Source of the DNA: Chiloscyllium plagiosum
Taxonomy: Eukaryota
Length of the DNA: 64,000 nt
Direction: 5' to 3'
NCBI RefSeq assembly: GCF_004010195.1
Contig: NC_057753.1
Coordinates: 13,740,485 to 13,804,484, forward strand
Positions within the stretch are counted from its first letter, which is position 1, and every line of letters begins with the position of its first letter. Positions 1-64,000 of this stretch are shown piece by piece. A program made the translations under genes and the position numbers. The notes beneath the pieces were generated by a model. That model had not been told where the DNA came from. It made no database searches and was given only the letters and a program-made list of their open reading frames with translations.

Positions 1-400
1 CCCTCTCCATCATTAGAGTAAAAGTCACCGAATTGTGGTCACTATCCCCAAAGTGCTCACCTACTTCTAATTCTAACACCTGGCCTGGTTCGTTACCCAG
101 AACCAAATCCAGTATGGCCTCACCTCTTGTTGGCCTGTCTACATATTGTGTCAGGAAACCCTCCTGCACACATTGGACAAACACCGACCCATCTAACGAA
201 CTTGAGCTATAGCTTTCCCAGTTAATATCTGGAAAGTTAAATGCCCCCATAACAACCACTCTATTACTTTCAAGTGATCCCCTCCTGCACACATTGGACA
301 AACACCGACCCATCTAACGAACTTGAGCTATAGCTTTCCCAGTTAATATCTGGAAAGTTAAATGCCCCCATAACAACCACTCTATTACTTTCAAGTGATC
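1..400 (-). mobile_element. CR1-type LINE ORF2 endonuclease fragment containing a 121-bp tandem duplication
   Basis: Minus-strand translation VVVMGAFNFPDINWE...DGSVFVQCVQEG is typical of the CR1 APE domain. 159-279 is repeated at 280-400. Confidence 0.85.
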
Positions 401-799
401 GATGTTTGATAACTGTCATTGACATAATAGGCCTAAAGGCCTCCTCGTGCTGCAAAAATACTCAGTGAATGCCTATCATTTTGCAACTGATAAAAAAGTA
501 AAAATTACTGACAACAAGAAAGATTGAGCATGCCGTCCTTCGTGTTCAACTGTTATGATTTGATATCCTCTGTTGTGCTGTGTTTGATTCCAGATCAGGG
601 GATGTGGGTTTATCGTTCTTTTACAAACTCTTAACATGAAATGAATTCCTGACATTTAAAACAGCAATTAGAGCAGCACTGTCAGAATCAGTGACAGCTT
701 AACATCGGAGATGAAACATGAGCTGATGAAGCACCAACATAATTTGCTTCAACCGCTCAGCTACAGTACGACAAAACTTCATTTTCTTGGGGATGCATC

Positions 800-1160
800 T
801 CGGGTTTTGAGAGTAGTCAGGTTGGTTGTAGAAAGATTAGTTCCACTCCTGGGAAAGTCCAGATCCAGAGTGTATTATCTTGGAACAAAGCTCACACCTT
901 TAACAGAGAGAGAAATGGGAATGCATTTATGTGCCCTGCGATTTGTGAATCTGTGGAATTCTTTCCAGTGGAGGACTGCCAAAATTGGGTGTTTAAGTAA
1001 ATGAAAGGCCGAAATTGACAGATTTTCAACCAATAAGGGCATCAAGGGTGAAAGGGAAAAGCATAAAAGTGCAGTCAATGACTATCGGATCTGACATGAA
1101 CTCACTCAATAGTGGAGAAGTTTTGATGTGCAGAATGGCTTGTTCCTGCTCCTGACGTCT
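800..1160 (+). mobile_element. Degenerate CR1 LINE 3' end
   Basis: ORF remnant GKSRSR...RFVNLWNS followed by a CR1-like 3' UTR (agaatggcttgttcctgctcct). Confidence 0.6.
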
Positions 1161-2029
1161 ACAGTGTTAAAATGACGCTGCAAAACTGTCCTGAGTAAAG
1201 TTTGCCAAAGTAAAAACGCATGTGTCCACTTGGTGGAATTGACACATGGCGAGACACACCGACAGTAACACACAAGAGCGAATCATTGTGGAAGATTTGT
1301 TTTCAGGTGTGATCTGTATTTGTGGGTAAAATTGGAAAAGTGATCTTGTGCCTCCATATTGATCACGGCCCAACTAGGTCATATTTCATAAGCTCACAAA
1401 CAACAACTGTGCTTCCCAAATCCTGACGTCCCCTCCGTTCTGATTTTATGAAGTTTGCAGATTAGGCAATTGCAGTTCAATTTACTGATGTGGAACTGTG
1501 ACACGGTGTTACGAGATTCTGACTGGTCCGTGACATAGTTCTGTTTCTGAAGATCAAGCAACACTTCATCGTCATTACTATATATTATATATAGTAGCGG
1601 GATGGTGACTCAATGGTAGGCCCTGCTACCTCACAGCACCAAGCTTCATTCAGTGATCAAAAGCAGATTAACGACGGATCCGCCGTGCTATATGTCTTTG
1701 GTAAAAAAATTCTCAGCTTCACAGGAATAACAGGATACATTAGAACAGAATTGTACGCCATGTTTTGTGGAATAAATGCTGCTAAATGTTATGCTCTTTC
1801 CCTCACCAAACCAATAATTCAAATTTAATTTGTGGCAATGAATCTTTACCTTTCGTTCCTGTTATACAGATGAATTTTTTTTCAAAGTGCGGCAGTAACT
1901 GAAACTCTTGAATATTCACTCACTAAGGTAATTCAGACATCACAGCTAAAAAGTTCAACGAGAACAGTGAAACACACAGCCATGAGTACTATACAAATAA
2001 TCTTGTGATTGAATATTGTGCAAGACACA

Positions 2030-3726
2030 GAACAGTACTGCGCAGTACAGCCCCTTCAGCCCTTGACGTTGCGCTGACTTCTGAAATCATTCTGAAGCCC
2101 ATGTAACCAACATTATTTATCCAATGACAGTATAAATGCAGTTAAAGTTGGCGATTCTCCTACTGTTGTAATCAGAGAATGCCATGCCTTTACTAATCTC
2201 TCATTAAAGAACAGAACTTTGATACCTTTTCTATGTCTATCATTCCTCAGTTTAAAGTTCTGTTCCCTCGTGCTAGCCATCACCATCTAATGATAAAGGC
2301 TGTCACTCTCCACCTTATCTAAACCGCGGATCATCTTGTATGTCTCTATTAATTCACCTCTTTACCAGTTTCTCCCTAACGAAAACAACATCAAGGCCCT
2401 CAGTCTTTCCTCATAGGATCTTCCATCCATAACGTGCAATATCCTGGTAAATCTCCTCTGTATCCTTTCTAATACTTCAATGGGTCAACCAGAACTGTAG
2501 GCAATATTCCAAGTGCGGTCGGACCAGAGTTTTGTATAACTGCAACGTGACAGCATGGCTCCGAAACCTGATCCCTCTAACAACAAAACCTAACATACCG
2601 TATGCCTTCTTAACAAAAATATCAGTTTGGGTGGAAACTTTCAGGGATCTATGCACATGGACATCGAGATCTCTCTACTAATCCACACTACCAAGAATTT
2701 TACCATTAGAATCGTACTCAGCATTCCTTTTTCTCCTTACAAAGTGTTTCACCTCACACTTTTCTGCATTAAACTCCGTTTATCACCCCTCAGCCCAGTT
2801 CTGCAGATTATCTATGTCCACCTGCAATCTCCAACAGTCTTCTGCATTGCCCACAACTCCACAGACATTAGTGTCATCTGCAAATTTACTAACCCATCCT
2901 TGACACACTACTCTTGGTCATTTATAAAAAATAACAAACAACGTTGGCTCCAAAACAAATCCTTGCAGTAAACCACTCGTAACTGAACTCCAAGATGAAT
3001 ATTTCCCATCAACCACCACCCTGTGTCTTCTTTCAGCTCGCCAATTTCTGATCCAAACCACTCCATCACCCTCGATCCCATGCCATCGTATTTTCTGCAA
3101 TAGCCTATCGTGGGGAACCTTATCAAATGCGTTGCTGACATCCACGGACAATACATCAACCACACTACCCTCATCCACCAGTTTGGTTACCTTCTCAAAT
3201 AACTCAATAAAGTTCGTGCGGCACGATCTAACCTTCACAAATAGTGCTGACTATCCCAAATCAAATTATTCGTTTCTTGATGTTTAGAAAGCCACTCTCA
3301 TAATATCATTTGCAACGCTTTAACAACAATAGAAGTAAGGCTCACTGATCTATAATTACCGGAGTTGTCTTTACCCCCCTTTTTGAACAACGGGGCAACA
3401 TTTGCTGTCTTCCAGTCTTCTCGCAAAATTCTAGTACATGATGACGCCATATAGATTAGCGCCAAAGACTCTGCAATCTCCTCCCTATATTCCCAAGAAT
3501 GCTAGAATAAATCCCAATCTGATGAAGGAGTTTACGCATTTTCACACTTTCCAGAATTGCTAACACCTTCTCCTTATGAACCTAATCCCCTCTAGTCTAA
3601 TAGCCTGCATCTCAGTATTGTCCTCGGCAACATTTTCTTATTCCACTGTGAATACTGACGAAAACATTCATTTAGCATCTCTCCTATCTCTTCGGACTCC
3701 ACACACAATTTAACACTATTGTCCTT
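2030..3726 (-). mobile_element. 5'-truncated CR1 LINE (RT domain and 3' tail)
   Basis: Minus ORF 2918-3238 reads SCRTNFIELFEKVTKLVDEGSVVDV...AFDKVPHDRLLQKIRWHGIEG. The CR1 3' UTR lies at ~2030-2100. Confidence 0.9.
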
Positions 3727-4295
3727 ATATGACAGATTGAACGAGCAGAAACCACAATCCACCAGCAGGCGGCGTGAAATTCATGTGGAGTTTCCGCTGA
3801 CATCTTATTACAAGTTAATCCGTAAATATTGTTTCTGTTTATTTTAACCCAATGAAACTATACCAAACAAAAAAAAAACAGAGTAATCTAAGCACAATAT
3901 AAATTGGATGCTTACCGAAGGGGAATATGATGCAGAATCACGATTGAATGCGAGTAAGTGAAAGGGTTCATGAATTCAGAGACAATGATTGAAGGTGGGG
4001 CCATGGAAAGGAAGTCCTGAAAATAGATTTTTTAATTCCAGAACTATCATAAGCATTTCAGTTAGGAATATGACCAAGATCAATGATCGAGATCATGAAG
4101 TATTTAATCCACCAGTACACATTGAAAGAGAAGGGAGAGAATGAAAGGCGGGGTTGGGAGTGGGGGGTGGGGGTGGTGCGCGGATAGAGAGAGAGAGAGA
4201 GAGAAAGAAAAAGAGGTCGATAGATATATAGAGAGAGACGTCAATACCTTTCTGTTGTGGTTTTAAGAGGCCCCTGTTTTGATACAGCCAATCCC

Positions 4296-4318
4296 TGAGT
4301 GTGACGTTTATGATGTCT
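4296..4318 (+). promoter_or_regulatory. CRE-like (TGACG) element in the putative promoter of V segment 1
   Basis: gtgacgtt at 4301-4308, about 200 bp upstream of the leader ATG. CRE/decamer-like motifs are typical of TCR V promoters. Confidence 0.35.
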
Positions 4319-4505
4319 TGTGTCAACATCCCATAATAAGCCAGTTGCTTTAAATGCCGTCCGTCAGTCTCTTTCTGTACAAGGAGAATATAAAGCTTTC
4401 CTCTCTGCTCTCCGATTGGCATTATTGAAAGTTTTCTGTTGACAGCTAGTCCTGGTCTGGAAACAGTGCCTGGTTTCTCCCATTTTCCAAACAGTTTTAA
4501 TAGGC

Positions 4506-4566
4506 ATGAGCAGAAAACTCCGCAATTACTTGTTCTTAGTTGGAGTTCTGATGACATTCATATTCT
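4506..4566 (+). CDS. Leader exon of V segment 1 (MSRKLRNYLFLVGVLMTFIF)
   Basis: ATG at 4506, hydrophobic signal peptide, phase-1 donor GTAAGT at 4567, 85-bp intron ending ttttcttacag at 4651. Confidence 0.9.
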
Positions 4567-4651
4567 GTAAGTTTATTACTCTTATCAGATGCCTTATTTT
4601 ACCAAACCTTCAATATCGTATCACGTTAGAAAGATGTTTCTTTTCTTACAG

Positions 4652-4933
4652 CGGTTCAGACCGAGGATCAGAGCTCACAGGCTGATCAGAAGTTCACTCT
4701 GGAAGGGGAACGAGTTAAACTGCATTGTTTGCAGTCCATTGGTACTAGTGATACTGTGGCCTGGTACAGCCAAACGCTGTCAGGGATTCCGAGATATATC
4801 AACTCCATATACCAGGGCAACCAGACTAAAGGCCGTTATACGTTGTCTTTTGACCGAGATAGGAACTCCTACATCATGTTTATAGAAGACACCGTGTTCG
4901 AGGACGCTGGAACGTATTACTGTGCGAAGCAGA
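4652..4933 (+). CDS. Intact antigen-receptor V exon (V1; probably TCR alpha/delta locus)
   Basis: Open frame (S)VQTEDQSSQADQKFTLEGERVKLHCLQSIGTSDTVAWYSQTLSGIPRYINSIYQGNQTKGRYTLSFDRDRNSYIMFIEDTVFEDAGTYYCAKQ has the V-set Cys, Trp and D-x-G-x-Y-Y-C motifs and is followed directly by an RSS. Confidence 0.92.
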
Positions 4934-4972
4934 CACAGTGAGTGAAAGTGTAGATCCACCTGTACAATAACT
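4934..4972 (+). promoter_or_regulatory. 23-RSS of V1
   Basis: CACAGTG (4934-4940), 23-nt spacer, ACAATAACT (4964-4972). Confidence 0.93.
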
Positions 4973-6203
4973 GGCAAGGTCTAGCATCTGCGATCTGAAT
5001 GAACCTATTCCATATGGGAAGTTTTACAAACCATAGTGACATGAGCAAAAGGTTAATTTTCGATGCTTAAACTTCCATCTGCATGAAGCAAGAAAATGTT
5101 ACTCGCTGTTACTACAGGTAAAGTGCAGGTATATTTTCAATGAGATGCTTTCTATTCTATTGTTCTGCAGAGAAAGCAAAGAGATCAGCACAAAAAAACC
5201 TTTGCTTTTCACATGACCAGATAGATAGACAGACAGACAGATAGATAGGCATTTCGTTCGATTTTGCACCTATTTCTCCTCATTCAGGAATATGTCAAAT
5301 TCCAATTAATAAGGAACTGTAGGGCAATCCATTTCCCTTCAGCACAGCACTACTTTTCCATTCTTATCCAGGTATTTCTCCAATCAACTTCTGATTCTCA
5401 ACTTTAAAGTTAAGAAACAGAATTGAGAGAAGTTGTAAAATATCTATGTGTGTTTAAAAAAAAAATCCATTGGTCTCATTCATTCCCCACTCAAGCTGCC
5501 ATGCGCTGTGGTGTGAAATCCAGAAATTGGCATTTCATCAGTATTAGTGCTGGAATTATTGAGTCAATGTGAAGTCGATCGGATTAATGTAACTGAATAT
5601 ATAATATCCATTTGTGACTTGGAGAATTCGTAGATCACAGACAACTAATTACAGAATCGAACTAAATGATTTGTGAGAATCGTAATGGAATGAAACATTC
5701 AGCAATATTCGTGAAGATATTTTACAGTCACTGCATGAAAAATTGCATCGCACTGGCTGTGTCTGCAGTGTATTTTCTGTATGCACAATTTTAGGAACTG
5801 CAAATTTATCCGAGTCCCAGCTGACAGCTGGTTTGACAGGAAATATCTGTGTGTGTAACATTTCACTTCGTGCCGTGAATCAATGAGAATCGATGGACTA
5901 CTCTCAGCTGGTTAGAATCATACTTAACACAAAGGAAATTATTTGTGTTTCATGAAGGTCAGAGGTGGACGTTAGTTCTATCAGGCCCAGGACGACAATG
6001 CAGGCATTGCTTGGACTAGTGCCAAGTACGCACTATTTTCATCAACTTCATCAATGCTGCTCCTTTCATAATTGGATCAGAACTGGCAGACCCAGGAGTG
6101 TAAGTTACTGACCCCGAAGCTGCTCCTTGAACGGGAATTCAAAGACACGCTGCCACAGTGATGCGCCCCCACCCCATTCCCGAAAGTGATTACCTTTCCA
6201 AGA

Positions 6204-6386
6204 CTGAAAAATGTGTTGCAGGAAAAGCGCAGCAGGTCAGGCAGCATCCAAGGAGCAGGAGAATCAGCCCTTCTGCCCGAAACGTCGATTCTCTTGCTCC
6301 TTGAATGCTGCCTGACCTGCTGCGCTTTTCCAGCAACACATTTTTCAGCTCTGATCTCCAGCATCTGCCGTCCTCACTTTCTCCTT
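6204..6386. mobile_element. Short palindromic Penelope-terminus-derived element (hairpin)
   Basis: Arms ~6204-6266 and ~6287-6348 are reverse complements. The same sequence abuts the Penelope fragment at 17512-17640. Confidence 0.7.
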
Positions 6387-7278
6387 GTTGATTACCCAAG
6401 ACGTGTGGGTCTGTGACCATTCAGTTTATCACCTATTGCTATCTGCTATACCAATCTGTCCTGGACCGCAAATTTGGAAACATTTGCTGGAAACTACACA
6501 ATATATTATTTCAGGATTTTTCATTTATTTAAACAGTTCATATTGGTATGCCATAAAAAGAAAAGTATCAGCCACATAACTCAAGCGCCAGGGTGCTATG
6601 ATCTGCAAAAAATATATATAATCTAAACATCTTTACTGATTGTCAATCGTATTGACGTTGTTGAAATTGCACTATCAAAATATTGAGTTTCAATACACCA
6701 GACATGAATGTTGTGGCTACAAGAGAAGGTCAGAGAATCAAAATGCCAAAGTAAATAACAAATCTTCTGACTACAAAAGCCTGCCCAGCATCCACTATTG
6801 AAATGAAATACTTTCCATTTCTGTGGTACAGTGTTTTTCCAACAACGCACAATAATCTCGAGACTGTTCAGAGAGAGAAAAAAAATCTCAGGTCAAGTCA
6901 TTCGAGGAGAACAGACTTTCCCAGAGATCAAAATGCTTGCTGTGAAGTGATATCAATTGACTGCGAAAGTGACCCAATGAATTGTAGCTCAGCACAATGA
7001 AGACGGGCTAAATATTCAATTTTGTTAACTTTACAAATCGAAAACCAACAGGTGTCAGAAAACAATTTATAACACTATTTGCTGGGATGAATATAATTTA
7101 CTAAGATAAACGAACTGCGCACGGAAAACTCGCCTGCTTCTGTTCAGTGTTGTGCATTTTATCATCATCATTTGAAAAAAAAAGATTTCGTGGTTCTTTC
7201 CCAGCCAGGACTCAATTGTTCTTTATTTCTCTGTGTGATATCGCCCCCTGTTGAGCAATACCTGGAACTCTCAAGGTG

Positions 7279-7777
7279 GATTTTTCTACGACATCCGCCA
7301 TATCTAACCATTTCACGACAGGACTGCATGGCACAGAGATACTTGCCGCTGACGTAGATGAGGATGCTGATAACTTTTACTTCGTGACCTTGTCACTTTT
7401 ATTAAGCTGAGAGGGAAATCGATTCGTCATGCAGTTGTCCCTCTGCACACTGCTCCCAATATTTCGAAACATGGACTGCACCATAATTCGTCAGGGTTAG
7501 AATCACTTCTCTTCAAATTACGGGTTGAGGAGATATTCTTTACCTCGTCAATCATCCTTTCAGCACATGTCTTTAACAAAATATCTTGCTGTCTCCATTA
7601 CAACACTTGAAAAAATCTAATAAAAATACAGCATGGCACTCTGCATCAGTATCAGATTGACCAATATAATCTTCACATTCACTGTTATTCGACCAACAAT
7701 AACATTTGTATCGTAAAAATAAGATACTCACTGAGAATGTATTCAATGCAGAGGAACGGTAAGAAACACTGTTGAGT
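7279..7777 (-). pseudogene. Inverted TCR V pseudogene of the same family as V4 and V5 (leader, V, degenerate RSS)
   Basis: Minus strand: leader remnant TQQCFLPFLCIEYIL|GTGAGT (donor 7731-7726, no ATG). V remnant CAERMIDEVKNISSTRNLKRSDSNPDELWCS...NRFPSQLNKSDKVTK*...YLCAMQS aligns to V4 (FAEMTVGEGTDIVLTCNLKTSDSNPFAYWYS...DRISSNKTGKIAE...YLCALQP). Nonamer-like AGAAAAATC at 7287-7279. Confidence 0.8.
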
Positions 7778-8989
7778 CTGCTCTGTTGTGTTGCTAATAC
7801 AGTCAATGACAAGTTTGACGCAGCGGCAGCAATCTCCACAAGAATATAATTTGGCCAGAGAGAAGGAGAGGGAGAGAGGGTTAGAGCAGGAAAATGAAGC
7901 TGTGGGCGGGGATACCATGCACTCTAAATTTGATGAAGTGTGCAATAAATCACAAAGAGACACGTAGCTGGTAGAGTGGGTCTCATGATGGTTATTATTC
8001 CAAGTTGAGAACTGTTCAATATACATGGACAATATTATTTGTTATGGTTCAATAACCTATATTCCGAGTAAAGGCTACCTTTACATTGAGAAGATCGTGG
8101 TGTAAACAGGTGAAATTACATTTCTGAATATCAACACCATTTCTATAGTACCAATTTGGGAATGAAGAATGGTGCAGAAGGGACAGAACAGCTGAATGGA
8201 TAACGGCCAACCAATCCACTGTTTCTATTTCGCACAAGGAGACTTGCAAGTATTGAAAAAAAGGAGGAAGCAATAGAAAAACAATTTGAAGGAATGGGCG
8301 TTTCAAAGGCGCATGATGGTGTCACTGCTCCTTGAAATTCAGAAGTTCAGGCTAAAGTTTTGCAGACAGATCGCCTGGCGTAATGCGAATTCAATCAAGA
8401 ATTAACTAGCACTCGTAATGGTGGACGTGAAACCGTAATTGATTTGGTGTATATTGATACCATTTAGGGAAAGAAGGATGGTAAAATTGCCTGGTATGGT
8501 GTACATGTGACTCCAGTCATAAGCAGTGACATTGACTCTTTTCAAGGCTTTTCAAGAATTTGGTTCAAAGCAATTATGGAAGGGACAATATATACTGTCT
8601 TTCACAGCGACACTGAGAACTGATGACGGAAGAAAGTAAAAAAGAAAAGTGACACAATTAAGTTACATTATCATTTTAAATTTTCTTTGAGCCACAGGCT
8701 GTCTGTTAAATATTTTAACTGTCACTGTTAATGGAACTCTACCCAAACACCTCACCGTGGCAAAATTCCGAAGACTTGTAAACATTATTCATCATCTCTG
8801 TCTTAAGATGTATCGAGACAGATACATGCATGGTTTAGGGGGCAGAGGGATACAGATCCTTTAAAAATAGACGAGACGTTTAGATCGACGCTGGCTTGGC
8901 GGGCCGAACGGCTTGTTGCTGCGCTCCAAATTTCTTTGTTCTTTGTTCTGATGTCGGGCTTTTATTCTGAGACTATCGGTCCTGGTCCT

Positions 8990-10060
8990 GGGCTTTCACA
9001 TGAGTGGAAACATCCTTTCAGTATTTTTCCTGTCAAACCCTTAATTTTAATAGCCCAAATCCTCTCTGTTTAAATACAATAACCGCTCATTCTCCTGAAA
9101 TCCAACGAGTAGAATCCAAACCTGTTAATTCTTATTCATAAGAAAATCTCTACAGACTGGGGATCATCCCACTGTATCTTCTCTGAACTGACTCCAATGA
9201 AACGTTATCTTTCTTTCAATAACGGAATAAAAACTGCTCACAGTACAAATCATGTGGTCCTCTCGTATCTTGTTCAGTTGTAGTCAGTAGCTCTGACTCT
9301 AAAACTTGAAACCTCTTGAAATAGGGTCAACGTTCCTTTAGTCCTCCTGATTACTTGATGCATGTGAGTGCTAGCTTTCTGTGTTTCGTGCCCAAATCTC
9401 TTTGTTTCTTTGCAAATGTCTGGAGTTTCTATCCATCTACAAAATAACGTTTTCGTTTACTCTTCTTTCCAAAATGAACATGATCAAATTTTCTCACATC
9501 TGCTGCAAATACTAATATTTTGCCACACCACCTTTGTCTAACAACTCACCAAAAAGATGTGTATTCCTTTTCTCTATTTGACTTTCCACTTATTTTTCAT
9601 TATTTGCATATTTGGCTGCGGTATATTTGATTCATTTATCCAAGATATGAATGCAATATATTTTAAAAAATTGTCGTTCGATCACTGATCCCCGTTGGAG
9701 CACACTTGTTCCACGAAGCCAGGCCAGAAAATAATTATTTTTACTCAGTCGCTGTTTCTTGCCCAACAGCCGATTCTTCATTCATGGCAAAATTATACTT
9801 CCACCACAGTGGGTTCTTACCTTCTGACAAACCTTTGTGAGGTGCCTTGCAAACATTTCCTGGATGTCCAAAACGACACATATACCTATTCCCCTCAATC
9901 CACTCTCATTGCGATGGCCTCAAAATGCTCTGAAAAATTAGCCAGACGCAATTTTACTTCCACGATGAGAAACCGACTTTCCAAATATGCTGACATTGCT
10001 TCCTTAATAACTTATTTCAATACTTTCCCAGCAATTGACGTTAGCCAAATTATTCTGCAC
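8990..10060 (-). mobile_element. Highly degraded CR1 LINE
   Basis: Remnants of CR1 RT and 3' sequence, e.g. aaactgctcacagtac and caaacctttgtgaggtgccttgcaaacatttcctggatgtccaaa. Confidence 0.55.
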
Positions 10061-10816
10061 TTACCTGATGTTTTACTTCCGGGTCTTTTTCAGTAGGGGC
10101 TTCACATTAGTAGTTGGCTATTTCTGCGTTACTTCATCAGAGTTCAACGATTTTGGGGAAGTAATCAGAGCCTATTCTGGGGTGTTTCCTGAAAGGCGCT
10201 GCTACTTTACACATTACTAAATCCAGAGCGTAATGAAAGACATGGCTAGAAAAGTGAAACAGATGCAGAAGTTGCTGGAGAAATTCAGTAGATCTGGCAA
10301 TATCTGTGGAAAGGGAATTAACGTTCCCAGTCGATTGACCACTTGGCAGAACGGAATATGGACTCAGAACGTTAACTTTGTGTGTTTTTATTATTTGTCC
10401 AACAATATCTCTGATCGACCGTGATCACAAGCCAGGAAAGCACAATGAGGAACAATTGGAATAGGTTTGGGTTTGAGATTTGCTATGTGTTCTGCAAGAA
10501 CGTGTTCTTCTGAAAAACATATCTCTTTTGCTTTCCGAAAAAAGTTACTAAAGAGTCAGCAATTGCCCAATCTCAGCAAATATTTCCACACCAGTTGAAA
10601 TCCAATGAAACACCAGTTGTGTTTTCGGGTAAACAGTCAGATGAATGGTTAGATTATTATAATTTCCAACACGTGACTTTGTTCTGGCAGAACAGCTCAC
10701 ACAGTTTTTTTCCTTTCATATCTGCTCCTTTTAAACCGTTATTCCTGTACAAACTATCATTCAGTCCCAACTTCACTCATCCTGTTTGAGGCACTCAAAT
10801 TATTAATCACAACGGA

Positions 10817-11024
10817 TAAAGTGAGGACTGCAGAAACTGGAGATTAGACTCAAAAAGTATGGCGCTAGAAAAGGACAGCAGGTCAGGCAGCATCCGAGGG
10901 GCAGGAGGGTCGACGTTTCGGGCATAAGCCCCTCATTGGGAATGTCACATCCGGAAACGTCGACTCTCTTGCTCCTTGAATGCTGCCTGATCTGCTGCCC
11001 TTTTCCAGCGCCAAACGTTTTGAC
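10817..11024. mobile_element. Palindromic Penelope-terminus-derived element
   Basis: Inverted arms (ggcgctagaaaagg...cagcaggtcaggcagcatcc / tgctgcctgatctgctgcccttttccagcgcc) around a central gtttcgggcataagccc. Confidence 0.7.
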
Positions 11025-11646
11025 ACGTATTAATCATATCACTGAGTTTAAATCATGATAGCAGCATTGGTCTTCTCGAGGCTGCTTTGCATCGACAGTC
11101 AGCAGTTCAAATGTCTCTGCACAGACACTTCAGTGGGATCTTTTGCACTGACACCAGCATGATATTAGCTGTATTTCATGCAGCAAATCTTCAAGACTGA
11201 AGCAATTGAAGGAATTACACTGACTTTATTTCCTGTCTTGTTCCCTTTTCTATTCGCTGTTGTTCTTCTGATGTCAGGAGGTGGAGAATACACGAACAGT
11301 AAGCAGATGGCTGTCTGCTGTTCATCATGTCAACAATGAGACAATGGTCTCAGGATATTACTCAAAGTTAATTACTTTCTTGAGTGTAACAATTGCAAGG
11401 TTTGTTTGCGCTATGCAAATCTATATCCACTACGTACAAACATGCCTGTTACTTTATATTCATCCTTCACAACTCTAGCTCTCATACTTGGTAACTCATT
11501 TTAAATACTGCACACCTCGCCATGCAGGCATCACTGACATCATTTTAATCTTCTCTCTGACTATTTTGAAACAAAAAAATGTGTTCCCAGGTGATACCTT
11601 GTATAATGATAACCAACTGAGATTTTGCAATTGCAAATGTTTGCAG

Positions 11647-12000
11647 GTGTAGCAGGTGCTAACCGAGTTTTCCAGGAGACACCTTCATCGATGAAGTTTG
11701 AGAAATAAAATACTGTGGTCACTTGTGAAATTTATTCGAAAACTGCAGTTACATATTCTTTGCAACTACATGGTCACTATTGGGATGAAGCCCAATATTC
11801 TTGATTTACATTCCTAACTTCCTAAGTGGTAATGCTATCAGAGCCGAGTGTGTGGGTCCTCGATTTTCTGCTCACATTGACTGTTTAAAAAGTGACGACA
11901 ATTTCACCAATAATGAGCTGCAAATGTCTGATATTACAATGTATTACTGCAAACTGAGAGTCACAATAACAGGTCCCAAGAGGAAGCATCGCACGAAGCC
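11647..12000 (+). pseudogene. TCR alpha/delta-type V pseudogene (V2) with degenerate RSS
   Basis: Acceptor ttgcag ends at 11646. GVAGANRVFQETPSSMKFEK*(TAA 11706)NTVVTCEIYSKTAVTYSLQL..., then a frameshift, then FLIYIPNFLSGNAIRAECVGPRFSAHID...ELQMSDITMYYCKLR. Heptamer CACAATA at 11962-11968, degenerate nonamer near 11991-12000. Confidence 0.85.
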
Positions 12001-12219
12001 ACCGCCAGGTGGCGGGAGAAACGTTGATTACCAGCATTTAACAACAAATCTGGACAATGTCTCTGCATGAATGTTCCTATCAGTCCTGAATAAATGAGTG
12101 AGTCTTCCAATATAAATTAAGACCCCAGTGAGCAATTAGGAAATGCAATATGGTGGTGTTATTAAATACCCCGTCTAATATATGCACGCCAATTTCGCCT
12201 GTTCGCTGTTTTGATGCTG

Positions 12220-12880
12220 CTAACAAGGAATGACAAGAGACATTCTTTCTCTCGTGTGTCCTGCATGGAAGTCTATCAGAATTTATCCCTTTCCAAACTC
12301 AGACTAACCAGTGACAGTGAGAGAAAAAGGAACATCGAATTTCAGCAACTATGTTCATTACTCTGGAACTATTTATTTCAAACCATCAAGTGGCAAACAG
12401 CTCAGTTTCAGATCAAGCTGCATTTGCTTGCTCAGTTTCTTTTCTGCTCATTGCAATGCACAATTAATATTTCTCTTCTCTGACATATATAACGACTTCT
12501 GGTTATCGAAATCATCAGACTATCAGATCCAAGTTGCTTTATCGCACAATCCTTAGTAAGTGGCATTCATTAAACATAGCCAATGCTGACCGTTTTTACT
12601 TGTCCGATGCTCTGTAGAGCTCTGAGGCACTGAAAATCCCTCAGCATCCGGATCAGCAGTGATCTGGCTTTCTGCTCTCTCTCTGGTGTGGGTAGCATTT
12701 ATTGTTGTTAAGAATTGAAATGTTGAAAGAGGATTTAATCACTGGAGGTATAAATTTGTGAAGCAGAGTGATCACATTAGATAAGTATGCAAGTAGGATT
12801 AAGCCACACTTGGATGTGCACTTCTTGCCTCTTTCTTAACTGTAGAAATAAGGGACACAAACATGTGGGAAATAGTTTGT
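12220..12880 (+). pseudogene. Orphan promoter/leader/intron paralogous to the 5' region of V3
   Basis: Colinear similarity blocks with 26600-27240: tgacaa...tcctgcat; tatcccttt; a gtaagt donor near 12556; tctgctctctct..gtgg..catt..ttaag; ctctttctta. No intact ATG and no adjacent V exon. Confidence 0.45.
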
Positions 12881-14905
12881 AGAGTTTTTGGAACAATGCT
12901 GACACAATTCTGTCTGGAAGCCATTTTATGGTACATTTATTGTTTTCCTGAAGAGATAATACAAGCTGAATGTAGCTGAGCTTGTTTAAAGGCTTCTGCT
13001 CTAATCTGACCTTGCAGCTGTGATCGCATAACTGTAGATAAGTACTTCTTTGTCTGGGTAAAATAAAAATGCTTGCAGATCTCACCGTGATATATATCTT
13101 GCAATATATATATTGCCTTTGAGATTTATTTCTCAAAGGCAATTCTCCAAAAATTGTCATGGACAGCATGTTTTCTACTTATAAAGAGACCGAGTCTGAA
13201 ATTATAACATTGGTTTTGATTTCTGATTTGTAACGTAATCCTTACCTGAGATGGCATGCAGGCTGACACGAAGGAAGAGTGATAAGGACGCTATTAAAAC
13301 CGGCTGTCTGCAGGATCCTGACCGGAGCTAGCAGGCCAGTCCAAGTTAGGGAACGACCTGAGGCAAGAATGGGACAGGAAAGGCCACTGCCGTTAAGAAA
13401 AGTGAAACAAAAAATAGCAGACATTGAGGACTTACCAACCGTGCAATTATTTGCCTTGGTTTGTCTCCGTTTGTCTTTGTTTCTTCTTCATTTTTACACA
13501 GTTAGTAAATCTGTCCGACAGAAATGAAGAAGTGAAGTGGGGTCGAAGAACTAAAGGCACACAAGCAACGGGCTGCCCCAAGTGACGAGTCTACCTCGCC
13601 TTACTGAACAGGAGATTCGCACCTGTTCGCAGCTTGAGAACACATAATGAAGCGCCACAGTAAATATGTGAAACTCAGGAGTCAGGCAGGAATCCCACTG
13701 CCCCCCCGGGACACTGGCGGACAATGTTTGGAAGGACACGGGCGGCAGTCATTATGTTATCCTTATTACAACCGACGTATAAATCTAATCCCATGACTAC
13801 CGCCCTTCCAGAGGCTCATTTAAACTGGAAAATATTGATTACTGGAGAGTACCGTAGAGGGTGGGAATGGCGAAACTTTGTCGGATAAGATTTATATGAT
13901 ACAGCACCTAGATAAAATTAAAGACTGGGCTGAAGCCATCAGTCCCTAAAAATAAAAATTGTGGTTATGTTCCGAGAACTCTTTTGAAAACCCTTCCACC
14001 AGAACTCAGCCCTATTTCCCTCAGTACTACAGACGCCGAGCCACAAATAGAACAGATTGTTGTTTTTATCGCTTCCCAATCAAGCAGGGAAGCTGACCAT
14101 GGAAAAAATGCTATTAGAAACACTGATACAGTTCTCTCTCTACTTGGCCAGAAGATATGAGTGCGATTTATAATAGAGCCCTACTGTTCAAATGAACGGT
14201 CCTGGTGAAAGCACAGAGGCAGGTCCGAGCAGACTTGACTGAATCTTTGTTTCAGAGTCTGCTGAATCGTCCACTTCCAGCTTGTCTGGCAGTGGACAAG
14301 GCACCAGATCTCACAACTTACAGAAAATTAAACAAATTGCTTCAACCCCTCTCTCGGATTATGATAGGTGAGACTCCATTGATAAGCCTTAAACCCACGC
14401 TGATGTCCGCAGCATGCTTCAAGATTAACCTGATCCGCTCAAGTGTCCAATATCATTTTAATTGGCTAGTTCAAATCTGCAGTATTAGTAAAAGCTTGCC
14501 TCAAGACGTCCAGACTTTAATAAATTGTCATACGAGACACATTGGGCAACCGTTGAAGAATCCATTGCATTTTCCTCTGGGTCATGGACTAATGCAAAGG
14601 CACGAAAAGCTTCGCTTGCATATATAGCTGGAATTGCAAATGGAATGGCCGAGAGGCATTTTGATTCATATTTGGTTAAGCAGCTGTGTGTCACAGCCAA
14701 GATTTATGAAGCCAAACATCTTAATGTTGATTGTTTTAAAATGTGAATGTCTGATTACCTTTACGAGCAAGAAATACATGAAACTAAAAACTGAGATCGG
14801 AAGGAAGTTGGAAAATGTCATGCATGTGCAGACAGTGGAAACTTTTTCTGTAAATAACATTCACTGAACTAAGTTTTAAAAGGAAACCGAGAGAAAGAGA
14901 CAGAG

Positions 14906-14944
<39 letters not shown>

Positions 14945-16159
14945 AGAATGAATAAGCACTCGAGTCAGCGCTGATTCCCTGAACCTTGTGGAAAAGTTAA
15001 CTATTTGCATTCTTGTTGAAGGCACACTTGCTTGTCGGTGATTGAATGTTTGTGTTTTGTTCCCTGAAGCTCGAGATCCGGGAATGTTTGAATTTAATTT
15101 GCATTTTTGAAACCTACGACTATTTTTAAGAAACCATCAGTGCGTACGAAATGAAAATTCCATAAAAAGTTAAGTTGATGAAATATTAACCCACCCATTC
15201 TTCACAAAGCTCATGACTGCACTACTGTCAATTTCGAACTCGTCACATTTTTATGTTTTCATGTAATCCATTCTTATTTAAATTCGAATCCGTGTAATAT
15301 GGAGGAAGACGACTTTACAATCTTTCAGTGAATGAAGTGTGGATTTGCCTTAGATTTTTGCAACATTTAACACGAGCACAGACCAGCACTCAACACCCCT
15401 CCCCGCCCCCATAGTTTTATGGTACTGGCAAAGATCAATTTCACCCCTTTCAACGACCAGCTGTTGTAATTGTCAAAGAATTTGCTGAATGAATAAAACA
15501 AAATTAGTACTGTACCCAGATTAGAATCAATATGTACACTGCTTTCTTATAGAGGTTTTCTGAAGCATGTTAATTTTGTGATTAATAAATCAATTCAGAT
15601 CAATCTTATGGTATAGTATAGTGACATTAACATTTCATCACCCTGGCCACAGATGCAGAATGTTTCTGCTCATTTCACAGCCTATAACATTACAATGAAC
15701 AATAACTGATTGGAACGGCTTAAATAATCAGATTTGTCATTTAAGTTCAGTGACAAGAACCAGGTAATTATAATGGATTTCAGATTTGGGAACTGTGCAC
15801 ATTAGATTTAATAAAATTGGATTTTGCATAAATGAATTTCAGTTTATATTTAACATTTTATCAAAATTTACACTCAATAGAAAGAAAACTTGCAATTTAA
15901 TAGGCAGAGTAGAATACAATAATCCTGATCAGATTTAAATTGTTTTTGTGGCATTTAGCCACTTCTCCAATATCCAATTCTCAATTAGAGACAATGGTTA
16001 TATTAGTGAATATTAACAAAAATATATTTGTATGAGTCCTGAATTAAAACAAAAATCAGAATTAGTTGGCACGATCGATTGGTTCTCATACTTTTATCGT
16101 GATCTGTGTCATTGCATCACAGTTTATTTCAAGCGTGGTTGTAATGATTAATCTCCGGT

Positions 16160-16372
16160 GTCTGGTGCTGGAAAAGCACTGCTGGCTAGGCAGCATCCGA
16201 GGAGCAGGAGAATCAAAGTTTTGAGCATAAGCTCTTCATGTTCCTGATGGAGATCTTATGCTCGAAACGTCGATTCTTCTGCTCGTCGGAAGCTGCCTGA
16301 CCGCCTGTGCTGCTTCTGCACCACACTCATGAGCTCTGATCTCAAGCATCTACAATCCTCAATTTCTTCCTG
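16160..16372. mobile_element. Palindromic Penelope-terminus-derived element
   Basis: Inverted arms of the same family as 6204 and 10817, with a central ctgatggagatcttatgctcgaaacgtc. Confidence 0.65.
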
Positions 16373-16960
16373 TGATGGTTAACGCTTCTCTGGACCATTC
16401 CTTAAAGAAATGTACAATAGAAGTAAAGACAACATGAGGGAAAGTTTTGGAAGCAGAGCGTGAGAATAAGAAAGGGAGAAGAAGATTTGCTGCGTTCCTC
16501 ATGCAAAGACCTGGCACTTAAACAAGAGATTGAATAACCTCCAGTGCTGTTGCCATTCTGATATCATGTTATATGATAAGCTTGCGTTAGCGTATGAAAA
16601 TCTAAATGCTGGAGTTTTTAAAATGAAGTTCTTCATTACACAGGTGTTTTTGGATAGCATGGAGCCATGAATTATCTTGGATGTTCAAATTGAATCAATT
16701 AATGGCAGCACAAAAAAGAAAAGGAAATATAAAGAATTGAAAGCAAAAGTTCCAAAGGAAAGGGTACTCTTGGGGAAATTGTAACATTGAACATGAACAA
16801 ACAGGTCATCATCCAAACTAGCAGTTGCAGTGGGTACATTGAAATTTTTAGTTCAGAACAACAGTTAATCAACTTATTTTAAAAGTTAGACATTTTAAAA
16901 GGGAAGTGCTAGAAATCTTACTTTTTTAAAAATTTAAATACTTTAGTATACTAGGAATAT

Positions 16961-18357
16961 TGTTATCAAGTTGTTGGTGTACTGTATCTTTAAGAGAGTT
17001 AAAAGCTAACAGTGCTGCCTGACAGCACGAAGTGTTCTGAATAAAATAACAATTTAACACCTGGTCGAAAGCTAGGGAAGCTGGATGCCTCGAGACAAAA
17101 ACCGAATCGAATTAGACCAATCAGTTCAAATTATACCCCGAAATATGTCAAAGTCCAGTCAAGTTTGATTGTCGTATATTGACAATCTTAAAGGCCAATG
17201 AGACAATCCAATGATTTGGGGGTATTAGACGGTGAACATTGAACTGCCAAGCCACCAGCATGTAAAGACTGCCCGGAAACATCTCTAAAGCTACCCTTAG
17301 CGATCAGTAACCTGTGAAGGAGAATCCCAAAGAAGAATAAAAGAAGATAGGAATACAGAGAAGAACCGAACACACCCTGATTGTGAGATAAGAAGTTTCG
17401 TTTTTGACTGTAGTCGGATTTTTTTTTTATCAGAGCAGTATTGTAGAGGGCAAAGTAAAAGAGAGGTTAAAGGAAGGATTGTAAATCGTTGTTAGTTTAT
17501 TGTTCTCTGTTGGGAGAAAGTGAGGACTACAGATGCTGGAGATCAGAGCTGAAAATGTGTTACTGGAAAAGCGCAGCAGGTCAGGCAGCATCCTCGGAGC
17601 AGGGGAATCGATGTTTCGGGCATGAGCCCTTCTTCAGGAATGCGGAAAGTGTGCCAAGCAAGCTAAGATAAAAGGTATGGAGGAGGGACTTGGTTGGAGG
17701 GTTCCGAGGCAGAAGATGAGGTGCTCTTCCTCCAGCCATAGTGTTGCTATGGTCTGGCGATGGAGTAGTCCAAGGATCTGCATGTCCTTGGTGGAGTGGG
17801 AGGGGGAGTTGAAGTGTTGAGCCACGGGGTGGTTGAGTTGGCTGGTCCAGGTGTCCCAGAGGTGTTCTCTGAGATGTTCCGCAAGTAGGCGGCCTGTCTC
17901 CCCAATATTGAGGAAGCCACATCGGGTGCAGCTGATGCAGTAAATGATGTGTGTGGAGGTGCAGGTGAATTTNNNNNNNNNGGGGGAGGTGTGGGCGCAA
18001 GTTTTGCATTTCTTGCAGTTGCAGGGGAAGGTACCGGGAGTGGAGATTGGGTTGGTGGGGGGAGTGGACCTGACGAGGGAGTCACGGAGGGAATTGTCTT
18101 TTCGGAACGCTGATAGGGGACGGGAGGGAAATATATCCCTGGTGGTGGAGTCCGTTTGGAGGCGGCGGAAATGATGACGGATGATACGATGTATATGGAG
18201 GTTGGTGGGGTGGTGTTATACTTTAAGAAATAAAGTGGTTAATTTTTACTTTAAATTGTTATTGGCCTCTCGAAGTTTCACAAATTACTTTAAGTAATAA
18301 ATCTATTCTGTGTTGTTGGTTTAAATTAAGCAGGAGGATTTACTCCGTGTCATAACA
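16961..18357 (+). repeat. 5' LTR of the Gmr1-like element, interrupted by a Penelope insertion
   Basis: Terminal inverted TGTTAT/ATAACA, followed by a PBS. Similar to 25500-25710 and to the reverse complement of 59274-60032. Confidence 0.8.
17512..18213 (-). mobile_element. Penelope-like element 3' fragment (GIY-YIG region and terminal repeat); contains a 9-N gap at 17973-17981
   Basis: Minus translation VAQHFNSPSHSTKDMQILGLLHRQTIATLWLEEEHLIFCLGTLQP is characteristic of the Penelope endonuclease C-terminus. Possible TGTT target-site duplication at 17508-17511 and 18214-18217. Confidence 0.85.
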
Positions 18358-19347
18358 ATTTGGGGGCTCGGGTCAGGGACTTCAAACTCGGTTAGACATA
18401 TTTGAATAGATTTGAGGTACGAAAATTTCCAACATATTTAAACACTTGCAGGTTAGTGCCCTAGTCGTTAAATGAAATATAGGGGAGACAACTTGTTTAA
18501 TTTCGTTGACTTGTGGTTGATTAAATTATAAGTGAGAGAAATGGCTATTAGAATTGCTCAAGAGGTTCTAGAATTTGAAGATGATCCTTAAATTTACGAA
18601 AAAAGTTCATAAGGAAAGAAAAAGGCCATAACTTCGAGAAATAGAAAATAAACTAGATTTAGGTTTAACCAAGGACAAAAGTAAAGCTGACATTTTAAGG
18701 GAATTACTCAAACACTTAGTTTTGTCAGAGAAACAGACAAGTGCAATAGAGGTAGATAAACGTACATTATAATTGGGGAAAATAGAGTTAGAAGATAAAA
18801 AAAGAGAAAGAGAGGAAAGACAGAGGGAAAGAGAAAGATGAAGGGAGAGAGAAGAAAGAGGGACAGAGCAGGTTCTGAGCTGAGCAAACAGAGAGAGAAG
18901 AAAAGGATGGCGAAAGAGAGAGAGAATACAGAGAAAGCGAGAGAATTTGACTTTGCGAAGTTGCGAATTAGTCAGCAAATGCAAGTTGCTGGATGGAGAT
19001 TAAAAGAGAAGTTTGTGATATATATATATAAGTATGTCAAAACTCTGCCACAGTTTGATGAGAAAGATGTGGAAGTCTTCTGTATTTCGTCTGAAAAATT
19101 GGCGACGCAGAAGGAATTGCCTGAGGATATATGATTACTGCCAGTTAAGACTAAACTGATAGGCAGAGCTAGTGAGATATTTGTCGCAATGTCAGATGAG
19201 GTGTCAAGAAATTATGAAGAGGTTAAACAGCCTATTTTAAGTGATTATGAATTGGTACTAGAAGCATATCGACAGAGGTTCAAAAAACAAAGAAGGAACC
19301 AAGTTGGAATTACGTTGAGTTCGAAATAACTAAACACAGCGTTTTTT

Positions 19348-19637
19348 TAGACTACATTCCCTTCAGTGTTGAAACAGGGCATTGACCCAATAGTCCACAC
19401 CGACTCTCCAAAGAGTACCCCACCGAGATCAATTTCCCTCTGACTAATGCACATAACACCATGGGAAATTAGCATGGCCAATTCACCGAACCTGCACATC
19501 TTTTGGACTGTGAGAGGAAACCAGAGCACCCGGAAGAGACCCATAAAGGCTGAAAAGGTGCAAACTTCATCTGAGGCTGAAATCGAACACAGGTTCCCGT
19601 GAGGATGCAGTGTTAACCGCTGAGCCAGCGTGCCACA
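19348..19637 (-). mobile_element. tRNA-derived HE1/V-SINE-type SINE inserted in the Gypsy gag
   Basis: Minus strand gtggcacgctggctcagcggttaacactgc...ttccgggtgctctggtttcctctcacagtcc, the V-SINE core. Confidence 0.85.
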
Positions 19638-22600
19638 ATCGGTTTTGATTGATGGGTACGTGTTTTGAAAAGAGATAAGATCTTTGAGGCCCCAGGAGAG
19701 ATTATTCTGCTGGAGGAGTTTAAAAACGTACTTGTAGAGATGATAAGAATTCACATTGAGGAACAGAAAGTTCTGAAAGTGAGAAGGAGTGCAGAATTGG
19801 CAGATGGGTTCATGTTATTGCATAAGGCAAGTTCCGGCCACAATTTCGTCCTGTGACAGATAGAAGTTGGGAGAAGGGGAGATCCTACACGACGAAACCA
19901 AGAGTAGAGATCACTGGTAAGAAGTTATCACAGGATAAAGACGAAGAGCAAGGGGGTGGACAGGAGTTGAAAGATCTCAAGTGTTTCCACTGCGGTAACG
20001 TGAGACATGTAAATTCATAGTGCCGGTCGTTAAAGAAAGGAGTTGTGGGAAAAATTGTGATAAAAGAAGCTAAGCCAGTAGCATTAGTGAAAGTAGTAAA
20101 GGAGATTCCAAAGAGAGACGAGAAGCTGCAGGAGAGTCAGCCTTGGGCATGGGGTTAGAACCTATTCTTTACAAAGAATTTGCCTCTGTGGTTAATATTT
20201 ATTCAGAAAGAACATGGGGAGAAGGACAAGAAGCTTTGATTTCGAGAGATACAGGACCTAATCAGTCGCTGATAGCAAGGGTTGAGCGAATATGCACTTT
20301 TTTCTGATCTGTTACCCGAGAGTGTGGTAATTTGTGGGACAGATGGACAGAAATTTAATGTTCCCCTATGTAAGATCAGGTTGGAGTGCCAACCCAAGAC
20401 TGGGGATGTTATAGTGGGGGTGATTAGAGGATTGTCAGTCCAAGAATTCAGTTTAGCAGGACCTAAGTTGTGAGTGACACCCCATGTTGTGGAGAAGCAC
20501 AAGGAAGACTAAGAAACTGAGGGATTAAAACAGAAATATCCTGGTATTTTCCCAGATTTTGTGACAACCAGATACAACTATCAGAAGTCACAGCACAATG
20601 CGCAAAGCAAAGAGAAAGATGAAGGAGTTGAGGTTCACTTAGTGGATACCTTGTTTGACGTAATGGCGCAGGAAAGACCTGACCAGTGAGAGGGTCGGAC
20701 AGAAGTGTTTAGTCCTAAAAGGCAAAGAGGCTTGTAACAGCAAGACAAAATGAAACAATATATATATCTGGAAGCGTACTCTGAAAAGGAAGCATTGAAT
20801 ATTCCAGAGGGTTATTATCAGAATGTTATCAGAAAGATAGAAACCTAATAGAGAAATGGACACCACGGCAGGTGGGTGCAGAGGTGAAATGGGCCGAAGT
20901 CCACTGGATGGTGTTTCCCGTAGCATACAGTCAGTAGGTGTTACATGAACTAACTTTATCAGGTCACTTAGGGGTACAAAAGACTCAGGCTAAACTATAA
21001 AAACATTTTTATTGGCCTGGAATGCACAAGGATGTGATTAACTTTTGCCAAACATGTCATACACGCCAAATAATAGGTAATCAATATAGGGGAATAAAAC
21101 CAGCACCTTTTTTGTCAATTGCCGCATTTCACACAGGAGGTAATTGAGTCTGTTCATCTCCTCCCGAGAACTGAAAGTGGGAACCAGTACGTTTTAGGCA
21201 TAATACATGTTATTACCACATTTCTGAGGCAATTCCATTACAGAGTATCAAGGTTAAAAAGGTGGTAGACGAGTTAGCAGTTCTCTTCACACCATATGGG
21301 CTACCCAGAGATTCAAGTGGACCACGGATCAAACTGTACTGCGAGGCTGTTTAAGGAGTTTATGGATAGCTTAGGTATACTGCAGTTGAAATCCAGTGCG
21401 TTCCACCATGAATCACAGGGACCTTAGAAAGGTGGCATCAGACCTTGAAAACAATGTTGAGAGAATATGTAAGAATCACCCGAGTGACTGGGATAAGTGT
21501 ATCCCATTCGTATTGTTTGCCATTACAGATGCCTCAAACGAATCTACTGAGTTCGCTCCCTTCAAGTTAATATTCGCTCAAGAAATGAGACGGCCTTTGA
21601 CATAAGTTAAAAAAAAAACATTGACGGGACCAAAGTCTGATATCTCACACACGGCTTTTGTATTACAGGTGAGGGAAAGATTAAATCGAGTAGGTGAGTC
21701 AGCTAAACGGCACCTAAAGAGGGCACAGTATAGAATGAAGCAGGTGACAGACAAGAGCTCTGAGACTCCATCGTTTTCTGGAGAGGATGACGTGTTAGTA
21801 GTAATAGGAGATCACGTCAAAGCCAGGTTTCGTGGTCCCTATCAAATTGAGAAAATGTTGCGTTGCTTGTGCTATCTAGTAAGTGTGCCTGATAGAAATA
21901 AAAGGTGCCGCATATGTCATGTGAACATGTTAAAACCGTATTATACAACAGAGAAAGAACTGGAGAAATAGGTGTTAGTTACTTCCCAAAGAGCGAGGAA
22001 TCAAATCCAGTTGATGTGGATTTTGATGAACCTCAAAATAGATTTAAAAAGCAAAGAGTTCCTTGGGGAGTGGGACAGGTTAGTAAGCTATCTGTCTCAG
22101 GAGCAAGGAATGCAGTTGAAATATTTATTATTGCATTGTAAGAACATATGGAAGACTCAGATGGGGAGGACTAAAGCTATTGTACACCAAGTAGACGGAC
22201 AGAGTACTGCGCCAATAAAACAATACTCCTCTCTGCTTAATCCTTTCAAAGGCAAACAGGTCCAGATGGAAGTGGAGACCATGCTCGACGTGGACATCAT
22301 TGAACCAAGGCAGAGCAAATGGAGTTCGCCGATCATCTTAGTTCCCAAACAAGATGGGACTCAAAGATTGTGCCTGGCTTATCGGAAGATCAACGTCATA
22401 AAAAAAATTGGGCTCAAATCCCATTCCTGTATGGAGGAAGGGGGCACTGTATCGAGAATGTGGGGTAAGTCAGTTACATCACCAAGGTGGACTTAACACA
22501 TGGTTACTAGCAGTTACCTTCATCAAAGATAGCGAAAGAGTTTTCTGCATTTATCAGAAATGACGAAAACAATTTATGCATTGGTCACCCCAAATCGGCC

Positions 22601-23280
22601 AAATCAGGTTAAAGTGATGCCCTTTGGAATGATGAACACATCCACCACATTCCAAAGACTCACAAACATATTTGTGGGTGGGGTAACAAAGTATACAGAC
22701 TATTTGGATGATGTAGTGATCTTCAGGATGTCCTGAAAAGATCACATGGTACAAATGGCAGAGTTCTTTGAACCACTGCGAGAAGCAAACCGCAGATACA
22801 TTTAAATGAAACAGAATTCACAAAAGCAGAGGTGACATTCATGGGGCATAATATCTGTCATTGAAGATTAAGCCCATGGAATGCAAAGACGAAGGCCATC
22901 GAGGAATTTCCATTACCAACCTCGTAGACAAAGATGCTTCGATTCTTAGGACTCAGCGGATTCTATCAGAAGTTTGTGAACTAAATTCCTGAAGAAGAAC
23001 ACAAAATTTCGATTGACAGAACTATGCCAGGAAACGTTCGACCACTTGAAATCAATACTATCAACTAAACATTTCAAAATCTTTTAAACTCGCCATCCAT
23101 GCTTATGACATTGGAGTTGGATGTGTATTCCTCGAGGAAGATGACGATAGGATTGGAATGCCAGTTGGTTACTTTTCAAGAAATATTAACAGCCACTAGA
23201 GGAAAATAACTCCACAATCGCATAGGATGTACTGAGTTTGGTACTAGCCTTACAACATTTTAATGTGTAAGTTTTAAAAT

Positions 23281-23555
23281 ATAGGACATAGAACATTACA
23301 GCACAGTACAGACCCTTCGGCCCTCGATATTGCGCCGACCTGTCATACCAAACTGAAGCCCATCTAACCTACATTATTCCATGTACGTCCATTATGCTTG
23401 TCCAATGACGACTTAAATGTATTTAAAGTTAGCGAATCTACTACCGTATTCCATACCCTTAGTACTTTCTGAGTAAAGTAACTACCTCTGACATCTGTCC
23501 TACATCTATCACCCCTCAATTTAAAGCTATGCCCCCTCGTGCTCGCCGTCACCAT
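23281..23555 (-). mobile_element. CR1 LINE 3' fragment
   Basis: Minus ORF TRGHSFKLRGDRCRTDVRG, with a (ttctatg) tail. Confidence 0.85.
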
Positions 23556-25240
23556 ACTTTTAAACAGTGATGGAAAAAGATAGACGAGATCTCAAAGTTG
23601 AATTTATAAGTTGGAGAACGGCCAATCTTGACAGTATTAGGCAAGAACTTCAAAAGCTGACTGGGGTCAGATGTTCACAGGTAAAGGGACGGCTGGAAAA
23701 TGGGAAGACTTCAGAAATGTGATAACGAGAGTCCAGAGACCGTATATTCCTGTTAGGATGAAAGGAAAGGCTGTTAGGTATGGAGAATGCTGGATGAGTA
23801 AAGAAATTGAGGATTTGGTTTGGAAAAGGAAGGAAGCATATGTCAAATAGGGACAGGATAGATCGAGTGAATCCTTAGAAAAGTATAAAGGCAGTAGGAA
23901 TACACTTAAGAGGGAAATCAGGAGGGCAAAAAGTGGGAATGAGATAGCTTCGGCAAATAGAGTTAAGGAGAATCCAAGTTTTTGAAAAAAGTAAATACAT
24001 TAAGGACAAAAGGGTAACTCGGGAGAAAATAGGACTCCCCAAAGATCAGCAAGGAGGCCTTTGTGTGGAACCACAGGAGATGGGGGAGATACTAAAGAAG
24101 TATTTTGCATCAGAACCTATTGTGGAAAAGGACATGGAATATAAACAATGTAAACAGGGAAATAGATGGTGACATCTTGAAAAATGTCCATATTGCAAAG
24201 GAGGAAGTGCTGAATGTGCTAGGCCTCTTGCTGAGATATTTGTATCATAAATAGTCACAGGTGAGGTGCTGTAAGACTGGAGGTTGGCTAACGTGGTGCC
24301 ACTGTTTCAGAAAGGTGATAAGGACAAGCGAGGGAACAATAGATCAGTGAGCCTGACGTCAGTTGGGGACACGTTGTTGGACGGAATCGTGAGAGACAGG
24401 ATGTACATGTATTTGGAAAGGCAAGGACTGATTAGGGATAGTTAACATAGCCTTGTGCGTACAAAATCACATCTCACAAAATTGATTGAACTTTTTGAAG
24501 AAGTATTATAGAGGATAAATGAGGGCAGAGCGGTAGACGTGATCTATATCGACTTCAGTAAGGCATTAGACAAGGTTCCCCAAGGGAAACGGGTCAGAAA
24601 GGTATACTTTCCTTTATCGGTCACAGCACTGAGTACAGGATTTGGGAGGTAATGTTGCGGCAGTGCAAGACATCAGTTACGACACTTTTGGAATATTGCA
24701 CGCAATTCTGGTCTCCTCCCTATCGGAAAGATGTTGTGAAACTTCAAAAGTTTCAGAAAAGATTTACAAGACTGTTGCCAGGGTTGGAGGATTTGAGCTA
24801 TAGGGAGAGGTTTAATAGGCTGGGGCTTATTTCCCTGAAGCGTCGGAGGCTGAGTAGTGACCTTAATGAGGTTGATAAAATCATACAGGAATGAATAGGA
24901 TAAACAGAAAACGTCTTTTCCCTGGGGTGGGCGAGTTCAGATCTAGAGGTCATAGGTATAGAATGGGAGGGCAAAGTTATCAAAGAGACCTGAAGGGCAT
25001 GTTTTTCACACAGACGGTGGTACGTGTATGCAATGAGCTACCAGATGAAGTGGTGGAGGCTAGTACATTGCAACATTTAAAAGGCATCTGGATGGGTATA
25101 TGTATAGGAAGGGTTTGGGGGGATATGGGCCGGATGCTGGCAGGTGGGACTAGGTTGGGTTGGAACATCTGGTGGGCATGGACAAGTTGAACTAAAAGGT
25201 CTGTTTCCCTGCTGTACATCTGCATGTCTCTATGACACTA
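23556..25240 (+). mobile_element. Internally deleted CR1 LINE inserted in the Gypsy RNase H region
   Basis: ORF2 remnants DWRLANVVPLF and LEYCTQFWSP..RKDVVKL, and a 3' tail at ~25230. Confidence 0.9.
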
Positions 25241-26894
25241 CGTGATGAAGAATGTGTCAGAGATGGTTGTGACACTGACCACAACCCGCTTTAATTCTTA
25301 AAACATTTTAAAGATAAGAATATGAGAGTCCTTCATTGGAGTCTTATGATACATACTTTTAATTTAGAAATCATACATGTTGCATGTTGGAAGATTGTAA
25401 TCACAGATGTATTATCGCAGATTTAACTGACGGCGTTTAGATGAGTTTTGCGTTTATGTAGTATTATATTTAATATAATTTAACACAATTCGATGCTCCT
25501 GGTGTGTAAGACCTGGGAAGACTGAACAGTTGGGAGGAGAACTGCCAAGCCCCAGCATGTAAACAGCCTGCCTGAAAAATAGCTCTCTTTAAAGTACCTT
25601 TACCAATCAGTAACCTGTGACACGTAATTGCTAAGAAGAAGAAAAGAAGACAAAGTCAGATTCAAAGAGATGAATCGAAAGCTGTCTGGTTTTGAGACAA
25701 GTTTGGTGTTAATATGTACTTCTGCTCTCTCGCCATTCCCTAACATTTAGAGAAAAAATGTTCCAAAATGTCTTCTTTAAAATTTCAAGAATAATATTTA
25801 GACGCCGCTGGCAATGGTTGCAATCATCTCTAATGATCAGCCATCTTTTTCAGACACTGCAATGCTTCTGGAAATATACCATCTTTACATTTGCTATGAG
25901 CCAAAACAGAAACAAGAAAATTCGGTTCAATGAAACTCAATCGTAAATGCAGCAAAAAATAAGTTTCTTCTCTACCTTAAAAGTAATTGAAAATGCAAAT
26001 GTTTGTTTAAATCATCACTTTGTCCCTACCCTTCAGACCGACTAACACGCTGCATGGACTGAAGGGAGCTTTCACAATCAGATTGCAGCTCTGTGAACTA
26101 TTGCAGGTCATATCCTCTAAAATCATGAACTGTTTACCTCTCCTGACATTGCATACAGGCAAATAAAGGTTTTCTGTCTGTGTTTTTTCACTGATAAAGA
26201 GATCAGCATGTGGGGGACACTGCAGTGTCATCTATCGTGTGTGGTATTGTGCAGTTAATCATCAGACACAAATATGCAGCACACGAATATAATGTAATGT
26301 GTGCTTCTGGTTTCTGTCAGGCCATTACAACATATTTGCTTTACTTTCATGCATGCATTCGATCTATTTCAATAGAATTCAGCATAAATATGTGAAAAGA
26401 GTGCATGATTTTGTTTGAATTGGTTTACTCACTTTTGAGGTGCTTTTCTGTAGCCTGTCTTCAACCTGTTAGCAAAGAGTTGCAAAACTTTGTTTTGATA
26501 TATGTTACGTTTTGTGAGGTACAGATCCAAAGGTACAATCCAATCTTGAAGAAAATATTCCACAAGATTTCAAAAAGCAGGTTTTTTTTAAGACTTATTA
26601 TGACAAAGGTCTGTGCTCTTGTCATGTTCCTGCATCACAAAGACAGGGCCTTGCTGCTCTGAAGACAGGGGACATGATCAGATGTGAACCAGTGATGAAG
26701 TGTGAAAGGACCGAGAAAGCATTTCTTCACTTGAGATGAAAATATCCCCTTTCTAACTAATCAAAGACTTGACACACCACGTGACTTTAACTGGGTGGTG
26801 TTTTCTTTAATCCTTTGACTGATTCATGCCTTTCTTTCATTCACGTCCTTTGCTGTCAGCGGTGTCCCAGTTTCTGATTTACATTTCAATTGGA

Positions 26895-26952
26895 ATGACG
26901 TATCATTTGGCGCAAATGAATCCCTCAGTAGTCATTCTGGCAATGGCAACAT
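26895..26952 (+). pseudogene. Probable leader exon of V3 (MTYHLAQMNPSVVILAMAT)
   Basis: ATG at 26895, hydrophobic stretch, phase-1 GTAAGT at 26953, compatible with the acceptor at 27763. Confidence 0.6.
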
Positions 26953-27763
26953 GTAAGTACAGGAGCTGTACTCACTAAATAGCTGTGCTTTTTAAAAAGT
27001 TGTTTACGTTTATCCAGTTTTCAGAGTTTGAGTCTTTTTCCGCTCTGCTCTCTGTGGCATTCATTATCGTTGAGAAGTTAAATGTTTTAATTAGAATTGA
27101 CTTGGTTGAGAGATTAATTTGAAATAAAAAGAAGATACTTGGATTAAACGTGAATCTGGCCTGATTTACTTTTGAATAATTGCCAACAATTCAGATCTCT
27201 TTCTTACCGAAGTAGCAATGGAGACAGAAAATAGAAATGAAAAGCAATTCCTGCGATCATACTAATATGGGAAAAATAACATCAAACATAAATGAATATA
27301 ATGGGTATGACTCCTTCCTCCAAGAATGAGAAGACAGATGAGTTGATTAAATTATATCATTAGAATGGTTAATGGGCATGTCAGACTTGGAGAGGATGCT
27401 TCTCCCATTGATGTTTCAGATCTTGGTGCCCGAAAAGTCGATTAACTGGAAATGTAGACAGAATTTCTTCAGACAGAGGTTTGGGCGAGCGTGGCTCTCA
27501 GCGCCACGAGAAATAGTTGAAAAGAATAGTAAAGATGAATTGAAATGCAAAGTAGACTTACACGGGAGAATGAAATACGTTTAGGGACTTGAAAGGAAGC
27601 GGGAGGGTGCCTGCTCGCTTTTATTGCCCACACAGACATGGGTCTGATGACCAACTGGGCATTTCTTTGGGCTCCAGTTCCTATCGACATTTTCTGGAAT
27701 ACGGATTGTGAACTTTCTCAATCTGTGGAACATTTAATCATTTTCTTGAAAATTGTCTTCCAG

Positions 27764-28106
27764 ATGTGAGAAATGGGAATTCTGTCACTCAGCGAAAACT
27801 TTCTCTCTCGCATTCAGAGGGAGAAGATGTCACTTTAAACTGCACCTACAATGGCGATGCTTCTTAATGTTTCTGGTACCGTCAGTACCCAGACAGACAA
27901 CCCGAGTTCACATTCCAGAGGTACACAACTGATACGGATGCATATAAGGCAGATTTAGTTCAGATCAGATATTCTGATGCCCACCAAAGGACAGAAAATT
28001 CGTACCGATTGACAACCTCGAAGCTGCAGTTATATGACACCGCAGTGTATTACTGTGCAATGAGCCTTCATGTGCTGGAAAAGAGCGCAAACATCATGCA
28101 ATATCT
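27764..28106 (+). pseudogene. TCR alpha/delta V pseudogene (V3)
   Basis: VRNGNSVTQRKLSLSHSEGEDVTLNCTYNGDAS*(TAA 27865)CFWYRQYPDRQPEF...YKADLVQIRYSD...LQLYDTAVYYCAMS. Mutated heptamer TCATGTG (28068-28074), 23-nt spacer, GCAATATCT (28098-28106). Confidence 0.9.
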
Positions 28107-29235
28107 GGCACTGATATCTGGGTCACGGCTGCTCTATATTTGCAGGATTGTTTGTAACAGCAAGTCAAGCACATTAGATTGTGTTCTGGTTTTGATTGTA
28201 TACCTGAGAAGCAATATAAAGTCTTTCACATTCAACATGCTGATCATTGTACTGATTATGGAAGACAACTAATACTGTTTATTTAGGGCTCACTGAAGGC
28301 TTTCAGATTTTATTGAGCGTAGAATATTCTGCAGCTAACCACACATGTACATAATTGATTTGAAAAATAAAACAGCAAATGAACATTTTTTAAACATGTG
28401 AAACACCTGTATTTAGCATCCTGCCAGATAAGGTATATCCATATAGTTACAACAATCTCAGTGAACACATCTCAATGTTAAAGTCACTCGTACATGGTAA
28501 AAAAATCTAAGAATGCGGAATGTGAAGAGCGTGAAAGAGAATGATTTTAAGGCAAGATAAGAGAATGCTGAAGGAAGATGTAAAGAGTAATGTCCTATAA
28601 GAACAATCGTGATGCATTCTGGGCACCAGACCGTTACGATCAATGGTTAATCTTAAAATGTTAACTTGATAGGTAGTCATCATGAAAATATGTATTCCTT
28701 CAACATGTGACTTCTTTTTTATCCCGTCATGAGATGTATGCGCCCCTGCGGAAACAAAACAGCATTTGTTGCCTTTCCTTAATTGCCCTTGAACTGGGTG
28801 CGTTTCTAAAGATTTTTGGAAGCCAATCAAGCGTCAATCACATTGGTTTTCCTCATGTCAACCGGACTAGGTAACGAAGACATCATTCTTTCCTGAAAGA
28901 ATATCAAAATTTTGTTTTTTTTTGTTTGCGCACCAATCGATCACTGTTTCAGGTGTATGCTTACAGGGACTAGCTAATTGCAGATTATTTCATTACATAA
29001 TTTACATTCCATTAGTCGACCTGTTTGCAGAACATTTGCCTGAGCCTCTAAATTACTGATGCCTTAATATCACTATGACAATATTACCCGCCATTCCAAT
29101 GTACATTTTACATACAATTTTTTTCATGTGTTTTTCATGTTTTACGTTTTGGGCATTAAAATCATCAAATAAAATTGACCATTTTAAAATTCAAATGATA
29201 CGACTTTTATTTTTCCCCAATTTAAAAGTTTTATA

Positions 29236-29650
29236 CAGTAGTGCCCCCCGTATCCACGGGGGATATGTTCCAAGACCGACCACACAAACCTGAGAGTTTG
29301 AATCGTAGTGAACCCATTGAATTAGATGGGAAACGGACCTTCCTGGCAGCTCCGTGTTCCCTGGTTCGGGAAGTTTCCCTGTAATATATTTGGGATACGA
29401 TAAACTGCAGGTAAGTGCAACCACGGACACCGGACCTAGAGATAAGGAGGACGCACTATTCTTCAAAACATCCATGTGTGAATCAAGAACAGTTGATCGA
29501 CCAGAGATTATATTATCTAATACAGTGTCCTAGCTGCATTATTTACCATTCCTCAAACCAGGAGTGTAGTAATCTCTATGATATTGGGAATTGTTATTTA
29601 TCCTGTTTGAATTTACTTGCGGATAAAAGTAAAATGCTTGTTGCTATTAC
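29236..29650 (+). mobile_element. Tigger/pogo-like DNA transposon left end (truncated)
   Basis: TA followed by CAGTAGTGCCCCCCGTATCCACGGGGGATATGTTCCAAGACC, resembling Tigger/MER44-type termini. No right TIR seen, so the right boundary is uncertain. Confidence 0.55.
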
Positions 29651-29993
29651 GAAAGATACAGAGTATTTAACAATGGTAAGTAAAATTTTCCATGTATTAA
29701 TAACAAATCACAGGCTGGAGACACAACCGTCATTGTTTTTTTTTCTCTCTCAGCTCCCAATGCAACTAAGAGTTACTGCACATATTGTCAATTTTAGAAT
29801 CGATCATATCCCCGCCCAAAGCTTCCATTTCCTGCTCTTACTTCCTGCCCCCAGCCACTCCTATTAAGTCTATCTCATTTGTGCTTTTGGAGAGATTGCT
29901 GCCACTGCATCATCTATGTTATTGATTGGATCAGCAAAGCAGTTGGGCAAGGATCTGCATCTCTACTCAGTTCGAGTTACAGAGTCGGCAAAC

Positions 29994-32562
29994 ATGATGG
30001 GGAAATGTCTCATACATGTTACTGTTACGATAGACATGTGGAGACTGTTTAAGGAACAATTGTTGCAAGTGATGAATAAATATGTCCCTCTGAGACGGCA
30101 AGAAGTGGTGAGATAAAGGAACTTTGGATGATGAGAGCGGTGGAGCTTCTTGTCAAAATGAAAAAGGTAGCTTACATAAGGTGGAGGAAGCGAGGGTCAA
30201 GCTCAGCTCTAGAGGATTACAGGCAGGCGAGGAAGGAGATCAAAAATGGTCTGAGGAGAGCCAGGAGGGGGCACGAGAAAGGCTTGGCAGAACCGATTAG
30301 GGAGAACACAAAGGCATTTTGCACTTATGTGAGGAATAAGAGAATGGTCAAAGAAAGAGTAGGGCTGATCAGGGATAGCATATGGAATTTGTGTGTGGAG
30401 TCTGAGGAGGTAGGGGAAGCCCTAAATGAGTTTTTTGCTTCTGCCTTTACGAAAGAAACGAACTTTGTAGTCAATGAAACCTTTGAAATGCAGGTGTGCA
30501 TGCTGGAATGGATAGGGATAGAGGAAGCGGATGTGCTGAAAATTTTGTCAAACATTAAGATTGACAAGTCGCCAGGCCCGGACCAGATTTGTCCTCGGCT
30601 GCTTTGGGAAAAGAGAAATGCAATTGCTTCGCCACTTGCAAATATCTTTGCATCCTCGCTCTCCACTGGAGTCGTACCTGAGGACTGGAGAGAGGCAAAT
30701 TTAATTCTTCTCTTCAAGAAAGGAAATAGGGAAATCCCCGGCAATTACAGACCAGTAATTTCACGTCTGTCGTCTGCAAGGTGTTAGAAAGGATTCTGAG
30801 GGATAGGATTTATGAGCATCTGGAAGAGCATGGCTTGATTAAATGCAGTCAACACGGCTTTGTGAGGGGCAGGTTATGCCTCACAAACCTTATCGAGTTC
30901 TTTGAGGATGTGACGAGAAAAGTTGATGAGGGTCGAGCTGTGGATGTGGTGTATATGGACTTCAGCAAGGTTCCCCATGCTAGGCTCATTCTGAAGGTCA
31001 GGAGGAATGGGATTCAGGGGAACATAGCTGTCTGGATACAGAATTGGCTGGCCAACAGAAGACAGCAAGTGGTAGTAGAAGGAAAATATTCTTCCTGGAA
31101 GTCTGTGGTGAGTGGTGTCCCATAGGGCTCTGTCCTTCGGCCTCTACTGTTTGTAATCTTTATTATTGACTTGGATGAGGGAATTAAAAGGATGGGTCAA
31201 CAAGTTTGCAGGCGACACAAAGGTTGGAGGTTGACTGTATAGAGGGCTGTTGTAGGCTGCAGCGGGACATTGACAGGATGCAGAGATGGGCTGAGAGGTG
31301 GCAGATGGAGTTCAACCTGGATAAATGCGAGGTGCTGCATTTTGAAGGTCGAATTTGAAAGCTGAGTACAGGATTAAGGATAGGAGTCTTGGCAGTGCGG
31401 AGGAAAAGAGGGATCTTGGTGTGCAGGTACATAGATCCCTTAAAATGGCCACCCAAGTGGACAGGGTTGTGAAGAGAAGCATATGGTGTTTTGGCTTTCA
31501 TTAACAGGGGGATTGAGTTTAAGAGTCGTGAGATCTTGTTGCAGCTCGAAAAAATTTTGGTTAGACCGCACTTGGAATACTGCATCCAGTTCTGGTCACC
31601 CTATTATAGGAAAGATGTGGATGCTTTGGAGAGGGTTCAGAGGAGGTTTACGAGGATGCTGTCTGGACTGGAGGGCTTATCTTATGAAGAAAGGGTGACT
31701 GAGCTCGGACTTTTTTCATTGGAGAAAAGGAGGAGGAGAGGGGACCTAATTGAGGTATACAAGATAATGAGAGGCATAGATAGAGTCGATATGACTAACA
31801 GAAATGACTAACACGAGGGGTCATAGTTTTAAGCTGGTTGGAGGAAAGTATAGCGAGGATGTCAGTGGCGGGTTCTTTACACAGAGAGCATGGAATACTT
31901 TGCCAGCAGTCATTGTGGAAGCAAGGTCATTGGGGACATTTAAGAGACTACTGGACATGCATATGGTCACAGAAATTTGAGGGTGCATACATGAGAATCA
32001 GTGGTTGGCACAACATGGTGGGCTGAAGGGCCTGTTCTGTGCTGTACTGTTCTATGTTCTACAGTTCCTCACCATCGTATCTATTCTCAGTATGTTTCTC
32101 CTTCACAGAAAAAGGCTGATTTTTACAAACTGAATGTTTTTATTTGTCGACGAGACGGTGAGGATTATGTTGATCAATAGGAGGCCGATGTTAATTGAAA
32201 TTCTTACTTCGTTTCACATGTTATAATAGAGCCAGCAGGATACAATGGAACAACAGTTTGCTGAAATGACGGTTGGAGAGGGAACGGATATCGTCCTGAC
32301 CTGCAATTTGAAGACAAGTGATTCGAACCCTTTTGCATACTGGTACAGTCGGCGCACCATGCAGCCTCCAGATTTCATGTTTCGGCCTATTGGGATGAAT
32401 GTGCACAGGAACACTGGCGCCAGCGATCGAATTTCTTCAAATAAAACTGGCAAGATCGCTGAACTGTCATTCTGCAATATCCTTATCCCTGACAGAGCCG
32501 TGTATCTCTGTGCGCTGCAGCCCACACTGATGCAGAGATGTAGTGGATCCTGTACAAAAACC
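29994..32562 (+). pseudogene. TCR V pseudogene (V4; V5 family) with its leader split by a CR1 insertion
   Basis: Leader halves MMGKCLI (29994-30014) and QFLTIVSIL|GTATGT (32062-32095). V exon DTMEQQFAEMTVGEGTDIVLTCNLKTSDSNPFAYWYS...DRAVYLCALQP (~32225-32522). No AG at the expected acceptor, and an in-frame TAG at 32227. RSS CACACTG-24-ACAAAAACC at 32523-32562. Confidence 0.88.
30017..32063 (+). mobile_element. 5'-truncated CR1 LINE (~2.05 kb)
   Basis: ORF2 pieces 30128-30787, 30781-31125 and 31491-31811 (KSPGPDQI, SQHGFVRGR, RPHLEYCIQFWSP). ttctatgttcta tail, flanked by TACA duplication. Confidence 0.95.
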
Positions 32563-32764
32563 CACATTGAGAGTATCAGTTTGTGTGCACTAGAGTGCAC
32601 CCTAATATAGAGCAACGCAATCAATTGAGTCCAAGGCTGGGGGAGAACCACAAAACTGTTCAAAGATGTCGAAACGTACAACGCTGAACACGAACAAGGG
32701 CGATTCTATTTCACAGTTAGACTGCATCAGCAAGCCCAACTTGTAGTACCAATTGGCTTTATAA

Positions 32765-32895
32765 GTTCTGAAGAAGGATTATGGACTCGAAATGCTAACT
32801 CCAATTTCACTCCAGAGATGCTGCCGATCGTGCTGAGGTTTTCCAGCAAATTATGGCTTTGTTTCTGACTTCCAGTACCCGCGGTTCCTTCCGTA
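32765..32895 (+). mobile_element. Penelope terminal remnant
   Basis: ctgaagaagg...ctcgaaatgctaactc...agatgctgcc...tgctgaggttttccagcaa. Confidence 0.55.
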
Positions 32896-33389
32896 TTTAC
32901 CTTAATGTATTGTTCTCTGATATTTTTCAAATTTCGATTACTAGACCTAAATGATTGAAGTCAAAAATAATAAATGATTCGTCCAGGGATTGCATGTATT
33001 GCCCCAACTTTGAGAGACTTTTCAATCTGTATTACAGAAATGAATTCTGCGTTGCAAATACATTCTGAGTCATTGGTTCATAAGAGAAATGCTATAAACC
33101 TACACTGACCTTACTTGATTTCTTCGTGCACTCCAATCCTGTTCTTGTACATCCAGGAACTATGGAAAATTCAGACGTCTGTACTGAAGACATGTAGCAT
33201 GGAGGGTGAAGGGGTTAGGTTGTGACGTGGGGAATGAGGGATGGTGAAGAGGAATCTCTTGATTTACCAGGATGGCACTCTGTCAATTTGCACAAGTTAA
33301 ACAAAATGATTGCTTCAAATATCGATGGTTTTCATCTCGCCCACAGTGCAGTGTATCTTTCTACCATGTATCCTACATTACTGCAGAAA

Positions 33390-33693
33390 TTAGATTAGAT
33401 TCCTTATAGAGTGGAAACAGGCCCTTCGGTCCAACCAGTCCACACCGACCCTCCGAAGAGTAACCCACCCAGACCCATTTCCCTCTGACTAACGCACCTA
33501 ACACTACGGGCAATTTATCATTGCCAATTCAACTGACGTGCACATCTTTGGACTGTGGGAGGAAACCAGCGCACCCGGAGGAAACCCACGCAGAATGTGC
33601 AAACGCCACACCGACAGTCACCCGAGCCTGGAATTGAACGTAGGACCTTGGTAGCAGTGAGATACCAGTTCTAACCACTGAGCCACCGTGCCG
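33390..33693 (-). mobile_element. HE1/V-SINE-type tRNA-derived SINE
   Basis: Minus strand cggcacggtggctcagtggttag...gtgggtttcctccgggtgcgctggtttcctcccacagtccaaagatgtgc, with an (atcta)n tail. Confidence 0.9.
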
Positions 33694-34282
33694 TCTGGAG
33701 TCGAGGGCTCCAGACAAAAACACTGAGAGTTCGACCTCTTGTTGATGAGATGGTGCTCTCACACCACTAAACGCAGCAATTATTCAGAAATATGAACGAG
33801 ATGCGTCGAAGACACTGAGGTGGTCTGGCTCCATTTATTGAAAGGGATGAAGATTCAATGTACTGAGTTTTCTGACACCTCCCTGCACCCAGGGAAGACT
33901 AAAAGCGAATCCCCCCCTTGACTGCCAGTGAACCCAAACTTTCTACCCTGTTTTTGTTCATAATCTTTCCATATGCTTTATCTGGCCTAATTAACATCTG
34001 TCCAGTCTTCGTCCTCATTAATTATGATCAATTCAGATAACAAATTCCTCCTCTCTTAAAATTTTGTGGGAAATTTATGTTGAATCTAAACGACACACCA
34101 TGTCCAGCTGCCAAGTATTGATTTTACTACTCAGCTATCTCCCGTCTATCCATGTGCACAGCTCCTTTTATGGTCTCTGATCAGCCCTCCACCTCGTTCA
34201 ACACTCTTTTATTCTTGATATGTCACTAAATAACTTTGACATTTCTTTTTAGAGGCAAATCATGACATCTGTAGTGAAAGCA

Positions 34283-34468
34283 ATGCATGCTGAAGATCAC
34301 AACGGATATGGGAGCATCCATGGAGCGAGAGCTATCTAATGTTTCTAGTCGAGACGATTCTTCAGCGGGCCCTGAAAAAGAGTAATCTAGACGCGAAGCA
34401 TTAGCTTGCTCTCTCAGTAATTGGATGCTACCTGGCCCGCTGTGATCTCCAGCATTTTTGTTTTCAGT
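34283..34468. mobile_element. Palindromic Penelope-terminus-derived element
   Basis: Inverted arms atgctgaagatcac... / ...gtgatctccagcat, with central head-to-head ttcttcag / ctgaaaaag motifs. Confidence 0.55.
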
Positions 34469-35994
34469 TGTAATTTCCTTTGCTTCGTTTATTCGTGCGT
34501 CATGTCTGTGTGAATACTTGTATTCCCATGTGCTGTCAGGCATTCATTTCGATGAACAATGAGAGTTATTTTGGCTGGAGGTTGACAGAATTAATGTGCT
34601 AAAGCCCCTCGCCCCGTTGTTTGCTCTTCTCATTAAAACGATACAAGTGTTCCATCTGGTGGTAAACGAATGTGACTGCATGAGTTGTCAATTTTGAAAG
34701 GCATCAAAATATCTTTGTGAGGGCTGCTCTTGACGTGTTTCTCCTGAAACCTTTTGATTCTCAAGGGATTCTGTTTCATTTGCATTGCTTCATTTTACTT
34801 GAAGATGCCTTCAGCAAATAATAATACCTTCGCTGCTTGATTTAACATGTGATCTTTGTCAGCCAGTCCTCTCACATAAAACTTCACAACGTCAGATTTG
34901 GCACAATCTTATTTTATTCAGCATTTGGCAAACGTCTTCTAGAAATGCAAATATATCGCACTGTCTCGTTTCCTTTCAACTGTTCTTCTTCTTACATCCT
35001 CCAAGGATTCCTCAATGTTTGACAGACATGATGGCACGCCATTTCCCCCAAAGTAGACTTATTGACTCTGCTTAATTGTTATGGATTTCTGAATGTTCTG
35101 TTGTTGCGTCCATTACAATAAAATTCAGATATTTATCCTCAATTACAGAAGTTGCTCAATGCAGCCTCGGGCAAACTGCTTTTGCTTTCTTATACTATGG
35201 AACATATGTCGTGAGATTGGGTACAAATAAACAGAAAGCGAAGGTAAGAGATGACGTCAATGTTAGTAAGCTTCATATTCAAAGATGCAATCACTTATTG
35301 ATTGATGGCATGGGATGTATTTCATAGAGATGCATAAAATTTCAACAGGACTCGATAAATTAGTTACAGCGATGAGTGTTCCGATGGTGGATGTGTCGAG
35401 AATCCAGCGTGACGTTCTGAAGATTTGAAGTGAACCATTTAGGACGGAGATGAGGGCATACACCTTCATCCAAAGAGGAATGAGCCTCTGGAATTCATTA
35501 TCACAGCAAGTAGGTGATGCCAAAACAATGAAAATAGAGCGTTCATATGATTATTGCATCCTTCATTTCATTACATATTCCATTCACAAAATTGAGCTTT
35601 TCATGAAGGGTGTGAAATAACTTCAAATTTCAATAAAGAAAATTCCTCGTTGTCCAGTAAAATCAAAGTGCCTTTTAAAATTTTGCTCTGTGTGAGGTGA
35701 CACCGCGGTCAGTTTGGTTGATGAGTGAGCTGTTGCTCGGATTCAAAAAGATAGCATTGGAAGAATGAAACAATTGCGGAACCTGAGAGGTTCACAGCCC
35801 GTAAAGAAAAGCCTGTAGGGGTTTGGCGAGGCCTGCAGAAGGTGACATTGTATCTTTAATCATTTTAAATTTAAAAGGGACAGACAGGCAGACAGATAGA
35901 CATTCTGAGCTTATGATTCATCTGATTTTAACCCATTCAATCATACGCTTCTCCAGGTGAAAAAAAGCTGTGCCCCATTGCAGGCAGAGACGGA

Positions 35995-35995
<1 letters not shown>

Positions 35996-36045
<50 letters not shown>
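35996..36045. repeat. (CA)n microsatellite
   Basis: About 24 perfect CA units. Confidence 0.98.
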
Positions 36046-36048
<3 letters not shown>

Positions 36049-36179
36049 GAAGGCACACTTTAATACATGCAATAATGTAAACTGACTCTCACACAATTAT
36101 CACAAACATAGAGTTAGATATTTAGTGTGACCAAGTTAATTAAAAGCAGTGTTTTGTTACAAAAAATATTAAATTTGAA

Positions 36180-36355
36180 AATTAGTTTTAACGTTTCGGG
36201 TCGAGCAGCACTTCCTGAGAATTCGTTCAGAAGAAGGGCCACTCGAGTCGAAACGTTAATTCTGATATTTCCACCGCATATGCTGCCAATTATGCTGAGC
36301 TTTTCCAGCATTTTTAAAATTTCGTCTCTAATCTACTGCATTTGCAGTTCTTTCC
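36180..36355. mobile_element. Penelope terminal remnant with head-to-head motifs
   Basis: ttaacgtttcgggtcgag...cagaagaagggccactcgagtcgaaacgttaa. Confidence 0.55.
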
Positions 36356-36879
36356 AGTTTATATGAACATTCAAAACTGATCTTGCGTTAATTTGTCTTC
36401 AAACTAATGTTGATACCGATCCACTTAATTTCGATTGCATATTTGCAGTCGCATTCGTCCTGCGATGCAACCTGTTACATATCTGCTGCATGCAAGAGGG
36501 AAATTTTGCTTCGCCTGTACAAAGCCCTGGTCAGTTCACATTGGAAGGACGGAGTGCAGAGTGTTCATCATTCGCTGCTGATATTGAACTCCTGTTAGAG
36601 GGAACTATTCATACATCATAGTAGGATGCTTGAATCCTCTTCTGATACTCTGTTCCTAGGGACAGTGAACAAAAGAACAATAAAAGTAGGATAAGTATCG
36701 ATATCACATTCTTTGTTCTCTATTACTGCAAATCCAAAATCTGAAGAATCGGGATCATTAATTAGATTCTTGTAAGGCAGAAAGGGAAGAGCTATTCGGT
36801 AGAGCTCAAACAATATGTTCGATAAAGATACTATTCCGATTATGGCTGGAAACTCGGCTATAATTACAGTTGGGGAGTC

Positions 36880-37310
36880 ATGAAGCGACGCAGCATGGAA
36901 ACAGAATCTTTGTGCAACTCATCCGCACCAAGAAGTTACCTTGAACAGAAGTAGCGCCGTTTGCCTGCGTTTGGCACTTATCTCTCTAAACCTTTCCTAT
37001 GCTTGCACCAATCCAGATGCTATTAAAATGTTACAATAATAACAATTTTAGCACATCCTCTGCTCTCTCGTTCCATTTACGCACCACCCGATGTGTGAAA
37101 AGTTTGAACCTCAAGTCCTTTTAACATCTTTCCTTTTTCACTTTAAATCTATGCCCTTCAGCGTTGTACTCCCATAACTTGAAAGAAAAGGACCTTGCCT
37201 ATTCACCATATCTGTGCTGTGCATGGTTTTATCAACGTCTACAAGGTCTCTGCCCGGCTTCAGTGCTCCAAGGACATAAAAGACCGAGCGCGTTCAACCT
37301 CTTGCAATCC
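36880..37310 (-). mobile_element. Degenerate CR1 3' end
   Basis: Similar to the CR1 3' ends at 40800 and 45600. Confidence 0.65.
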
Positions 37311-37624
37311 AGTTTTTGTTGCGAGTTCTTGAATCACAAGAAAATCACAGAAATCACTTTTTAATGTGACACTGGAGCCCTGAATCAGCTACCTCTCCAG
37401 AACATTAAATGCCATCCTCTTTTGAAAAAGGAAACCAAATAACTAATCTTGACAGACGTTAAACCCTGGATGACATTAAATGCAGCTGAACTCGTTCATG
37501 CATCATTATGATGTAAAACCTGGTGATTAATTTAGCGCGCTACAAAGCATGCGTTGCTTGCTTCTCACAAAGAATCGCTTGCCTGCCCAACAAAGTGAAA
37601 CCGCTGACGTGGATTCTGATGTGT

Positions 37625-37738
37625 CCCCCTCTCTCTCTGTCTTCCTCTCTCTCTCTCTCTCCCTCTCTCTGTCCACCTCTCTCGCTGTAACCCCCTCTCT
37701 CTCTGTCTCCCCCTCTCTCAGTGTCCCTCTCTCTCTCA
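37625..37738. repeat. CT-rich low-complexity repeat
   Basis: Imperfect (CT)n. Confidence 0.9.
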
Positions 37739-39099
37739 GGTCTGAACTCTACCATAACGTTTTCATATCTGCCACTTTCCCAGTGGGGAATCATGCATTT
37801 CCTTCACTGGTTAGATTATTCTTGTTAACTATTCGAATGTAACAAAGTAATTGTCGCAATTTTTGAACTAAGATAATTCATTATTCAACACTGAACCGAA
37901 TTGGAATACTGCTGCAACTCATTGCATCCCAGGAATTTTTTTTTTAGTCATTTCATATTTGTACCTTTGGAATCCTATGCCAAAGAGTTTGAACAGCCAC
38001 CTGAGATAAAAGTACTATTGAAAGGCTGAAGTGCATATCAGTTCTGGTTATATTTGGGCTCCAGTTACTGGAATTAAGCATGTAGATACATCAGAGATGA
38101 AGGAAAGTTAAGTGGGTAATCTGGAAGAAGGACATTAATTAATTATTTATACTTATTTTCAGTTACAATATTTACAGCTCACTCCTTAATTTCCAGCATT
38201 AAGAAAGGAAGTCTAGCTATAAATCCGTATTTAATGCGATTCTAGAAGCGTGATGAAACAAACAAACGAAATTTGTCCGAGTGTTTGAAATATCGGCACT
38301 AGATACTGAGAGAGTGAAAAAAAAATCAATAATATTTCAAAACCTATCTTGGATGCCAGATATTGATTTTATATAGATGACCTCTCTCCTGGTTCAGCAT
38401 TCCCATAGTATTGGAAATTGGAAGCTGTTGGCTCTGGCTTATGGGTAATATATTATTTCAGTTGGGAAGCTTGAATATAATTCATTATGATATAGGCGAC
38501 AGAGTGCTCAATACATAGAATTATTCTGATAGAGCATTTAATGATTTTTATTTAACGCCTCTGAACAAACGTTACACTCCATCTCAGATGTGCAAAATCA
38601 ACTTGCGAAGTTTGGCAGTATGAAGAGCGGATTGCTCTGCAGAATGTCTGCGTTCTTGTTGTCCATATTGTGTTTGATAGAGCAATGAGGAGTGAAGTTT
38701 TCTTTGTGGCTAACCAACATATATGCTGCTTGATGTGCATTTTCGATACATGCATGCAACATTCATCTGATAATCTACACATCAATCGAACAATAATCAT
38801 TTTTGCTGATTCATGGGCCGACTGATTGTTTATTAATATCCACATTTCAAGAATAGGTATGTCAGAAAATAAAAACATTCTTACAAAACCAGAAAATATG
38901 ACCATGTCAAAGGTTGACATTTCAATACAGGTTTAGTTAATGCAATTATCATGTAATGACCTTTGCATACCCGAGTATAAAGTTAAATTATCTTAGTATT
39001 AATGAAAAGGAGGAAGCAAAACTAAGCAAAGCAAGAAACAAAGTAAAGGGATGGAACAAAAAAACGCAATAAAAAAACAGAAAATAGGACAAGATTTTG

Positions 39100-39218
39100 A
39101 ATAAAGGAAGAAGGAAGGAAATAAAGCAGGGAAGGACGGAGGAAGGAAAGAAGGAAGGACGTAAGGAAGGGAGGAAGGAAAGAGGGAAGGAGTGAATTAT
39201 GGAAGGATGAAAGGAAGT
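39100..39218. repeat. (GGAA)n-like repeat
   Basis: Imperfect GGAA tandem. A similar repeat at 61438-61484 lies downstream of the second GPCR copy. Confidence 0.9.
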
Positions 39219-39718
39219 TCTGACAAACTGCCTTCACACAATGCTTTCTTGATTTCATCATGGCCTGCAGTGCAATAACATCAATTTAATAATTTCGTGA
39301 TTAAATCAGGGATTGAAGCAACACATGTGTGCAGAGAAGGATCCCAGAAAATCAGTGAGATACAGCAGCACAAGACGGGTTACAGTTCTACAGGTGAAAT
39401 ATTGACCTTAATCCTTTTCAGTGGAGATGGGGAAACATTGGCTAACAGCCATGGATACGTAGAATTGTATTTTATGGCAGCTGAAAGGGTGGGTGCAAGA
39501 TGTGTTTCATCACCTCATATAGAAGGTTCTAAAATCTGATGGACCAGTATCTCTGCAGTTTTGGAAACACTGGACTGTGAGTGTTTGAGAATGAGACACA
39601 CCTTCCTCAACTGCAGAAGCTTGAACCCGTTACTTTCTGAATCACGTGCAAAAGAAAGCGCTGCACACTGAGAAACTCCGATTAAATTTAAAACGCAAAA
39701 AAACATATTTCATTTATT

Positions 39719-40614
39719 CTACCACTTGAAGCATCCAATAGCAGTAGTGAATGGAAAGAGTAACAAATGTTTTATCTCCTGTCGGAATTTGGCCTGAGAT
39801 ATTGCATCTATGAAAACATTGTTGCAGGAACTGAGTGCTGAAGTATCTTTTTAGTTCTTGTAGGATGCAATGCGGAGCAGTGACATTAAGGTTGTTAAAG
39901 TAGCCCTCATCTATAACCTGCACGTGGATTAAATGTACGCCATACGTGACCCATAGAAGGAAGAAGCTGAGAGAAATAGCAAAAAGCAAGACAATGGACC
40001 TCATACGGTTGGCATCTCTGAATCTGAACCACTCTCAGCGTCACGCGGTCTCTAGCCTGCTGTACTTGTTGCTAAGATATATTTGATGGTTAGGGTTGTT
40101 AAGCAATAGATTGGGATAAAGGAGAGAAATGGATTCAAGATTCTATCCAAATAATCATAACTTTTCCAGACGTGTGACGTGTAACAGACAGACCTTATGT
40201 CACAGAACCAAGGAAAACCGTCCGGATTATACAAGAGCTAGAAGATGAATACCATAGTGATGTTCCTAATACAACTGAGAGCAGGCCATTCCAATGATCA
40301 ATGCCAAAGTTTTTACGGAGCAGTATCTGATCGTCAAGCTTTGGCAGCAGATGGCCATAAAATGAACAATGGAAAAGACCACTCTCAGCAAAACTGAAAC
40401 CATCCCTGCTGACGTCTGTCAGCATGGCAGAATTGTGCATCGAGGTGTGGCGGAAAGGACACTGTAGCTGAAGAAAATGCGACCAATCCAGTTGAGAATG
40501 ACTGCAGTAATAACGGTAAAGAAAGCAGCCCCTGCTATTGCCACAGGTAATATGTGATGCAACGCGAAAGTGTGCACTGACCTCGGGATAGAATTATGAT
40601 CGCCACCACGTTTG
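39719..40614 (-). pseudogene. GPR139-like class A GPCR pseudogene (main coding exon), copy 1
   Basis: After the acceptor ggcag: ANVVAIIILSRGQCTLSRCITYY/VAIAGAAFFTVITAVILNWI...FSIVHFMAICCQSLTIRYCS...PWFCDIRS...LNPFLSFIPIYCLTTLTIKYILA...SIVLLFAISLSFFLLWVT...SSCNNVFIDAISQAKFRQEIK...W*. This matches the pattern of shark GPR139-like receptors. Frameshifts and stops are present. Confidence 0.85.
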
Positions 40615-40794
40615 CTGCCAGAGATCTGCTCATACATTTTCTAAAGAAAATACGGTTTACATTCACACTAATCTGTCTGCTATCGAATAATTGGCTTCAG
40701 TTATTAACCTATGGGCAGGATATCTGGACAGAAGTTGTGGAAAATACGAAATAAACATCAAAATGAGAATGAGACATATATTCTGGGATCTGAC

Positions 40795-42238
40795 TTAGAG
40801 TCATAGAGTCTTGGAGATGTACAGCATGGAAACAGACCCTTCAGTCCAACCCATATACCCATACAAATGCGTCTTAAATGTTGTACCAGCCTCCACCACT
40901 TCCTCTGGGAGCTTAGGCCATACACGTATCACCCTCTGCGTGAAAACGTTGCCCCGTAGGTCTCTTTTATATCTTTCCCCTCTCACCCTAAACCTATGCG
41001 CTCTAGTTCTGGACTCCCTGAACCCAGGGAAAATACTTTGCCTATTTACCCTATCCATGCCCTTCATAATTTTGTAAACATCGATAAGGCACACCTCAAC
41101 CTCCGACAGTCCAGGAAAAACAGCCCCAGTCCCACTTCCTCTGGGAGCTTAGTCCATACACGTATCACCCTCTGCGTGAAAACGTTGCCCCGTAGGTCTC
41201 TTTTATATCTTTCCCCTCTCACCCTAAACCTATGCGCTCTAGTTCTGGACTCCCTGAGCCCAGGGAAAATACTTTGCCTATTTACCCTATCCATGCCCTA
41301 CACAATTTTGTAAACATCGATAAGGCACACCTCAATCTCCGACGGTCCAGGAAAAACAGCCCCAGTCTGTTTGGCCTCTCCCTATAACTCAATTCCTCCA
41401 ACTCTGGCAACATCCTGGTAAATCTTTTCTGAATCCTTTTCAGTTTCACAACATCTTTCCGATAGGAAGGAGACCGGAATTGCATGCAATACTCCAACAG
41501 TGGTCTAACCAATGTCCTGGACAGCCGCAACATGGCCTCCCAACTCCTGTACTCAAAAATCTGACCATTAAAAGAAAGCATACTAAACGCCTTCTTCACT
41601 ATCCTAGATACCTGTGATCCACTTTCAAGGAGCTATGAACCTGCACTCCAAAGACTCTTTGTTCAGCAACACTCCCTGGGACCTTACCATTAAGTGTATA
41701 AGTCCTGCTAAAATTTGTTTCCCAAAATGCAGCACCTGGCATTTATCTGATTTAAACTCCATCTGCCAATTCCCAGCCCATTGGCCCATCTGGTCAAGAT
41801 CCTGTTGTTATCTGAGATAACTCTCTTCGTTGTCAACTACACCTCTAATTTTGGTGTCATCTGCAAACTTACTCACTGTACATCTTATGCTCACATCAAA
41901 TCATTTATGCAAATGACAAAAAGTAGAGGGCCCAGCACTGATCGTTATGGCACTCCACTGGTCACATACCTCCAGTCTGAAAAACCTCCCTCCACTAACA
42001 CCCTCTGTCTTCTACCTTTGAGCTTGTTCTCCGTTTATTCCGTGAGATCTAACCTTGTTAATCAGTCTCCCATGGGGAACCTTGTCGAACATCTTACTGA
42101 AGTCCATATAGGTCACATCTACCTCTCTGCCCTCATCACTTCCTCAAAAAACTCAATTAAGTTTGTGAGACATGAGTTCCCACGCACAAAACCATGGTGA
42201 CTATCTCTAGTCAGTCCTTGCCTTTCCAAATACATGCT
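40795..42238 (-). mobile_element. CR1 LINE 3' part with an internal 236-bp tandem duplication
   Basis: Minus ORFs VRPLLEYCMQFRSP and HGFVRGNSCLTNLIEFFEEV. 40896-41131 is repeated at 41132-41367. Confidence 0.9.
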
Positions 42239-43039
42239 CATGATAATGACGTTGGAGATCGACAGTTTAACGCCATCTGTAAATTTCTCAGACTCACATC
42301 CGATCCTAATCCGAGCAATGGCAGTAAAGTTTGTTGTACAAACGTTGCTGGCCTTGAGCGCCTGTTTGCAGGGGTCTGCCCACATACAGCGATATTTAAA
42401 TAAACATTTCTCGTTCTGTTCCCGGGGATGGTAAATAAATTAGCGAGGAATTTCTAAATATGCTGGTGTTGCGTTCATCGTTGTTATCACATTGCAAACT
42501 ACGAGCCTGAAGAATATGGATCATGAAACATATTCTGCTAAGCCAGAAATAAAGGACAACTCTCAGCAGGTATAAATGAAACTGCATTTTAGATGCCAAT
42601 TGTGCTCAGATTTGGGTTCGAAACTCTGTTTCAATGTCACGAAGAGTTGATCTGTCATAATTGCTTTTAAGTATCGTTGATATAAGATAAGTGATCTTTG
42701 ATCCCGACAAAGTTTGCCTGCAAGTCACACACCATCCTGACTTGTAACTACATCACCATTCTTTCATCAATGGTTCGAGAACCTTCAATACCCGTTCCTG
42801 CAGCAATCTGGTTGTCCCTGAACACCAATGGCAGCAATGGTCCAGGAAGGCAGCTCACCAACCAATTCTTCAGGGCAGTGAGAGTTTGACAATAACAGCT
42901 GATGCTCAAATCCCATGAAAGTATTTAAGTAAATACACTCTCTGGTGTAATTGTCTTTAAATTGTAAATATACCCCCAAAAGATCGCTGAACTTAGAATA
43001 ACTCAGGGAAATTTTATTCTCCAACAGGAAGATCACTCC

Positions 43040-45556
43040 TACTACTCATATCGCATCTGATTTCTTTTGGAAAATTTGAGGGGTGATGCACTCTGAGGGA
43101 ATGTAGCACTGAAAGCCATGCTATTGGTACCGAGACTGGCTTTATTTTAAAGAGAAGTACGCAAGGTTCCAAGCGATCAATTGTGGAAGGGGACTCTCGA
43201 CAGAGGCACAGATGGGCCTTTCTGCAGCCAACAACGAGACATCAGAATCGTGATTTGCTTCCCTGGAGCAATTAACAAGGATGTTCGGTGAGGCTGCAGA
43301 ATATTCTCAAAACGAAAAAGGAACAATAGGAGGTAATTGTACAGATTAGAACTAACGATATACGAAGAGAAAACGATGGGATTCTGATGAGAGAATATTG
43401 GACGTTAGACAGAAACTAAAAATGAGGTTCTCCAGGATATTTGGATTCCTCCCAATGCCACGAACTAGTGAGAGTATGAATAGGAGCTTAGAGCAGATGG
43501 CGGTGTCTGTCATTGGAAGCTGATTTGGGGGTAGAAGTGATCTATTTAAGAAAGATGGATTGCACGTAAATTGGAACTGGATTAATATAATGGTGGGGAG
43601 ATTTGTTAGAGCTGCCAGGAGGATTGAAGCTAGTAAGGGTGGGGTTGTGGGGAAGGAACCCAGGAGTTAGTGAAAAGAGAGGTCATTCTGCGACTGGTTA
43701 ATTTGGGAAACGGAGAGAAATAAACAGGAGCAAAATAAACTGTCAGGGCAGGCAGAAAGCAAAAAGGGGGAAGGAGAACCTAAAGGGAATCTACAAATAC
43801 ATTGAACTCAAAAGAGTATCAATGGACAGAAGAGAGCCCCTTAAAGATCAGCCAGGCTCCCTATATGTGGAACCATTGCAGACGGGGGAGATATTTAACA
43901 AATATTTTGCGTCAGTGATTACTGTGGAGCAGGATGTGGAAGTTGGAGAATGTGAGGAAATAAATAGTGACATTTTCAAAAATGCTAATATGACAGAGTA
44001 GGAGGTGCTGAACATCTTAAAACGTATAAAGGGGAACAAGAGACCTCTATGAAAAGCTAGTGAAGTTTTTGTTGGGCCCTTTGCTGAGATGTTCGTATCA
44101 TCAACAGCCATGAGTGAACTGTCAGCACACTGGAGGTTGTTACGCACGTTGTGACATTTAAGAAATTAGGTAAGGACAATCCAGTCAACTATAGACCAAT
44201 GAGTCTGACATCAGTAGTGTGCGAGTTATTGCAAGGGATCCTGAGGGACCGAATCTGAATTTATATATGAAAAGGGAGGTCTGATTAGAGTTAGTCAACA
44301 TGGCTTTGTGCGTGTGAAATCGTGCCTCACGAACTTGACTGATATTTTTAAAGAAATGACGAGGGCAGAAGGGTGGACGTGATCTATGTGAAATCTAACA
44401 AGACTTTCAACAATGCTCCTAAGGGTACACGAGTTAGCGAGGTTATATCACATGGAATACAGAGAGATCAAGTCACTTGCATAATGAACTGGCTCAAAGA
44501 TAGAAAACAGAAGGTAATGGTGAAGAGTTTCTTTTCAGACTGGAATCTTTTGTCCAGTGGCATGTCACAGGGACCTGTGCTAAGTCAACTGTTTTTTCAT
44601 CATTCACGTGAATGAATTGCATGTGAACATAGGAAGTATGGGTCCTAAATTTGTAGATGACACCGAAAAATGAGTGTGATATGGACAGTGAAATAGATTA
44701 CCTCAGAATACAACTGCACTTTTATCATCTAGTCCAATTGGCCAAAGGGCCAAGGCTTGGGGGATGGAATTCCATTTTGAAGCATGTGAGGTTTAGCATT
44801 TTGGAAACTCAAATAAGGGCAGGACTTATACACTTAACGGTAAGATCCTGGGGAGGGCTGCTGAACAAACAGATCTTAATGGAGATTCGTAGTTCCTTGA
44901 AAGTGGAGTCTTAGGCCAACAGGGTGATGAAGAAGGAGTTTCGTATGCTCACTGTCATTGGTCCGTGCATTGAGTAAAGAAATTGGGAGGCCATGTTTAA
45001 CTGTACAGGACTTTGATTAGACCACATATGGAATACTGCAGACAATTCTGGTCTCCCTGCCAGGCGAAGGACGTTGTGAAACTTTGAAATGTTCAGAAAA
45101 CACTTGTAAGAATGTTGCCAAATTTGAATTGTTTGAGCTATAGAGACAACCTGAAACAGCTGGTTCTACTTGTCCTGAAGTCTCAGAGGGTAAGGTTGAT
45201 AAAATCATGAGGGTCAAGAGAAGCTAACGTGTTGTCCCAGTAGAGCGGTTTCCAAAACTAGAGGGCACAGGCTGAAGGTGACAGGAGCAAGATCTCAAAG
45301 GAAACTAAGGGACAACATTTTCATTCTGAGGTGGTGCATGCATTGATTGATCTGCCAGAGGAAGTGGTGGAGGATGATGCAATTACAAAATTTGAAAGGT
45401 ATCTCAATCGGGTCCTGAAGAGAACTGGTTTAGAGCGATATGGTTTAAATGCTGGCAAATGGTTAGATTTATTTACGATACCTGGTTGGCATGGACGCGT
45501 TGGACTGAAGGGCCTGTTTTCATGCTGCATTTCTCTATGGCTCTATGACTCTATAT
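43040..45556 (+). mobile_element. Degraded CR1 LINE (ORF1 esterase remnant, ORF2, tail)
   Basis: RIVICFPGA- and DGLH-like ORF1 remnants, RT remnants, and a ctctatgactcta tail at ~45540. Confidence 0.8.
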
Positions 45557-45599
45557 TCTGATAGAGTCAAGTTTTGTCCCAATGAAAAATAATTGTGAA

Positions 45600-46915
45600 A
45601 TGAGTCATAGAGTCAAACAGCACGGAAATTGACAGTTCGGTCCAACCTGTTTGCACTTGCCAGATGTCCCGAAGTTATCTCGTCCCATTTGCCAGCTTTT
45701 GCCCGTGCTCCTCTAAACCCTTTCTATTTATGCACTCATCCAAACGTCTTTAAATGTTGAAATTGTACTCACCTCTGGCACCTTGCTCAATGCACGCATC
45801 ATGCTTTGTGTAAAATGTTGTCACCATGGTTGGTTTTAGATTTGCCCCCTTCACCCAAACATATGAAATTTAATTTTGGAATCCTCGGGCATGGTAACAC
45901 AACTTTTGCTATAACCCTATCCATAACTCTAATAGTTATACAAACGTCTATAACACCACCCCTTAGCCTCCAAGGATGCGGGAAAAAATATTTTTCAGAC
46001 AGTGTTTAGTCTCTCCCTGTAGCTCAAATTCTCCAATCACTGCAACATAATTGTGAATCTTTTCGGTACCCTTTCATGTATCACAACATCCTTCATTTCA
46101 GAGAACAACCAGAATCGTATGGAATGTTATAAACGTACCTGAACGAATTTCCTGTACGTCCGTAAAATGACATCACTACTTCCGACTAGTAAAAGGAAAC
46201 ATGTCAGATTCCTTCATCACAACCCTGTATAACTGCGTTTCCACTTTCAAGGAATTATGTACCTGCACCCCCTTATGTCGTTGCTGGTAAAACTCCCCAG
46301 GGCCGTACCATTAAATACTTCCTGACCTGGTGTGTTTTACTAAAATACAACAACTTACATTTATGTAAATTAAATGCCATCTACAACCCGTCGGATTTTG
46401 GCATATCTGAGAAAAGCCTAATTATACATTGGGAATAGTTCTTCGTTTTCCACTACACCAGCTATTTTGGTGACTTTTCTAAACTGAATTAGATAACTCC
46501 TGCACGTACATGCAAATGGCTTACATGAATGATGAAATGCGGTGGACCCAGCACATCGCTGATCACGGGCCTCCAGTTTGAAATACAACCTTATACCTAT
46601 GTTGTGTCCCCAGCCTTCAAGCAAAGTTTTGTATCCAATCGGCTGGATCCCCCTTGGGTCCAATGTGATTACAACTTATTCATCAATCTACCATGCGGAA
46701 GCCTTGTCAAAAGGCAGGCTGAAGTCCATATTGCTCAGGTCTAGCTCTCTACCTTCGTCAATCTTCTTTGTCAACTCTTAAAAGAAGTTAATCCGGTTAG
46801 TGGGATACGATTAACCACGGACAAAACTATGTTAATTAAACCTTAATCAGTCCTGACCTTCCAAATGCATGGGTATCCTGTCAATCATAATCCTGCCAAT
46901 AACTTACCTAGCACT
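45600..46915 (-). mobile_element. Degraded CR1 LINE
   Basis: CR1 3' UTR at 45600 and RT remnants up to ~46900. Confidence 0.75.
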
Positions 46916-49900
46916 GAAATTATGGGTTCTGAGCAGAAAGTGAGGAGCTTGTTGTCGAAATTGGTGATGCAAAAACAATCTACAGTTTCTAAGTGCATGA
47001 AATAGAGGATACGTATTGCTGAATTTTAACTATTGGACGCTGTGACCTTTTTGTTCGAGCTGGGATACCAAATCATTGTTATTCAACTCTCAAGACAAAC
47101 AGCAGCCACAGCATATACGAATGGGAAACAGAAAGAACCTGCTCATTCTGGAACGTGAATTGGGAATGATTCAAGTGCGAAATACCTGTCGTCAATGCGA
47201 TAATCAGTGCGTGTCAGAGCTTCACCCCTATAGTCTTTGGCTAAACGCCAGAAACAGGGACAGTGATCACCGTCTTTACCACGCACGGAATGGGAGAAAA
47301 TTAAATCAAACCTAATTAGTCAGCTGACGTATAATCTCCTCCAGGCGCATTCTTAAATTTTCAAACGACTCTTTCAATAGAAGGGGGCTGATAATATTCA
47401 GTAGGTGAACAGCCACCTCCATCCGGTGGCAATTGTGACAACATCTGTAACAGACAAATGTAAGCACGTCTACAAACACACAGAGGCTGAGGGGAAATGC
47501 TTAAAAGGTTCCACATTGAGGGAAATCAGTATGTCTCTGTTGCCTGGTGAGGAAGGAAACCCTGTGTTGAAGATTTCCTTAAAAACTGAAAGTTCATAGC
47601 ATTTACTGCGTACCACGAGGTTTTCTTTAACAGCTACTACTGCTGTGCGTAATCTTCCGAAATTGCATCATATGAAAACAAAGACAGAAATTACAAAAGC
47701 AGTTAAATTACAATGCCCAAAACCAGCATCAGCACTTCATCTGGCGCCAAACACACCCTATTATCTCTATTCTTTTTAAAATCTACGCTTCTAAAATATG
47801 GTGAATGAACTCGCAATAACACGGATTATGGGACGATGGTAATCTGACATCATGGGTGGACAACCCATTGCCATTAGCCATAACTGTTGAGATAATTTAT
47901 TTGAATACATCAAATCAAGGTTCATCTCGAAGTGTGATTAAACAATAAGTGCCAGGGCGATAGAGAGGAGAACGTTCAGGATAGGTGACGCCAGTAAAAC
48001 TCATAGAGGCTAACTTAGGTCAATTCCATAATAACCATGTTGGAGCCAAGAGATTTAGAGGAACCACATTCACAATGGAAAAGCTGCTACGGTGACAAGA
48101 TTACATCAGTGCGTAAGGACACTTGCAGGGACAAGGATGGCCTCAAGACAGTGGGGAAAGCAATCTTCATCAAGTAGTCTTCACCCAGCAGGTGGAAGAC
48201 TGAACAAAGGAGAGGAGGAATACCAAGGGAATAGTTCTTTATAATCCCAGTTATAGAAATAAAAAGCTCTCTACAAAATTATAAGGAGACTGAAACATTC
48301 CTGGTCGACAGGTCATGTGTCATCTGGTGTCAGTAAACCAATTTAATTGTGGTGGTCGTCCACTTTCTATATAGAATTATCTAATGCATTATCTCTAATT
48401 TACTGCTTCTTCACAAACTGAATACACTGCCAGAATTTTGTGATAAGTTGTTTACTGTGTAATTGTGATGGCGAACCCAGAAAAAAAGTGTATTTTTTTC
48501 AGACGTGGTTGAAGAGGATTCAGACACAACCGCTAGAAACCCCAAACTCTGAATCAGACTCATTGATTTAAATCTCAGTCTGAACAGCGGCCCTAGAAAA
48601 CAGAAGACATGCAGACGAGAGGAGAGAGAAAAGAACTGAGAGTCGCACATATAAATGGGAGGGGTATAGGTTTGGATTTTAGCCCAGAGATTTTGTGCAA
48701 TAATGATTTGCAGATTTGGTAAGACAAGAAATGCTAAGCAGTATCCATTATGTGGGATTTACACAAAATAAGCTCGATCTTCTGAAATCAATGTAATATT
48801 TGAAATTAGAATTAGATTTCAATTAGAATGTGATAATATTATTGCAATGTGTACTCATGCACAGGAAAACAGGAGTACAGTGAGAAGTGTACAAAGCTGC
48901 CATTCCTAACTTGGAATGTGAATAAAGCAGAATTAATATATAAAAAAATACAAAAGAAATACAGCCAAACTTAAAGAAAACGTTCAAATCACCCCTATCA
49001 CATCCACCATGAGTCCTGACATATCACGGAAGCTGGCAAATCGCTGCTGGAATATTAAAGCTTTAAAGTTTATCCTTTATTTTTTGAACGCTCAGATGAT
49101 TTGAATCCATGCCTGCTGCTGATGCTGGAGCGTTGTAACGTTACTGTTACTTCCGCCAGGCACCCGAGTCTTGGCAGAGCCTGGATCTTCAGAGCAATCT
49201 GCGATTCTGGACCAGGGGTCAATATGGGGACCCGAGGTGAGTTGTCTCTTTTTTGCTATCTTTGCTCGTGCCGCAGTATCCTCAGAACCTGTTTCTCGAT
49301 CACCAGGAAATCTCGTTGTTGCATTCCCTTGGTTGAAATGCTCTTGCCATCACCAAGAATGCTGTTGCAAAAGGAAGAAAAGTAAAAACAAAAAAGAAAA
49401 TACAAGCAAAAGAAGAATTCGAACAAGAGAAATCAGAATGAAGGAGGCAAACTGGTAATAACAGGAAATACCATAGTTCGACAAAACTAAAAACAGGTTT
49501 GATAAAATACACCTTGCCAACTGTTTTCAGTAGTAAGATTTTCAAACAGATGGGGAAAAAAAGAATTAGCACAAAAGCAACCTACTTTACTTTTCTCATT
49601 GAACTCTGCTCAAATTTTTGTTTCTGCAGTGAATGAATGGTAGAATTCGATTCTATGCAAACTTTTTACATGTATTGCAAGGGCACTTTGAAAAAGAATT
49701 AAATCTACACAGCGATAAAACAACAAAAGGATGAAAGGTTTGGAATTAAATAAGTAGTCTTTTTGAAGAGCGGATGCAGCTTCGTTTTCTGATTGACCAT
49801 ATGCTGCATTGTATATCTCCAATAATTCGACTTTTTGAAATCCCCTACCCATCAACTTGTATCTCACTTAACTTGTGACTAAAGGGGCAGGGTAGTCACA

Positions 49901-50170
49901 GATATCTCAACATTCAGAATTTCCATATGTAAATCCGAGCAATGACACGTATTTTCTGTTCTCAAATGGAGCAATGAGTTCACTCATCGCCATGTCACCG
50001 CAGTCCTGCCTTCAACTTCCGTTTGTTCTGACTCTTACCCACCTTTCCGCCCTGTGGTATTTAGGAAATTGTTGCAACCATTGATGCTGGTGATCGACTG
50101 GAGAAACTTTGAAAGTGGATCTAGGATAGAGGGTTTTGCAGTCTGCAGAATTACAAACCCAGACAGCACA

Positions 50171-50216
50171 ATGAAGAACTACCTTGCACGACTCTTCATC
50201 ATTGTCTCATTTCTCA
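50171..50216 (+). CDS. Leader exon of V5 (MKNYLARLFIIVSFL)
   Basis: ATG at 50171, phase-1 GTAAGT at 50217, intron ending tttttcttag at 50331. Confidence 0.92.
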
Positions 50217-50331
50217 GTAAGTCCTTCTTTCCATTCAACCCCAGCCAAGTTATTTGTAGTCGGGACATTATTATTATTAAAACAATGACTGTACTGATCA
50301 TGACTTCAGATAATGTTATTATTTTTCTTAG

Positions 50332-50638
50332 AATACAGTTGTGAAGACACAGTGGAACAACCCGTTCCTGAAATGACGGTTGAGGAAGGAAATAATGTTA
50401 TACTCACATGCAACTTTAAGACAAGTGATCTTAATCCTTATGTTTTCTGGTACAGTCAACCCGCAGGACAGCCTCCGCAATATCTACTTTACATGATTAC
50501 AGCTGGGACTGTAAACAGGAATCCTGAATTGTCTGATCGTTTTTCTTTGACATTTGAGAAAACTACAAAGAAAACCAATTTAACGATCAACAAGGCCTTC
50601 GTCTCTGACTCTGCTGTGTATTTCTGTGCAATGAGACC
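50332..50638 (+). CDS. Intact TCR alpha/delta-type V exon (V5)
   Basis: (K)YSCEDTVEQPVPEMTVEEGNNVILTCNFKTSDLNPYVFWYSQPAGQPPQYLL...DRFSLTFEKTTKKTNLTINKAFVSDSAVYFCAMRP. The framework and the CAMRP ending are typical of TCR V-alpha. Confidence 0.95.
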
Positions 50639-50678
50639 CACACTGATGCAGACAGATGGCATGGCCCGTACAAAAACT
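50639..50678 (+). promoter_or_regulatory. RSS of V5 (24-nt spacer)
   Basis: CACACTG at 50639-50645, spacer 50646-50669, ACAAAAACT at 50670-50678. Confidence 0.9.
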
Positions 50679-50699
50679 CACTCTCAGACTTCCAATTAG

Positions 50700-50717
50700 A
50701 GGTCACCAGGGGGCGGT
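50700..50717 (+). promoter_or_regulatory. Putative CTCF-binding element downstream of the V5 RSS
   Basis: aGGTCACCAGGGGGCGGt closely matches the CTCF core GGCCACCAGGGGGCGC. Confidence 0.65.
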
Positions 50718-51004
50718 CTCACACTGCGGAACATAACAATTCATCTCTACAGGGAGAATCACAGACCAAATTCTTGTAGTAATAAAAACGGATCTCAGTA
50801 ACAAATGTTTAGTTACATTTGCAGATTTATATCGCTATGTAAGTTCAGGATGCCAATATGGTAAGAATAACACTCAGAAATATCTCTGTGCTATTCTGTT
50901 TCATGTTATTTTGCAAATGAACGACTCCAATGCCTTTCCTTCTCATCTCTCCATTCAGTTCCTTCCGCTCAACACACTGGATCACATTTACTTTGCACTT
51001 GCAT

Positions 51005-51553
51005 TACATAGAACATAGAACATAGAAGAATACAGCGCAGTACAGGCCCTTTGGCCCTCGATGTTGCGCGATCCAAGCCCACCTAACCTATACTAACCCA
51101 CTATCCTCCATATACCTATCCAATGCCTGCTTAAATGCCCATAAAGAGGGAGAGTCCACCACTGCTACTGGCAGGGCATTCCATGAACTTACGACTCGCT
51201 GAGTGAAGAACCTACCAACTTCAGTCCTATATCTACCCCCCCCCCCTTAATTTAAAGCTATGCCCCCTTGTAATACCCGACTCCATACGCGGGAAAAGGT
51301 TCACACTGTCAACCCTATCTAACCCCCTAATCATCTTGTACACCTCAATCAAGTCACCCCTAAACCTTCTTTTCTCTAATGAAAACGGCCCCAAGTGTCT
51401 CAGTCTTTCCTCATACGATCTTCCTTCCATACCAGGCAACATCCTGGTAAACCTCCTCTGCACCCGTTCCAGTGCCTCCACATCCTTCCTATAGTATGGC
51501 GACCAAAACTGCACACAATATTCCAGATGCGGCCGCACCAGAGTCTTATACCA
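51005..51553 (-). mobile_element. Young CR1 LINE 3' fragment
   Basis: Intact ORF2 C-terminus YKTLVRPHLEYCVQFWSPYYRKDVEALERVQRRFTRMLPG, with a (ttctatg)n tail. Confidence 0.93.
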
Positions 51554-53835
51554 TTGGTAGTTCGACTGCGGCGGGGGTAGAGTGGCGTGAGGACTAGGCA
51601 CATATTGCTCATACAAGTATTTGTTCCTTCTTGGGAGACTAATTCAGAAGATTTGCAACATGCCTTTGTGCAAACAGCAGCAATACATTATGTCACACAT
51701 TCAATCGAAGTGCCTGACTTCTATGTCCACAGACATGTGAGCAGTTCTCTGAAACACACACCCACACACATATGCAAATACACACATCTACGCACACGCA
51801 TGTGCCTTCTCCCAAACGTCCTCCTTTTGGCTCGATCACAGCCTGTGAGGTCTATGTCATTTCTTCATCAGTGCCGTCAACTGCGAGGTGAATACATTAT
51901 TTACATTTGAATTGGCATTGGGCTGTAACTGAAATCCTCAGTAATTGTCAAACAGAGGGTTGGTCTAATAGGTTTTGTCAGACTAGAATGTGCTTAAGAG
52001 AGCCAACGTCAATTTAATTGCACTTTCGATACTTTAATGTCAAAGCATTTTGACACATATGTTTGCAAATGCTTGAACAAAAGCACATTTTCTAATCACC
52101 TAAAGCTGTCATTTGGCTTCAGATATTAATCTTTGGACAGAACAAACGAATGGAAGGTGTGGAAGATGGAAAACGATATTACAGTGGGAATGAAAATGGT
52201 CCTGCGATCTGATTTCTGTAGCAACTTACTGCAATAGCTTTGGAGATAAATGGCAATAAAATAGATGAGTAAGTGCTTAAAATGCTTATGTGCTTTTCTA
52301 CATCAAATCCGTTTCTCATCTGAGCGATAACATTAAACCCTGTTTTTCAAACCCTGCTGACATTGAGCATTTGTTAACAGGATTCCCCTCGACTCACTTT
52401 GTTTTTACAGGGAATGGTAATCAAGTTAACATTAAATAAATGAAAAGTTTCGAGGCTGCAGGTTCCATTCTCTCGCCCATCTGACGATTATGAATCAGTA
52501 AGTATAGTTTGCTCAGGCAGAAAGAAGGACATTGTTCAGTAAGTCAAAGCAAAGCAACGTTTTATATGTAAACCCTTGTCCAATAGGTGCTTGAAATTTC
52601 ATTCACTAAACTGATTTGTAGTAACTACATCAACATTAGTTCAGTGTATTGTTGGAACCAGCTTTTGTAAACCATTCCAGAGTCCCAACACTACAAAGAT
52701 AGCAGCAGTCATGAATTCAGCTTAACAACACTTTCTCCAGGGCAGTAAGAGGTTGCCAATAAATATTGGTATATCCCTCAAACCATACGCTCTGTGGTTA
52801 CAGATTTCTCTAAAACTGGATATCTCCTGATAATGGCATGAGCTGTGTTGAACGATGGCTCAGTGGTGAGCCGGCCACATCACACTGCTACTAATCTGGG
52901 CTCGATTTCACAATCAAGCGACTGTCTCTATGGACAGTCCAGGCGTGTGCATGCTTACTTAGGATGCAGTGTTAAGATAAAGGCTGAGATATAGGTGGAA
53001 TGTTCTTCAGAGCGTCAATATGCATTCGCCGAGCTGAACAGCCTGCTTCACACTGTACGAATGGTACGGTTCGAATGTTGGGTATTACCATTCTTGGCCA
53101 GACAATTCATTTTGTGGGTTGTCACAGTATCTGGTTATGTTATACTTGGCAGAATTGCCCTGATGACAAACGCCTGTGTATTTCAGGTTCCCTAGCTCAG
53201 CGATAATGCACCAGTCTTATAAATCAATGTTTGTAAGTTTGATTATCACTAGCTATTTGCTTGAGTGTCTACATCCTTGATGCCTTCAAGAGTAAAGTAA
53301 AGAATATTTCTAAAATTTTGCGATGGTACTAACAGGACGATGATGTTTCCTCTACGGAATGAGAATGATCTGACTGAGCTTGGAGTTCTTGTTTGCCCTT
53401 CCAGGAAGTCATTGGTTAACACGAGGTATCAGTCAGATCGCAGATTGGTCAACTGCAAAGCAGCGTGAGCGTCAGGTGCTCGCTGAAACAACGTTTGTCA
53501 CAGGGTTCCCGGGTCAAGTCCGGATGTGCGTAGTAACTCCAAGCAGGTTGATTAGAATATAATGAAAGCAGCTGTAACAATGCGATGATAATATCAGGAA
53601 ATCTAAGGCAGGAAATTTGACGTCTTCTAGAAAATGTACAATCACATGTCTGAACAGGTTGTTGAGAGAATTTACAGGCGAGCATTGCACTTGACGTGAA
53701 GGGCTTCCATCTGAGCAGGCAAACGTCGTTACGCTCTTTGTTAGCAAAAAATGGCAGAGGTACATTTTGTCTATTCAAAAGTGCGACTTCTGATCGGCCG
53801 AATGCACCTGCTTGTTTGCAAACAAGCCAATGTGA

Positions 53836-54263
53836 TTTTACAGTAGATAGATGATAGGAAGTTTCATTCATTACAGTCTGACTGTTTGATCCATCTAAAT
53901 TAAAGTTAAAAGTGAGAGGATAAAATGATTCAGTGGTAAATGTCCAAAGGAAACGGTCATCAATTGAAAAGTAAATGGGCACAAAAAAACCCTTAAAAAC
54001 CCCACAAAAAAACAATTCACCTGGCCTTCACATCTTTGGACGGTGGGAGGAAACCGGAGCACCCGGAGGAAACCCACGCAGATATAGGGAGAACGTGCAA
54101 ACTCCACACAGTCAGTCGCCTGAGGCGGGAATTGAACCCGGGCCTCAGGCAGCAGTACTAACCACTGTGCCCACTTTATCCTCTCACTTTTAACTTTAAT
54201 TTAGATGGATCAAACAGTCAGACTGTAATGAATGAAACTTCCTATCATCAATCTACTGTAAAA
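53836..54263. repeat. 92-bp inverted repeat (53836-53927 / 54172-54263) enclosing a SINE
   Basis: The arms are reverse complements with 2 mismatches seen. Confidence 0.9.
54012..54171 (-). mobile_element. Truncated HE1/V-SINE-type SINE
   Basis: Minus strand ggcacagtggttagtactgctgcc...gtggagtttgcacgttctcccc...gtgggtttcctccgggtgctccggtttcc. Confidence 0.88.
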
Positions 54264-55499
54264 ACATAGGTTAGGGTTTAATAATTTGAAATTTCACTGT
54301 ATACCCTGACATTCTCGTTTTCCATAATTTATGCTTTTCTCCAACCAAACTTCCGCTTCATATGTTCCTCAGCCGTTTAACAGATGCAGCATGTGGACAG
54401 ATTTCACAACACATAGTCATAAGTTTTTGCACCACCTCATTGAACAGTAACCAAGAGCCGCCCAATCCTTCCCCTCTCCTTCATGTTGGCATTTTTTCAG
54501 CCCACAGATTTCATTTGCTATTTTCACTGTGTTTTGAACTTCTTAGTGCAGAGATTGCTTCTTCTTGTTCATTTCTGTCATTTATTAGATTAACAGTGAA
54601 TTGAAACAGGGATTTGTGACTCCGCATTGACTGAACTTTTCTGGCGGGAAAGACAGATAGACACAGGACGTATTAATCAAAATAATTCCGTACTCCATCC
54701 TCATCATTAGTTCACGGCCGATTGGGTTTTTGTTCCCAGTAAAACTCCATTCTTCCAATCTTTGCTTTAAAGTCTCTTACAAGAGTAATGATGCAGTGAA
54801 GATGTTAAGATGATTATACTGATCTAAATGAACGTAATTCTGACTGTTGATGTAACTGCCACATGGTTATTGCAGCTACAGGAAATAGTGCAACATTCAA
54901 TTGTTAGTAAAACTGTTAACGACGAAATTGATAGCACATAAAAATAAAGCTTGAACACAAAAAAATCACACCAGTTCTGATATAGCCTGCATCTTTGGCA
55001 TGCTCTACAATTCACGATTTGGTTCATTGTAGAGAATTGGAGCATGAATGATAGAATCACGAATTGGTTTTTACTCCATATTTAATAGAAAAGCGAAAAT
55101 TAACAAAGTAATATTTGGCACTACCCTGAACTCTGACAATGAAATCTTGTGAAACACACGACGTTGCAAACACACAGCAGATCCCAATCAAAACTCCACA
55201 ATTAGAATTCGATGCATTCGTGATCAGATCGTGCCGTCATGCCATGAAACTAGCAAAATATGTTTAAGGTGAAGTGGCAGTAGCTCTCAAACCGAATGTA
55301 ACGTTCAACCGACGTTTGTTCAATGATCCTTCAGAGGTTTCTTCATTATGAGATAATTATTTCGTCCCATTTAGTTTTACATTGCCACGTCCACTGAAGC
55401 CTACTTTCCAATCTAATACACAACAAGCCGTTCTAAGAAAATATCCTAAATGCGTTGTATGTGTTCTACATCTAGGTTACTTCAGCCGTTTGACATTTA

Positions 55500-58280
55500 C
55501 AGTATTTAGAATAGTGGGAATGGAGGTTAGGGAGGTTGAATGTTCCTCTTGCAGAATGTGAAAGTTAAGGGTCATCATCAGTTTCCATACTGACTTAATC
55601 TGCCAGAAGTCACCTAACTCCATCTCCTCGAAACCCGCGTTGGGGAACTGAAGCTGGAGCTGGATGAACTTCGGAACATTCAGGAGACAGAGTGGGTTAT
55701 CGAGAGTAGTTACAGGAAGGTAGCTGCATATCAGGTACAAGAAGAAGGTAGATGGGTTACCGTCAGTTGATTGAAAGGGAACTGGCCGACAGTGCAGGGA
55801 TTAATAGTGGCCGATCCACTCAACAACAAGTATACCATTTTGCGTACTGTTTTAGGTGTGGGTGTGGGGGAGGGAAATTTCCAAGCGTGAGCAATGGAGC
55901 ACAGGTCTCTTGCACAGAGTCTGTTCTTGTTACTCACAAGGAAAATGGGGAGAGGAGCGGAACATTCGTCATTTAGGAATCCATAGTTGGGGGTTAATAG
56001 GAGATTCTGTGGGAATGAGAGGTAATAACAGCCGGTGTGTTGCTTCCCTGGTGCCACAGTTCGTGACGTGTCTGATTGTGTTTTAGGGACCCTTGAGGGT
56101 GTTGGGGAGCAGCCCCAAGTCATGGTCCACAAGGCACCAACCACACAGGTGGGAAGAGTGGTGGGGATTTAAGACAGAAATTCAGGGAACTAAGGTGCAG
56201 GGTTCGAGCGAGAACATACAGAGTTGTCTCGGGTAGGTGAGGCCTTTACAAACAGGATGGTTTCACCTAAATCAGAGAGGTACCAATATCTGTGAAGGGG
56301 TTGGGGCGTGGCGGGAATTTGCTCATGGTCTTCGGGAGGGTTTAAACTAAATCAGCAGAGGCATGGGAATCAAACTTGTAGTTCCAGTGTACAGTGGTTG
56401 ACAGTGGTGAGATCAGAAATAAGATTTCAAAGTCGCAAGAGGGCACTGGCAAGCATTAAATTGGTTCGAAAAGTGTCTATTCCAACACCAGTAGCATCCA
56501 GAATAAGGTGGGTGAACTTGCAGCATGGTTTGGTGCCTGGGATTTGGATGCTGTGACCATTTCGGAGACATAGGTAGAGCAAGGCCAAGAATAGTTGTTG
56601 CAGGCTCCAGGATTTGGACGTTTCAGTAAGAACAGAGAAGGTGGTAAAAGAGGTGGATGGGGAGTGTGGCATTGTTAATCATGGACAGTATTGCTGTGGC
56701 AGAAAGGTCGTTTGAAGATTCCTCGACTGAGGTAGTATAGGCTGATGTTAGAAACAGGAAAAGAGACGTCACCCAGTTTGGAGTATTCTATAGGCTCCCA
56801 ATAGTTCCAGAGATGAAGTGGCAAGGATAGCAAAGATCATTCTGGTTAGGAACGAGGGTAAAAGGTTAATTATTACGGAGGACTTTAACTTTCCAAATAT
56901 TGTTTGGAAATACCGCAGTTCGACTATTTTAGATGGGTCAGTTTTTGTTCAATATGTGCAGGAGGGTTTCCTGATGCAGTATGTAGAGAGGTATACAAGG
57001 AGCGCGAACATATTGGAATTGGTACTGAGTAATGAAGTCGTCCAGATGTTTGATTTGGAGGTACGTGAGCACTTTGGTGATAATGACCACAATTTGATTA
57101 TGTTTGCTAAGCAATGAAAAAGTATCGGTATATACTACAGGGCAAGAGTTGTAGCTGGGGGAAAGGCAAATGTGATACGATTAGGCAAGATTTAGGATGC
57201 ATAGGATGGGGAAGGAAATTTCCGGAGATGGGCACAATTGAAATGTAGAGCTTATTCAAGGAATAACTACTGTGTGTTCTTGATAGCTATGCACTTGTCA
57301 CGTAGGAAGGAAGTTGTCGTACGTGGGAGACATGGTATATCAACGAAATTGAAGCTTTTGTCAAGAGGAAGATGAATACTCATGTCAGGATGAGACTTTA
57401 AGGCACAGTTGGGGCGCTTGCGACTTACAATTTAGACAGGAAAGACCTAAAGATAGAGCGAAGAAGAGCCACGAGGGGGCATGAGAACTCATCGACGGGT
57501 AGTATCAAGGAAATTCCTAAGGCTTTCACTAGGTACATTAGGAATTAAAGAATGACCAGATAAAGTTTAGGTCCAATCTAGGATAGCAGTGGGAAATTGT
57601 GTGCCGTGTCAGAGTCGATAGGGATAACGCTAAATTAATATATTTCATTAGTATTCACACTGGAAGAAAAGATAGTGATGTGGAGGACAATATTGTATCA
57701 TACACTACTAGACTAGATGAGATTGATGTTCACAAAGAAGAGGTGTGAGCAATTCTGGAAACTGTGAAAATAGAGAAGCCCCTTGTGCCGGATGGATTTT
57801 ATCCAAGGATTTTCTGGGATGCCAGGGAGGGGATTGACGAGCCTTTGGCTTGGATCTTTATGTTATCATTGTCTACAGGAATCGTGCCAGAAGACTGGAA
57901 GAAAGCACATGTTGTTCCCTTATTCAAAAAGGAGCGTGGAGGCAACCCTGGTAATTACAGACCAGTGAACCTTACTTCAATTGCAGATAAAGTGTTGGAA
58001 AAGGCAGAACAGATCGGATTTATAATCTCCTCGATAGAACTAAGTTGATTAGGGATAGTCAAAACGGTTTTGTGAAGGGTAGGTCGTGTCTCACAGACTT
58101 TATTGAGTTTGAAGGTGACTAAGCAGGTGGATGAGGGTAAAGCAGTTGATGTGTTGTGATGCATATGGATTTCATGAAGCCGTTTGAGAAGATTTCCCAC
58201 GGTAGGGTATTACACAAAATACGGAATCATGGGATTGAAGGTGATTAGCGGTTTGGATCGAAAATTGACTATCTGAAAAA
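55500..58280 (+). mobile_element. Degraded CR1 LINE (ORF1, endonuclease, start of RT)
   Basis: ORF1 zinc-finger and esterase remnants (VECSSCRM, VCCFPGA), endonuclease EDFNFPNI..., RT PDGFYPRI...VPEDWKKAHVVPLFKK. Confidence 0.88.
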
Positions 58281-59273
58281 ACTTACGACTGATTTGAATC
58301 TGTCACTGAGTTAAGGTCTGAAGCTTCAGAAATCACGCCTCAAAAATGTGTGGAGGAGGCAATGGGCTCTTATTTACAATTCTGATCGTATTTTCACCTT
58401 TATTGGTGCACCAGGTAGGAAATGGATCTGCAATACGTTCTTTACCTTTTGTTTTGTAAATTTGCATGAAATTAATTTCTTCCCTTCCATGAGCCATATT
58501 TTCTTCCCAGCTTTCAACTCTCTCGGAGTATAAGCAATTTCAAAGAATTTACAATGGATATTGTCGTATTAAATGACATCAGATGATATTGTGGCAACTC
58601 GTAGATCTGGATTTATGTTGCAAAGAAAACGATGTTGTTCAAAATTTTATGCTGTGATGAAACATGAAGAAAATATTGATCGGTTAGATATTTGACAAGA
58701 TAACTTTATAATGTGGTTACAATACTATCTAGTGTATTCAGTGCTCTTTAGAATAATTATATTATTTTTCATGAATAATTATTGTGCAAATATGATCTTT
58801 GAGGTTATTTGTGGAGGCATTTGAAAGCTGTGAGTGGAAGTGCAAGATATTTAAGCAAATGTGTATTTTGGCTTGCCCCGATAGGTGTTGTACATATTTC
58901 TTTTACTTTGGATAATTCACGTTTCTCATCATGAATGAACTTTTGCTGGAAAGGGGAGTATTGGTTGCTTAACTTTAGTTTTAACTTCAGATTAAAGTTT
59001 ACTTTTCTTCATCTCTTGATTTGCTTTTGATGGAGATCTGCTTTGAATGTTTTACGAGCAAATTTGATTTGAATACGAAATAAAATGACACTCAAAAGAT
59101 GACTAGTTAATTTATCTGATAGTTTTTGAGACTTTTTCTGCAGTTTTTTCTTCTTCTTAGCTGTTTCTTTTCTCAGTGTCTGTCTATTTCCTCAGTTCGT
59201 TTCCCGTCTGTGTCAGGGCTTAAATGTTATGCCAACCTGACTCTCTGTGAAGGAATTTTGATGTAAATGTATT

Positions 59274-60032
59274 CTTACGACACGGCGGTAAACCCTTCTG
59301 CTAATTAAACCAAACACCCAGAAGACCTTACCTTGTCTCGTAGTTTGTAAAAGTATGACTAATGGAGAATTCTTAAATTCCTCTATTTGAAGAAAGATTG
59401 CCAATGCATTGTTTAACTCTAAAAGTAAACAATAAACAACAACTATTTGTATCACGAAGCGTTCTTTCTCTTTAAGGATTGTTATCTCCATGCAACTCGA
59501 TAACAATATGCTGCCCCAATTCAACCGTTCTAAAATTACATCAACTTAATCTCAAAATCACACAGCGGCTGTCATCTCCGCTGTCCTACTTCTTCATGTG
59601 GGAGATCGCCCTGGGTCATCTACTGTCTTTGATGGCAAAAATGTTTCATATGTAAAAGGTGCTTTTGATAGCTAGTGTTTTAGCTGGCTGTGTATGTCGA
59701 TGACAGTTGCTATGTGTCTAAATTTCAAACTGTCAAATTGCCAATTTTATCCACCCAACATCGGATTGTCTCATTGGTTCGATATTGGCAAATCAATAAA
59801 TTCAAAATCGATTGTGTCTTTGTATCCTGAGGCATAATTAAAGCATATTGGTCAAATTCAAATTGTTCTAAAAAAATCATGCATCAGTTTCACTGCCAAA
59901 TGTTGCATTTTTTTCAAATTTACAGTGCACTCTGAGAGTACTATCTAGTCAGATGTCATGCGCTTTTAAGCTCCCAGTGCAAAACAACATTCATTCTCTT
60001 AAAAGTACGTACATGCTTTCAAATCCATAGCA
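59274..60032 (-). mobile_element. Solo LTR related to the Gmr1-like element
   Basis: The reverse complement matches both ends of the 16961-18357 LTR (ttggtttaattagcagaagggtttaccgccgtgtcgtaa; gtacttttaagag...cttaaaagc). Confidence 0.7.
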
Positions 60033-60319
60033 GTATGTGTTTTATAAAAGCTGTGAGTCTCGTAGCGCAGATACCTCTGACTTTACATGAATATGTGTGC
60101 ATGTGGTTGTATGTCTAACGTTTGTGTATCTCTAAATAAGTGGTTTTTGTGTGTACGAGTTTTTGAGTTGTCTCATTTTCTGCATTAGTTGTTGACATTT
60201 TGTGCGTTCTATACAATGAATTTAAACGTCGATCACTTTACATTTCAAACAAGATTGCTCCTTCTTATCACTGCAGCTTTACTATTTTGTTCATTCCCTG
60301 GATATGCAGAAAATGATCT

Positions 60320-61135
60320 ATTGTTCTTCCAACTTGCGTTCAGATTTGGTGCGGCAGTGGAGGAGGCCAAGGATGGTCATATGGGAAGGGAGTGTGAAGG
60401 GGAATTAAAATGGGCAGTAACTGGGAGGTCAGGTCGACATGCTCGGCGAAATGTGCACTGAGTTTATATTTGGACTCTTCCCGTTGTAGAGTAGACCACA
60501 CCGTGAACACTGGATAATGTAATGTGGTGTGGAGAAGAGGCAGCTGTACTTTTGACTTAATTGGAAGGACTGTTTGAAGCGCTGGATGGAGGCGAATGGG
60601 GGTGTGCTAACAGGTTTTGCAAATTTTCTGAAGTCAGGGAAAGGTACCTGAGTGTTATTGGGGATGGTAACGCAAACCAGCCTTTGGCAAATGGGACAGA
60701 TTTATAGAAGTCAGAGAGGGGTGGGGAGGGGAAGTTGATTTTGGTGCTGGGTCAAACTGGAGCTGGTGGAAATGCGTACGTGTGATATTTTGAATGTGGA
60801 GACTGGAGGGGTGGAAGGTCAGAACATGGGGAACGCTATGTTCATTGCATTTAGGGTGGGATTTAGAGCAGTGGAGCGGGGAAAGGAGGAGGTGCGGCGG
60901 AAGAATGTCTGGATGACAGAAGCAGGAAAAGCGAGTTTTTTCAAAATAGGTGGACATCTGCAATGCTTGGCAGTGGAATGTCTCTTCATCCGGGCAGATG
61001 CTGTGGGGGCAGAGGAATTGGGAGAATGGAATGGAGTTCTTGCACGATACTGAGTGGGAGGAGGTGTAGTACAGGTAGTTATGGGAGTATATGGGCTTTT
61101 GTAAACGTCTGGCTGGAGACTGTCTATTATCCAAT
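60320..61135 (-). mobile_element. Degraded Penelope-like element (RT C-terminus and GIY-YIG)
   Basis: Minus translation HNYLYYTSSHSVSCKNSIPFSQFL...ICPDEETF...VLTFHP. Confidence 0.8.
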
Positions 61136-61569
61136 ATATCACATGTCTTTAATGAAAGTAGTTCATTTTTAAAAATTACGTTGTGACGCAGATTGTCTCG
61201 ACGATTACGATATTTTAAAGGAAAGTAGGTAATTCTACATCATTGTCTATGTTAAGCAAAAACGCATTTTGGGTTTCAAAGGGGAGACAGGTGTTTACAA
61301 TGTATTACCAAACAGTGAGGAACTGGATGATCTTCCGGGATTGAACAAATTTGGGAATTTTACACTTCAAGGGAAACCATACACCCGATTCGAGGAAAGG
61401 TTACTTGAGACATCGTGAAGTACGGTCATGAACAATTAGGAAGGAAGGAAAGAAGGAAAGAATAAAGGAAGGAAGGAAGGAAGGTGGGTAGGTAGCTTAA
61501 ACTGACCATTTCCTGAATGAAAAGTAAGTGCTGCACTTTGAGACACAGGCATGAAACTAAGCAGTGTGT

Positions 61570-62438
61570 GAAGTTTCACTAAAAATTTGCTGAGTGTGGT
61601 GAAGTGATACATCAGTATTTTGAGCTCGTCGTGGAACGTATTCTGAGATACTGCGTAGATGAATATGTTGTTGTGGGGATAAAGTCGCTGGAACATGTCA
61701 TTTATCTCTTTCAGGATGCAGTCTACATTTTGGAAATCCAGGCAGTTGAAGTCTATATCACCTTTACACCGAAGGAGAAGGAAATATCCCAATTCAGTGA
61801 CTAACAGCAGTAGGAAGCTGACTGAGATGGTAAGAGCAGGGTGATGGATCTCCTGCGACATTTTATCCGTGCCACACACAACATTTTCAAATATCTTGCG
61901 GGCTTTGCTGGCGGCTAGGTATGTCATACAATCAAGAGAGTAAGCAGCAGGTTAAGCAGATAGAGTAGAAAGGGGGTTTAAAATGCATTCCATCTAATCA
62001 TAGGTCTGCCTGGTGTGTAAAGTATAAAAGTTGAATTTGATGTCACACAAACAGAATGCGCTATCCAGAACATATAGGGACGTTTTTGACACAGCTCAGG
62101 ATATAGACCAGTCCAATGTCCAGCGATGTAATTTTCTCGATGCAGTATCTGCTCTTCAGGCATGAGCTGCAAATGGACACAAAATTTTCGACAGTGAAGG
62201 CTACAGACAGACATACTGAGCTCTCTCGATTGCAGCGCACCAGGATTATGCTCTGCCTGCGTACAGAGGTAGTGGAGATTACTCTGTAAGCAAAGTAGAC
62301 GTGGCTGATCCGATTGAGGATGCACCCAGTGATGATGACAAAAGAAAACAGACACGGTTACTGCCACGAGATAGTAGGTTACTTACCTGGAGAGACCGCA
62401 TGGTCTGCGGGATAGTGTTATAATTGACATCAAGTTTG
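61570..62438 (-). pseudogene. GPR139-like class A GPCR pseudogene (main coding exon), copy 2
   Basis: After the acceptor tctcacag: ANLMSIITLSRRPCGLSR*VTYYLVAVTVS...VAFTVENFVSICSSCLKSRYCIEK...YLAASKARK...TISVSFLLLLVT...NNIFIYAVSQNTFHDELK. Stops and frameshifts are present. Confidence 0.85.
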
Positions 62439-64000
62439 CTGTGAGAAACAGTAGGTTTACTCGTAAAATGTAAGTTGCAATATCTATACTTCATATCACA
62501 TGTAATTTTATCAGACGGATGTTGCTCAATTGAGTTCAATGATGAGCAGCTACTTCAGCCAATCTGACATGGAAACCCTCCTCGTCTGAACTTGTGTTAT
62601 CTCCAGCCTCCAAATACATAAATTATTTGGTAATAGTTCAGTGTTTCATGTTGAATTACAAATTTGTCAATATCAGGTACCTTGCAGTCAGAGCCTTCCT
62701 CTACCAACGCTGTTCTCAAGTCAATTTTTCAATTCCAGTAGTGGACCTATCCAAATTATTAGATAAATAAAATAGTGTGACACATTGCGTATTCATAGCC
62801 AGACCTGTTCTCCTTGAAAAATCTATGCTCCCTGATTATATGAGCATTGGTCTGGTAATCACTCAGCTTTATTAACGTCATTGTTTAATTTGTGAAAGAC
62901 CACATAGATTAATAACTCGTATGCTGTTCCCATCTGATATCTCAAAATAACTGCACTTTTTCAGTTTTTTCGGTCTTATATTAATCACTCTGCTGTGATT
63001 TTAACTGTCGAGATCACATATTCTGCAACTTCCTTACTCACTAGTCTTGTATTATGTCTTCCTCAGGACATTCTCCATGCTGCACAATTCAGTTATGCAA
63101 CAGATTCAACTTGCCTCTCATTTATTCTAACTGAGAGTTCCCAGGGAGAAGCTAAATTGCATCATGCAGCTCAAACGCAGTTCAATGAACAGATTAACAC
63201 ACATCTATGAAACTTCAGTTTGTAACATTGACAAATGAGTAATTCCATTATCTTAAAACAGACTGTTGGCAACGAATGGTTAGGCTGTTATTCCAAATCC
63301 ACTTGTGATAATTAACCTTTTACCCTCGTATCAACTGGCGTTTCTGATGGGAGATGCTGCCTGGACGTCTTACTACTAACCTGAAATTGCCTCTACTCGT
63401 CTTTTCGCTCACGTGCCTAGGTATTCTATAAATTAGGGAATCAGGTTCGTTCATTTAATTCATTTGTTGGTGACGTTATCATATACATATTAATTATCAG
63501 TATATGAATCGTGATTAACAGTGTGCAAAAAGCCAGCATAGAACACAACGAGCCCAATGCAACCACTCCTGCAAAAATGAACAAAATAGAAAACTTTGTG
63601 TCTCCAACCAAGCCACACAGGCAGAAATTGTATTAGAACTTTTGAGAGTGATGGTGGATGCCACAATAATTATCCGGTCTGCTTTGCTCTGACTGCAGTA
63701 TAGCTTCAATGTATGCTTTGTGAGCTATCTGGGAAGGTGGAGAATACTTCATCATACTCTTGTGACTTGCTGAAAATTCATCGTGATTCTCGAATCAGGA
63801 TATAAATTACTCGCTGCAGTATTTCTAGCCTTTGATCTGCTGTTTCAATGGAGAATACATTTTAGTTTTTTGTCAATGGTTGCACTCAGGCTGTTGATCG
63901 TGGGGTAACGTAGCTCAGGCAATGTCACTTCTAAAGGCCCATCGTTAAATTTGGTCGAAAATGATGCTTTCTCCTGCCACTAAGCCAAACAGTCTTGACA

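Follow-up and report, generated by a model that had tools for sequence, protein, structure and literature searches.

Does a CTCF site set just behind the RSS of a V segment help to decide the choice of that V in a shark T cell receptor locus? Almost all known RSS-adjacent CTCF sites belong to mammalian IgH, in which they set VH usage, and a full-text literature search that took in listings and the starts of abstracts (most subscription journals and bioRxiv supplements lie outside it) returned no paper on RSS-adjacent CTCF sites in cartilaginous-fish TCR loci. An initial annotation of the 64,000-nucleotide stretch analysed here (the window, positions 13,740,485-13,804,484 of NC_057753.1, hereafter C44) had taken three motifs behind V nonamers as a sign that an RSS-adjacent architecture for V choice may operate here. 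The locus is a natural test set for this idea, with close paralogues that carry or lack the site, in both orientations, on which a 'local RSS booster' can be set against a 'general folding pause site'.

The locus and its sampling

The window lies inside a V array that occupies ~12.17-14.52 Mb of C44. To the 3' side of the array, 14.552-14.562 Mb holds 10 J segments, 14.569 Mb a C exon and 14.591-14.694 Mb a J-alpha array with 105 more; the J segments and the C exon of this D/J/C end are all on the + strand. The V segments consist of a leader, a V exon and a 23-type RSS and are placed upstream of D/J-delta, C-delta and the large J-alpha array. This arrangement puts the window in a TCR alpha/delta translocon, with the alpha and delta labels assigned from the J/C/J layout. 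A search with PF09291 did not find the C-alpha exon.

We examined 1.24 Mb of the V array including the window, 200 kb of the D/J/C end, later another 200 kb of the V array, and 40 tiles at other loci. V-like elements were collected with family profiles that cover the V exon and RSS only and include nothing 3' of the nonamer, and the enrichment set comprised 248 V elements with a covered RSS end and sufficient flank. CTCF-type sites were scored with an unofficial copy of the JASPAR MA0139.1 counts, a mammalian matrix that was here scanned over the DNA of a shark, using cut-offs of at least 9 bits in an RSS flank and at least 13 bits for strong sites. Consensus strings printed in PMC6746451, including CCASYAGRKGGCRS, provided a matrix-free check.

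Three CTCF-type sites in the window descend from one

The initial annotation had placed CTCF-core-like motifs at 50701-50716 (behind V5), 32585-32601 (behind V4) and 7256-7241 on the minus strand (behind an inverted pseudo-V), about 21-22 bp past the nonamer and in the orientation of the V. All three strings are present there. On the V strand, the 19-mers that hold them all begin 21 bp past the nonamer, and with this matrix they read as CTCF cores, at 20.3 bits for V5, 10.9 bits for V4 and 13.5 bits for the pseudo-V. Mismatches to CCASYAGRKGGCRS number 1 at V5, 2 at V4 and 3 at the pseudo-V; those to mVH-CTCF number 3 at two of the sites and 6 at the other. The features of the window are as follows.

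50171..50216, + strand: V5 leader exon, ATG to GT donor, read directly, with paralogues of the same layout
50332..50638, + strand: V5 V exon, intact-looking, its frame open, with a V domain of TCR alpha/delta type
50639..50678, + strand: V5 RSS, with heptamer CACACTG, a 24-bp spacer (not 23) and nonamer ACAAAAACT
50679..50699, + strand: V5 linker, 21 bp, its length kept across the clade and its sequence conserved about like other flank
50700..50718, + strand: V5 CTCF-type 19-mer, 20.3 bits, pointing to the D/J end
32226..32522 (start approximate), + strand: V4 V exon, likely pseudogene, acceptor AG lost
32523..32562, + strand: V4 RSS, with heptamer CACACTG, a 24-bp spacer and nonamer ACAAAAACC
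32584..32602, + strand: V4 CTCF-type 19-mer, weaker (10.9 bits), 16th-17th in the window
7279..7560 (5' end approximate), - strand: inverted, frameshifted pseudo-V of the same clade, heptamer dead (no CAC)
7239..7257, - strand: pseudo-V CTCF-type 19-mer, 13.5 bits, 10th in the window, facing away from the D/J end
33130..33411 (start approximate), + strand: fourth clade member, a decayed V remnant with unrelated sequence from the nonamer onward
54945..55196 (start approximate), + strand: fifth clade member, a decayed V remnant whose site has decayed to -6.4 bits

The V5 domain finds TCR alpha and delta V domains among its best PDB sequence matches, and a protein search gave one relative, at 72% identity, that NCBI names as a Chiloscyllium punctatum protein. 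A search for ATAC runs covering window positions 50450-51000 listed none, which counts neither for nor against accessibility there. V5 is deletional in orientation with a site that faces J, and ~0.76-0.8 Mb separates it from the J segments. Its 19-mer is the top CTCF-type site of the window (p 8e-8 with this matrix), and within its linker the CTCF upstream (ZF9-11) motif is matched in part only. At V4 the leader ATG and promoter have been replaced by unrelated, repeat-like sequence; with its splice acceptor lost as well, V4 is likely a pseudogene. The nonamer of the inverted pseudo-V, AGAAAAATC, ends at 7279 on the - strand.

The three Vs had been described as all three members of one V family. 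This has to be revised, as the window holds five members of the clade and two of them, ending at 33411 and 55196, are without a site; behind the former no CTCF site is found at all. V5 and V4 are 47% identical in protein sequence and are placed in different subfamilies. The three named copies are, from their sequences, descendants of one site and not independent observations.

A 19.5-bit motif at 11999-12017 (+) overlaps the decayed nonamer of a pseudo-V of another family, f3. It was rejected as part of the feature and is probably a private gain, because the three closest paralogues lack it. A separate observation concerns the V1 family, represented in the window at 4651-4972. A relative at C44 13,984,506 has a copy at position 7,136,036 of another large contig, C9, with equal score, RSS and 3' flank, which may be an orphan copy or an assembly duplication.

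The site is restricted to one V clade

Across the enrichment set, a site of at least 9 bits at +10 to +30 on the V strand follows 15 of the 42 members of one V clade and none of the 206 other V elements, the background chance of such a site being 0.003 per element. The matrix-free check agrees, with at most two mismatches to the PMC6746451 consensus within +10 to +50 in 11 of 42 clade members and in 0 of 206 other elements, and in the later 200 kb of the array the one clade member has a site and the nine other Vs have none. In the 0-30 bp bin of the 42 clade members, 15 sites of at least 9 bits are forward and one is reverse. Most carriers start at +21, with a range of about +15 to +24 where indels occur, and they are spread over 12.29-14.01 Mb of C44, so that they are not J-proximal only. 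Scores fall below 9 bits in the remaining 27 of 42 members, among them six of the ten that look intact.

The clade comprises subfamilies f6, f8 and f10. In the V tree f10 groups with f5, apart from f6 and f8, and f5 has a different 3' flank and no site. Because the site is confined to one clade (15/42 against 0/206), we conclude that one ancestral site was multiplied by duplication; since the sites are homologous and lie within alignable flank, the 15 carriers are not independent events. For the same reason the Fisher p for 15/42 against 0/206 overstates the evidence, the 42 members being paralogues of one site. On the sequences, then, the motifs were all copied from a single ancestral CTCF-type site, placed 21 bp past the RSS in one V clade. 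The site is real and clade-specific, a variant of the known RSS-adjacent CTCF element with a putative function, and its stronger copies (at least about 13 bits) likely bind CTCF.

The sites do not extend to the full two-part form. The upstream ZF9-11 motif, defined in PMC12885311 (CTGCAGTTCC-like, 2-7 bp 5' of the core), is matched with at most three mismatches at 0 of the 15 clade sites, and a two-part site of core plus ZF9-11 motif was rejected. Mismatches to it average 4.7 at clade sites and 5.4 in the control, and the recurring part is the TTCC half only.

Family f11 shows a separate peculiarity. At C44 12,318,295 and 13,002,532 an RSS-like stretch follows the V end, and the true nonamer seemingly lies farther downstream than usual.

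Modest constraint at the key positions of the motif

The initial annotation had described a flank more diverged than the motif. For the 19-mer as a whole this does not stand. The three named copies are identical at 33/57 positions of the 19-mer, against 42/63 in the linker and 78/120 in the next 40 bp, and in an alignment of 41 paralogues the mean site rate is 1.00 in the 19-mer, 0.98 in the linker, 0.98 in the spacer and 0.97 in the first 30 bp of 3' flank. It does stand, modestly, for the eight high-information positions, of which 20/24 are identical among the three copies. Among the 41 paralogues a rate of 0.845 in these columns compares with 1.053 in base-matched columns of the flank (P=0.002), and they rank second of 82 overlapping windows for slowness. 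The alignment drops the clade member at C44 13,773,895, which has unrelated sequence after its RSS and is counted among the 42. At position 4 the consensus is T, found in 21/41 members; CTCF prefers C there.

In 19 independent sister pairs, differences occur at 31/148 high-information positions against 73/203 low-information (tolerant) positions (p=0.002), and at 62/279 positions of heptamer and nonamer, a proportion similar to that of the high-information set. The near flank (355/1335) does not differ significantly from the high-information positions (p=0.08).

These rates bear on the possibility that the site is a neutral passenger, a CTCF-like sequence that came to lie behind an ancestral V by chance, was copied by duplication and has been decaying since without a specific role. 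Such a history would have one origin, as seen here because all sites are homologous in alignable flank; it would also give a whole-motif rate equal to that of the flank, a sister-pair test against the flank short of significance, and many losses, intact Vs included. It does not readily account for the retention of key positions above both tolerant positions and base-matched flank. Retention of the site as a whole is also higher than expected: forward neutral simulation along the tree left 1.3-5.9 tips of at least 9 bits where 15 are observed, with P<=0.02 in all 12 settings (four extant strong sites by three rate scalings), although the simulation ignores indels, uses a midpoint root and may overstate neutral decay. 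The site is moreover common to f10, which stands apart from f6/f8 in the V tree, and lies in a locus enriched in strong sites. We therefore consider a neutral history unlikely, and the sequences suggest a constraint on the clade site that is motif-shaped but modest.

Intactness, orientation and RSS quality

Carriers make up 4/10 intact-looking and 11/32 broken clade members (p=1, intactness being judged by sequence only), and some of the strongest copies sit behind dead RSSs. This is unlike mouse 7183/Q52, where functional VH segments have the site and pseudogenes are typically without it (PMC6746451). Nor do the copies face D/J uniformly, as carriers number 6 of 23 J-facing (deletional) and 9 of 19 away-facing (inverted) copies. 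The intact Vs that bear a site lie at C44 13,791,162, 13,815,971, 12,845,160 and 12,436,478. Inversion turns the sites of two of the four intact strong-site Vs away from J, and sites of at least 13 bits across the V array divide into 57 on the + and 52 on the - strand, with no orientation bias. Inversion is common in this array: 55 of the 98 intact-looking Vs lie on the - strand, from which an inversion is required for joining. With about half of the Vs in this position, joining in this locus cannot in general proceed by strict linear RAG scanning.

The RSSs of the clade are themselves unusual, mostly with 22- or 24-bp spacers and CACACTG or CACATTG heptamers, the other families having 23-bp spacers. 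By an automatic filter, spacers other than 23 bp occur in 10/12 clade members against 6/86 other intact-looking Vs; a manual check placed them in 8/10 intact clade members. Four intact Vs with 22- or 24-bp spacers have lost the site (C44 13,144,016; 13,177,049; 12,805,059; 14,222,097), and the pairing of a weak RSS with a site is a single clade-level event or coincidence.

These data speak to a per-V element of the kind known from mouse VH81X, where the site stalls loop extrusion during RAG scanning (PMC7930373, PMC11153149) and which, here, would be needed for use of the adjacent weak RSS. The shark site resembles such an element in its near-mouse spacing, its place on the V strand and its clade restriction (PMC6746451, PMC4914699). 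In mouse, CBEs rescue weak RSSs (PMC11153149), which fits the non-canonical RSSs of the clade, and V5 is deletional with a J-facing site. What makes us regard a per-V element as rather doubtful is that the site shows no link to intactness, unlike in mouse, that half of the intact strong-site Vs are inverted in an array with an even strand split, and that four intact Vs keep the unusual spacer without the site, so that the pairing counts once. Of the RSS-adjacent architecture proposed at the outset, a same-strand motif at a fixed distance remains as a property of the clade, and a switch for each V is not supported.

Retention in pseudogenes and in both orientations would also fit a job independent of the adjacent RSS, such as that of a bound insulator that blocks germline transcription or enhancer spread between V units, which are often opposed, and has no role in RSS joining. 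Mouse VH CTCF sites do have enhancer-blocking activity (PMC6746451). An insulator, however, leaves the fixed 21-bp distance to the nonamer unexplained, and the clade sites are a poor match to the upstream motif with which the strength of insulators has been associated (PMC11417384, PMC12885311); we hold this explanation to be very improbable.

CTCF-type sites in the wider locus

The clade sites are part of a larger population. The V array contains 109 sites of at least 13 bits. Their density, 4.5 per 100 kb of strand, is enriched 4-8 fold over a background of 1.1 per 100 kb in sequence from a Markov-3 simulation and 0.5 in the control tiles. Family f1 (C44 13.40-13.53 and 12.17-12.27 Mb) has a same-strand, promoter-side site in 13/17 Vs, the strong motifs lying ~560-660 bp 5' of the nonamer end. 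A strong same-strand motif is also seen in family f13, at about -720, and the duplicated unit at 13.40-13.53 Mb has recurrent intergenic CTCF sites on the opposite strand.

At the other end of the locus, the interval from C-delta to the first J-alpha holds four reverse, V-facing CTCF motifs of 12-20 bits (C44 14,576,811-14,589,452). Some have a TGCAGT-like upstream element, and the cluster is in a TEA-like position. Within the J-alpha array, a V-facing CTCF-type motif stands 38-48 bp past the nonamer of the 12-RSS in 15/35 members of one J-alpha subfamily and in 1/70 other Js, that one being the first J-alpha (C44 14,591,306). At these J-alpha sites, departures are only slightly fewer in the key positions than in the linker (0.163 vs 0.197). 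The motif-bearing subfamily spans C44 14,612,000-14,694,000.

Comparison with known systems and a proposed folding model

The closest counterparts of the clade site are those of mouse and human IgH, among them the mouse D-proximal 7183, Q52 and other families (PMC6746451, PMC4914699, PMC7930373). As there, the shark motif follows the nonamer on its 3' side at a short fixed distance, shares the strand of the V, is confined to a clade and sits beside weak-looking RSSs; in mouse, RSS-associated sites are limited to clan 2/3 VH (PMC4914699, PMC6746451). The differences are considerable. The shark locus is TCR alpha/delta, and the core-equivalent base is at 22 bp, against core starts 17-19 bp past the nonamer in mouse and 19 or 48 bp in human (PMC6746451); the +21 start is 3-5 bp longer than the mouse spacing. 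The RSS-to-motif linker is poorly conserved in mouse, where >98% of VH sites share one orientation (PMC6746451), whereas the shark linker is about as conserved as the motif and the shark sites, candidates by sequence, occur at broken Vs too, in both orientations to J and not only J-proximally.

Table 2 of PMC5859386 lists RSS-adjacent sites for IgH and two mouse TCR-beta Vs only. Mouse Tcra/d sites are upstream of V promoters or intergenic, with 129/144 facing J (PMC5859386), and the mouse TEA site is V-facing and placed before the J-alpha array (section 20 of that paper). The shark locus is similar in its V-facing site before J-alpha and in the promoter-side sites of some V families, and dissimilar in that its array has no orientation bias. 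In its proportion of inverted Vs, about half, and in having CTCF motifs in both orientations it is like mouse Igk, where extrusion and short-range diffusion with weak impediments serve Vs of both orientations (PMC11153149). Unlike the shark clade, with its non-canonical spacers and its sites next to the RSS, mouse Igk relies on very strong RSSs and on intergenic sites.

The reading that we prefer, and that we judge about evenly balanced between right and wrong, is that the clade site binds CTCF and is one among many places where extrusion pauses and the V array is folded against V-facing CTCF sites at the J end, not a required switch for the adjacent V. Machinery of this kind exists in cartilaginous fish: at the TAD borders of skate, CTCF motifs are oriented in a manner consistent with loop extrusion (PMC10115646). 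CTCF would bind the stronger clade copies (at least about 13 bits), and extrusion anchored near the start of the J-alpha array would stall at the bound copies. Stalled extrusion would keep the nearby stretch of Vs close enough to the recombination centre to meet its RAG by diffusion, as in mouse Igk. The V-facing motifs before the J-alpha array and inside it could be the partners of the clade sites. The neighbouring RSS would gain contact time as a side benefit; with spacers of 22 or 24 bp in most intact members of the clade, this gain may be of some importance to it.

A wider proposal, tentative and on balance improbable, is that CTCF-guided choice of V(D)J partners dates to the jawed vertebrates and that shark TCR alpha/delta employs clade-specific designs of it: RSS-adjacent sites at Vs, promoter-adjacent sites at Vs, RSS-adjacent V-facing sites at J-alpha, and a TEA-like cluster. 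The RSS-adjacent V sites would then offset the 22- and 24-bp spacers, possibly by looping to the J-alpha sites. A clade-specific version in a shark TCR alpha/delta locus, beside mouse-like promoter sites and a TEA-like cluster, would put the origin of CTCF control over antigen-receptor folding at the jawed-vertebrate root.

Other antigen receptor loci

Small samples of Vs were available from loci that we take, from translated motifs, to be TRB, TRG, IgH and IgL. None of 12 TRB-type Vs has an outward site at +21, and one has a motif of ~9 bits at +40; there is no such site at the 6 TRG-type, 2 IgH-type and 4 IgL-type Vs. Two TRB-type Vs, at C41 18,557,070 and 18,564,959, have inward motifs of 15 and 13 bits, 38-47 bp past the nonamer. 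Twenty tiles on C9 cover a non-rearranging Ig-superfamily cluster and were used for background only. The cluster is large, at 2.0-4.3 Mb of C9, and its V-type Ig domains lack an RSS; they end in a J-like way and have a splice donor.
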